From positions 1-14,018 of the forward strand of contig JBCBKN010000082.1 of NCBI GenBank assembly GCA_038521775.1: a stretch of 14,018 bases of DNA, in the 5' to 3' direction. How positions within the stretch are numbered: the stretch's first letter is position 1; every line of letters starts with the position of its first letter. The translations under genes and the position numbers were made by a program. The notes under the pieces were generated by a model that saw nothing but the letters and a program-made list of their open reading frames with translations, was not told the origin of the DNA and ran no database searches. Source of the stretch: Pseudomonadota bacterium. GTDB taxonomy: Bacteria; Pseudomonadota; Alphaproteobacteria; Rhodobacterales; Rhodobacteraceae. Positions 1-14,018 of this stretch are shown here, piece by piece.

Positions 1-27
1 GGCAAATCTGCTCCCGCCGCGGCGGGG

Positions 28-471
28 TCAGTCCTTGCGGAAGAACTTCTTTTCGCGCGGTTGTCCGTCCCAGCCGGTTTTCTGACGAGGACGGTCCTCG
101 CCGCCGCCGCCACCGCCGGCCGCACCGTCGCGCCCGCCCCGATCATGCGCCCGCCCATCGCTTGAGCGCCCATCATGTGAGCGGCCATCGCGGCCGCGCG
201 CACCGCCATGGGCCCGCAAACCGCCATCGCCCCGCGGCGGCCGGCCGCTGCTGCCCGCGCCGTGATCCTCGCGCACTTCCCATTTTTTCAGAAGACGGGC
301 GTCGAACCGGTCGCGGCCGATCTGCCCTTCATGGCACCAGATCGTCGAGACGATCGTGCCCGTCGCGGTGCTGGGGTCTGCCGCATCGCCGGTGATTTCC
401 ACCGCTTCCACCGCCATGCGCATGGAACCGGCCGTGAGGACCACAAGATCCCCAACCTCATATTTCGTCAT
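28..471 (-). CDS. DUF2158 (YodC-like) small domain protein with a C-terminal Arg/Gly/Asp-rich low-complexity extension (about 148 aa)
   Basis: ORF 28..636(-) trimmed to the internal ATG at 469-471 (MTKYEVGDLVVLTAGSMRMAVEAV...WCHEGQIGRDRFDARLLKKWE is the DUF2158 signature). AAGG sits about 10 nt upstream and a TTGCAT-N17-TATAGA promoter lies just 5'. The tail GRDGRSHDGRSSDGRAHDRGGRDGAAGGGGGG is encoded by imperfect gcccatc-type nucleotide repeats at 100-240. Stop TGA at 28-30. Confidence 0.6.
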   Translation of the reverse strand: MTKYEVGDLVVLTAGSMRMAVEAVEITGDAADPSTATGTIVSTIWCHEGQIGRDRFDARLLKKWEVREDHGAGSSGRPPRGDGGLRAHGGARGRDGRSHDGRSSDGRAHDRGGRDGAAGGGGGGEDRPRQKTGWDGQPREKKFFRKD

Positions 472-537
472 CCGTAACGTACCTTTCTGTCGCGGCCTGT
501 AACCGCTTTCGGTCCCGGGCTCAGCCCCGGGAGGGTC

Positions 538-566
538 TCTATATGGGGTCGCTTGGGAGGATGCAA
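538..566 (-). promoter_or_regulatory. Putative sigma70-type promoter (minus-strand -35 TTGCAT, 17 bp spacer, -10 TATAGA) for the DUF2158 gene
   Basis: Reverse complement of 561-566 is TTGCAT and of 538-543 is TATAGA, with an exact 17 bp spacer. It lies about 65 nt upstream of the ATG at 471. A GC palindrome (cccgggctcagccccggg, about 505-525) sits in the predicted 5' UTR. Confidence 0.35.
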
Positions 567-577
567 AGGCCAAATGT

Positions 578-611
578 TGCAAAAATGCCCCGCCCAGGGG
601 ACAGGCGGGGC
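578..611 (-). terminator. Rho-independent terminator on the minus strand (8 bp GC stem GCCCCGCC/GGCGGGGC, 9 nt loop, then AUUUUUGC)
   Basis: Plus strand 578-611 is gcaaaaat-gccccgcc-caggggaca-ggcggggc. Read on the minus strand this is a perfect GC hairpin followed by a U-tract. No CDS ends immediately upstream of it. Confidence 0.6.
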
Positions 612-1048
612 AAGTCGAGCGCGCGAGAAGCAACATTACGGGCGCGCGCCGGTCAAGGCCGCTTGGTCAGGGTCTGCACCATATCGGGTGCGCCCGACCA
701 GCGCGGAAGCACGGGAGAGGCTGAACCGGCCCCGGAGCGTTTGTTCACAGCGCCAGGAGGTTGCGCGGGCCCGGTCGGGTGGCAGCGAGAACCGTCTGGG
801 CAATACGCCTGCCCGTCATGACACGGACGGTGACATCCGAACCGCTGTCGTGAACATTGACAGATGTGCGGCCGTCCAGAGCTTTGAGCTTGTGGATATC
901 TAGGCCTCGGATGCAGTCGCCGAGAAATAAAGCGCTGCGGCCTGCTGAAAACTAATTGCGCATGCCACCCTCCTCTTCTTGAGGGGTTGGAGTAAGCGGT
1001 TCGCGCAGGCCGCACAACTTACGAATGCTGAAATATTTGGGGCTGAAA

Positions 1049-1077
1049 CGGCCCCGCCCGCCAATGCGGGCGGAGCC
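1049..1077 (-). terminator. GC hairpin (ccgcccgc / gcgggcgg) just downstream of the SPFH gene stop; weak terminator candidate (no clean U-tract)
   Basis: cggccccgcccgccaatgcgggcggagcc lies 18-45 nt 3' of the minus-strand stop at 1095. On the minus strand the flanking sequence is GUUUCAG rather than a U-run. Confidence 0.3.
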
Positions 1078-1094
1078 TTGTCAGTGCATGCAGC

Positions 1095-2237
1095 TCAGTC
1101 GCGCAGGCGCACCAGGTCGCTGAGCAGCCCGCCGGTCCCGCTATGGACCGTGAGCGTGCCGATCTTGCCGGCCAGGCCTTCGAGCGCCTCAAGCTCCTTG
1201 AGCCGCAGCATCACCGGGTTCTCCTCCATCACCTTGGCGGTGTTGAGGAGCGAGCGGGTCGCGTTGGTCTCCTCGCGCCGGCGGATGACATTGGCCTCGG
1301 CCTCCTTCTGCGCCTCGACCACGCGGGTCAGGATCTCGCGCATCTCGCCGGGCAGGATCACGTCCTTGAGCGCGATCTCGCCCAGCTCGAGCCCGAGCTG
1401 TGCCATCTCGACCCGCACCTTTTCGGCCGCCTCCGCATCGACCGACACCTTGTCGGCCAGAAGCTGGTCGAGCGTGAGCGCGCCCAGCGTCTTGCGGAAC
1501 GCAAATTGCAGCGCCCGGTGCAAGGCTTCCTTGAAGTCATGCACCGCCGTCACAGCCTGCACCGGATCGGTCACCCGGTATTCGGCGGCCAGGTTCACCC
1601 GCAGCGGCACCCGGTCACGGGTCAGGATCTCCTGCCCCGTGACGTCGATCGACCGCCAGCGCAGATCGACAATGCGCAGTTCGACCGTCACCCCGGTCGC
1701 CCAGAAGCGGTGGGTCCCCGGTTCGAGCAGCTGTGCGCTTCCCCCATCGATGGAGAGAAGCCCCGCATGGCCGTCGGGCACCCGATGCTCGGTGAACCAG
1801 TTTTCGGAGGCACCCTTGGACATGCGCTTTGCCAGCGCGGGCGAGATCGCAAGATCGGCCGACACGTCGAAGCGTTCGACCTCCCAGGGCCCAGCATCGC
1901 GCAGGTAAAGCACCTTGGTGTTGGGCTGCATCGCCTGCCAGGGGCGCCCATCGCGCATCACCATCGCCACCTCGCCGGGCCCGGTGCGCACCTCCGTCAC
2001 CAGTATCGCCGCCAGATCGGGACGGTCGCGCATCAACGCATCGGCATTGTCCGACGAAAAGAAGCTGCGATTGAGATTGTGCCATTCCAGGACGACATTG
2101 CTGCGCGGTATCGCATGGGACCCTGGGCCCAAAACGTCGTGAAACTCACCGTAATGCAGCACCAGAACGCGCTGGTTGGGGGTGACCGTGATGCGCTGAA
2201 CATCGCGGATCCAATCGAAAAGATGTGTCAGACCCAT
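1095..2237 (-). CDS. SPFH/band 7 (stomatin/prohibitin/HflK-C superfamily) domain protein, 380 aa, with a roughly 130 aa insertion near the N-terminus and no predicted TM segment
   Basis: The C-terminal two thirds matches the band-7 core: ILTRDRVPLRVNLAAEYRVTDPVQAV...ALQFAFRKTLGALTLDQLL...IALKDVILPGEMREILTRVVEAQKEAEANVIRRREE. The N-terminal RITVTPNQRVLVLHYGEFHDVLGPGSHAIP resembles the first SPFH strand. A GGAGA RBS lies 10-13 nt upstream of the ATG at 2237. Confidence 0.85.
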   Translation of the reverse strand: MGLTHLFDWIRDVQRITVTPNQRVLVLHYGEFHDVLGPGSHAIPRSNVVLEWHNLNRSFFSSDNADALMRDRPDLAAILVTEVRTGPGEVAMVMRDGRPWQAMQPNTKVLYLRDAGPWEVERFDVSADLAISPALAKRMSKGASENWFTEHRVPDGHAGLLSIDGGSAQLLEPGTHRFWATGVTVELRIVDLRWRSIDVTGQEILTRDRVPLRVNLAAEYRVTDPVQAVTAVHDFKEALHRALQFAFRKTLGALTLDQLLADKVSVDAEAAEKVRVEMAQLGLELGEIALKDVILPGEMREILTRVVEAQKEAEANVIRRREETNATRSLLNTAKVMEENPVMLRLKELEALEGLAGKIGTLTVHSGTGGLLSDLVRLRD

Positions 2238-2626
2238 GGCAAAATCTCCTATCTCCGTCGGTCTACCTATCGTCGTCGCAAGACGCTCTCCTCTGGGTGG
2301 GCGCTGTGCCCGGTGCGGCCCCTGCGGGCCGGTGATTTCCCCTGCCGGGGAAGGTGGAAAAGGCCCCGAAGCCGGCGGACCGGACCAAGGGCGGATCGGC
2401 GGCGAGCGGGCAGGGCGTCTGCCAGGCGCGGCGCGGGCGGGTCCGAAGACGCGTCCTTGCCTGGCCGGGCAGGGCCGGTGCCGTCATCCGCGACCGGCCA
2501 CTGGCCTGGGCGCGTGCCTGTGCGCCGCCCCCGCCCGAAGGCCGGTTTGGCGCGCCGGCCCGTGCAGGCCGGCTTCGGAAACCCCATTCTGTCGCCACAT
2601 CCAATCGTGTGGTGCCCTCTGAGGGG

Positions 2627-2700
2627 CGGAGGCAAGGAGAGGAGTCGAACCTCTAACCAGCTGGCTTGCGCCAAATGCTCTACCATTGAGCTACGTTGCC
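2627..2700 (-). tRNA. tRNA-like gene with canonical acceptor, D and T arms but a non-canonical anticodon region; possible pseudo-tRNA or tRNA-like element, anticodon not assignable
   Basis: Minus-strand read: GGCAACG-TA-GCTC-AATGGTA-GAGC-AT-TTGGC-GCAA-GCCAG-CTGGTT-AGAGG-TTCGACT-CCTCT-CCTTGCC-T-CCG. The D arm (GCTC/GAGC), T arm (AGAGG/CCTCT with a TTCGACT loop) and 7 bp acceptor stem (one C-C mismatch) are intact. No register gives a 5 bp stem with a 7 nt loop carrying U33. Instead a 5 bp stem capped by the GNRA tetraloop GCAA forms. Confidence 0.5.
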
Positions 2701-2703
2701 GAA

Positions 2704-2720
2704 CCGTTTTGGAAAAACGG
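2704..2720 (-). promoter_or_regulatory. Perfect hairpin ccgtttt-gga-aaaacgg, 3 nt 5' of the tRNA-like gene and about 190 nt 3' of the sulfatase stop; possible operon terminator or tRNA leader structure
   Basis: 7 bp stem with a 3 nt loop seen directly in the sequence. It contains an internal U-tract but is not followed by a U-run (UUC then the tRNA 5' end). Confidence 0.25.
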
Positions 2721-2907
2721 AGCATCCGCTTGCGCAAGACCCCAGGCATACGGTCCCGGCAGGGCCGGGGCGCACCGGCGGAGTGTGGACCTCCGGCCAT
2801 ATGGGTGACCTGCGAAAGTGCGGAGCGGCGGGGTAACCGCATCGCCCCATTTTCGCCAAACTGTTTCTGCGCCGCGGCTGTGCCGGGCTGGACCTGTTGC
2901 AGATATG

Positions 2908-4449
2908 CTACGCCATGCCGGAGGGGTGCGGAGCCCTGTCGACTGCGGCCATCTCGGCACGCGCCAGCGCCTCCATCAGCTCGGCCCGCATCGCCATGTG
3001 GTCCGGATCGTCCCAAAGATTGCGGAACTCGCCGGGATCGGTTTGCAGATCGTAAAGCTCGCCCCAGCTCAGCCCGTGAAAAAGCGTCAGGCGCCAGCGC
3101 GCCGTGCGCAGGCTGTGCACCCGTGGCGCGCGGCCCAGCGCGGGCATGTCGCGCTGGTTGTCAAACTGGATGAAGGCCGCGTCACGGCCGGTTGCAAGCA
3201 GATCCTGCCCCTGCACGCCGAGGGCTGCTTCGATTCGCGCGCGCTCGAGAATCGTCGGGCCGATATCGTGGGTCTGGCCGATGGCACCGGTCCGGCCCGT
3301 GGTCGGCCGTTCCGGATCCGCCCAGATGAAGGGCACCCGGGTGAGCTGCTCATACTGCTCGGCGCCTTTCAGCAGCAGACGGTGATCGCCCAGATGATCG
3401 CCGTGATCGGAGGTGAAGACCGTCACCGCCTCGGCCGCCTTGGGGGCCGTGCGCACCTGCCCGACCGCATCGTCGATCATGCCGATCATCCCGCAGGTCA
3501 GTGCCCGCGCCTCCTGCGCCTCGCGCGCGCTCACCGCAATCGTGCCCATGCCGCCAAGTGCGGCCTCGCCCGCGGCACGCTGGGCGATCATGCCGGCCAC
3601 ATGCGGCGGCGGCGTCCAGTCATTGACCGAAAACGCCTCGGGCACCGCCATCTCCTCGGGCCGGTAAAGGTCCCAATAGCGCCCGGGCGGGTTGAAGGGA
3701 TGGTGCGGGTCGGGGAGGGAGACCATCAGAAAGAAGGGCTGATCGCCGGTCTGGCCGCGCAGCCAGGCCTCGGCCCGGTCGGCGATATAGCGGGTGACGT
3801 AGAGCTCCTCGGGCAGGGCGGTGCGCACCGCCTGCGGGCAGATATAGTCATGCGGGATCTCGTTTTCGGCCCCCACAAGCTGGTCGGCCAGAGGCTCGCG
3901 CGCCAAAAGCCAGCTGCGGTAATCCCCGCCGCAGAAATCGCCATGGCCGGTGACCAGCTCGACATGGTCAAAGCCATAGAACGGGGTGCCGGGCGCGGCC
4001 TGACCGGGCGCCTCCTGCCGGTAGCCGGCATCATGCCCATGGCGCATCGCCTCGGCCAGATCGCCCGCGGCGCGATGATAGCCAGGGCGCGTCTGCGGCG
4101 GTTGCAGGATGGCCGGCCGGCCGGTGAAGTTCTGCAGATGGCTTTTGCCGATCAGCGCCGTGCGATAGCCCGCATCGCGCAGCAGCTCCACAAAGGTGAC
4201 ATGCCGTGTGTCGAGCGGAATGCCATTGGAGCGCACCCCGTGGCTTGAGGGCAGGCGCGCGGTCATCAGGCTGGCCCGGTTGGGCATGCAGACCGGGCTT
4301 GCCACATAGAACCGGTCCCAGACGGTGCCGGCCGCGGCGATGGTGTCGATATTGGGGGTGCGCAGCACCGGATGCCCCATACAGCCCAGATAATCGGCGC
4401 GATGCTGGTCAGTGATGAAGAGAATGAAACTCGGCCGGCGATCGGTCAC
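2908..4449 (-). CDS. Sulfatase family protein (Cys-type, C-x-P-x-R motif CMPNR), about 513 aa, with no signal peptide
   Basis: ORF 2908..4635(-) trimmed to GTG at 4447-4449, which has a GAGGA RBS 7 nt upstream and overlaps the upstream gene's TGA stop (ctGTGAcc). The N-terminus PSFILFITDQHRADYLGCMGHPVLRTPNIDTIAAAG...ASPVCMPNRASLMTAR...LIGKSHL is the classic sulfatase N-terminal domain with a formylglycine-target motif. Confidence 0.85.
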   Translation of the reverse strand: MTDRRPSFILFITDQHRADYLGCMGHPVLRTPNIDTIAAAGTVWDRFYVASPVCMPNRASLMTARLPSSHGVRSNGIPLDTRHVTFVELLRDAGYRTALIGKSHLQNFTGRPAILQPPQTRPGYHRAAGDLAEAMRHGHDAGYRQEAPGQAAPGTPFYGFDHVELVTGHGDFCGGDYRSWLLAREPLADQLVGAENEIPHDYICPQAVRTALPEELYVTRYIADRAEAWLRGQTGDQPFFLMVSLPDPHHPFNPPGRYWDLYRPEEMAVPEAFSVNDWTPPPHVAGMIAQRAAGEAALGGMGTIAVSAREAQEARALTCGMIGMIDDAVGQVRTAPKAAEAVTVFTSDHGDHLGDHRLLLKGAEQYEQLTRVPFIWADPERPTTGRTGAIGQTHDIGPTILERARIEAALGVQGQDLLATGRDAAFIQFDNQRDMPALGRAPRVHSLRTARWRLTLFHGLSWGELYDLQTDPGEFRNLWDDPDHMAMRAELMEALARAEMAAVDRAPHPSGMA

Positions 4450-4979
4450 AGCAGATCCTCGATGAACAGACCCAGATATTGCGCGCGTCCCGACACGCCG
4501 GCCTTTCGAAAAACGGCATTCGACTGTGCCTTGATGGTGCCTTCGCTGGTTTTGCGCAACTCTGCGATTTCCGAATTGGCAAAGCCCTTGAGCATGAAGA
4601 GCGCCACATCGCGCTCGGACGGTGTCAGCCGCCATTGCGCGAACCGGTCCTGCACCACGCCGTGAAATTCCGAGGAGGCCGCGCGCAGACGGTCGGCCGC
4701 GCGCTTGCGCTGGCGCAGCAGCGTTGCGGTCAGGATGGCGCCCATCGCCATGCCCAGCAAGAGCCCGGTGGTGGCCATGATCTCCAGCGCCTCATGCCAG
4801 CTCCAGCTCACCGGCGCGTCGCGCCAGCCGAAAATCGAGGCGGCGAGGTCATAGACAAAGAACACGCCGCAGAGCGTCTGAAGCGTCGCAACCAGGATCA
4901 CCGCGACCGGGCCGCCCCAGCCGCCCTGCAGGTCGCGCGGTCCGGTGACGGGGGGAGGCTGATGCTGGGGCTCAGTCAT
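4446..4979 (-). CDS. LuxR/GerE-family HTH transcriptional regulator anchored by two N-terminal TM helices (about 177 aa); alternative start 3 codons upstream at 4988
   Basis: C-terminus LTPSERDVALFMLKGFANSEIAELRKTSEGTIKAQSNAVFRKAGVSGRAQYL is a GerE-type HTH. N-terminus has two hydrophobic helices (PVAVILVATLQTLCGVFFVYDL and IMATTGLLLGMAMGAILTATLL) flanking a short Trp-rich loop. The ORF-track N-terminal extension (MSNRALAHPKRTT...TRIQTRIQ...) is an out-of-frame read of the upstream gene's repeat tract and is rejected. The start ATG overlaps the upstream gene's end (ATGACTGA). Confidence 0.75.
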   Translation of the reverse strand: MTEPQHQPPPVTGPRDLQGGWGGPVAVILVATLQTLCGVFFVYDLAASIFGWRDAPVSWSWHEALEIMATTGLLLGMAMGAILTATLLRQRKRAADRLRAASSEFHGVVQDRFAQWRLTPSERDVALFMLKGFANSEIAELRKTSEGTIKAQSNAVFRKAGVSGRAQYLGLFIEDLL

Positions 4980-5526
4980 CGCCGCCATCTGAATCTGAGC
5001 CCGAATCCGAATCCGAGCCCGAGTCGCTGTCGGAATCCGAGTCGCTGTCAGTGCCCGAATCGCTGTCAGTGTCGGACCCGCTGTCTGTATCCGTGTCTGT
5101 ATCCGTGTCTGAGTCAGTGTCCGGGCCGTCCGCATCGTCCCGATCTGCGTCGTCCCTGTCGTCTGTGTCGTCCCGGTCTGTGTCGTCCCCATCATCCCTG
5201 TCGGCCGGGTCTCTGGAGCGATCCTCAAAATCCTCGGGATCGCGGCCGGGCTGGAACGGGCTGAAATCGCGGTTGTTCTCTTGGGATGTGCCAGCGCTCG
5301 GTTGGACAAGATCGCGCAGCACTTCTCCGGTGCGGGGGTTGATGATCAATTCACGCCGGTATCCATCGCGGGTCGCCTCGATCTGCACCCGGCCGAGCCA
5401 GGTGCGCTCGACCTCCACAATCTCATAGCCCTGCTCTTCAAGGAATGTGATCGCCGCCGCGGTGGCATCGGCCCGCGACGGTTCGGCCGCAAAAAGCAGC
5501 AGCATGATCAGCAGGGCACGGTGCAT
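4972..5526 (-). CDS. Secreted PepSY-like domain protein with a roughly 85 aa Asp/Ser/Thr-rich acidic repeat tail ending ...SDSDGGDD (184 aa)
   Basis: Sec-type signal peptide MHRALLIMLLLFAAEPSRA. The PepSY-like core ITFLEEQGYEIVEVERTWLGRVQIEATRDGYRRELIINPRTGEVLRDLV follows. The tail runs DRDDGDDTDRDDTDDRDD...DTDSDTDTDTDTDSGSDTDSDSGTDSDSDSDSDSGSDSDSGSDSDGGDD. A GGGGAG RBS lies 6 nt upstream of the ATG at 5524-5526. Confidence 0.75.
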   Translation of the reverse strand: MHRALLIMLLLFAAEPSRADATAAAITFLEEQGYEIVEVERTWLGRVQIEATRDGYRRELIINPRTGEVLRDLVQPSAGTSQENNRDFSPFQPGRDPEDFEDRSRDPADRDDGDDTDRDDTDDRDDADRDDADGPDTDSDTDTDTDTDSGSDTDSDSGTDSDSDSDSDSGSDSDSGSDSDGGDD

Positions 5527-5549
5527 TCAGGCTCCCCGGCTAAAGCTGT

Positions 5550-5579
5550 GGGTCCCACCCGGCGGCGCAGATGGGACCC
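5550..5579 (-). promoter_or_regulatory. Intercistronic hairpin (8 bp stem gggtccca/tgggaccc, 14 nt loop) between the DRDD-repeat gene and the PepSY-like gene; possible partial terminator or attenuator
   Basis: Seen directly in the 68 bp spacer between the stop at 5595 and the start at 5526. It is followed on the minus strand by ACAGCUUUAGCC (weak U content) and precedes the GGGGAG RBS. Confidence 0.3.
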
Positions 5580-5594
5580 GATCCCGCGATGGGC

Positions 5595-5894
5595 TTAATC
5601 ATCGCCGCCGTCACTGTCACTGTCACTGTCGGAGTCGCGATCGTCCCGGTCATCCCTGTCGTCGCGATCATCCTTGTCGTCCCTGTCGTCGCGATCATCG
5701 CGGTCGTCCCGATCATCGCGGTCATCCCGATCGTCGCGGTCCAGCAGCCCGACGGTGTTTTTGGCAGCGGTGTCGAGCGTGTGACCGATCCGGCTGAAAA
5801 GGCCCGCAATGCCGGTCTCATCCGACGCGGCCGGGGTTGCGAGCGGGGCGAGCAGCACGGCCAGGGCCAGGGCTGGGAGTTTGAGCTGGGTCAT
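5595..5894 (-). CDS. Small secreted protein (99 aa) with about 11 tandem DRDD tetrapeptide repeats and a C-terminal DSDSDSDSDGGDD
   Basis: Signal peptide MTQLKLPALALAVLLAPLATPAAS, a 30 aa unique segment, then (DRDD)n with one DKDD variant. The AGGACAAGGACG RBS region lies upstream of the ATG at 5892-5894. The underlying DNA is a 12-nt-unit tandem repeat plus (gtcact)3. Confidence 0.7.
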   Translation of the reverse strand: MTQLKLPALALAVLLAPLATPAASDETGIAGLFSRIGHTLDTAAKNTVGLLDRDDRDDRDDRDDRDDRDDRDDKDDRDDRDDRDDRDSDSDSDSDGGDD

Positions 5895-5958
5895 CTGTGG
5901 CGTCCTTGTCCTGTTCGACCGACGGCGGGATGCCGTGGCCGGTCCGACAAAACGCGGT

Positions 5959-5986
5959 CCGGCATGGCATGCGCCATTGGCCGGCA
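5959..5986. promoter_or_regulatory. Near-perfect palindrome CCGGCATGGC-ATGC-GCCAT(TG)GCCGG plus adjacent direct repeat CGGTCCG-N9-CGGTCCG, 45-90 bp upstream of the DRDD-repeat gene; candidate operator
   Basis: Inverted repeat seen directly. The sequence from 5939 is ccggtccgacaaaacgcggtccgg. Its position fits a regulator-binding site in the module's promoter region. Confidence 0.25.
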
Positions 5987-6040
5987 GTTTGGGGCGCGGC
6001 TTCTAAACCCTTGTGAGCATACAATAAACCGGGGTTTAGC

Positions 6041-7261
6041 CTAAAGATCCTCGTTCAGGGCCTCGGCCACGGTGAAGATGTCCTTGTCGCCGCGCCCGCA
6101 CATATTCATGACCAGCAGATGGTCGGCGGGCAGATCGGGCGCGATCTTGGCGACATGGGCCAGCGCGTGCGAGGGTTCGAGCGCCGGGATGATCCCCTCG
6201 GTCCGGCAGCTCAGCTGGAAGGCCGCCAGCGCCTCCAGATCGGTGACCGAGACATATTCGACCCGGCCGGTGTCGTGCAGCCAGGCATGCTCGGGCCCGA
6301 TGCCGGGATAGTCGAGCCCGGCCGAGATCGAATGCCCCTCCAGGATCTGGCCGTCCCCGTCCTGCAAAAGATAGGTGCGGTTGCCATGCAGAACGCCGGG
6401 GCGGCCGCCGGTCAGGCTGGCGCAATGCTCCATCCGGTCATCGACGCCATGCCCCCCCGCCTCGACCCCGATGATGCGCACCGCGCTGTCGTCGAGGAAG
6501 GGGTGAAACAGCCCCATCGCGTTCGACCCGCCGCCGATACAGGCGACCAGGCTGTCGGGCAGGCGGCCTTCGCGCTCGGCCATCTGGGCCTTGGTCTCGC
6601 GCCCGATCACCGATTGAAAATCGCGCACCATCGCCGGGTAGGGATGCGGGCCGGCCACCGTGCCGATGCAGTAGAACGTGTCGCGCACATTGGTCACCCA
6701 GTCGCGCAGCGCCTCGTTCATCGCATCCTTGAGCGTGCCGCGCCCGGCGGTCACCGGCACGACCGTCGCACCCAACAGCTTCATGCGAAAGACATTGGGC
6801 TTTTGCCGCTCAACATCGGTCGCGCCCATAAAGACCACGCAGTCCAGCCCGAAGCGCGCGCAGACCGTGGCCGTGGCAACCCCATGCTGGCCCGCGCCGG
6901 TTTCGGCAATGATCCGGGTCTTGCCCATGCGGCGCGCAAGCAGGATCTGGCCCAGCACATTGTTGATCTTATGCGCGCCGGTATGGTTGAGCTCATCGCG
7001 CTTGAGATAGATTTTCGCACCGCCGAATGCCTCGGTCAGCCGCTCGGCAAAGTAAAGCGGCGAGGGCCGGCCGACATAATGCGTCCAGAGATCCTGCATC
7101 TCGGCGGCAAAGGCCGAGTCGGTCCTGGCCTTTTCATACTCGGCCTCAAGGTCGAGGATCAGCGGCATCAGGGTTTCGGAGACAAAGCGCCCGCCGAACA
7201 TGCCGAAGCGGCCCTTTTCATCCGGCCCCGTCCGGTAGGAATTGATCCTGTCACTGGCCAT
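6041..7261 (-). CDS. trpB: Tryptophan synthase beta chain (406 aa)
   Basis: [33 protein letters not shown]...[11 protein letters not shown]...[16 protein letters not shown]...[11 protein letters not shown] is unmistakable TrpB with its PLP-binding motifs. ORF 6041..7588 trimmed to the ATG at 7259-7261, which has a GGGAGG RBS 6 nt upstream. Confidence 0.95.
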
Positions 7262-7435
7262 ACCGCCCTCCCTTTTGCGCTGTTCTACCGCCCTGTCGGG
7301 GCATGGTCGAGAGGCTGGGCGCCGCAGCCGCGCGCAGACGGGCGCAGACGGGCGCCTGGCCGTGTTGGCGGGCACAGCGCGTGGCGCAAGCCTGCGCGAT
7401 GGTGCCTCGGTGCTTTGCGAAAGGGGCGAAAGGCG

Positions 7436-7585
7436 ATGCTGGTGGTTGCACTGATGCTGGGCGGTCCGATGCTGTTGACCGCCGCGCTGGCCTTTTGGGT
7501 GGAGATTTGCCGTCCGATCCGCAGGGCACGGCGCCGGGCTGGGTCCAAAACCCCGGCGGGTGCTCCTCGCCCCCGCAACGACTGA
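7436..7585 (+). CDS. Speculative small membrane protein (49 aa; one TM helix then an Arg-rich tail) on the plus strand inside the trpF-trpB spacer
   Basis: An ATG preceded by gaaaggggcgaaaggcg (AAAGG RBS at about -5). Peptide is [49 protein letters not shown], with GC3 about 78%. It is the only plus-strand candidate in the window and could equally be chance. Confidence 0.2.
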
Positions 7586-7609
7586 CATCGCGCGTCGGGG
7601 TGGGGATGC

Positions 7610-8248
7610 TCAGGGCACCGCGGCAAGAAACGCCCGGATCGCTGCCTCGTCCTTTTGCCCGGGTGCGGTTTCCACACCCGTCGAGACATCGACCTGCCGC
7701 GCACCGGTGCGGCGCACGGCCTCCTCGACATTCTCCGGGGTCAGCCCGCCGGCCAGCATCCAGGGCTTGGTCCAGCGCCGCCCGGCGATCAGCCGCCAGT
7801 CAAAGGCAAGCCCGTTTCCGCCAGGTCGCGACGCGGTCTTTGGCGGTTTCGCGTCGATCAGGATCTGGTCGGCCACCGCCTCATAGGGGGCAATGCGCGC
7901 GACATCCTCGGCCTCGGCAATGCCGATCGCCTTCATCACCGGCAGGCCGGTCTGGGCGCGGGTGGCGGCGACCGTTTCGGGCGTCTCCCGCCCGTGAAGC
8001 TGGATGATGTCGAGCGGCACGCGGGCCAGCACGCCCTGCAACGCCTCGGGCGTGGGATCGACAAAAAGCCCCACCTTGGCGATGCCGGGGGGAACCGAAC
8101 AGGCCAGGGCGGCGGCGGCATCGATGTCAAGATTGCGCGGCGAGCGGGGGAAAAACACAAAACCCACATAGGCCGCGCCCGCCGCAATGGCGGTGGAGAG
8201 CGAGTGCGGATCGGTCAGACCGCAGACCTTGGTCCGGACGGTGTGCAT
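7610..8248 (-). CDS. trpF: N-(5'-phosphoribosyl)anthranilate isomerase (212 aa)
   Basis: MHTVRTKVCGLTDPHSLSTAIAAGAAYVGFVFFPRSPRNL...IQLHGRETPE...AGGLTPENVEEAV is typical TrpF. ORF 7610..8467 trimmed to the ATG at 8246-8248. Confidence 0.9.
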   Translation of the reverse strand: MHTVRTKVCGLTDPHSLSTAIAAGAAYVGFVFFPRSPRNLDIDAAAALACSVPPGIAKVGLFVDPTPEALQGVLARVPLDIIQLHGRETPETVAATRAQTGLPVMKAIGIAEAEDVARIAPYEAVADQILIDAKPPKTASRPGGNGLAFDWRLIAGRRWTKPWMLAGGLTPENVEEAVRRTGARQVDVSTGVETAPGQKDEAAIRAFLAAVP

Positions 8249-8331
8249 GAGGCTGCCTTTGCGCGTGGTCTGACCCGTTGAGGGGGCCGCGGCGAAATCC
8301 GCCGAGCCACCCGGCCCGGGATGACGCAGCG

Positions 8332-8670
8332 TCAGTTGAGAATGGCGAGCACGTCGTCCTTGGTCTCGCCGGTTTTGCGGCGCAGCGCCTCGATCTCGCG
8401 CTGTTGGCGCGCGATGGTGCGCCGCGCATCGGCCGCCTCGCGCCGTTGGCGCATCTCGCGCCCCCATTCCAGCACATAGCCCAGCGCCACGCCGAGTGCG
8501 AGCGTGGCCAGCAGCACCACAAAGATCGGCGCATCAAGGCTGCGCTGAAACACGAAGGCCAGCGCATCGGGCATCAGCTTGAGCGTCAGGGGCTCGCGAT
8601 TGGCCAGCGCCAACAGCACCACCACAAGAAGGATCAGCGCGAGGAGGGTGTAGCGGATGTAGCGCATCAT
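8332..8670 (-). CDS. lapA: LapA-family (DUF1049, YciS-like) inner-membrane protein (about 112 aa)
   Basis: MMRYIRYTLLALILLVVVLLALANREPLTLKLMP...FVVLLATLALGVALGYVLEWGREMRQRREAADARR shows two TM segments plus a basic coiled tail. The gene sits in the conserved position between ihfB and trpF. An AGAGGAA RBS precedes the ATGATG at 8665-8670. Confidence 0.8.
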   Translation of the reverse strand: MMRYIRYTLLALILLVVVLLALANREPLTLKLMPDALAFVFQRSLDAPIFVVLLATLALGVALGYVLEWGREMRQRREAADARRTIARQQREIEALRRKTGETKDDVLAILN

Positions 8671-8796
8671 AGGTTCCTCTACCGCGGGCGACACCACCCA
8701 CGCGTCACTCGCCGGCGGGTCGGCCGGCGCGCTGCTCTGCGGCCCTCTCCCATCGCCGCCGCCCCACGATCCTGCCCGTGGCGCGCGCTTCGGGAC

Positions 8797-9078
8797 CTAC
8801 TCCGCGTTCAACCGTTCGCGCAACTGTTTTCCGGTCTTGAAGAACGGCACCCGTTTTTCGTCGACCGACACAGCCTCGCCCGTGCGCGGATTGCGCCCGA
8901 CACGGGCATCGCGAACCTTGACCGAGAAGGCGCCGAAGCCGCGAAGTTCAACGCGCTCGCCACGCGCCAGGGCCCCGGTTATCTCGTCAAAGATCGTCGA
9001 AACGATCCGCTCCACATCCGAATGATAAAGATGCGGATTGCTCTCCGCAATCTTCTGGATCAACTCCGATTTGATCAT
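8797..9078 (-). CDS. ihfB: Integration host factor subunit beta (93 aa)
   Basis: [91 protein letters not shown] is canonical IHF-beta / HU family. Confidence 0.95.
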
Positions 9079-9128
9079 TCCCTACCGTCCCGAATCTCGG
9101 CACGTCTATCATGGCCGATTATTCGGTC

Positions 9129-9156
9129 ACGATACACGCGACGGGACGGGCGTCAA
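9129..9156 (-). promoter_or_regulatory. Putative sigma70 promoter for ihfB (minus strand TTGACG-N16-TATCGT)
   Basis: Reverse complement of 9151-9156 is TTGACG and of 9129-9134 is TATCGT, with a 16 bp spacer. It lies about 50 nt upstream of the ihfB ATG. Confidence 0.3.
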
Positions 9157-9269
9157 CAAGCCGGACGGCCAATCCAGTTAAATTTCAATCTCTTGTGGGA
9201 GTGATGCACGTGTGCATGACAGGTGTCGCACGGCAAAGTGGCAAGGCCAAAGCCGGCTGTGCGGGAAAG

Positions 9270-9297
9270 CCGGGCCGCGTTATGTCGCGCGGCCCGG
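9270..9297 (-). terminator. GC-rich hairpin (10 bp stem ccgggccgcg/cgcggcccgg) 20-47 nt downstream of the rpsA stop; probable rpsA terminator with a short U-tract
   Basis: Stem-loop seen directly. On the minus strand it is followed by CUUUCCCGC (only 3 U) and preceded by UCUUUUUG. Confidence 0.4.
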
Positions 9298-9316
9298 GCC
9301 TGTGCACAAAAAGAGG

Positions 9317-11002
<1,686 letters not shown>

Positions 11003-11169
11003 ACAGTCGATCTCCGTTTGGTTCGTCTGTTCCGGCCGGCCGGTTGTCTCCGGCGGTCTGAAGTTGATCACGACGCCCGCAAGGGGGCACAAAACACGAC
11101 AGGGCCGGGGAAGGTCCCGACCCTGCTCCTGGCTCAATATGACCGGGGCGTTTCAGCCCTTCTCGTCGT

Positions 11170-11799
11170 TCAGCCCTGGTTCATCCGGTGTCTGGTTTCC
11201 GCCACCGCCTGGGCAACGGCCGCGTCTATAGACAATTCCGTGGTGTCGATCAAGACCGCATCAGGCGCCTGGATCATCGGCGCGGTCTGGCGTGCGGCAT
11301 CGCGGGCGTCGCGGCGGCGCAGATCGGCCAGCACATCGGCCTCGCTCACCTGCGGATCGGCCAGTTCGGCATGGCGCCTGCGCGCGCGCACCCGGTCCGA
11401 GGCGGTGACAAAGAACTTCACCTCCGCCTCGGGGCAGATCACCGTGCCGATGTCGCGCCCGTCAAGCACGGCCCCGCCCGCGCGCCGGGCAAAGCGCCGC
11501 TGAAAGGCCAAAAGCGCGGTGCGCACATCGGGAATGGCCGCGACCTGCGAGGCGGCCTCGGCCGCGCGGGCCGAGCGCAGGTCGGGCAGGGCCAGATCGG
11601 CCTCCTCCAGCCGTTCGGCGGCGCGAATTGCGGCGTCGGCCGCGACGGCCCCGTCCTGCCCTGCGCGCGCGCGTGCCCCGACCGCACGATAAAGAAGCCC
11701 CGTATCGAGATGCCCGAACCCGAATGCCTGGGCGAGGGCCCGCGCAATGGTGCCCTTGCCCGAGGCGGCCGGGCCGTCGATTGCTACCGTGAAGATCAT
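11170..11799 (-). CDS. cmk: (d)CMP kinase (about 209 aa)
   Basis: [40 protein letters not shown] shows a P-loop and Cmk-type N-terminus. The ATG at 11797-11799 has a GAGG RBS 8 nt upstream. The ORF-track start at 11820 is a TTG. Confidence 0.9.
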
Positions 11800-11844
11800 C
11801 CGCGCGGCCTCATTGGCCAAACCCAGCAGCCCGCGCGCCTGCGG

Positions 11845-13200
11845 TCAACGGTTGTTGCGCTGCAATGAGGCGCCCAGGCTGCGCATCAGCGCTTCGAAAT
11901 CGGGAAAGCTGGTGGCAATCGGGCCGGCATCGTCAATCGTGACCGGGCGCCTGCTGGCCAGGCCCAGGCAGAGAAAGCTCATCGCGATGCGGTGGTCGAG
12001 ATGGGTGGCCACCCGCGCGCCCTCATCCAGCCCGGGCACGCCGCCGGGGCCCATGCCATGCACGGTCAGGCTGTCCTCGGTCTCCTCCACGGTCACGCCG
12101 CAAGCCGCCAGCCCCACCGCCATCGCCGCGATCCGGTCGCTTTCCTTGACCCGAAGCTCCTTCACGCCGCGCATCACCGTCGTGCCGTCGGCGCAGGCCG
12201 CCAGGGCCGCGAGGATCGGGAATTCATCGATCATCGAGGCGGCACGGTCGGGCGGGGTTTCGATGCCCGAAAGGGCCGAAAAGCGCACCCGGATGTCGGC
12301 CACAGGCTCGCCGCCCTCCTCGCGCCGGTTCTCATAGGCCAAATCCGCGCCCATCTCGCGCAGCGTGTCGTAAAGCCCGGTGCGCGTGGGGTTCATGCCG
12401 ATGGCCGGCACGACGATCTCCGATCCCTCGACAATCAGCGCCGCGCAGACCGGAAACGCCGCCGAGGAGGGATCGCGCGGCACCGACAGGCTCACCGGGT
12501 GCAGCTCAACCTCGCCGGTGACGGTGATGGCCCGGCCCTGGGGCGTCTCGTCCACCGAGACGGTGCCGCCAAAGCCGCGCAGCATCCGCTCGGTATGGTC
12601 GCGGGTCGGCGTAGCCTCCAGAATGATACTCTCGCCCGGGGCGTTCAGCGCAGCCAGCATCAGGGCCGATTTCACCTGGGCCGAGGCGACCGGCACGGCA
12701 TAGCGGATGGGGATGGGGTCGCCCGCACCGGTGACGGTCAGCGGCAGCCGGCCACCATGCCGGCCATGGGTCTCGGTCCCGAACCCGGCCAGTGGCTCGG
12801 TCACCCGCCCCATGGGGCGACGGCGCAGCGAGGCATCGCCGGTGAAGGTTGCAGAGATCGCCGTGGTGGCCATGGCCCCCATGATCAGCCGCGCCCCGGT
12901 GCCCGAATTGCCGCAATCGATGACATCCTCGGGCTCGGCAAACCCGCCGGTGCCCAGGCCATGCACCACCCAATCGGCGCCATCGCGGGCGACATCAGCG
13001 CCAAAGGCCCGCATTGCCCGGGCGGTGTCGAGCACGTCCTGGCCCTCCAGCAAGCCGGTGATCCGCGTTTCGCCCACGCTGAGCGCACCCAAAATCAACG
13101 CACGATGCGAGATCGACTTGTCGCCGGGCACCACCACGGTGCCGCGCAGAGCGGGGCTTTTTCGCGCGGTCAGGGGCTGGGCAGGACCGGAGGAAGACAT
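11845..13200 (-). CDS. aroA: 3-phosphoshikimate 1-carboxyvinyltransferase (EPSP synthase, 451 aa)
   Basis: [51 protein letters not shown]...GNSGTGARL... is the AroA signature. An AGGAG RBS lies 9 nt upstream of the ATG at 13198-13200. Confidence 0.95.
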
Positions 13201-13370
13201 TCGGGCAGGCTCCTGGCGAGGCGCCGGCGGGACCCCCCGGCACGCGTTCGGGCCGGCTATACCGAAGCCGGTTTGCGCCGTCCACCACCGGCACCCGGGC
13301 TGCGCGTTTTGAATGCCAATCCGGGTGGGGGCTGACCCGCCGACGCCGCCGCAAGGGCAGAGGCAGGGGC

Positions 13371-14018
13371 TCAGCGACGCTCCCAGATCAGGTAATGCGG
13401 CACACGCCCCTCGCGCAGGGCCTTGGCCTCATACCGGGTGGGGTGCCAGCCCGCCCAGGCGGCGTGCAGCGGGTGGTCAACCGGTGCAAATTCCGAACGC
13501 CCCGCCATATGCGCCCTGGCATGGGCGACATATTCCGGAATGTCGGTGGCCAGATGAAACCGAGCGCCCGGCGCCATCACCCGGGCGACGCGGTCCATGC
13601 CAGGCGGGTTGACGAAGCGCCGGCCGGCATGGCGGGTTTTCGGCCAGGGATCGGGATAGAGCAGAAAGACCCGGGCGAGGCTGGCCGGGGGCAGCACCTC
13701 CAACAGATCATGCACATCGCCGCCATGGATCCGGATGTTGCGGAGGCCTGCGCGTTCCAGATGCGACAGGCAGGAGGCAAGGCCGTTCAGGAAATGCTCG
13801 GCGCCGATAAGGCCGATCTCGGGATGGGCCGCGGCCTGGGCCAGCAGATGCTCGCCCGCCCCAAAGCCGATCTCCAACCAGACCGGGCGATCGCCGAAAA
13901 GCGCCCGCAGATCGACCGCGGCCCGTGCGGGGTCGCCCGGCGGTGCCGCCCCGGGCACCGCGATCTGCGGCAGAAACTCATCAAGCATCGCCTGCTGGCG
14001 GGCGCGCAGCGCCTTGCC
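13371..14018 (-). CDS. trmB: tRNA (guanine46-N7)-methyltransferase, 5'-partial (N-terminus runs off the window edge)
   Basis: Carries the DPWPK motif and [31 protein letters not shown]-binding region. The frame stays open upstream of the first listed Met ([15 protein letters not shown] matches the TrmB N-terminal RRKGKxLRxRQ motif), so the true start lies beyond 14018. Confidence 0.85.

What the first reader, a model, noticed from the sequence alone, without database searches (positions are those of the whole stretch)
578..1094. Strong orphan intrinsic terminator implies an unannotated minus-strand transcript (sRNA or long 3' UTR) with a low-GC core
A textbook terminator sits at 578-611 on the minus strand: an 8 bp GC stem followed by UUUUU. 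No credible CDS ends upstream of it. The only ORFs there have low GC3 (about 55-70% against about 85-90% for the real genes) and Arg-rich junk composition. The SPFH gene already has its own, weaker, hairpin at 1049-1077. So 612 to about 1050 is probably transcribed as a non-coding RNA or an extended, possibly processed, 3' UTR. Within it, 880-1030 is distinctly AT-richer than the surroundings. It contains a GA-rich hairpin whose loop region reads AGGAGG-N5-ATG followed by a stop after three codons (M-R-N-stop).
Basis: partly seen in the sequence, partly recalled or inferred. Interest (0 to 1): 0.5.

Follow-up and report, generated by a model that had tools for sequence, protein, structure and literature searches.

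The report
Conserved terminator ending a decaying spacer
A real, well-conserved transcription stop signal sits after a roughly 440-base, lineage-specific stretch of non-coding DNA behind an SPFH gene. That stretch behaves like a decaying leftover or untranslated mRNA tail, not like a conserved small-RNA gene, so the finding is ordinary.

Summary
A strong minus-strand intrinsic terminator lies at 612-581. It is the only site of that quality in the 14-kb window, none appeared in 300 shuffles, and it is 100% identical in the only sister lineage found.

The sequence between it and the SPFH gene (about 1048-655) does not behave like an sRNA gene.
- It occurs only in this MAG population and one sister MAG (L038). 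The two next-closest relatives lack it: there the SPFH hairpin lies 78-149 nt from the next gene.
- Its core is the fastest-diverging segment locally: 76% identity plus eight mostly non-3n indels. This matches the 74-84% seen at four-fold synonymous sites.
- It has no Rfam family, no conserved ORF, no protein homologue and no codon periodicity.
- It has no recognisable promoter, no excess folding (z about -1.4) and no covariation beyond a shuffled control.

The AGGAGG-N5-ATG is real, but a stop follows after 3 codons here and after 5 in the sister.

Best reading: SPFH transcription passes its own hairpin, which has no U tract. It runs through a dead, probably foreign, insert as an untranslated tail. 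It stops at the conserved terminator about 15 nt upstream of the next gene's promoter. A short sRNA cut from the 3' end cannot be excluded. Interest is low.

The parts
581..612 (-). Rho-independent terminator: stem-loop 612-586 (UGCCCCGCCUGUCCCCUGGGCGGGGCA) plus U5 tract 585-581
   Evidence: The pattern scan finds it. MFE is -21.2 kcal/mol, z -3.46. It is the only stringent hit in the window and none occurred in 300 shuffles. It lies within a 50-nt run that is 100% identical to L038, against about 79% neutral identity.
613..654 (-). Second G+C hairpin (GGCGCGCG...CGCGCGCU) just upstream of the terminator. With the terminator it forms a two-hairpin 3' module
   Evidence: Fold is -16.5 kcal/mol but z is only -0.28. 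Identity to L038 is 88%. This module causes the sub-threshold Atu_C7 hit of 24 bits against a gathering score of 45.
655..1048 (-). Lineage-specific non-coding core (an insert or a gene remnant), lower in GC at its 5' end
   Evidence: Present in the window, in the identical L041 contig, and in L038. Absent from L039 and L040. Identity to L038 is 76% plus 20 gap columns, the least conserved segment of 2.5 kb. There is no codon periodicity, no homologues, fold z of -1.46 and -1.44, and no covariation above the control.
952..974 (-). AGGAGG (974-969), N5, ATG (963-961), then CGC AAT TAG (stop at 954-952). It is partly sequestered in a small GA-rich hairpin
   Evidence: Read directly from the sequence. 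SD and ATG are identical in L038, but there the mini-ORF is M-Q-T-Y-F-stop and a 1-nt indel follows. The hairpin folds at -14.2 (window) and -13.4 (L038) kcal/mol, with z of -1.5 and -3.0.
1050..1077 (-). SPFH-proximal 12-bp G+C hairpin without a U tract
   Evidence: MFE is -30 kcal/mol, z -4.77. Three of the four stem substitutions relative to L038 are GC<->GU changes that keep the pair. The tail is GUUUCAG in the window and UACCUUCG in L038.
1095..2237 (-). SPFH/slipin gene (380 aa), the upstream transcription unit
   Evidence: Pfam Band_7, E = 2.7e-31. Sources name it a slipin family protein.
538..566 (-). Promoter-like site of the downstream gene: TTGCAT (566-561), N17, TATAGA (543-538), about 15 nt downstream of the terminator's U tract
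   Evidence: It is one of only two promoter-like sites (at least 7 of 12 matches) at the same alignment column in the window and L038; the other, TTTTCA/TTTTTA-N16-TATTTC/TATTAC at 951, is weak (7 of 12, no T at the last position of the -10). L039 and L040 carry the equivalent CCCTATATG motif.
28..471 (-). Downstream 147-aa gene (YodC/DUF2158-like according to JGI names for homologues)
   Evidence: ORF and translation. Homologues. It is 92.5% identical at the protein level to its L038 counterpart.

Best explanation
The hairpin plus U5 at 612-581 (minus strand) is a genuine, selectively maintained Rho-independent terminator. It marks the end of the SPFH transcription unit, not the end of a conserved sRNA gene.

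In this lineage about 440 nt of extra DNA lies between the SPFH gene's own hairpin (1077-1050) and this terminator. That hairpin has no U tract. The extra DNA is either an insertion or the remnant of a small, probably foreign, gene. Its Shine-Dalgarno and ATG survive at 974-961.

Proposed mechanism:
1. RNA polymerase leaving the SPFH gene is not stopped efficiently at the U-less hairpin.
2. It transcribes the dead segment as an untranslated tail.
3. It is released at the strong terminator about 15 nt upstream of the -35 of the next gene's promoter. This shields that promoter from read-through.

Shown: the terminator's strength, rarity and conservation; the lineage-specific presence of the core; its neutral-rate decay with no coding, family or structure signal.

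Inferred: read-through of the first hairpin, the insulation role, and the dead-gene origin.
For: Terminator:
- It is unique in the window, with none in 300 shuffles, and has strong fold energy.
- It lies in a 50-nt block 100% identical to L038. Four-fold degenerate sites in the flanking genes are 84% and 74% identical.

Lineage-specific core:
- L038 (SPFH 82% aa) has the same spacer of about 620 nt.
- L039 and L040 (SPFH 74-75% aa, same SPFH / DUF2158-like / DUF1877 order) have only 78 and 149 nt. There the order is stop codon, hairpin with CUUCGCUUUU(U), CTATAT promoter, next gene.

Neutral decay:
- The core is 76% identical plus 20 gap columns from eight indels (-1, +6, +4, +1, +1, +1, -1, -1).
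- The other intergenic region is 90% identical, the SPFH gene 86% and the next gene 90%.
- Mismatches by codon position are 12/10/9 and 10/9/9.

No coding or RNA family:
- The 68-codon frame has no homologue among 5.8 billion or 1.8 billion proteins (the only hit is a spurious eukaryotic repeat protein).
- Six-frame Pfam and NCBIfam scans are empty.
- Rfam finds nothing at gathering score.

No structure signal:
- Core fold z is -1.46 and -1.44.
- RNAalifold finds 7 compensatory pairs, but column-shuffled alignments give 6.5 +/- 1.9 and 54 of 100 reach 7.

No internal promoter better than 7 of 12 matches is shared by both sequences.

The first hairpin keeps its pairing through GC<->GU changes but has no U tract in either genome.

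The slot after SPFH is variable. L042 and L043 carry unrelated orphan genes of 188 and 191 aa there; the L042 gene has GC3 of 0.41.
Against: - There is no transcript data, so read-through of the first hairpin is inferred only from the missing U tract.
- Canonical terminators are rare in this window, so U-less hairpins or Rho may terminate here.
- The tail is C-rich over G on the transcribed strand (plus-strand GC skew +0.1 to +0.22 at 600-800). That is a plausible Rho entry site, so Rho could stop transcription before the terminator.
- Only two independent sequences exist, about 20% diverged, so weak constraint on the core cannot be excluded.
- The 5' block 1030-960 is 87% identical and the 3' block 700-575 is 82-100% identical.
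- The perfect 50-nt block could reflect a recently recombined segment rather than selection.
- Which of the two hairpins is orthologous to the terminator of L039/L040 is ambiguous (alignment scores 21 against 19; MAFFT chose the distal one).
Confidence: 0.55

Rival explanations
1. A short 3'-end-derived sRNA. The conserved 3' module of roughly 700-581 has a single-stranded stretch, then the GC hairpin 654-613, then the terminator. It would be released from the SPFH tail by endonucleolytic processing, or made from a weak internal promoter, and act as a trans-acting regulator. UTR-derived sRNAs of this type are described in Rhodobacter sphaeroides and enterobacteria.
For: - The 3' 120 nt are more conserved than the core: 87%, 82% and 100% in 40-nt windows.
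- The two-hairpin-plus-U-tail architecture gives the best, though sub-threshold, hits to sRNA models in both genomes. Atu_C7 scores 24.3 and 23.9 bits, with E of 0.0017 to 0.0006 for the small search space.
- UTR-derived sRNAs that share the parent mRNA's terminator are well documented (PMC8625941, PMC7398697, PMC7038943).
Against: - The scores are about half the gathering score of 45 and are carried by the generic terminator stem (alignments).
- Hairpin 654-613 has fold z of -0.28.
- No conserved promoter is present.
- Substitutions in the putative single-stranded part (A/G, A/G, A/C, CC/UU) show no obvious protected seed.
- Conservation of 82-87% over 80 nt is not significantly above the neutral 74-84%.
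Confidence: 0.17
2. An independent long non-coding RNA gene of about 450 nt. Its own promoter would lie in the AT-richer 1045-980 region and it would end at the terminator. The sequestered AGGAGG would act as a functional element, for example a ribosome or anti-SD decoy, or the 3-5-codon mini-ORF would be translated.
For: - The 5' block 1030-960 is 87% identical and contains a 24-of-25 identical run, CCUCAAGAAGAGGAGGnUGGCAUGC.
- The small hairpin around the SD folds in both genomes.
- Whole-spacer fold z is -3.05 and -2.49.
Against: - The whole-spacer z-scores come from the terminal hairpins; the core gives -1.4.
- By my own estimate, runs of 16 or more identical bases are expected by chance at about 80% identity over 440 nt.
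- No sigma-70-like site lies in 1045-980.
- The exact 23-nt SD block is absent from the metagenome and viral collections.
- The core is the fastest-evolving local segment, with eight indels.
- The mini-ORF differs in both length and sequence (MRN* against MQTYF*).
Confidence: 0.08
3. A live small protein gene of 72 codons (963-745). The TAG at codon 4 would be an assembly error or would be read through.
For: - A strong SD sits at ideal spacing from the ATG.
- After the TAG, 68 sense codons follow in the same frame.
- GC by codon position is 0.63/0.51/0.66, which is faintly coding-like.
Against: - An independent assembly (L041, Logan SRR22824295) has the identical sequence including the TAG.
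- In L038 the frame is broken by a 1-nt indel, a different stop and a 4-nt indel.
- Amino-acid identity in the shared frame is about 45%, which is what 75% nucleotide identity gives without selection (my count).
- Mismatches show no periodicity.
- There are no homologues and no family.
Confidence: 0.03
4. A non-autonomous mobile element or site-specific insertion that targeted the SPFH terminator and duplicated it. That would explain two similar hairpins, both with the 3' arm GGGCGGGGC, flanking the extra DNA.
For: - Both hairpins share GGGCGGGGC.
- The left junction of L038 and the right junction of the window align over 25 columns, from GGGCGGGGC to AACATTT.
- The segment is absent from L039 and L040.
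- The slot holds different cargo in L042 and L043.
Against: - The 9-mer occurs 3 times in the window against 1.3 expected, and 28 of 200 shuffles reach 3.
- The core has no terminal inverted repeats and no second copy in the window or in L038.
- No copies were found in the plasmid, phage, viral or metagenome collections.
- No recombinase is nearby.
Confidence: 0.07

Closest known systems
Canonical Rho-independent (intrinsic) terminator
   Same: It has a G+C-rich stem of 10-11 pairs, a short loop and an immediately following U5 tract. It is intergenic, on the same strand as the upstream gene, and is conserved in the sister lineage.
   Different: It lies about 480 nt beyond the stop codon of the nearest upstream gene, with a second U-less hairpin in between. 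No 3'-end data exist.
3' UTR-derived sRNAs that share the parent mRNA's terminator (Rhodobacter sphaeroides UTR-derived sRNAs, PMC8625941; OppZ/CarZ, PMC7398697; NarS, PMC7038943)
   Same: An untranslated region follows a protein gene and ends in a strong terminator preceded by another hairpin. The organism is a Rhodobacterales-like alphaproteobacterium.
   Different: Known examples show conserved seed regions and mapped RNase E sites. Here the UTR body drifts at the neutral rate and is absent from close relatives. No processing or seed can be shown.
Rfam RF02501 Atu_C7 (Rhizobiales sRNA)
   Same: It is the best-scoring Rfam model in both genomes. The alignment covers the GC hairpin plus the terminator, and the terminator stem sequence is similar (GCCCCGC...GCGGGGCUUUU).
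   Different: It scores 24 bits against a gathering score of 45. The 5' half of the model is not matched in the window and only loosely in L038. This is not a member.
Decayed gene remnant in a variable intergenic slot
   Same: SD and ATG are retained, followed by early stops that differ between lineages. Indels break the frame, divergence is at the neutral rate, and GC is lower than the genome. Unrelated orphan genes occupy the same slot in L042 and L043.
   Different: No intact homologue of the presumed gene was found anywhere. The dead-gene origin is therefore an inference, not a demonstration.

Membership tests
Rho-independent terminator | G+C-rich stem-loop (at least 5-8 pairs, loop 3-9 nt) | tested here: met
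   10-11 pairs, 8 of them G-C, with a loop of 5-7 nt. MFE is -21.2 kcal/mol.
Rho-independent terminator | U tract immediately 3' of the stem | tested here: met
   UUUUU lies at 585-581, directly after the closing pair.
Rho-independent terminator | More than chance, and conserved in relatives | tested here: met
   None of 300 shuffles of the window contains an equivalent site. A 50-nt block is 100% identical in L038.
Rho-independent terminator | Transcript 3' ends map to the U tract | not testable with these tools
   No transcriptome data are available for this uncultured MAG.
Rfam RF02501 Atu_C7 | Covariance-model score at or above the gathering score (45 bits) | tested here: not met
   24.3 bits in the window and 23.9 bits in L038.
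Independent trans-acting sRNA gene | Own promoter upstream of the RNA | tested here: not met
   The strict scan finds no site in 1-3000. The relaxed scan finds one weak site shared by both genomes, TTTTCA-N16-TATTTC at 951, scoring 7 of 12 with no T at the last -10 position. Only sigma-70-type consensus was tested.
Independent trans-acting sRNA gene | Sequence or structure conserved above the neutral rate, with covariation | tested here: not met
   The core is 76% identical plus indels, against 74-84% at four-fold sites. Seven compensatory pairs were found, against 6.5 +/- 1.9 in column shuffles. Power is low with two sequences.
3' UTR-derived sRNA | Co-transcription with the upstream mRNA and a shared terminator | not testable with these tools
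   This is inferred only from the missing U tract after hairpin 1077-1050.
3' UTR-derived sRNA | Conserved seed or processing site | tested here: inconclusive
   Region 700-613 is 82-87% identical to L038, which is not clearly above neutral. RNase E sites cannot be mapped.
Protein-coding gene | Uninterrupted ORF kept in relatives, codon-position substitution bias, homologues | tested here: not met
   TAG at codon 4 is confirmed by a second assembly. The frame is broken in L038. Mismatches show no periodicity. There are no homologues.
MITE / IS-type mobile element | Terminal inverted repeats, target-site duplication, multiple copies | tested here: not met
   No terminal inverted repeats and no second copy. 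The shared 9-mer in the flanking hairpins is not significant. No copies were found in the searched collections.

The most novel reading that the evidence does not exclude
The conserved 3' module (about 700-581) would be a young, lineage-specific regulatory sRNA. It would have been born from the tail of a dead, horizontally acquired gene and would be processed from the SPFH mRNA. That would make it an example of de novo sRNA origin from decaying cargo DNA. The retained, hairpin-sequestered SD and mini-ORF upstream would influence Rho access or tail stability.
Probability: 0.1. Interest if true: 0.45.

Novelty: new member of a known kind. Interest (0 to 1): 0.13.

Why it matters
It matters little beyond annotation. 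The result shows that a textbook terminator far from any stop codon need not mark a hidden RNA gene. Here comparative data explain it as the working terminator of the SPFH unit, separated from its gene by a lineage-specific, neutrally decaying segment. The locus also illustrates that the slot behind this SPFH gene turns over quickly: unrelated orphan genes, nothing at all, or a dead remnant, depending on the lineage. If the 3' module did prove to be a processed sRNA, it would be a small case study of sRNA birth from decaying DNA.

Tried and rejected
1. Rfam at gathering score on the whole window found only a tRNA. At E up to 10 on the spacer in both genomes, only sub-threshold generic sRNA 3'-end hits appeared.

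2. Coding hypotheses were all empty.
- Pfam and NCBIfam scans of the ORFs and of all six frames found nothing.
- The word-indexed search of 5.8 billion proteins found nothing.
- The full HMMER search of 1.8 billion representatives gave one hit, a eukaryotic cadherin-like repeat protein, which I judged spurious.
- I briefly considered a lipoprotein-like signal (LLSGC in L038), but the window has LGDC and the frame is not kept.

3. I tried several routes to find more copies.
- The genome collection via the SPFH protein gave a best hit of 61%, with no spacer similarity.
- An exact 23-nt SD-block pattern gave 0 hits in metagenome and viral contigs.
- A metagenome scan with the downstream protein gave 0.
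- Plasmid and phage blastn gave 0.
- Exact-protein look-ups found L038-L043. Only L038 is an independent copy; L041 is identical to the window.

4. I tested whether the orphan genes in the same slot in L042 and L043 are the intact ancestor of the spacer. There is no similarity, even between those two genes. The PADLOC defence models were also empty.

5. The idea of terminator duplication or a target-site duplication rests on a shared 9-mer that is not significant, and hairpin orthology is ambiguous.

6. I considered a riboswitch or attenuator for the downstream gene. It was rejected because that gene keeps its own promoter-like site and conserved 5' UTR downstream of the terminator, as in relatives without the spacer, and Rfam finds no cis-regulatory match.

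Full report
**1. Observation**

- On the minus strand, a stem-loop at 612-586 (UGCCCCGCCUGUCCCCUGGGCGGGGCA) is followed by UUUUU at 585-581. It folds at -21.2 kcal/mol, z = -3.46.
- I applied a stringent definition: at least 8 contiguous Watson-Crick pairs, at least 7 of them G-C, a loop of 3-9, and TTTTT within 2 nt. This is the only such site on either strand of the 14-kb window. None occurred in 300 dinucleotide-preserving shuffles.
- The SPFH gene (1095-2237, minus; Pfam Band_7, E = 2.7e-31) is followed by its own 12-bp hairpin at 1077-1050. That hairpin folds at -30 kcal/mol but its tail is GUUUCAGCC, so it has no U tract.
- GC falls to 0.53-0.56 across about 800-1050.
- AGGAGG (974-969), N5, ATG (963-961), CGC AAT TAG is exact.
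- One correction: GC3 of the real genes here is 0.69-0.85, not 85-90%. The local ORFs have 0.57-0.67.

**2. Context**

The gene downstream of the terminator (28-471, minus, 147 aa) belongs to a family that JGI labels YodC/DUF2158.

A promoter-like TTGCAT-N17-TATAGA lies at 566-538, about 15 nt beyond the U tract. It is one of only two promoter-like sites (at least 7 of 12 matches) found at the same alignment column in this window and its sister sequence; the other, at 951, is weak.

**3. Relatives**

- The window is an NCBI MAG contig (Pseudomonadota; its SPFH protein is P0001). The species-representative genome collection holds nothing closer than 61% SPFH identity, and those loci show no spacer similarity.
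- Exact-protein look-ups retrieved L038, a sister MAG with SPFH 82% identical at the protein level.
- They also retrieved L041, a 1,299-nt Logan contig identical to the window across the spacer, including the TAG.
- L039 and L040 have SPFH 74-75% identical.
- L038 has the same spacer of about 620 nt.
- L039 keeps the SPFH / DUF2158-like / DUF1877 gene order, and L040 shows the same first two genes. They have only 78 and 149 nt between the two genes. There the order is stop codon, G+C hairpin followed by CUUCGCUUUU(U), a CCCTATATG promoter motif, a conserved 5' UTR, then the gene.
- About 440-480 nt plus one extra hairpin are therefore specific to the window/L038 lineage.
- Which of the two hairpins is orthologous to the single hairpin of L039/L040 is ambiguous. 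Local alignment scores are 21 against 19, and MAFFT pairs it with the distal terminator.
- In more distant relatives, L042 and L043 (SPFH 61-64%), the same slot holds called orphan genes of 188 and 191 aa. These are unrelated to each other and to the spacer. The L042 gene has GC3 of 0.41.
- Whether the segment was inserted here or lost elsewhere cannot be decided. The slot clearly turns over.

**4. Is the spacer under selection?**

Window against L038:

| Segment | Identity |
|---|---|
| Four-fold degenerate sites, SPFH | 84% |
| Four-fold degenerate sites, downstream gene | 74% |
| SPFH gene | 86% |
| Downstream gene | 90% |
| Intergenic region upstream of SPFH (2588-2238) | 90% |
| Spacer core (1048-655) | 76%, plus 20 gap columns |
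| Two-hairpin 3' module (654-575) | 94% |

- The gap columns in the core come from eight indels of -1, +6, +4, +1, +1, +1, -1 and -1. The core is the least conserved segment of the 2.5 kb.
- The 3' module includes a 50-nt run with no difference. By my own arithmetic, such a run is expected about 0.002 times in 440 nt at 81% identity.
- The 5' block with the SD (1030-960) is 87% identical. That is not significantly above neutral, and runs of 16 identical bases are expected by chance at this divergence.

**5. Coding?**

- In the window, the ATG frame reads M-R-N-stop and then 68 open codons.
- In L038 it reads M-Q-T-Y-F-stop, then a 1-nt indel, then further 6-nt and 4-nt indels and a different stop.
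- Mismatches fall 12/10/9 and 10/9/9 on the three codon positions.
- Conceptual amino-acid identity in the shared frame is about 45%, as expected without selection.
- No homologue exists in the 5.8-billion-protein search.
- The exhaustive HMMER search found no true homologue. Its single hit is a 3,546-aa eukaryotic repeat protein, judged spurious.
- Six-frame Pfam and NCBIfam scans are empty.
- The 120-codon and 116-codon ORFs in other frames are Arg/Pro-rich and have non-coding GC patterns.
- L041 shows the TAG is not an assembly error.
- Nothing is coding now. A dead gene is a reasonable origin for the retained SD-ATG but is not demonstrated.

**6. Structured RNA?**

- Rfam has no hit at gathering score.
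- The best sub-threshold hit in both genomes is Atu_C7 at 24 bits against a gathering score of 45. It is carried by the GC hairpin plus the terminator.
- The whole-spacer fold z-scores of -3.05 and -2.49 collapse to -1.46 and -1.44 once the terminal hairpins are removed.
- RNAalifold on the two sequences predicts 128 pairs, 7 of them with compensatory changes. Column-shuffled versions of the same alignment give 6.5 +/- 1.9, and 54 of 100 reach 7. There is no covariation signal.
- The first hairpin (1077-1050) does keep its pairing: three of its four stem substitutions are GC<->GU changes.

**7. Mechanism**

- The most economical reading is that the 612-581 element is the functional terminator of the SPFH transcription unit.
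- In this lineage the gene-proximal hairpin lacks a U tract, so the strong U5 terminator does the stopping just before the next gene's promoter. The approximately 440 nt in between ride along as an untranslated, unconstrained tail.
- This step is inferred.
- Canonical terminators are rare in this window, so other termination modes must be common here.
- The tail is C-over-G rich on the transcribed strand, so Rho could act before the terminator.

**8. Rivals**

- A short processed or independently transcribed sRNA consisting of the conserved 3' module remains possible, at about 0.17. UTR-derived sRNAs of this type are described in PMC8625941, PMC7398697 and PMC7038943.
- A long non-coding RNA gene with its own promoter has probability of about 0.08.
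- A live 72-codon gene has probability of about 0.03.
- A mobile element that duplicated the terminator has probability of about 0.07. Its shared 9-mer is not significant, and there are no inverted repeats and no other copies.

**9. Verdict**

A transcript very likely ends here, and it is most likely the SPFH tail. An sRNA gene with a functional low-GC core is not supported. This is a new instance of known things: an intrinsic terminator plus a decaying lineage-specific intergenic segment. Interest is low.

Noticed in passing
window 2628-2700 (-); L038 5457-5611: A tRNA-like gene scores 48 bits with the Rfam tRNA model, but ARAGORN reports 'tRNA-???' with a two-base anticodon (ca). At the same slot between the sulfatase and SPFH genes, L038 has an 82-nt tRNA-Phe plus another 'tRNA-??? 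(tg)'. Window 2589-2894 does not align to L038 apart from 43 nt. These may be degenerate or unusual tRNA genes, or an integration scar.
   Followed up: partly
window 2238-2588: The intergenic region upstream of the SPFH gene is 75-80% G+C and 90% identical to L038, more conserved than the SPFH gene itself. No gene is called there in L038. It could be a long 5' leader or an unannotated feature.
   Followed up: no
L042 4230-4796; L043 4262-4837: The slot directly downstream of the SPFH gene holds unrelated orphan genes of 188 and 191 aa in more distant relatives. They have no Pfam or PADLOC match, and the L042 gene has GC3 of 0.41 in a 57% GC contig. The slot holds nothing in L039 and L040. This is a rapidly turning-over position.
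   Followed up: partly
window 1-27; L041 1273-1299: The 14-kb MAG contig and the independent 1,299-nt Logan contig both end exactly 27 nt after the stop codon of the 147-aa gene, whereas L038 continues into a DUF1877 gene. The shared assembly break suggests a repeat or strain-variable junction there.
   Followed up: no
window 5634-5741 and 9684-10926: There is a run of 9-nt tandem repeats (GTCGCGATC / ATCCCTGTC-like) at 5634-5741. There are also four diverged repeats with a 261-nt period at 9684-10926, inside a long ORF. I recall that period as typical of S1-domain repeats, but this was not tested.
   Followed up: no
window 1095-2237 (-): The SPFH/slipin protein is 82% identical to its L038 orthologue at the protein level, although four-fold synonymous sites are 84% identical. 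Divergence is concentrated in the N-terminal roughly 150 residues, where some 40-nt windows fall to 52-70%. This suggests relaxed or diversifying selection on the N-terminal extension.
   Followed up: no

Follow-up and report, generated by a model that had tools for sequence, protein, structure and literature searches.

[quoted passage not shown] Comparison with homologues indicates that this element is one module of a structured RNA of ~0.6 kb, which is probably co-transcribed with the downstream SPFH/Band-7 gene. This reading is likely as a whole; within it, the leader-borne mimic would most plausibly serve as the cognate RNA of a Band-7 scaffold in an RNA-damage response. Among the several readings listed in the original prediction, a tRNA-like structural RNA or regulatory mimic names the correct type of element, a tRNA mimic from a conserved, non-decoding family that accompanies a Band-7 gene; the larger structured RNA goes beyond that prediction.

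The tRNA-like module and its free anticodon

The tRNA-like module is located at 2628..2700 on the minus strand (read 2700→2628), with acceptor, D and T arms intact, and corresponds to the constant 'module 2' of its family. Its sequence, arm by arm, is GGCAACG UA GCUC AAUGGUA GAGC A UUUGG CGCAAG CCAGC UGGUU AGAGG UUCGACU CCUCU CCUUGCC U CCG. ARAGORN calls a 'tRNA-???' at 2628-2700(-) with a 2-nt anticodon (ca), i.e. a 6-nt loop; the Rfam tRNA model (RF00005) matches 2630-2700(-) at 48.4 bits against a gathering score of 29 (E=6e-08); and the family model R1 gives 66.7 bits. A tmRNA was reported for the window by neither ARAGORN nor Rfam. Because the fold energy of the whole molecule is unremarkable (z=-0.5), the evidence for a real feature lies in the covariance-model scores and in conservation, not in thermodynamics. 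The acceptor stem comprises 7 bp with a C6·C67 mismatch, the discriminator is U, and an encoded CCA is absent, with CCG coming next. Judged from its sequence, the element keeps all of the elements predicted to make an L shape: the acceptor/T stack, the D/T-loop elbow and the 15:48 pair.

Re-reading of the sequence bore out the D arm, the T arm and the stretch of just 22 nt between them as originally described, together with the statement that in no register can this stretch form a 7-nt loop with U33 on a stem of 5 bp. The minimum-free-energy fold of the region is the hairpin UUGGC-GCAA-GCCAG (2661..2674, minus strand); its 6-nt loop, CGCAAG, closes to give a GCAA (GNRA) tetraloop. The hairpin had been called perfect, which is not strictly the case as it contains one U·G wobble; aligned with the family, it is the anticodon stem plus one extra C:G pair. 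The GNRA tetraloop that headed the original prediction is real in the window copy and is not a family-defining feature, since loops vary among relatives. The loops at the anticodon position are 4, 6 or 7 nt long. Those of the nearest relatives have 6 nt (CCUGAA, CUGCCA), most Rhodobacterales copies carry an ordinary-looking 7-nt loop, and the GNRA tetraloop is seen again in Burkholderia and Phycisphaerae copies.

Relatives were found through homologues of the window Band-7 protein. The same element was observed on the same strand upstream of every inspected orthologue of the SPFH/Band-7 gene, at 260-400 nt from the Band-7 start across loci including those of Burkholderia. In the nine informative loci fetched through the Band-7 protein alone, the element lies 330-400 nt upstream on the same strand in all nine, and the genes further upstream are unrelated (sulfatase, acetyltransferase, trpB, PRTase and DUF1491). 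Across 14 homologues, 89.7% of the cells in the cloverleaf are paired and 13 pairs show double changes; across 25 modules, 92.4% are paired, with double changes at 17 of the 21 pairs. Neither result was reached in any of 500 shuffles. Compensatory changes occur in all four stems, across hosts whose Band-7 proteins are just 57-82% identical. In the alignment, U8, A14, G18G19, A21 and G53-T54-T55-C56-G57-A58-C61 are invariant among homologues, and the 15:48 pair covaries (G:C and U:A; A:U in the window). The family anticodon stem is 94-97% paired and covarying, while the sequence of its loop is not conserved.

This pattern bears directly on two readings considered at the outset, a decaying tRNA pseudogene and a relic integrase attachment site, which would here lie at the edge of a LuxR-sulfatase insertion. 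The window copy does carry marks that decay would leave: its anticodon loop is 1 nt short and resembles the CUGCAAA loop of a relative (L111) minus U33, and the acceptor combines the C·C mismatch with the missing CCA. Relative to L100, L111, L112 and L115, both the window and L096 carry an inserted LuxR-sulfatase block between trpB and the RNA. However, invariant elbow nucleotides and four covarying stems in such distant hosts are at odds with a decayed tRNA, and the element is present in every inspected Band-7 locus whatever the upstream gene, thus travelling with the gene downstream. The insertion lies upstream of the 5´ domain rather than at the 3´ end of the module, the 21-nt 3´ end occurs once only in the 14-kb contig even with up to 3 mismatches allowed, and no integrase domain was found in the window. 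Pseudogene and attachment site are therefore very improbable, and close to refuted.

A functional but unconventional decoder, such as a tRNA whose 6-nt anticodon loop reads doublets or shifts the frame, would fit the complete cloverleaf, the good tRNA score and the 2-nt anticodon of ARAGORN. It is contradicted by the family. The 'anticodons' called by ARAGORN differ locus by locus (Gln, Pro, Arg, Phe, Lys, Asn, Ser, Ile, Leu, Cys and 2-nt calls), and orthologues share acceptor stems yet carry unrelated loops: the acceptor stems of L104 and L111 are identical, and their anticodons are GTT and GCA. Several homologues have C33 or A33, many lack U33 or a purine at position 37, the terminal acceptor pairs are often unpaired, and the Burkholderia copies form true tetraloops. 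Where a canonical tRNA would show a 7-nt loop with U33 and an anticodon conserved in orthologues, the window has a 6-nt loop without U33, and the loops of its orthologues are unrelated. As the tRNA-shaped RNA carries no conserved anticodon, it is predicted not to decode, and an unconventional decoder is extremely improbable. The conservation points to selection on tRNA shape, not on decoding; a tRNA body that is kept while the anticodon loop is free is what one would expect of a decoy or tether, not of a decoder. In the output of tRNA finders and annotation pipelines, such elements will appear as odd or spurious tRNAs, each species with its own 'anticodon'.

The predicted larger structured RNA around the module

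The predicted transcript runs from a 5´ junction domain through one or two tRNA-like modules and the hairpins after them to a 3´ domain closed by a long-range helix. The 5´ domain (2740..2805, minus strand), delineated by an RNAalifold consensus, covariation and the model R2, is a compact multi-helix junction. P1 pairs CCCA with UGGG, P2 consists of GGAG-loop-CUCC extended by CGG/CCG, and P3 pairs GUGCG with CGUAU and contains an inner hairpin. In this domain 98.3% of the cells are paired and 7 pairs show double changes, values that were reached in 0 of 500 shuffles; R2 also matches unseen loci (90 bits in L115 and 69 bits in L113). The 5´-domain model built from Rhodobacterales matches the Burkholderia counterpart weakly (15.5 bits, E about 0.8), and it is from shared motifs (GGUGCG ... 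CGCAUGCC) and position that the domain is proposed to be homologous between classes.

The plain hairpin CCGUUUU-UCC-AAAACGG (2704..2720, minus strand) sits 3 nt from the 5´ end of the module, as first noted. In most relatives (L096, L097, L099, L100, L102, L103, L106, L109-L111 and L113) this place is taken by module 1, another tRNA-like unit upstream of the first, whose N-CCA end is encoded; L104, L107 and L112 have a hairpin instead. Modules in tandem adjoin each other with zero spacer, like the units of tRNA operons. On its 3´ side, the tRNA-like module is followed immediately by two short hairpins (CCCUCAGAGGG; CCACACGAUUGGAUGUGG) at 2595..2625 (minus strand), a position at which relatives have hairpins of variable sequence. 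The 3´ domain of ~220 nt (2362..2585, minus strand), defined by alignment and alifold, is closed by a long-range helix between 2569-2585 and 2362-2375 (GGGGUUUCCGAAGCCGG / CCGGCUUCGGGGCC) and contains the conserved motifs GAUGACGG (2480-2491) and CGAUCCGC (2390-2406). Among 14 homologues, all but one show this closing helix (13 of 14), at a length of 15-18 bp and with numerous compensatory changes, and the Burkholderia RNA also shows CGAUCCGC and a long-range closing helix. Closer to the gene, the alignments contain a conserved UUG CGA CGA CGA UAG just after GGAG (2267..2281, minus strand), possibly a mini-uORF (M-R-R-R-stop) or an RNA motif ahead of the Band-7 ribosome-binding site. Its stop varies between UAG and UAA and its start between UUG and GUG; shorter forms occur in L102 and L103, and the motif is absent from L099, L100, L106 and Burkholderia.

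Rfam searches at E≤10 gave none of the riboswitch-like identities considered for the flanking domains (TPP, ZTP, guanidine-I/III) and none of the large RNAs GOLLD, ROOL, RNase P or tmRNA; Rfam 15 has no family for the larger RNA. No description of the extra domains was found in the literature searched, and the element is not described in structured-RNA surveys that mention Rhodobacterales or in a R. pomeroyi sRNA study. The covarying 5´ junction and long-range-closed 3´ domain around a tRNA mimic, the frequent tandem arrangement of the mimic, and its occurrence in Rhodobacterales without adjacent RtcB are possibly new.

A simple scan of 2100-3100 for a sigma-70 promoter and a terminator found nothing. 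Sigma-54 candidates were observed in Rhodobacterales (GGGTAATTTTGTTGCG at about -131 to -133 in L111, L112 and L115; AGGCAACGCTGTTGCG in L099); they are inconsistent in position, the best match of the window is poor, and they are a lead only.

Alternatively, the whole structured region might be a 5´ UTR that acts in cis on the translation or stability of the Band-7 mRNA, with no trans-acting RNA. Control could run via the mini-uORF conserved close to the ribosome-binding site, or the leader could sense a ligand, a protein or the capacity for tRNA processing. The constant strand and spacing relative to the Band-7 start agree with such a leader, as do the lack of a terminator-like site between the RNA and the gene in the window, the conservation of UUG CGA CGA CGA UAG/UAA beside the SD, and the Burkholderia sigma-54 promoter, which is placed in front of the RNA and not of the gene. 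yjdF (PMC9142559) provides a precedent for a tRNA-like fold that acts as a translational riboswitch. However, a leader would need neither the full set of tRNA tertiary nucleotides, nor the encoded CCA of module 1, nor tandem modules with zero spacer, and the same genomic slot is filled in Salmonella rsr-yrlBA-rtcBA by Ro60 (Rsr) and trans-acting tRNA-like Y RNAs (bioRxiv 10.1101/312249). We consider a purely cis-acting leader unlikely; regulation in cis is compatible with a Band-7-associated mimic, and the precursor could serve both.

The Band-7 partner and the proposed link to RNA repair

The SPFH/Band-7 ('slipin') gene (1095..2237, minus strand; Pfam Band_7, 109 bits) starts 390 nt downstream of the tRNA-like module on the same strand and encodes 380 aa. 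The protein is ordered as an N-terminal beta-rich region, the SPFH domain and a long helix, and no obvious N-terminal hydrophobic segment was seen by eye. Its AF2 model (pLDDT 80.8) matches stomatin, HflK and, near full length, the major vault protein (MVP) in Foldseek. The solved entries among the SPFH matches are large multi-chain assemblies with 16-64 chains per entry; the Foldseek matches include complexes and cages. PADLOC found no anti-phage defence match for the Band-7 protein or its neighbours. The ORF 653-1015(-) looks spurious.

Domain search of the 14-kb window found no RtcB, RtcA, RtcR or Rsr gene and no TROVE/Ro gene; the link of the window to RNA repair is therefore the homology of the RNA and Band-7 pair, not local context. 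A protein-blind DNA-pattern scan, in which loop types are subject to a GNRA ascertainment bias, recovered this element from about 20 species of Burkholderia and from an Enterobacterales MAG (L037), with a Band-7 orthologue immediately downstream at more than 20 loci. In about 20 Burkholderia loci and in L037, the order is RtcR, TGGCACGCTCCTCGCT (sigma-54 promoter), RNA, Band-7 and RtcB. The Band-7 protein of the Burkholderia operon is 39% identical to that of the window over 380 aa (E=3e-76), and R1, built from Rhodobacterales copies only, scores the Burkholderia copies at 57-71 bits. R1 also scores some genuine tRNAs in tRNA arrays highly; the class is therefore set apart by context, not by sequence alone, and the protein and the context weigh most in the homology to RtcB-linked loci.

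In the favoured reading, the tRNA-like module of a leader co-transcribed with Band-7 would be cut out by RNase P at its 5´ side. The efficiency of this cleavage is in doubt because the acceptor pairs 1:72 and 2:71 of module 2 are often weak among homologues and the window adds its C·C mismatch. In tandem copies with zero spacer, the one cut would also create the 3´ CCA end of module 1. The freed module would then act as the cognate RNA of an oligomeric Band-7 scaffold, to which it presumably binds, in the response to RNA damage. As a tether or decoy, it may draw enzymes that handle tRNA, RtcB among them, to the scaffold; alternatively, it may compete for anticodon nucleases without being cleavable itself. 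This Rhodobacterales lineage keeps the RNA and Band-7 pair without adjacent RtcB.

RtcB/RtcA RNA-repair operons are widespread and have 'scaffold + small RNA' accessory pairs. Culturable Rhodobacterales, among them Ruegeria arenilitoris, Litoreibacter arenae and Yoonia, carry the RNA and Band-7 pair alone, so that its function can be studied apart from RtcB, and the covariation-supported map of the extra RNA domains can be used for mutation.

Comparison with known systems

The b7a-tRNA class was predicted by Burroughs and Aravind (Nucleic Acids Res 2016; 44:8525), as cited in bioRxiv 10.1101/312249. According to this preprint, the class is predicted beside Band-7 and RtcB, context-interchangeable with YrlA/Rsr and experimentally unvalidated. 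The window element shares with the class its tRNA-likeness, evident from the Rfam score, the ARAGORN cloverleaf, the invariant elbow and the covarying stems, and an adjacent Band-7/SPFH gene, seen in the window and in all nine informative loci; RNA and partner protein are both homologous to those of RtcB-linked loci. RtcB adjoins the same pair in other lineages, namely in the Burkholderia and L037 pairs only, whereas RtcB, RtcA and RtcR are all missing from the 14 kb of the window. RtcB is taken as the typical and not an obligatory neighbour, because the citing text places the association 'in certain bacteria'. The window element further differs in its 6-nt loop, which closes to a tetraloop in place of a 7-nt loop, and in lying within a multi-domain RNA of ~0.6 kb, tandem in most relatives, when set against the class as the citing preprint presents it. 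By analogy to Y RNA with Ro60, b7a-tRNA is a proposed RNA cofactor for a scaffold protein that takes part in RNA repair.

YrlA and other Y RNAs are likewise bigger ncRNAs of which one module mimics tRNA and has its D and T arms conserved, and are encoded beside a scaffold-type protein in RtcR/RtcB operons, as is the Band-7 pair in Burkholderia and L037. The tRNA-like module of M. smegmatis YrlA is cut by RNase P and CCA-tailed, and D. radiodurans Yrn1 has a 6-nt 'anticodon loop' (PMC4201824). A decoy role has been proposed for YrlA (PMC7790460), and PaFlo8, an SPFH protein of P. aeruginosa, is located in the rtc locus (PMC13086221). Membership of the window element in the YrlA family (RF02553) was rejected: the match reaches 15.6 bits against a gathering score of 69 (E=3), the module order differs, and the window has no rsr neighbour. 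In YrlA, the T arm precedes the D arm (Rfam consensus RF02553), whereas the window follows the normal tRNA order. The acceptor-like stem of YrlA is a closed loop without a free CCA end, whereas the window element has free acceptor ends; there is no Ro-binding stem here, and the partner is a Band-7 and not a TROVE protein.

The tRNA-like domain of tmRNA and the 3´ tRNA-like structures of viruses also mimic the acceptor/T arm and the elbow without decoding. They differ in needing aminoacylation and a defined CCA end, while module 2 has no encoded CCA. E. coli thrU-tyrU-glyT-thrT-tufB is a co-transcribed tRNA-mRNA operon with RNase P 'punctuation', and resembles the present arrangement in having tRNA-shaped units directly upstream of an ORF, with tandem units at zero spacer. 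The tRNAs of such operons are genuine decoders with conserved anticodons; here, in contrast, the anticodon varies and extra structured domains flank the modules.

Vaults, which consist of MVP, vault RNA and the TROVE-domain protein TEP1, also carry a small structured RNA. The Band-7 model shares with MVP the order of a beta-rich N-terminal region, an SPFH 'shoulder' and a long helix, and aligns to it over about 430-480 columns (E down to 3e-10). The Band-7 protein is, however, 380 aa long against about 800-900 aa for MVP, the query-normalised TM-scores are low at about 0.4, and vault RNAs are not tRNA-shaped. Based on the model, this is a resemblance and not membership, with assembly and RNA binding by Band-7 both putative. 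A broader picture, which we put forward tentatively and hold to be possible, is that b7a-tRNA is the tip of an RNA of ~0.5-0.7 kb distributed from Alpha- to Betaproteobacteria. Between its 5´ junction domain and its long-range-closed 3´ domain, that RNA would hold either a bare T-arm or tRNA mimics, one or two in number. Together with the MVP-like Band-7 protein it might form a vault-like ribonucleoprotein, which in Rhodobacterales would have become independent of the RtcB operon.

The tRNA-shaped element and its relatives

ARAGORN reports a 'tRNA-???' at window 2628-2700 on the minus strand with a 2-nt anticodon, which implies a 6-nt loop, and the Rfam tRNA model scores the element at 48.4 bits (E=6e-08). 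In the sequence, the 7-bp acceptor stem carries a single C·C mismatch and is followed by standard D and T arms that are separated by 22 nt; the discriminator is U and CCA is absent. Within the 6-nt loop CGCAAG, a C:G pair can close and leave a GCAA tetraloop, which is the minimum-energy fold, and a neighbouring hairpin is present at 2704-2720. Because the ARAGORN call, the Rfam score, the sequence, the fold and this hairpin agree, the original prediction of tRNA-like arms, a 22-nt stretch folded as a GCAA hairpin and a second hairpin beside the element is correct.

The downstream partner of the element is the SPFH/Band-7 gene (window 1095-2237, minus strand), and relatives of its protein occur in Rhodobacterales genera including Ruegeria, Roseovarius, Litoreibacter, Yoonia and Paracoccus. 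Loci were fetched via Band-7 homologues of 57-82% identity. A non-coding gap of 650-860 nt precedes the Band-7 gene in all informative loci (9/9), and within each gap, 330-400 nt upstream of the start codon, lies a tRNA-like element or an abutting pair of them. The genes upstream of the gap are unrelated among loci (sulfatase, acetyltransferase, trpB, phosphoribosyltransferase, DUF1491). The element is thus obligately linked to the Band-7 gene. A metagenome scan with the flanking-RNA motif yielded seven further examples; an eighth stretch (L108) is incomplete.

The constant tRNA-like module (module 2), to which the window element belongs, forms standard pairs in 89.7% of pair cells across 14 copies, with double changes at 13 pairs; pairing reaches 100% in the T stem and 94% in the anticodon stem. 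On a covariance-model alignment of 25 modules, 92.4% of pair cells are paired and 17/21 pairs covary. No shuffle reached these pairing and covariation values, and slid registers fall to ~40-50% paired. U8, A14, G18G19, A21 and the entire T loop are invariant, and the tertiary 15:48 pair, as read from the alignment, covaries between G:C and U:A, with A:U in the window. The 'anticodons' assigned by ARAGORN change from locus to locus (Gln, Pro, Arg, Phe, Lys, Asn, Ser, Ile, Leu, Cys and 2-nt calls), and the loops of the Rhodobacterales copies have 6 or 7 nt, with C33 or A33 in several. Since the fold covaries and the elbow nucleotides are invariant whereas the anticodons differ, the tRNA shape is under selection and decoding is not. 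The suggested decayed tRNA does not agree with a maintained fold whose stems covary, and the relic att site is likewise not the right reading; of the options raised, a tRNA-like structural RNA or mimic is the one that holds. The window tetraloop is not a family trait: the nearest relatives carry the loops CCUGAA and CUGCCA, while that of the window resembles CUGCAAA of L111 without U33.

A larger structured RNA

The element is one module of a larger RNA, the flanks of which are conserved and structured. The 5´ domain (window 2740-2805) is a compact junction with 98.3% pairing and 7 compensatory pairs across 14 sequences, and a model built from it matched unseen loci at 69-90 bits. In most relatives, an extra upstream tRNA-like module (module 1) with an encoded N-CCA abuts module 2 with zero spacer; a plain hairpin takes its place in the window, L104, L107 and L112. 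On the 3´ side, the tRNA-like module is followed by two hairpins and then by a domain of ~220 nt, which is closed in 13/14 sequences by a long-range helix of 15-18 bp with many compensatory changes. A T-arm-only mini-module was also observed after module 2 in two Rhodobacterales loci (L107 and L112). Rfam 15 returned nothing for the flanking regions.

A conserved UUG CGA CGA CGA UAG (M-R-R-R-stop; window 2267-2281, minus strand) lies just before the ribosome-binding site of Band-7, ~30 nt ahead of the start, and next to an SD-like GGAGAG at 2282-2291 (minus strand). In relatives, the stop is UAG or UAA, the start is UUG or GUG, and CGU occurs in one copy; shorter forms read GUG CGA UAG and GUG UAG. 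The motif is absent from L099, L100, L106 and Burkholderia. It may serve as a mini-uORF or as an RNA motif.

Gene neighbourhoods and RtcR/RtcB operons

The window represents an entire MAG contig of 14,018 bp with ~66% GC, and its credible genes are all on the minus strand, in the order trmB, aroA, cmk, rpsA, HU/IHF-like, lapA, trpF, trpB, small unknowns, LuxR-type regulator, sulfatase, the feature, SPFH/Band-7 and DUF2158-like. A block of two small unknown ORFs, the LuxR-type regulator and the sulfatase (2908-5900, minus strand) has been inserted after trpB, ahead of the RNA and Band-7 unit, both here and in L096; neither an integrase nor repeats were seen. The RNA directly follows trpB without this block in L100, L111, L112 and L115. 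A trpA gene lies a few genes beyond Band-7 in L096 and L100; none was found downstream in L111, L112 and L115. For the window's lineage at least, trpB and trpA appear to flank the RNA and Band-7 unit. The DUF2158-like gene (28-474, minus strand) encodes a DUF2158-like N-terminal domain (MTKYEVGDLVVL...), an Arg/Gly-rich low-complexity tail and a conserved C-terminus KTGWDGKPREKKFFRKD; it also follows Band-7 in L096, L097, L098 and L100, and does not in L099, L111-L113 and L115. Its RGG-like tail hints at RNA binding. A 120-aa ORF between the two genes (653-1015, minus strand) has an Arg/Pro-rich translation and no family matches, and is probably not a gene.

One genome per species was scanned with the DNA pattern GGTAGAGC-N7-GNRA-N14-GGTTCGA, which describes tRNA-likes one nucleotide short with GNRA in the loop position; tetraloop prevalence is ascertainment-biased because the scan required GNRA. 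The scan revealed a large family in Burkholderia that shares this design. The B. paludis element is flanked on one side by a divergent RtcR gene and on the other by a 379-aa Band-7 gene (39% identity to the window protein over its full length, E=3e-76), with the ligase gene RtcB next. Tblastn of all fetched loci identified the RtcR / RNA / Band-7 / RtcB order in ~20 Burkholderia loci and an Enterobacterales MAG, a Band-7 orthologue adjoining odd tRNA-likes in one contig each of Burkholderiales, Phycisphaerae and Kuenenia, and several tRNA arrays with RtcB near odd tRNA-likes.

In the Burkholderia leader alignment (L019 3840-4357 and ~19 other loci), an invariant sigma-54 promoter TGGCACGCTCCTCGCT precedes the RNA on the RtcR side. 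The RNA comprises a 5´ domain with GGUGCG...CGCAUGCC, common to the Rhodobacterales 5´ domain; a bare T-arm mini-module (GCCCGGGUUCGAAUCCCGGGGC); the tRNA-like module, whose tetraloops (GCAA, GAAA or GCGA) cap covarying stems; a GNRA hairpin, CUGUCC-GCAA-GGACAG; and a structured, long-range-closed 3´ region of ~250 nt with CGAUCCGC before Band-7 and RtcB. Homologous RNA and Band-7 pairs are thus part of RtcR/RtcB operons, where they follow a sigma-54 promoter. Ahead of the Rhodobacterales RNA, GGGTAATTTTGTTGCG and AGGCAACGCTGTTGCG resemble sigma-54 -24/-12 promoters. Such sites lie at about -131 to -133 from the CTCC.CCGGTGCG motif in L111, L112 and L115 and at -140 in L099; the best match in the window (2870-2885, CGGCACAGCCGCGGCG) is poor, and position and quality are inconsistent among loci.

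Some scan matches fall in long tRNA-gene arrays where RtcB is also encoded (L002, L003, L014, L022 and L025); L003 additionally carries the Y RNA YrlA at 7076-7207, and in L023 at least seven tRNA-like units form an array that adjoins a Band-7 orthologue. tRNA arrays, Y RNAs, b7a-tRNAs (band-7-associated tRNAs) and RtcB seem to share common neighbourhoods. Two E. coli matches, L015 (CP178306.1) and L041 (CP178302.1), are tRNA-Phe-like and tRNA-His-like genes that each seem to lack one G in the anticodon-stem G-run, probably through homopolymer assembly errors; both matches are unrelated to the finding.

The Band-7 partner and known systems

By eye, the Band-7 sequence has no obvious N-terminal hydrophobic segment, and residues 178-365 match stomatin and HflK. 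Its AlphaFold model (m992c60201feb, pLDDT 80.8) predicts a confident beta-rich N-terminal half, an SPFH domain and a long helix. Foldseek matched the model to stomatin, HflK/C, prohibitin and flotillin, proteins solved as large complexes or cages, and to the major vault protein of the vault shell. Stomatin and HflK align with the C-terminal two thirds only, whereas the vault alignments span 425-480 columns, nearly the whole query (E ~3e-10 to 6e-08). The predicted domain order thus aligns almost end to end with the vault protein, a resemblance that does not imply a cage.

We infer that the RNA region would be transcribed together with the Band-7 gene and that RNase P would cut 5´ of each tRNA-like module, which in tandem copies would also make the CCA end of module 1. 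The tRNA mimic, once released, or else the larger RNA may associate with an oligomeric Band-7 scaffold and act in an RNA-damage response, either tethering tRNA-handling enzymes or competing, as an uncleavable mimic, for anticodon nucleases. Free loop variation, tetraloops and loss of U33 fit a molecule that has a tRNA-like body yet must escape both decoding and cleavage. The role of the RNA may be purely cis-regulatory, a reading compatible with the scaffold-RNA model.

The abstract of a 2016 paper reportedly proposes that SPFH/Band-7 modules, together with 'a novel tRNA-like molecule', could be scaffolding cofactors in RNA repair systems. An SPFH protein is embedded in the rtc locus of P. aeruginosa (2026 paper, PMC13086221). 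In M. smegmatis, YrlA and YrlB lie upstream of Rsr and derive from a single precursor, and the tRNA-like module of YrlA is cleaved by RNase P and then CCA-tailed (PMC4201824). Halves of tRNAs that end in a cyclic phosphate activate RtcR, and YrlA was proposed to serve as a decoy (PMC7790460). Features that may be new are the large size and multi-domain make-up of the RNA, the tandem arrangement of modules and the stand-alone occurrence in Rhodobacterales; each can be tested directly in culturable strains. The element itself is real and belongs to a known, computationally predicted and little-studied class: apart from RtcB, which is not in the contig, its accessible features are those of the b7a-tRNAs.

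Follow-up and report, generated by a model that had tools for sequence, protein, structure and literature searches.

A PepSY-like/LuxR gene cassette with an operator-like palindrome downstream of trpB in Rhodobacterales

Genes at the locus

The window, by which we mean the whole analysed stretch of 14,018 nucleotides of Rhodobacteraceae DNA, carries four consecutive minus-strand genes, all of which are present where a preliminary description of this DNA had placed them. They encode a short acidic protein (X), a PepSY-like protein with an acidic tail (Y), a membrane-anchored LuxR regulator and a sulfatase. The GC content at the third codon position (GC3), 0.69–0.82 across all four genes, is consistent with real coding in each of them.

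X (5595–5894, minus strand) encodes a 99-residue protein, a short form without a PepSY domain, which is predicted to be secreted, the signal peptides of the cassette proteins being judged by eye and motif search only. A signal-peptide-like N-terminus and a short conserved helix-like segment are followed by about ten DRDD units and a final SDSDSD-GGDD stretch. The protein contains 32 Asp residues (pI 4.07) and has no Pfam match. Its orthologue in the closest relative (locus L084) is 50% identical, the non-repetitive N-terminal part included. The 68-nt spacer that separates X from Y (5527–5594) contains, as described earlier, a hairpin, which has a stem of 12 bp (5550–5579, minus strand). An intrinsic terminator was considered and rejected here: the T-run is absent after the stem, the folding energy is ordinary at this GC content (z = −0.6 against shuffles), and no terminator-like site is found in 5527–5594.

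Y (4972–5526, minus strand) encodes a 184-residue predicted secreted protein (pI 4.05) composed of a PepSY-like domain (residues ~20–78, 5293–5469) and an acidic DT/DS/DR tail (residues 79–184); the tandem repeats in the acidic tails of both X and Y were confirmed. The earlier assignment of Y as PepSY-like stands on fold and homology but not on its Pfam score, which at 18.7 bits against PepSY_2 (PF13670) falls under the gathering score of 24.3. Four other Y proteins behaved similarly, with 20.7 bits for the one from L001 and no match for three. Neither the Y nor the X domain gave more than chance-level matches (ribosomal S3, designed proteins) in a sequence-profile search of the PDB, so that a fold search was needed for Y. 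The modelled Y domain packs a single helix against an antiparallel sheet of four strands, like solved PepSY domains. Furthermore, the Y-domain and X-domain profiles align with an hhalign probability of 99.2% (E 9e-20), which shows that X and Y are homologous and that Y is thereby related to proteins passing the PepSY family threshold, as some X paralogues do (43.9 and 27.9 bits).

The LuxR gene (4446–4979, minus strand) starts with an ATG at 4979 and, in agreement with the preliminary description, overlaps the end of Y by 8 nt (ATGACTGA). Its product was described as a regulator with two transmembrane (TM) helices and GerE as its only domain, and this is borne out by both Pfam and an AF2 model. 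The match to GerE (PF00196) scores 26.9 bits, over the gathering score of 23.5, and the one other Pfam match is below threshold (Sigma70_ECF, E 0.078). In the model (pLDDT 87.6), a predicted membrane anchor of two TM helices (hairpin residues 22–87, 4719–4916) joined by an outer loop of 8 residues leads, via one continuous helix that spans residues 59–115 and forms a stalk up to residue 115, to the helix-turn-helix (HTH) domain (residues 118–177, 4449–4628). Foldseek matched this domain to the DNA-binding domains of NarL, VraR, RcsB and LiaR, with TM-scores of ~0.8 to VraR, NarL and DosR. With a predicted DNA-binding domain and at least one predicted TM region, LuxR falls under the published definition of a transmembrane transcription regulator (PMC10269533).

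The sulfatase gene (2908–4449, minus strand) begins with a GTG at 4449 that overlaps the LuxR stop, which ends at 4446, by the 4 nt GTGA noted previously, and a GAGGA Shine–Dalgarno sequence lies 6 nt upstream. The enzyme is indeed a signal-less, Cys-type S1 formylglycine sulfatase, as had been read from the sequence: it matches PF00884 with 133.9 bits, its translation contains the CMPNR (CxPxR) motif, and it has no N-terminal signal peptide. Among its 51 relatives in the PDB, choline sulfatase is the top match, and 4upl and 4upi (Sulfatase family protein) match over nearly the full length.

A cassette with its own palindrome after trpB

The uncharacterised cassette formed by X, Y and LuxR has a conserved DNA operator of its own and is located after trpB in hundreds of genomes of the Rhodobacterales, which are major heterotrophs of marine and freshwater environments. 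Celeribacter, Actibacterium, Thioclava and Pontivivens are among its cultured carriers. Positions 4446–6040 of the window are one copy of this Rhodobacterales-wide cassette, the order being an operator/promoter region (TAAAC-N4-GTTTA and further half-sites), X, Y and the two-TM LuxR/GerE regulator. No paper on the cassette emerged from a literature search covering PepSY with LuxR, LIC13292, PepSY in Rhodobacterales and membrane-bound LuxR-type regulators, nor did any named operon match it, as the preliminary description had stated. Its proteins carry only “hypothetical”, “PepSY domain-containing” or “LuxR family” annotations despite their conservation in hundreds of species. The X, Y and sulfatase sequences of the window were absent from the protein collection searched, and an exact look-up of the LuxR sequence derived from the DNA matched no contig. 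An anti-phage defence function was considered and rejected, as LuxR alone among six proteins matched a PADLOC model, and then only weakly and at the level of the HTH.

We compared 85 loci drawn from ~590 Rhodobacterales hits, with denominators that vary by feature (85, 79, 73 and 66). The co-occurrence that the preliminary description had proposed to check was found for Y and LuxR, Y being immediately upstream of the two-TM LuxR in 85 of 85 loci. Overlap of the Y stop with the LuxR start was seen again in 14 loci. In most cases Y is itself preceded by X, which likewise encodes a secreted acidic protein; at 49 of 73 loci the protein in the X position bears a PepSY-like domain of its own, so that both proteins are PepSY-like there. 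Y is more constrained than X (five invariant columns against none), its PepSY domain being highly conserved with invariant Arg46, Arg58 and Arg71. Invariant residues of LuxR are found in the outer loop and in the recognition helix, which is nearly invariant. A word-indexed protein search with the N-terminus of Y alone gave two matches and was rerun with alignment; Y homologues in databases are often ~100 residues long and short-tailed. Where the cassette is tandemly duplicated, each copy resembles its positional counterpart in other genomes more closely than it does the other copy in its own genome (0.75 versus 0.59 for LuxR and 0.61 versus 0.48 for Y), which shows that the cassette was duplicated as a unit.

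The site had been thought to mark a break in trp synteny; a position after trpB is instead the usual Rhodobacterales arrangement (61 of 66 loci). In the nearest clade, trpA comes right after the cassette, which thus lies between trpB and trpA, and in most genomes trpA is elsewhere or inverted 6–8 kb away. LuxR is the last cassette gene in most genomes, with convergent unrelated genes beyond it. The claim that all four genes form one module fails for the sulfatase, which is found behind LuxR at one of 79 loci, that of the window, and is missing from L084, the closest relative, in which LuxR is 88% identical. The L084 DNA past LuxR joins a region that lies just upstream of a tRNA-like gene in the window, and the flanking DNA that can be aligned between L084 and the window amounts to just 28 nt. 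Judging from this sequence comparison, the sulfatase is a recent add-on or passenger, inserted behind the cassette in this lineage only, and not a conserved cassette member. It is probably co-translated with LuxR in this organism, which would have brought it under cassette control.

The operator-like palindrome TAAAC-N4-GTTTA (6025–6038, no strand assigned) lies 3 nt past the trpB stop, ahead of X. It is the single match in the window, in which 0.01 would be expected by chance, and no second operator-like site was found there even when 3 mismatches were allowed. In 1.09 Mb of related loci the palindrome has 73 exact copies, every one of which is located 0.5–2.1 kb upstream of a LuxR gene. It remains with the cassette where trpB is distant (L019, L048 and L059), and most tandemly duplicated cassettes have their own copy, the first copies tending to share a GAAG spacer. 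Further conserved elements lie at 5974–6008 (minus strand), namely GTTTA (6004–6008), CAAAC (5987–5991) and CAATGG (5974–5979), and alignment of 72 upstream regions gave the consensus cGCaTAAACc..GGTTTAtGcgC ... GGTtTA ... tAAACC ... caAT.g. The near-invariance of the LuxR recognition helix fits a conserved half-site. A metagenome scan for GCATAAAC-N4-GTTTATGC yielded no further target genes: 91 of 120 matches fell in unrelated low-GC contigs, and among the 29 in contigs with a GC content of at least 0.52, 14 were the cassette itself and the remainder were in unrelated contexts or at contig ends, which points to no extra palindrome targets. The motif does not appear in a paper on the R. sphaeroides regulatory network.

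Possible modes of action

With belief and doubt in equal measure, we propose that this is an autoregulated envelope-signalling cassette: on the periplasmic side Y would partner a minimal LuxR tethered to the membrane, and the capture of cations would fall to the poly-Asp tails. In favour of this reading we count the constant pairing of Y with LuxR, the palindrome that travels with the cassette, the duplication of the cassette as a unit, the LuxR model, the constraint on Y and the precedents set by regulators with periplasmic partners and by metal-binding PepSY proteins. LuxR would act as a transmembrane transcription regulator with both its N- and C-termini in the cytoplasm; the long helix running from TM2 into the stalk would bear the GerE HTH, and a LuxR dimer would bind the palindrome and autoregulate the cassette. 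A regulator other than LuxR could instead bind the palindrome. The PepSY domain of Y (Arg46, Arg58, Arg71) would dock on LuxR at its conserved outer loop and membrane-edge acidic residues (Pro56, Trp59, Glu63 and Glu66 for loop and edge together). The exposed LuxR loop, only ~8 residues long, is a small docking surface, and we counted this against docking. In both X and Y the poly-Asp tail may bind cations, divalent ones among them, or else polycations, and the loading state of the tails would alter the contact between Y and LuxR and, through it, the geometry of the LuxR dimer and its DNA binding; sensing of Ca2+ or a metal by the cassette is plausible by analogy. Because 13 of 92 Y tails are non-acidic, the Y–LuxR core pair must be able to do without a cation-capturing tail, and the short tails frequent among database homologues of Y likewise weigh against the scheme. 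A more far-reaching proposal is that Rhodobacterales possess a system of new design, in which an almost sensorless two-TM LuxR reads the periplasm via a dedicated, often Tat-exported PepSY partner, the poly-aspartate tails of Y and of its secreted paralogue serve as a cation or polycation antenna, and autoregulation proceeds through TAAAC-N4-GTTTA; taken as a whole, it is tentative and leans towards the doubtful.

X and Y might instead be the product of the circuit and not its sensor, that is, polyanions in the periplasm whose task is to buffer or store cations or to give a fixed negative charge, comparable to osmoregulated periplasmic glucans, with LuxR setting their level and sensing the state of the membrane or envelope via its TM hairpin without touching Y. 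The extreme tails, which reach ~70 consecutive Asp in L078 and differ freely in how long they are and which repeats they contain, as bulk charge carriers would, argue for such a role, as do the cassette's own operator and the lack of other target genes in the neighbourhoods and in the metagenome palindrome scan. The conservation of the Y PepSY domain, however, goes far beyond the needs of a charge carrier, Y always adjoins LuxR, and paralogous cassettes retain Y and LuxR yet lose the acidic tail, which leaves us regarding this explanation as rather unlikely. Proteolysis could be involved in a different way, given that TcpH and ToxS protect their partner regulators from it: PepSY would inhibit a protease, as M4 propeptides do, and shield LuxR until, upon a signal, Y is removed and cleavage within the membrane releases the HTH, in the manner of anti-sigma factors and TcpP/TcpH. 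PepSY has been described as a protease-inhibitory domain (PMC9988556), but no protease gene is conserved nearby, the outer loop of LuxR is very short for site-1 cleavage, and the continuous TM2–stalk helix of the model would better suit a piston or a transmitter between dimer states, making this sequence of events quite improbable.

Two further explanations would tie the cassette to its neighbours. The overlap with LuxR and the Shine–Dalgarno sequence make co-expression of the sulfatase likely in this organism, and a functional four-gene operon could, along the lines of the preliminary description, exist for its control; given a single occurrence in 79 loci and the absence of the gene from so close a relative as L084, we consider this very improbable. 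We give equally little credence to a part in tryptophan biosynthesis, in which the cassette would regulate trpB/trpA or be regulated with them: its usual place downstream of trpB, with trpA on its other side in the nearest clade, would fit, but the operator goes with the cassette and not with trpB when the two are separated, trpA is not adjacent in most genomes, and the exported proteins have no evident tie to Trp synthesis.

The envelope-signalling reading would make the cassette a compact case of how a sensor-less membrane-tethered regulator could read the periplasm via a secreted partner, and the poly-aspartate proteins may have a role in cation sensing or buffering in the periplasm. Reporter, EMSA and ChIP work could start directly from the operator.

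Relation to known systems

LuxR resembles the LuxR/FixJ/NarL (GerE) family in its above-threshold GerE match, in a four-helix domain that superposes on NarL, VraR, RcsB and LiaR, and in the palindromic form of its putative target. It was rejected as a quorum-sensing LuxR or a two-component NarL/FixJ regulator, since it has no autoinducer-binding or receiver domain and residues 1–115 model as two TM helices and a stalk; its input module is a membrane hairpin. Its best NCBIfam match, NF047608 (LIC13292 family transcriptional regulator), for which the literature search found no paper, spans the stalk helix and HTH (residues 87–177), but LuxR scores 66.3 bits against a family cut-off of 200 and its TM part is unmatched.

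Metal-binding acidic PepSY proteins include UipA of Microbacterium (U/Fe) and LanP of Methylobacillus (lanthanides) (PMC9988556, PMC8963506). Like the cassette proteins, they are small, exported or membrane-anchored and strongly acidic, and UipA and LanP bind several metal ions. In contrast to these two, in which acidic residues line the PepSY domains, the cassette carries its charge in long disordered Asp tails, and its PepSY domain has invariant arginines.

Transmembrane regulators with adjacent periplasmic partners are represented by ToxR/ToxS, TcpP/TcpH, VtrA/VtrC and PsaE/PsaF (PMC10269533). The cassette shares with them an inner-membrane DNA-binding protein and a small exported partner encoded alongside it, without a kinase or phosphorelay. 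LuxR was nevertheless rejected as ToxR-like, because the architecture is reversed: whereas regulators of the ToxR/ToxS type begin with an OmpR-type winged helix, cross the membrane with a single TM helix and end in a folded domain in the periplasm, LuxR has an N-terminal two-TM hairpin, exposes only the 8-residue loop and ends in a C-terminal HTH of the GerE type, and its partners are PepSY-like proteins with poly-Asp tails.

Conserved gene order of the cassette

All listed genes of the window, a 14,018-bp MAG contig, are on the minus strand. In this direction, aroA, cmk, rpsA, ihfB, lapA, trpF and trpB (ending at 6041) are followed by the genes for the secreted, Asp-rich protein X (5595-5894), the secreted PepSY-like protein Y (4972-5526), the membrane-anchored regulator LuxR (4446-4979) and a sulfatase (2908-4449), and then by a tRNA-like gene (2628-2700) and an SPFH gene (1095-2237). 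GC content by codon position is consistent with coding in X, Y, LuxR and the sulfatase (4/4), and the acidic tails of X and Y are tandem repeats. The junctions agree exactly with the preliminary description: Y and LuxR overlap in ATGACTGA, LuxR and the sulfatase overlap in GTGA, and a 68-nt spacer with a 12-bp hairpin separates X from Y. This hairpin has no T-run, and its stability is no higher than that of shuffled sequence (z = -0.6). In relatives, an acetyltransferase or short-chain dehydrogenase gene lies between trpF and trpB (loci L001, 4013-4471; L002, 3861-4625; L003, 2065-2829); the window trpF-trpB gap (7265-7609) contains neither.

The gene order of the cassette is conserved. A protein search returned 616 homologues of LuxR at E <= 0.001, and at least 590 stretches carry one in a collection with one genome per species. 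The named carriers, which include Pontivivens, Actibacterium, Celeribacter, Tabrizicola, Rhodobacter, Thioclava, Roseovarius, Marivita and Halovulum, are Rhodobacterales without exception. When the neighbours at 85 loci were mapped with tblastn and local jackhmmer, Y was found directly upstream of LuxR on the same strand in 85/85, bearing out the association of a PepSY-like gene with a two-TM LuxR. Further upstream on this strand, trpB is present in 61 of the 66 loci with enough DNA. Between trpB and Y, a secreted, acidic X with a PepSY-like domain is encoded in 49 of 73 loci; most others have, like the window, a short X without this domain (e.g. L001, L002, L017, L022 and L084). Because the genes downstream of LuxR are mostly convergent and unrelated (a ~125-aa protein, a globin-like protein, pth, L25, ileS), LuxR is the last gene of the unit.

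A control region dedicated to the cassette

The trpB-X intergenic region contains the palindrome TAAAC-N4-GTTTA (6025-6038), which occurs once in the window against a chance expectation of 0.01. Exact copies number 73 in 1.09 Mb of related loci and occur in 65 of 84 loci as well as in the window, each 0.5-2.1 kb upstream of a LuxR gene; in 59 of 73 loci, an exact copy falls within -1800 to -300 of LuxR. Where trpB is distant (L019, L048, L059 and L045), the palindrome keeps with the cassette. Aligned control regions share a longer consensus consisting, in order, of cGCaTAAACc..GGTTTAtGcgC, GGTtTA, tAAACC and caAT.g, to which the window conforms with GTTTA at 6004-6008, CAAAC at 5987-5991 and CAATGG at 5974-5979. 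The palindrome is dedicated to the cassette, and its distribution, together with this shared architecture, shows that a conserved control region belongs to the cassette itself, which is therefore not a mere tail of the trp operon.

The intergenic RNA (5895-6045, minus strand) folds at -59.5 kcal/mol and is more stable than shuffled sequence (z = -2.4), which may reflect a leader structure or merely the palindromes. Many contigs from the human gut with a GC content of ~45% also carry the 20-nt pattern GCATAAAC-N4-GTTTATGC (metagenome loci L085-L164), and its position within the contig is often similar; these copies hint at an unrelated conserved element of some gut organism.

The cassette has been duplicated as a unit. 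Eight loci (L043, L046, L050, L054, L062, L070, L081 and L083) contain tandem Y-LuxR duplicates, and same-position copies are more alike across genomes than the two copies within a genome (0.75 versus 0.59 for LuxR, 0.61 versus 0.48 for Y), so the pairs arose as units. Each copy has a palindrome in 7/8 of these loci, and the first copies share the spacer in TAAAC-GAAG-GTTTA in 5/8. The first-copy Y tail is non-acidic (Ala/Gly/Ser/Thr/Pro-rich) wherever it was read (6/8).

The sulfatase as an add-on

The gene after LuxR does encode, as first described, a Cys-type sulfatase without a signal peptide (Pfam Sulfatase, 133.9 bits; CMPNR motif). It is an ordinary S1 enzyme; among its relatives in the PDB, a choline sulfatase ranks first, and entries 4upl and 4upi (deposited as Sulfatase family protein) match it over nearly the full length. 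Its start was taken as the nearest in-frame start codon, GTG at 4449, which has a good Shine-Dalgarno (GAGGA, 6 nt upstream); starting the ORF further out, at 4635, would make it run into the HTH-coding region of LuxR. Judging from the sequence, the sulfatase is likely co-translated with LuxR in the window organism, which is uninformative on the cassette in general.

The sulfatase is an add-on to the cassette. The preliminary description had joined it to X, Y and LuxR in a four-gene operon, a reading disfavoured by the distribution data: a sulfatase directly follows LuxR in 1 of 79 loci, namely the window. The closest relative, locus L084 (LuxR 88% identical), has the same cassette, 8-nt overlap included; after its LuxR stop, ~200 nt of non-coding sequence lead into a match to positions 2751-2778 of the window, a short distance 5' of the tRNA-like gene. 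Because L084 thus joins LuxR to this sequence without a sulfatase, the gene is most simply a recent gain in the window lineage; formally, it could instead have been lost in L084.

The tRNA-like gene (2628-2700, minus strand) scores 48 bits with Rfam tRNA. A GCAA tetraloop caps the 5-bp stem of its anticodon arm, and ARAGORN therefore assigns no anticodon. In L022 (8802-8873) and L059 (4738-4886), the only other loci with an SPFH gene, homologues immediately precede that gene; their D and T arms are the same and the anticodon arms differ. The window copy may be a pseudo-tRNA, a tRNA-derived RNA or the product of a 1-nt assembly error.

The encoded proteins and their proposed working

Y has the PepSY-type fold ascribed to it; its Pfam PepSY_2 score, 18.7 bits, is below the threshold of 24.3, and X has no Pfam match. 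The Y tail has a median of ~74 residues, 36% of them Asp+Glu; its acidic fraction exceeds 30% in 63 of 92 tails, and the 13 of 92 that are non-acidic are mostly first copies of duplicated loci. A twin-arginine-like RRxFL motif (MKRRxFLxGL start) precedes 57 of 93 Y domains (L005, L009-L011, L016, L079 and L080, among others) versus 5 of 54 X domains, and these leaders suggest export of Y via Tat and of X via Sec. The window Y leader is Sec-like, without the motif. Gene callers can choose the antisense strand of Asp-repeat DNA (L001, 5976-6440; window 5447-6044, plus strand): a called 154-aa Val/Ile/Thr-rich ORF in L001 reads the real X gene in reverse complement. As the window X and Y sequences also have no entry in the protein collection searched, X and Y genes are probably under-annotated in public genomes.

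LuxR has the GerE domain (Pfam, 26.9 bits) and two TM segments attributed to it. In the AF2 model (pLDDT 87.6), TM1 (residues 22-50) and an eight-residue loop (51-58) precede a single continuous helix comprising TM2 and a cytoplasmic stalk (59-115), and the C-terminal four-helix domain superposes on the DNA-binding domains of NarL, VraR, RcsB, LiaR and DosR. Both ends are predicted to lie inside the cell, with which the basic residues after TM2 agree. Alignment of 23 homologues places the invariant residues in two clusters, one at the outer loop and membrane edge (Pro56, Trp59, Glu63, Glu66) and one in the recognition helix (Thr144, Gly147, Thr148, Lys150, Gln152, Arg158, Lys159).

We propose that a LuxR dimer binds the palindrome and autoregulates the cassette. 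Y would be the periplasmic partner of LuxR, docking through charge-complementary invariant residues, and the Y-LuxR contact would be modulated by cations or polycations captured by the acidic tails. Alternatively, X and Y could be the product under regulation and serve as polyanions in the periplasm without contacting LuxR, or Y could be a protease shield within a regulated-proteolysis scheme. A functional tie to tryptophan synthesis is, like the sulfatase operon, disfavoured by the distribution data.

The view that the cassette matches no named operon stood, as a literature search found no paper on it. Its proteins are named at source only "hypothetical protein", "PepSY domain-containing protein" or "LuxR family / helix-turn-helix transcriptional regulator"; the nearest NCBIfam model, the LIC13292 family, scores far below cut-off, and the PADLOC models gave no defence-system match (a weak HTH-level match to LuxR only). 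For the ligand side of the proposed LuxR-Y circuit, precedent is provided by UipA and LanP, acidic PepSY proteins that bind metals (PMC9988556, PMC8963506). In their logic, the closest known systems are ToxR/ToxS, TcpP/TcpH and VtrA/VtrC, transmembrane transcription regulators with adjoining exported partners (PMC10269533); compared with these, however, the cassette LuxR has a reversed architecture and another DNA-binding fold.

Follow-up and report, generated by a model that had tools for sequence, protein, structure and literature searches.

Gene organization of the B-A-R locus

The window, i.e., the whole 14,018-nucleotide stretch of DNA that was analyzed, carries on its minus strand three co-oriented genes, here called B, A, and R (Table 1). 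GC content by codon position is 0.68/0.48/0.71 in A and 0.77/0.43/0.75 in B; since these values are close to those of trpB (0.67/0.45/0.84), unlike the pattern found in the overlapping alternative frames, we consider the annotated frames of both genes to be right. In addition, a Logan contig carries an identical 184-amino-acid (aa) A protein, with a 99-aa gene upstream.

Table 1. Positions of genes and sequence features at the B-A-R locus of the window
Feature	Position (nt)	Strand	Basis
Sulfatase gene, 513 aa; GTG start overlaps the stop codon of R (GTGA, 4446-4449)	2908-4449	-	
Gene R, 177 aa, LuxR type	4446-4979	-	Pfam, NCBIfam, sequence
8-nt A/R overlap, ATGACTGA; R start codon inside GAT GAC TGA of A	4972-4979	-	Direct reading
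Gene A, 184 aa	4972-5526	-	ORF; Pfam, AF2, composition
Last 8 codons of A (SDSDGGDD); stop codon TGA, 4972-4974	4975-4998	-	Direct reading
Disordered acidic tail of A (residues 79-184; net charge, about -37)	4975-5292	-	AF2, composition
PepSY_2-like domain of A (approximately residues 20-78)	5293-5469	-	Pfam search, AF2 model
Predicted signal peptide of A (residues 1-19)	Part of 4972-5526	-	Read by eye
B-A intergenic spacer, 68 nt	5527-5594	-	Direct reading
8-bp inverted repeat in the B-A spacer, GGGTCCCA...TGGGACCC	5550-5579		Direct reading
Gene B, 99 aa: predicted signal peptide (MTQLKLPALALAVLLAPLATPAAS, by eye), linker of about 28 aa, 13 DRD/DKD repeats, (SD)4, GGDD-stop	5595-5894	-	
Last 8 codons of B (SDSDGGDD); stop codon TAA, 5595-5597; overlaps the (GACAGT)3.5 microsatellite at 5610-5630	5598-5621	-	Direct reading
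9/18/27-nt tandem repeats coding the DRD repeats of B	5634-5741	-	Repeat analysis

The folded part of A resembles PepSY_2 (PF13670), with scores of 18.7 bits over the full length and 21.6 bits for the domain only, below the gathering threshold of 24.3. Among relatives, 7 of 9 A-type proteins (best E value, 9.9e-6) and 7 of 17 B-type proteins (best E value, 2.4e-6) matched this family at an E value of ≤0.01. The AF2 model of A consists of a helix (residues 21 to 31) and four strands, with a pLDDT of >95 for residues 20 to 78 and of about 52 for the tail, which is about 105 residues long; the modeled packing of one helix on a four-stranded sheet recalls PepSY_2 and PepSY (PF03413) domains, including that of the metal-binding protein UipA. 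Matches to solved PepSY structures were weak: a Foldseek search of the PDB with the full-length model gave 4exr as its best hit (E value, 0.03) and placed YpeB (5boi) at rank 23, scores that were probably degraded by the 105-residue disordered tail, and a PDB sequence search with the domain profile returned nothing significant. The tail itself matched, in NCBIfam, only the SD-repeat regions of ClfA, ClfB, SdrC, and SdrD (7.7 to 20.3 bits, versus cutoffs of 999 to 2500). Like these staphylococcal MSCRAMMs, A and B have SD repeats that stem from short, length-variable, in-frame DNA repeats; unlike them, A and B lack a ligand-binding A domain, LPXTG, and a Gram-positive wall anchor, and the repeat forms the end of the protein.

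In the B protein of the window, a PepSY domain was undetectable (hhalign probability of 4.6% against the profile of B-type domains). The A- and B-type domains of the family are paralogous (hhalign probability, 98.3%; E value, 1.9e-14), and, judging from sequence, B of the window is the domain-less positional counterpart of the second PepSY-like gene that most relatives possess. Its DRD repeats number 13, versus approximately 27 in one of its two closest relatives (L002). A sequence search for homologues of B found none, probably because gene callers mis-frame B-type genes; matches of B to ZrgA (zinc uptake) and RNase E were of low complexity and far below the cutoffs and were therefore rejected. 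The spacer between B and A holds a GGGGAG ribosome-binding site preceding the ATG of A, as well as an inverted repeat that is not conserved in L002, and a promoter and terminator scan of positions 4400 to 6100 yielded nothing informative.

R is predicted, from its sequence, to have two transmembrane helices, a short periplasmic loop, and a cytoplasmic LuxR/GerE helix-turn-helix, the last of which scored 26.9 bits against GerE (above the cutoff of 23.5). A motif in the periplasmic loop, P-x-S-W-x-x-R-E-x-x-E, is conserved across loci. R also resembles the regulators of the LIC13292 family (NF047608; 66.3 bits; E value, 3.5e-18), with a partial match that covers only the C-terminal 91 residues and stays below the family cutoff of 200; receiver and kinase domains were absent in Pfam and NCBIfam searches of R. 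Like CadC and like ToxR, which depends on its periplasmic partner ToxS, R would be a DNA-binding regulator held in the membrane. Unlike ToxR and CadC, it has a LuxR/GerE helix-turn-helix rather than an OmpR-type winged helix and almost no periplasmic domain.

The arrangement of these genes is conserved: in each of the 81 loci examined (Paracoccaceae), A is followed directly by R, and for 59 of them, an upstream B-type gene could be identified. Housekeeping genes flank the module (trpB at 58 loci and ileS at 66), and no kinase family was found among the conserved neighbors. The family is large, comprising 1,782 clusters (50% identity; E value, ≤1e-3). A metagenome scan for close relatives of R gave one weak match, and a literature search on the A/B family, LIC13292, and periplasmic poly-Asp tails found nothing specific.

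A and B end in the same peptide

The A and B proteins terminate in DSDSGSDSDGGDD and DSDSDSDSDGGDD, respectively, and their final eight residues, SDSDGGDD, are identical up to the stop codon. Only three of these eight codons are identical, as seen from the ends of A (gat tcg gat tcg ggc tca gat tca gat ggc ggc gat gac tga) and B (gac tcc gac agt gac agt gac agt gac ggc ggc gat gat taa); within the shared end, serine is encoded by TCN in A and by AGT in B. The preliminary description of this locus, which reported one terminal peptide encoded by different codons, is confirmed on this point. Its reading that the similarity resides in the peptide, rather than in a DNA duplication, was likewise borne out: the longest DNA word common to the A and B tails of the window measures 11 nt, versus 10.1 ± 2.2 nt after synonymous shuffling.

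The SDSD half of the match is trivial, since SD dipeptides are repeated in both tails (the SD run of B is a perfect 6-nt microsatellite), and the GGDD half fits a family-wide bias, with GGDD directly preceding the stop codon in 13 of 205 A-type and 3 of 59 B-type tails. A and B have their last four residues in common in 12 of 58 same-genome pairs, versus 4% of cross-genome pairs, and when poly-D ends are left out, seven such cases were observed, versus 1.58 expected (p = 0.0006). Because this sharing exceeds the cross-genome level, some matching of A and B is typical of the gene pair. The full eight-residue identity was found in this genome only, among the family genomes compared. SDSDGGDD is kept in A-type orthologues at 90% and 61% identity, but the expectation that the motif would be kept in related genomes failed for B, which ends in SDRGDD in L002 and in RDDRDD in the other closest relative (L084).

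Codon identity within the terminal runs common to A and B amounts to 17 of 46. In some clades, the two proteins have more complex ends in common; in L062, both carry DRSGSNSGR[H/G], with H versus G as the final residue; the nine shared codons contain five synonymous differences and no amino acid difference, a pattern that looks like purifying selection on the terminal peptide.

Hypervariable tails with a biased end

Perfect or near-perfect tandem repeats of 6, 9, 12, 18, and 27 nt underlie both tails, and gene callers often read the tail repeats in the wrong frame at such loci. Termini in the family, taken from 81 genomes and from 124 cluster representatives, are variable and include DD, DDD, DN, NEN, GKDN, SGRH, SG, KG, and LR. 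Even where two genomes have R proteins of 96% identity, their A tails are 19 aa different in length and their B proteins have 13 versus approximately 27 repeats, and in orthologue pairs at 80 to 90% domain identity, the last five residues are 37% identical, versus 60% for aligned interior columns. Tail lengths change by many repeat units, and what the preliminary description said would refute a conserved tag (its absence from orthologues, or hypervariable tails that lack a conserved terminus) is largely what was observed.

Superimposed on this variability is a bias at the very end. DD precedes the stop codon in 95 of 205 A-type tails (versus 22 to 34 at internal truncation controls), in 53 of 124 independent representatives of ≤50% identity (control mean, 14.2), and in 41 of 59 B-type tails (13 to 20 at internal controls); ends of the form [GS]D{2,3} number 27, 22, and 23 in the three sets, versus about 5 each at the controls. 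Asp occupies positions -1 and -2 in 58 to 60% of A-type and 76 to 81% of B-type tails, versus 32% and 54%, respectively, farther inside the tails. At positions -4 and -3, both types of tail have an excess of G or S, and the DD bias is sharp, being confined to positions -1 to -3. Of the conserved C-terminal tag originally proposed, a position-specific preference for [G/S]DD(D) at the end has therefore held up, while conservation of the tag itself has not, given the varying termini. The DD bias may yet stem from specific recognition or from chelation, and the terminus may bind metal.

A and B tails from the same genome are also more alike than those of different genomes, with a 3-mer cosine of 0.515 within genomes, compared with 0.253 across genomes (p ≤ 2e-4). 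At the DNA level, the longest word found in both tails exceeded the synonymous-shuffle control in only 2 of 59 genomes. On these comparisons, same-genome tails are alike in peptide composition and unlike in DNA, which, like the biased end, we regard as a real, though weaker, regularity. That the two tails arose by recent duplication or were homogenized by recent gene conversion was rejected on the basis of DNA words within the shuffle control in 57 of 59 genomes and the codon identity of 17 of 46 within shared runs; older gene conversion may have escaped detection, since the longest-common-substring test has limited power in low-complexity DNA.

Two further readings of the terminus were discarded. 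First, a stop codon reached by frameshifting in (GAT)n does not fit, because in most loci the repeat is not resumed past the stop codon and the end shows no excess of GAT. Second, an EF-hand-like calcium loop at the end, D-x-[DN]-x-[DNS]-G (DSDSDG-GDD in A and B of the window), is terminal in only 2 of 124, 1 of 81, and 3 of 59 tails; in the two A-type sets, this does not exceed the internal controls, and in the small B-type set, the 3 cases compare with a control mean of 1.1.

Explanations for the shared terminus

One might ascribe the whole pattern to neutral low-complexity noise, in which case the tails would be unconstrained, slippage-prone microsatellites and the common end would result from chance and paralogue ancestry, with a relic GDD-stop that escapes slippage because it lies outside the repeats. 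The tandem repeats in both tails, the large length differences among close relatives, and the fast turnover of termini agree with such a scheme, as do the many variant ends (DN, DE, ED, and HD) that lie one nucleotide step from DD and the synonymous variation (GGC/GGT and GAT/GAC) just upstream of the end. We nevertheless consider it unlikely as a complete account. The sharp DD bias recurs in three separately counted sets, and because the tails change so fast, inheritance alone explains it poorly. Furthermore, the within-genome concordance of A and B without DNA similarity calls for selection, or for repeated exchange followed by purifying selection, and the tails have remained present, in frame, and acidic in about two-thirds of the family (134 of 205 members have at least 30% D/E in their last 30 residues).

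The preliminary description suggested, by analogy, a sorting or processing signal. Here, [DS]nGGDD would be a dedicated sorting, processing, or partner-recognition tag of A and B, read by one machine, as are LPXTG, PEP-CTERM, and GlyGly-CTERM. The eight identical residues despite differing codons, their retention in the A-type orthologues mentioned above, the family-wide excess of terminal [G/S]DD(D), the above-expectation sharing of the last four residues within genomes, and the purely synonymous changes in the nine shared codons of L062 could all be cited for it. With sorting signals (LPXTG/sortase, PEP-CTERM/exosortase, GlyGly-CTERM/rhombosortase, and the T9SS CTD), moreover, the A and B ends share their location at the extreme C terminus of apparently exported proteins.

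In LPXTG, PEP-CTERM, and GlyGly-CTERM signals, however, the motif is followed by a hydrophobic transmembrane segment and then by a basic cluster. A and B have neither this arrangement nor a folded CTD; the motif has neither a hydrophobic helix nor a basic cluster behind it, as the acidic disordered tail stops with the motif itself. The terminus varies over the 81 genomes, is missing from B of the nearest relatives, and does not exceed the inner part of the tail in conservation; within the clade of the window, the start codon of R, which overlaps the end of A, confounds the conservation of A. In addition, no protease or transporter is conserved within ±3 kb of the module (80 loci). A dedicated tag is thus improbable, and since the claim of a new sorting tag fails, nothing here points to a new pathway of secretion or anchoring. 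The Gly/Asp-rich ends are superficially similar to the GGxGxD sequences of RTX proteins as well. Substrates of type 1 secretion of the RTX kind carry GGxGxDxUx nonapeptide repeats and no N-terminal signal peptide, unlike A and B, which have N-terminal hydrophobic leaders (read by eye), and no Pfam RTX match (HemolysinCabind) was found in A or B at an E value of ≤1.

Finally, a dual-coding artifact, in which GGDD-stop would be conserved only as the translation initiation region of R (its start codon and the purine-rich bases upstream), is very doubtful: GATGACTGAG, which encodes DD-stop of A and Met-Thr-Glu of R, is indeed invariant in the window, L002, L004, and L084, with synonymous variation in the codons just upstream, but B, which is followed by the 68-nt spacer, would be left unexplained, DD remains enriched even though R starts 10 to 100 nt past the stop codon of A in most loci, and GAT versus GAC at position -2 of A is not clearly enriched (0.54, versus 0.45 in the interior). 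As a general cause of the DD end, the overlap is therefore refuted. It occurs only in the clade of the window, where the start codon of R lies within the last two codons of A and so adds to what holds them fixed, and is thus a local constraint on A.

Taken together, these comparisons lead us to regard the shared SDSDGGDD not as a sorting tag but as a young convergence, apparently specific to this genome, that arose within fast-evolving, Asp-rich disordered tails on top of two family-wide tendencies, namely, that tails favor an end made of a small residue plus two or three Asp and that same-genome A and B tails agree in peptide composition but not in DNA.

A putative periplasmic sensor module

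The reading we favor, with reasonable though far from full confidence, is that B and A are a secreted periplasmic pair belonging to the conserved B-A-R module, that their tails are hypervariable and do not end in a tag, and that they probably serve as cosensors of R. The gene structure, the conservation of the module, the variability of the tails, their biased ends, the likeness of A and B, and the overlap with R come directly from the sequence comparisons, whereas secretion, contact with R, cation binding, and protease avoidance are inferred, the tie of A and B to R being drawn from gene adjacency. In this scheme, R would be a membrane-anchored LuxR-type regulator without a sensor domain of its own. 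B would derive from a paralogous PepSY-like gene, having retained, in the clade of the window, a signal peptide, a short linker, and a tail, and both tails would evolve rapidly through in-frame repeat slippage. A, and probably B, might bind the short periplasmic loop or the helices of R, much as DbfQ does with DbfS. The polyanionic tails might then be the signal-sensitive part, binding divalent cations or polycations or sensing ionic conditions, and the acidic end may shield a floppy periplasmic tail from proteases that bind apolar C termini.

The analogy is with DbfQ of Vibrio cholerae, a small PepSY protein that is described as being secreted and as binding the sensor domain of the kinase DbfS (PMC12714742). 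According to the same source, PepSY genes adjoin two-component systems at over 60 times the expected frequency, and in Pseudomonas aeruginosa, two such genes, PA2658 and PA2659, lie upstream of BqsRS (PMC12714742). Like DbfQ and PA2658/PA2659 as presented there, A is a small, putatively Sec-secreted PepSY-type protein encoded upstream of, and co-oriented with, a membrane signaling gene, and like the P. aeruginosa tandem pair, most relatives with the B-A-R arrangement have two PepSY-like genes. Two differences stand out from that account: the partner R is a LuxR-type one-component regulator with two helices, not a histidine kinase/response regulator pair, and the tails of A and B are long, polyacidic, and disordered, a feature that DbfQ is not known to have. 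If the analogy holds, PepSY proteins would act as accessories in signaling not only of two-component systems but also of one-component membrane regulators, and the module would provide a tractable case for finding out what extracytoplasmic polyanionic disordered tails sense.

We further speculate, as a bolder version that we rate as rather unlikely, that B-A-R is an undescribed kind of periplasmic sensor, in which coselected polyanionic arms with a [G/S]-Asp-Asp-COOH cap bind cations or polycations and switch R via the PepSY-like domain. The peptide matching of A and B would then represent selection for a common ligand or docking site, and the C terminus would be a genuine short linear motif with clade-specific forms (GGDD, GKDN, GNEN, and RSGSNSGRH).

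Irrespective of its function, this is a large, unstudied family (approximately 1,800 clusters, mainly from marine and freshwater Paracoccaceae) of PepSY-like proteins that have polyacidic tails and are paired with R. It poses two puzzles of low-complexity evolution, namely, the peptide convergence of paralogous tails without DNA similarity and the preference for an Asp-Asp end. A smaller, clade-specific feature of the locus is the sulfatase gene that follows R: it is part of the operon only in the clade of the window, most relatives having ileS at that place.

Organization of the locus and its products

The reading frames of A and B, two neighboring minus-strand genes for leader-bearing proteins with acidic tails, were favored over overlapping alternative frames on the basis of GC content by codon position, and the same 184-residue A, with a 99-aa gene upstream, was also present on an independent Logan contig record. 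Read antisense, the Asp-repeat DNA contains two long open frames with a high content of Ile, Val, and Ala (or Ser); they resemble membrane-protein genes, but their codon-position GC pattern marked them as artifacts. The locus has housekeeping neighbors (trpB, trpF, lapA, an IHF/HU-family gene, rpsA, and others).

Features of the locus and its surroundings
Feature	Position	Strand	Description
B	5595-5894	minus	ORF, 99 aa, ends ...SDSDGGDD-stop
A	4972-5526	minus	ORF, 184 aa, ends ...SDSDGGDD-stop
R	4446-4979	minus	Next gene after A; two predicted transmembrane helices and LuxR/GerE helix-turn-helix
Sulfatase gene			After R; start/stop overlap GTGA at 4446-4449 (sulfatase GTG on R TGA)
A/R overlap	4972-4979		R ATG within A GAT GAC TGA (ATGACTGA)
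B-A spacer (68 nt), inverted repeat	5550-5579		8 bp, GC rich: GGGTCCCA, 14 nt, TGGGACCC
147-aa ORF	28-471	minus	Compact N-terminal part (MTKYEVGDLVVL...); Arg/Gly/Asp-rich low-complexity C-terminal half
Antisense open frames	5571-6044; 5051-5428	plus	Rejected as genes

Since two start/stop overlaps chain A, the membrane LuxR-type regulator gene R, and the sulfatase gene, B-A-R-sulfatase appears to form one operon in the clade of the window (window, L002, L004, and L084); in most relatives, R is followed by ileS instead. The inverted repeat in the B-A spacer might set the B:A expression ratio; it is not kept in the 90%-identical relative L002. The 147-aa ORF had no Pfam match, and L002 carries a gene of equal length in its syntenic region (9884-10327).

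With signal peptides and membrane topology assigned by eye, A comprises a hydrophobic leader, a PepSY_2-like domain, and an acidic tail with a net charge near -37, in which DRDD-type, TD/SD-type, and GGDD segments are combined. The Pfam PepSY_2 score of window A (18.7 to 21.6 bits) falls below the cutoff of 24.3, and 7 of 9 relatives match the family (best E = 9.9e-6). AlphaFold2 (78-sequence alignment) modeled the domain as one helix and four strands (pLDDT >95) and residues 80 to 184 as disordered (pLDDT ~52); Foldseek gave weak structural matches between the A model and solved PepSY proteins. B consists of a leader, a 28-residue linker, 13 DRD repeats, (SD)4, and GGDD, and a PepSY_2-like domain was undetectable in the window copy. 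R lacks a sensor domain.

Conservation in relatives

A profile search with the A domain (1.84 billion representatives, E ≤ 1e-3) placed the family in 1782 clusters at 50% identity. In species-representative genomes, the profile hit 220 places, and the 80 loci retained almost all carry a Rhodobacterales label, mainly Paracoccaceae. With the window included, R directly follows A in the same orientation in 81/81 loci, usually after a gap of 10 to 100 nt, and trpB and ileS flank 58 and 66 loci, respectively. Within 3 kb on either side, 80 loci showed no conserved protease or transporter gene. R is far better conserved than A or B (55 to 70% identity family-wide), with an almost invariant recognition helix (TSEGTVKAQTNAIYRKAGV) and a conserved short predicted periplasmic loop, P-x-S-W-x-x-R-E-x-x-E; in the clade of the window, it has an extra 23-residue N-terminal extension because its upstream start sits inside A.

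An upstream B-type gene (leader and acidic tail) was found in 59 loci, most of which encode on B a PepSY_2-like domain paralogous to that of A (hhalign probability 98.3%, E = 1.9e-14). Detection was heuristic and B-type genes are often misframed, so B statistics rest on these 59 loci. Such genes are underrepresented in protein databases because gene callers misread or fuse acidic-repeat genes, a probable cause of the sequence search for B homologues finding none. In L002 (4437-4805), L084 (2-211), P0010, and P0011, these genes were either called in the wrong frame ("MIGTTGMTG..." products) or fused, B to A, via frameshifted basic or Thr-rich stretches.

Proposed role of A and B

The locus lacks the defining features of sortase, exosortase, and rhombosortase signals, T1SS/RTX substrates, SD-repeat adhesins, ZrgA, and the LIC13292 family. 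A similar arrangement is the DbfQ-type PepSY accessory module, from which the locus differs in having a one-component LuxR-type membrane regulator as the partner and polyacidic tails on A and B; our literature search found no paper on this A/B PepSY_2-like family. Regulation by small secreted PepSY proteins encoded beside signaling proteins is an established principle (PMC12714742): DbfQ attaches to the sensor domain of DbfS, two PepSY genes lie upstream of BqsRS in P. aeruginosa, and PepSY genes adjoin two-component systems >60 times more often than expected. On the strength of this precedent, the lack of a sensor domain in R, and its conserved periplasmic loop, we propose that A, and probably B likewise, would act as a periplasmic cosensor of R. 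More speculatively, it may be the polyanionic tails that respond to the signal, whether cations, polycations, or ionic conditions.

The shared C terminus

The preliminary description read the common SDSDGGDD of A and B as a peptide-level similarity and as suggesting a sorting, processing, or partner-recognition signal or a metal-binding terminus. The identical ends and their codons were confirmed: of the final 8 codons, only 3 agree, and Ser is encoded by TCN in A but by AGT in B. The SD run of window B is a perfect (GACAGT)3.5 microsatellite, and since L002 has a single copy of the unit, this run expanded recently.

The sorting-tag claim is not supported, as SDSDGGDD is not a conserved tag. 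A retains it in L002 and L084, the two closest relatives, whose B proteins end in SDRGDD (L002; R 96% identical) and RDDRDD (L084); window and L002 differ by 19 residues in the A tail and in the number of B repeats (13 versus ~27). Family-wide, A-type ends include DD, DDD, GGDD, DN, NEN, GKDN, SGRH, SG, KG, and LR. Among orthologue pairs whose domains are 80 to 90% identical, identity is 37% over the last five residues and 60% over aligned interior tail columns (47% with gaps counted). Within the clade of the window, GATGACTGAG never varies, since it serves both as Asp-Asp-stop of A and as Met-Thr-Glu of R; the codons immediately before it show synonymous variation, and this coding overlap is absent outside the clade. 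Less acidic, Ser/Gly-rich tails ending in GGKDN, GSDN, or GNEN, not DD, occur in L025, L070, L034, L060, L027, L028, and L074, with GGKDN identical in L025 and L070 despite different upstream tails.

The family does show a sharp preference at the terminus. Among the 205 A-type tails, Asp occupies positions -1, -2, and -3 in 60%, 58%, and 42% (interior, 32.5%) and Gly position -4 in 39% (interior, 24.5%). DD-stop occurs in 95/205 tails versus 22 to 34 at internal truncations of the same tails, in 53/124 cluster representatives (control mean, 14.2), in 42/81 A-type genome loci (control, 15.7), and in 41/59 B-type tails (control, 18.1), and [GS]D{2,3}-stop is about fivefold enriched in each set; the sets are not phylogenetically independent, although the representatives share ≤50% identity. 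An EF-hand-like DxDxDG reading of the terminus was unsupported as a family feature. Given that Tsp/Prc prefers substrates with apolar C termini, the Asp-Asp end may shield a floppy periplasmic tail from proteases recognizing such ends; alternatively, it may provide an extra carboxylate cluster for cation binding.

A and B tails also agree within genomes: their 3-mer cosine was 0.515 within and 0.253 across genomes (P ≤ 2e-4), and the last four residues matched in 12/58 genomes versus 4% of cross-genome pairs (7 versus 1.58 expected with poly-D ends excluded; P = 0.0006). At the DNA level, where low complexity limits the power of the test, no concordance was visible, with shared words exceeding a synonymous-shuffle control in only 2/59 genomes (longest shared word in the window, 11 versus 10.1). 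The terminal preference, together with peptide concordance not matched in the DNA, therefore bears out the earlier peptide-level inference; the similarity points to a soft constraint on composition across the family rather than to a recognition tag. In L062, both A and B end in DRSGSNSGR plus a final H or G, and their nine shared codons show five synonymous differences and no amino acid difference. L044 has this alternative, nonacidic module on A alone and L058 on B alone; it looks exchangeable or differentially lost between the paralogues.

Follow-up and report, generated by a model that had tools for sequence, protein, structure and literature searches.

Does the highly charged tandem repeat in this stretch of DNA (14,018 nucleotides, hereafter the window) belong to a real gene and, if so, what may its product do? 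The 99-aa open reading frame (ORF) that an earlier note had proposed here was borne out on the minus strand, at 5894..5595 including the stop codon, and this region is a genuine protein-coding gene, termed gene 1 (Table 1). GC contents at codon positions 1, 2 and 3 of its non-repeat part (0.71/0.51/0.82) resemble those of bona fide genes of the window, and the ATG of its orthologue in a sister MAG (L018) is preceded by the same ACAAGGACGCCACA context. An independent gene call on the Logan contig L001 yielded exactly the same 99-aa protein. L001 is 99.83% identical to the window, with 8 SNPs that all fall into the sulfatase gene. Because it is nearly identical and carries the same repeat, it is uninformative on repeat instability at very short divergence. 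Rfam revealed no RNA family in the region, and a consensus scan found neither a terminator nor a convincing promoter there.

Table 1 Position of gene 1, its parts and the adjacent genes in the window
Feature	Position	Strand	Basis
Gene 1 ORF, secreted RDD-repeat protein, 99 aa	5595..5894	-	Stop TAA at 5595-5597; ORF list
Shine-Dalgarno-like AGGA, 8 nt 5′ of the gene 1 ATG	5903..5906	-	Read from sequence
Predicted Sec/SPI signal peptide, residues 1 to ~22-24, MTQLKLPALALAVLLAPLATPAA(S)	5823..5894	-	Heuristic features
Amphipathic helix, residues 27-51, TGIAGLFSRIGHTLDTAAKNTVGLL	5742..5816	-	AlphaFold2 single-sequence model, hydrophobic moment
Array D + 11 x [R/K]DD + RD, residues 52-87 (D52-D87)	5634..5741	-	TRF, autocorrelation, codon table
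(SD)4-GGDD end	5598..5633	-	TRF
12-bp GC-rich hairpin in the 68-nt gene 1/gene 2 spacer	5550..5579	-	RNA fold; no clear U-tract
Gene 2, secreted PepSY-like protein with long acidic tail, 184 aa	4972..5526	-	Sub-threshold Pfam, AF2, homologues
Gene 3, membrane-anchored LuxR/GerE-type regulator, 180 aa (or 177 aa)	4446..4988	-	Pfam GerE, hydropathy

A repeat unit of 12 nt, encoding DRDD tetrapeptides with a +/-/-/- charge periodicity, had been proposed earlier. Neither the unit nor the periodicity was found. Tandem Repeats Finder (TRF) returned periods of 9, 18, 27 and 45 over 5634-5741 and none at 12. Nucleotide self-identity was 0.65 at lag 9, 0.73 at lag 18 and 0.77 at lag 27, compared to the background value of 0.33 at lag 12, and amino-acid self-identity peaked at lags 3, 6 and 9 but not at lag 4. 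The repeat unit is 9 nt, encoding the tripeptide [R/K]DD with the charge pattern +/-/-, and a 27-nt higher-order unit is superimposed. Eleven consecutive basic-acidic-acidic units are present, one of them with Lys in place of Arg (K74), followed by SDSDSDSDGGDD. The number of about eleven repeats, one with a Lys, therefore stood, while their reading as DRDD and DKDD did not. The span given for them, 5598-5722, left out the first two units and took in the non-RDD tail, the array in fact running from 5741 to 5634. It makes up 36 of the 99 residues (36%), and the entire acidic tail 48 of 99. That the protein ends in a highly charged acidic repeat tail was confirmed.

At the DNA level the array is imperfect. 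Adjacent 9-nt copies are 65-77% identical, the longest stretch that matches itself exactly is 7 nt when the sequence is shifted by 9 nt and 20 nt when it is shifted by 27 nt, and CGC, CGG, AGG and AAG as well as GAC and GAT codons are mixed within the units. With 11 perfect units here and 24 in the sister genome, the RDD pattern is far beyond chance. Within the (SD)4-GGDD end TRF detected a perfect 6-nt repeat, GTCACT x3.5 (+ strand, 5610-5630), and the rare Ser codon AGT is used for three of the four Ser residues in the tail, compared to 2% of the Ser codons in the genes of the window. The ending …SDSDGGDD is common to genes 1 and 2, with 22 nt at 86% identity that extend 4 nt beyond the stop codon. 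Known Ca2+-binding motifs include the RTX nonapeptide GGxGxDxUx and the EF-hand-like DxDxDG loop. The gene 1 protein sequence contains no RTX nonapeptide. A single DSDSDG stands at the C-terminal end of the protein in the window, and it is not conserved, since L018 has DSDRGDD in its place and a Thermohalobaculum MAG (L002) has DDGRGDD.

These two MAGs provided the orthologues of gene 1, which were recovered by synteny. L018 shares about 87% nucleotide identity with the window. Its protein carries 24 perfect RDD units in frame and is 84% identical to the window protein over the alignment, with 43 of the 51 N-terminal residues identical; the Thermohalobaculum orthologue has about 9-11 units. 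The array expands and contracts in frame, from 11 units here to 24 in the sister strain and about 10 in Thermohalobaculum, and the earlier view of an expansion-prone array thus held. All length differences come in steps of 9 nt and preserve the frame, and each unit reads R/K-D-D in the protein (11 in the window, 24 in L018, ~9 in L002) despite mixed Arg and Asp codons. Repeat numbers fluctuating with frameshifts had been named as the mark of a non-coding repeat, and this check favours a coding one. With a 9-nt unit and in-frame variation the array does not behave like a phase-variable on/off element; its change is length variation and not on/off switching. Compared to L018, dN/dS values, which are based on fewer than 20 substitutions, were 0.29 for the non-repeat part of gene 1 and 0.21 for its mature unique part, the corresponding values of gene 2, the LuxR-like gene and trpB being 0.13, 0.10 and 0.06, respectively.

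The description of the product as a small secreted protein was supported insofar as it is probably exported by the Sec pathway. By heuristic features, the predicted signal peptide comprises K5, a hydrophobic core (L6-A19) and a 10-residue hydropathy maximum of 2.7, and candidate cleavage sites are A-A-S/D and T-P-A/A (cleavage at the slash). The protein has no Cys, hence no lipobox, and no twin-Arg. The predicted signal peptide is nearly identical in L018, and the architecture matches in L002. Helix 27-51 is the sole non-repetitive part of the mature protein, the unique mature segment being only ~27 residues long. In the AlphaFold2 (AF2) single-sequence model this helix has the highest pLDDT of the chain (~67-77) and the remainder is coil. 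Its hydrophobic moment is 1.45, compared to 0.52 for shuffled sequences, and was reached by 0 of 2000 shuffles; the counterpart in L002 gave p=0.0035. All three orthologues share the motif G-[IL]-A-x6-G-x3-D-x-A-A in the helix, and outside the close clade no recognisable conservation was found for it. The mature product of ~75 residues consists of one amphipathic helix and a disordered, net-negative polyampholyte tail, D(R/K-D-D)11RD(SD)4GGDD, with a net charge of -18 for the mature protein and a GGDD end.

Database searches agreed with the earlier statement that no domain can be recognised in the unique segment. Pfam gave no match to the 99-aa protein at E<=0.01, and sequence searches against Pfam, NCBIfam and PDB returned only weak low-complexity matches (RNase E, ZrgA). 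A word search of the full-length protein against 5.8 billion clusters yielded six matches, all of low complexity, e.g. the R/D/E tail of ribosomal protein S6, and none with the N-terminal 55 residues alone. Exhaustive phmmer against 1.84 billion representatives gave nine matches at E<=1e-3, all of them RDE/RDD low-complexity regions in unrelated proteins. Metagenome scans with a PepSY-like profile and with RDD patterns found no relatives; the latter picked up 600 stretches with DDRDDRDD or RDDRDDRD, of which 0 passed tblastn. A relationship of the unique segment to the PepSY-like gene 1 products of other genera was ruled out by profile-profile comparison (hhalign probability 1.4%). A PepSY domain (Pfam PF03413 or PF13670) spans about 55-60 residues and folds as one helix on a four-stranded antiparallel sheet, and the AF2 model of the gene 1 protein is a single helix plus coil.

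Gene 1 opens a conserved cassette of three genes in Rhodobacterales (Paracoccaceae/Roseobacter-group genomes), in which a small secreted acidic-tail protein is followed by a PepSY-like acidic-tail protein and a two-TM LuxR/GerE regulator. This context, including the …SDSDGGDD end of the next gene, had been missed by the earlier note. Gene 1 is co-oriented with and directly upstream of the PepSY-like gene (gene 2, with the invariant residues RTWLGR…E.LRD) and the GerE gene (gene 3), and the cassette usually lies directly downstream of trpF-trpB. The gene order is common to the window, L018, L002, L008, L009, L010/L011, L012, L013, L014 and L015, and its 3′ end also occurs in L016. The hairpin between genes 1 and 2 was not called a terminator by the consensus scan and could function in attenuation or in mRNA stability.

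Gene 2 matched PF13670 (PepSY_2) at E=0.0017, under the gathering score. Its AF2 model (pLDDT 84) shows a helix and four strands; the best PDB match is 4exr, and YpeB (5boi) is also among the matches. Several of its 22 homologues are named ‘PepSY domain-containing’, and the folded domain is well conserved in this family. The tail of gene 2 contains DRDD-x motifs and TD/SD repeats before the SDSDGGDD end. Gene 3, named ‘LuxR C-terminal-related transcriptional regulator’ by NCBI and also called on L001, has hydrophobic segments at ~24-50 and ~67-92 and exposes a short loop to the periplasm, while its C-terminal part is an HTH; its similarity to the NCBIfam LIC13292 family stayed under the threshold. 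It overlaps both neighbours, gene 2 by 17 nt and the sulfatase gene downstream by 4 nt. The cassette, which probably serves to sense something beyond the cytoplasm, encodes neither a kinase nor a receiver domain.

Several genera have as gene 1 a PepSY-like paralogue of gene 2, the two domains being homologous by hhalign (probability 97.3%, E=2e-11), and the present lineage keeps only the signal peptide, helix and acidic tail. The domain occurs in gene 1 of L010, L012, L013 and L014 and is absent here, while L008 and L015 have domain-less acidic versions. An acidic tail was found in 10 of 11 sequenced gene 1 products; among 33 module proteins the last residue is D or E in 30, and 13 have GDD or GDDD at the end. 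L009 lacks the tail in genes 1 and 2 alike. Tail composition of genes 1 and 2 is closer within than between genomes (permutation p=5e-5, or p=5e-4 without L009), a co-variation that could alternatively stem from gene conversion or from a mutational or codon bias of the whole genome and not from a shared function. In Pikeienuella (L003) the regulator stands beside trpB and genes 1 and 2 are absent, and L004 and L006 have gene 2 but no gene 1. Because of these absences gene 1 must be dispensable in some lineages.

The closest functional model may be DbfQ of Vibrio cholerae, a small Sec-exported PepSY protein that binds to the kinase DbfS at its periplasmic domain (PMC12714742). DbfQ-like modules, e.g. 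PA2658/PA2659 upstream of BqsRS in P. aeruginosa, often contain two tandem PepSY genes (PMC12714742). These modules resemble the cassette in having small Sec-exported proteins (predicted here), often from two tandem genes, immediately upstream of and co-oriented with a membrane signal transducer; a PepSY-type fold is present in gene 2 and, in other genera, in gene 1. In contrast to DbfQ, the gene 1 protein has no PepSY domain. DbfQ-like modules adjoin a two-component system, whereas the transducer of the cassette is a two-TM LuxR/GerE one-component protein with a tiny periplasmic loop rather than a histidine kinase that carries a sensory domain. The long acidic low-complexity tails of the cassette do not figure in the DbfQ description in the consulted passages of PMC12714742.

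A precedent for cation binding near PepSY is given by the lanpepsy protein LanP and by UipA, acidic PepSY proteins that bind lanthanides, uranyl and Fe3+ via carboxylates (PMC9988556; UipA cited therein). They are small, exported or extracytoplasmic and strongly acidic like the gene 1 protein, but their acidic residues sit on folded PepSY domains, whereas its charge lies in a disordered repeat without a domain and an Arg occurs at every third residue. Rhodobacterales proteins of the type ‘ERTWLGRIRIEA…TGEVLRD’ (Cognatishimia activa, Candidatus Rhodobacter oscarellae; hypothetical or ‘PepSY domain-containing’) belong to the same cassette and share with the gene 1 protein a D/E/G/S-rich C-terminal tail, often with a GDD(D) end. 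They combine a PepSY-like domain with a near-pure acidic tract; the gene 1 protein has no such domain, and its RDD array is regular and zwitterionic. The Ser-Asp repeats of staphylococcal Clf/Sdr proteins are likewise imperfect short coding repeats with in-frame copy-number variation in a disordered acidic region. They belong to other organisms with another cell envelope, however, and the gene 1 protein has neither adhesin domains nor a sorting signal; this likeness is compositional, and the NCBIfam low-complexity matches to gene 2 are weak and far under the family cut-offs.

Given a genuine ORF, tail and cassette, we hold with moderate confidence that the gene 1 product is a disordered periplasmic polyanion or ampholyte that serves as an accessory to a DbfQ-like module of periplasmic protein and membrane regulator. 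After Sec export it would stay in the periplasm and, together with the gene 2 protein, serve the membrane regulator as an accessory or as an input. The amphipathic helix may dock to a partner protein or to a membrane surface. The charged tail would be the functional element by its bulk length, charge and occupancy by multivalent cations (Ca2+/Mg2+, trace metals) and not by a fixed fold. Cation binding or polyanion mimicry by the tail is plausible, and the module is possibly responsive to cations. One Arg per three residues halves the net charge, however, which should weaken divalent-cation binding compared to the poly-D/E tails of other genera, and a DbfQ-like docking surface is not evident because the LuxR-like regulator exposes only ~15 periplasmic residues. 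A bolder version, which we regard as doubtful, takes the cassette as an envelope-sensing system with one or two disordered periplasmic polyelectrolyte tails as sensor, in place of a folded ligand-binding domain. Their cation or ionic-strength state would be relayed via the PepSY-like domain of gene 2 and the gene 1 helix to a LuxR-type factor with almost no periplasmic domain, and expansion from 11 to 24 repeats would tune the set-point between strains.

The tails could also act physically. As a periplasmic or released disordered polyelectrolyte, independent of a LuxR-type regulator that merely controls expression, the protein might serve as a fixed-charge/Donnan buffer, as a store of cations, as an ‘entropic bristle’ against aggregation or to modulate adhesion to minerals or surfaces. 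The periplasm of marine and saline Rhodobacterales meets high Ca2+ and Mg2+, and the carriers of the cassette are such bacteria. Conservation of composition and length but not of sequence, the two-fold length difference between close relatives and the similar composition of the tails of both secreted proteins would fit such a role. We nevertheless consider it rather unlikely: the gene is tightly linked, over a wide range of genomes, to that of a membrane-anchored transcription factor, which together with the gene overlaps suggests a signalling unit, the conserved fold of gene 2 with its invariant residues implies a specific interaction, and the conserved amphipathic helix of gene 1 suggests docking.

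Alternatively, gene 1 could be a decaying remnant of a PepSY-like paralogue that lost its folded domain, with a tail that drifts and slips neutrally and a product that, if there is one, serves no function by itself. The distribution of the domain among gene 1 versions, the losses in L003, L004 and L006, the faster evolution of gene 1 compared to its neighbours, the unstable repeat number (11 vs 24) and the absence of homologues in the protein databases searched are in line with decay. Nevertheless ORF, signal peptide, helix and strict RDD pattern are retained in the window, L018 and Thermohalobaculum, across a distance at which gene 2 has only 51% identity in its PepSY-like domain. Moreover, dN/dS is 0.2-0.3 and not ~1, every unit is RDD despite synonymous variation, frameshifts and stops are absent, and domain-less acidic gene 1 versions persist also in L008 and L015. 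Decay is thus an unlikely explanation.

That the repeat is non-coding or that the true product stems from another frame or strand, such as the 157-aa I/V/P-rich ORF on the + strand (5571-6044) or the M/T/G/I-rich ORF on the minus strand (5540-5821), is very unlikely: several long alternative ORFs do span the repeat because most frames there have no stop codons, the gene table of L018 lists an out-of-frame 122-aa ORF (the counterpart of 5540-5821) in place of the RDD frame and the 99-aa sequence has no entry in the clustered protein collection, but codon-position GC is atypical in the alternative frames (0.72/0.58/0.63 for the antisense ORF), these have no conserved start or signal peptide, and it is only in the RDD frame that the N-terminal region is conserved with dN/dS <1 and that the repeat is perfect in the protein yet variable at third codon positions, the same frame being picked by the independent call on L001. 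Codon-position GC and a lack of conservation ruled out both the hydrophobic ORF on the antisense strand and the ORFs out of frame.

Gene callers thus mis-frame gene 1, as in the L018 table, or skip it, its product being missing from large protein collections, and as a consequence the finding of ‘no homologue’ for such repeat proteins can partly be an annotation artefact. The cassette is widespread in marine Rhodobacterales, has a conserved site by trpFB and is entirely uncharacterised; our literature search found no paper describing a PepSY/membrane-LuxR cassette of this order. If the accessory role of gene 1 holds true, it would extend the recently recognised use of small periplasmic proteins as inputs to membrane signal transducers, as in DbfQ/PepSY modules, to a membrane-tethered one-component regulator of the LuxR type, and the active part of the accessory proteins would be a disordered charged repeat of evolvable length.

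The window DNA is chromosomal and GC-rich (~66%), and all of its recognisable genes lie on the minus strand. Three small co-oriented genes occupy the interval between trpB and a sulfatase gene; the first (gene 1) encodes the 99-aa RDD-repeat protein, and genes for a PepSY-like secreted protein (gene 2) and a LuxR/GerE-type membrane regulator (gene 3) follow. The spacer between trpB and gene 1 folds into a long imperfect hairpin (MFE -59.5 kcal/mol, z-score -2.4 versus shuffles), and an Rfam search of this spacer gave no match. The 68-nt spacer between genes 1 and 2 contains a GC-rich hairpin of 12 bp that has no clear U-tract and could be an attenuator or an mRNA-stabilising element setting the gene-1:gene-2 expression ratio. 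A 4-nt overlap links the sulfatase gene to the 3' end of the LuxR-like gene in the window and in the contig of a sister MAG (L018). Only these two carry the sulfatase gene at the 3' side of the cassette, DUF2237 or other genes being found there in other genera, and it may be a lineage-specific target or a passenger of the cassette. All SNPs (8/8) between the window and the near-identical Logan contig L001 fall inside this gene. Between the SPFH gene and the sulfatase there is a tRNA-like gene (Rfam tRNA, 48 bits), which ARAGORN lists as 'tRNA-???' with the anticodon 'ca', none being assignable.

Coordinates of features in the window and in compared loci
Feature	Sequence	Coordinates	Strand
tRNA (guanine-N7) methyltransferase-like gene, aroA, cmk, rpsA	window		-
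trpF	window	8467-7610	-
trpB	window	ends at 6041	-
trpB-gene 1 spacer (146 nt)	window	5895-6040	-
Gene 1 (99-aa RDD-repeat protein)	window	5894..5595	-
[R/K]-D-D array	window	5741..5634	-
(SD) repeat	window	5610-5630	-
Spurious ORF, I/V/P-rich, antisense	window	5571-6044	+
Spurious ORF, M/T/G/I-rich, out of frame	window	5540-5821	-
GC-rich hairpin	window	5550-5579	-
Gene 2 (PepSY-like)	window	4972..5526	-
Gene 3 (LuxR/GerE-type)	window	4446..4988	-
Sulfatase	window	4449-2908	-
SNPs versus L001	window	3717-4002	
tRNA-like gene	window	2628-2700	-
SPFH protein gene	window		-
Out-of-frame 122-aa ORF, M/T/G/I-rich	L018	4437-4805	+
Sulfatase	L018	5839-7377	
Gene for small protein downstream of LuxR-like gene	L002	6419-6904	
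Gene for small protein downstream of LuxR-like gene	L003	6553-6969	
LuxR-like gene directly after trpB	L003	4684-6498	
176-aa membrane protein gene and LuxR-like gene	L005, L007	~5380-6590	

The 99-aa frame is, judged from its sequence, a gene, and comparison with other genomes gives the strongest evidence for this. The GC content at codon positions 1/2/3 of its non-repeat part (0.71/0.51/0.82) agrees with that of the real genes of the window (0.66-0.72/0.38-0.55/0.81-0.85); the antisense 157-aa ORF shows 0.72/0.58/0.63. The ATG is preceded by AGGA, 8 nt upstream. A miscalled frame is effectively excluded. Long spurious ORFs run across the repeat because it contains no stop codons in the other frames, and the gene table of L018 lists one of this kind in place of the RDD protein.

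L018 (GCA_039188165.1) was reached via a cluster look-up of the neighbouring LuxR-type protein and is fully syntenic with the window at ~87% DNA identity. Its RDD frame encodes a 132-aa orthologue with the same signal peptide, identity in 43 of the 51 N-terminal residues and the C-terminus RDSDRGDD. Against L018, the target has a dN/dS of 0.29 over codons 1-51 and of 0.21 over codons 25-51; gene 2 has 0.13, the LuxR-like gene 0.10 and trpB 0.06, and all these values rest on few substitutions. A further orthologue from a Thermohalobaculum MAG (L002, Paracoccaceae) has 127 aa, a signal peptide, a short helix-like segment and ~10 DDR units. The pattern D-x2-G-[IL]-A-x6-G-x3-D-x-A-A…G-L is common to the three orthologues.

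The target reads MTQLKLPALALAVLLAPLATPAASDETGIAGLFSRIGHTLDTAAKNTVGLLD(RDD)7KDD(RDD)3RDSDSDSDSDGGDD. The earlier note had described a 99-aa secreted protein with about 11 DRDD tetrapeptides (+/-/-/-), encoded by a 12-nt unit at 5598-5722. Of this, the gene, the 11 units and the export signal hold; the period has to be replaced, and so have the coordinates. Tandem Repeats Finder reported periods of 9, 18, 27 and 45, and none of 12, over 5634-5741; nucleotide self-identity of the array rises from 0.65 at lag 9 to 0.73 at lag 18 and 0.77 at lag 27, against 0.33 at lag 12, and protein autocorrelation peaks at lags 3, 6 and 9. The unit is therefore a tripeptide [R/K]-D-D of charge +/-/-. Eleven consecutive units cover residues 53-85, flanked by D52 and R86-D87, which fixes the array span; the interval 5598-5722 leaves out the first two units and takes in the (SD)4GGDD end.

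That the array is expansion-prone, as the same note proposed, is borne out by 24 perfect RDD units in L018 versus 11 in the window (+117 nt). Repeat number thus varies in frame and in multiples of 9 nt, the opposite of the frameshifts that would have spoken for a non-coding repeat; the array of L001 (99.83% identical to the window) is the same as in the window. The 27-nt higher-order unit has the best score in the window and in L018 alike, and slippage thus proceeds in multiples of 9 nt, probably mostly via 27-nt blocks. In the window, L018 and L002 all units are RDD in protein, apart from one KDD in the window, while their codons are mixed (Arg CGC/CGG/CGA/CGT/AGG, Asp GAC/GAT). The array remains under selection as protein. 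In the (SD) part of the tail a 6-nt unit with the codon AGT is repeated perfectly, and AGT makes up just 2% of Ser codons in the genes of the window. Recent expansion by slippage is suggested for this part, separate from the RDD array, which is older and degenerate.

The view of a secreted acidic protein without recognisable domain also holds: mature net charge is -18, and Pfam, NCBIfam and PDB yielded no domain. Searches of protein clusters with the full-length target or its N-terminal part and two metagenome scans returned only low-complexity R/D/E stretches or nothing, and exhaustive phmmer against 1.84 billion representatives found no relatives beyond such stretches. The target and both orthologues are absent from the clustered protein collection. 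This lack of relatives is in part due to annotation, as the out-of-frame ORF listed in L018 illustrates. Single-sequence AlphaFold2 gave one helix (residues 27-51, pLDDT ~67-77) and modelled the tail as coil at low confidence. Strong amphipathicity marks this helix (hydrophobic moment 1.45 versus 0.52 for shuffles; 0/2000 shuffles as high), and its Thermohalobaculum counterpart is amphipathic too (p=0.0035).

A genome scan with the LuxR-type neighbour as query found six related loci. Downstream of trpB, L002 carries the RDD-type protein gene, a PepSY-like gene with a (DDAG)n tail and a LuxR-like gene. Searching with a gene-2 domain profile brought up 22 homologues, several named 'PepSY domain-containing protein', with invariant RTWLGR…E.LRD residues in all and D/E/G/S-rich tails in most. 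Their neighbourhoods always show, in this order, a small gene without Pfam match, the PepSY-like gene and a GerE-type gene, usually directly 3' of trpB or trpF; the carriers are Ca. Rhodobacter oscarellae, Cognatishimia activa and several metagenomic contigs. Gene 2 of the window is modelled, at pLDDT 84, with a helix and a four-stranded sheet. Among PDB structures 4exr matches it best, with YpeB also listed, and 4exr is the top HHpred match for a PepSY protein in the lanpepsy paper (PMC9988556). The PDB scores are weak (E ~0.05, TM 0.51) and the Pfam PepSY_2 match is below threshold, so that 'PepSY-like' is the fitting term. Gene 3 encodes two hydrophobic segments separated by a ~15-residue loop; the second is followed by a basic stretch, and a GerE helix-turn-helix lies at the C-terminus. 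Its product is a membrane-tethered one-component regulator.

Gene 1 consists of signal peptide, PepSY-like domain and D/E tail at four loci (L010/11, L012, L013, L014); in the window, L018, L002, L008 and L015 it has the signal peptide and an acidic tail but lacks the domain. It is tailless in L009, as is gene 2 there, and has an acidic 3' end (…GGRGGDDD*) in the truncated locus L016. By hhalign, the PepSY-like domains of gene 1 are homologues of those of gene 2 (probability 97.3%, E=2e-11), and the unique segment of the target shows no similarity to the PepSY-like gene-1 domains (probability 1.4%). Two Hyphomicrobiaceae MAGs carry, ahead of the LuxR-like gene and in place of the PepSY-like gene, a gene for a 176-aa multi-pass membrane protein that looked by eye like a cytochrome b561-type protein. 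The protein encoded downstream of the LuxR-like gene in L002 and Pikeienuella (L003) appears to be cytoplasmic and combines a conserved N-terminal domain (…GDLVxLxSGSMRMxVEAVDG…) with a long tail rich in R/G/D (GGDRDGGGKPYRGGDRD…), a further charged low-complexity tail of this neighbourhood.

The tails of genes 1 and 2 resemble each other within genomes: the mean composition distance of the last 30 residues is 0.33 within versus 0.49 between genomes (permutation p=5e-5; 5e-4 without L009). In the window both proteins end in …SDSDGGDD, and the DNA ends are 86% identical over 22 nt, including 4 nt beyond the stop. The gene 2 tail of the window spans 90 residues with DRDD-x motifs, (TD)n and (SD)n repeats; in L018 a rearranged tail carries (DRDDA)4 and fewer SD/TD units (protein of 165 aa versus 184 aa). 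Module proteins end in D or E in 30/33 cases and in GDD or GDDD in 13/33. The pairing could stem from shared function, from gene conversion or from genome-wide bias.

We propose that the membrane LuxR-type regulator may be served from the periplasm by the products of genes 1 and 2, as accessory or input proteins. Their charged tails would do the work, via length, charge and possibly multivalent-cation occupancy, and in the lineage of the window the amphipathic helix of gene 1 would dock in place of the lost PepSY-like domain. The closest precedents in the literature are DbfQ and LanP/UipA. DbfQ, a small PepSY protein that is exported, attaches to the periplasmic domain of DbfS, a kinase whose output it shifts, and DbfQ-like modules are widespread, often with two tandem PepSY genes (PMC12714742). 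LanP and UipA are acidic PepSY proteins whose carboxylates bind lanthanides, uranyl and Fe3+ (PMC9988556). Against an input module, hardly any surface of the regulator faces the periplasm, Pikeienuella lacks genes 1 and 2, L004 and L006 lack gene 1, and an Arg in every third place should make cation binding weaker. Gene 1 might instead be a functionless remnant of a PepSY paralogue. Its product might also be a bulk polyanion with no signalling role. The target belongs to an uncharacterised yet conserved Rhodobacterales cassette and is a variant on the known pairing of small periplasmic protein and membrane regulator, with acidic low-complexity tails.
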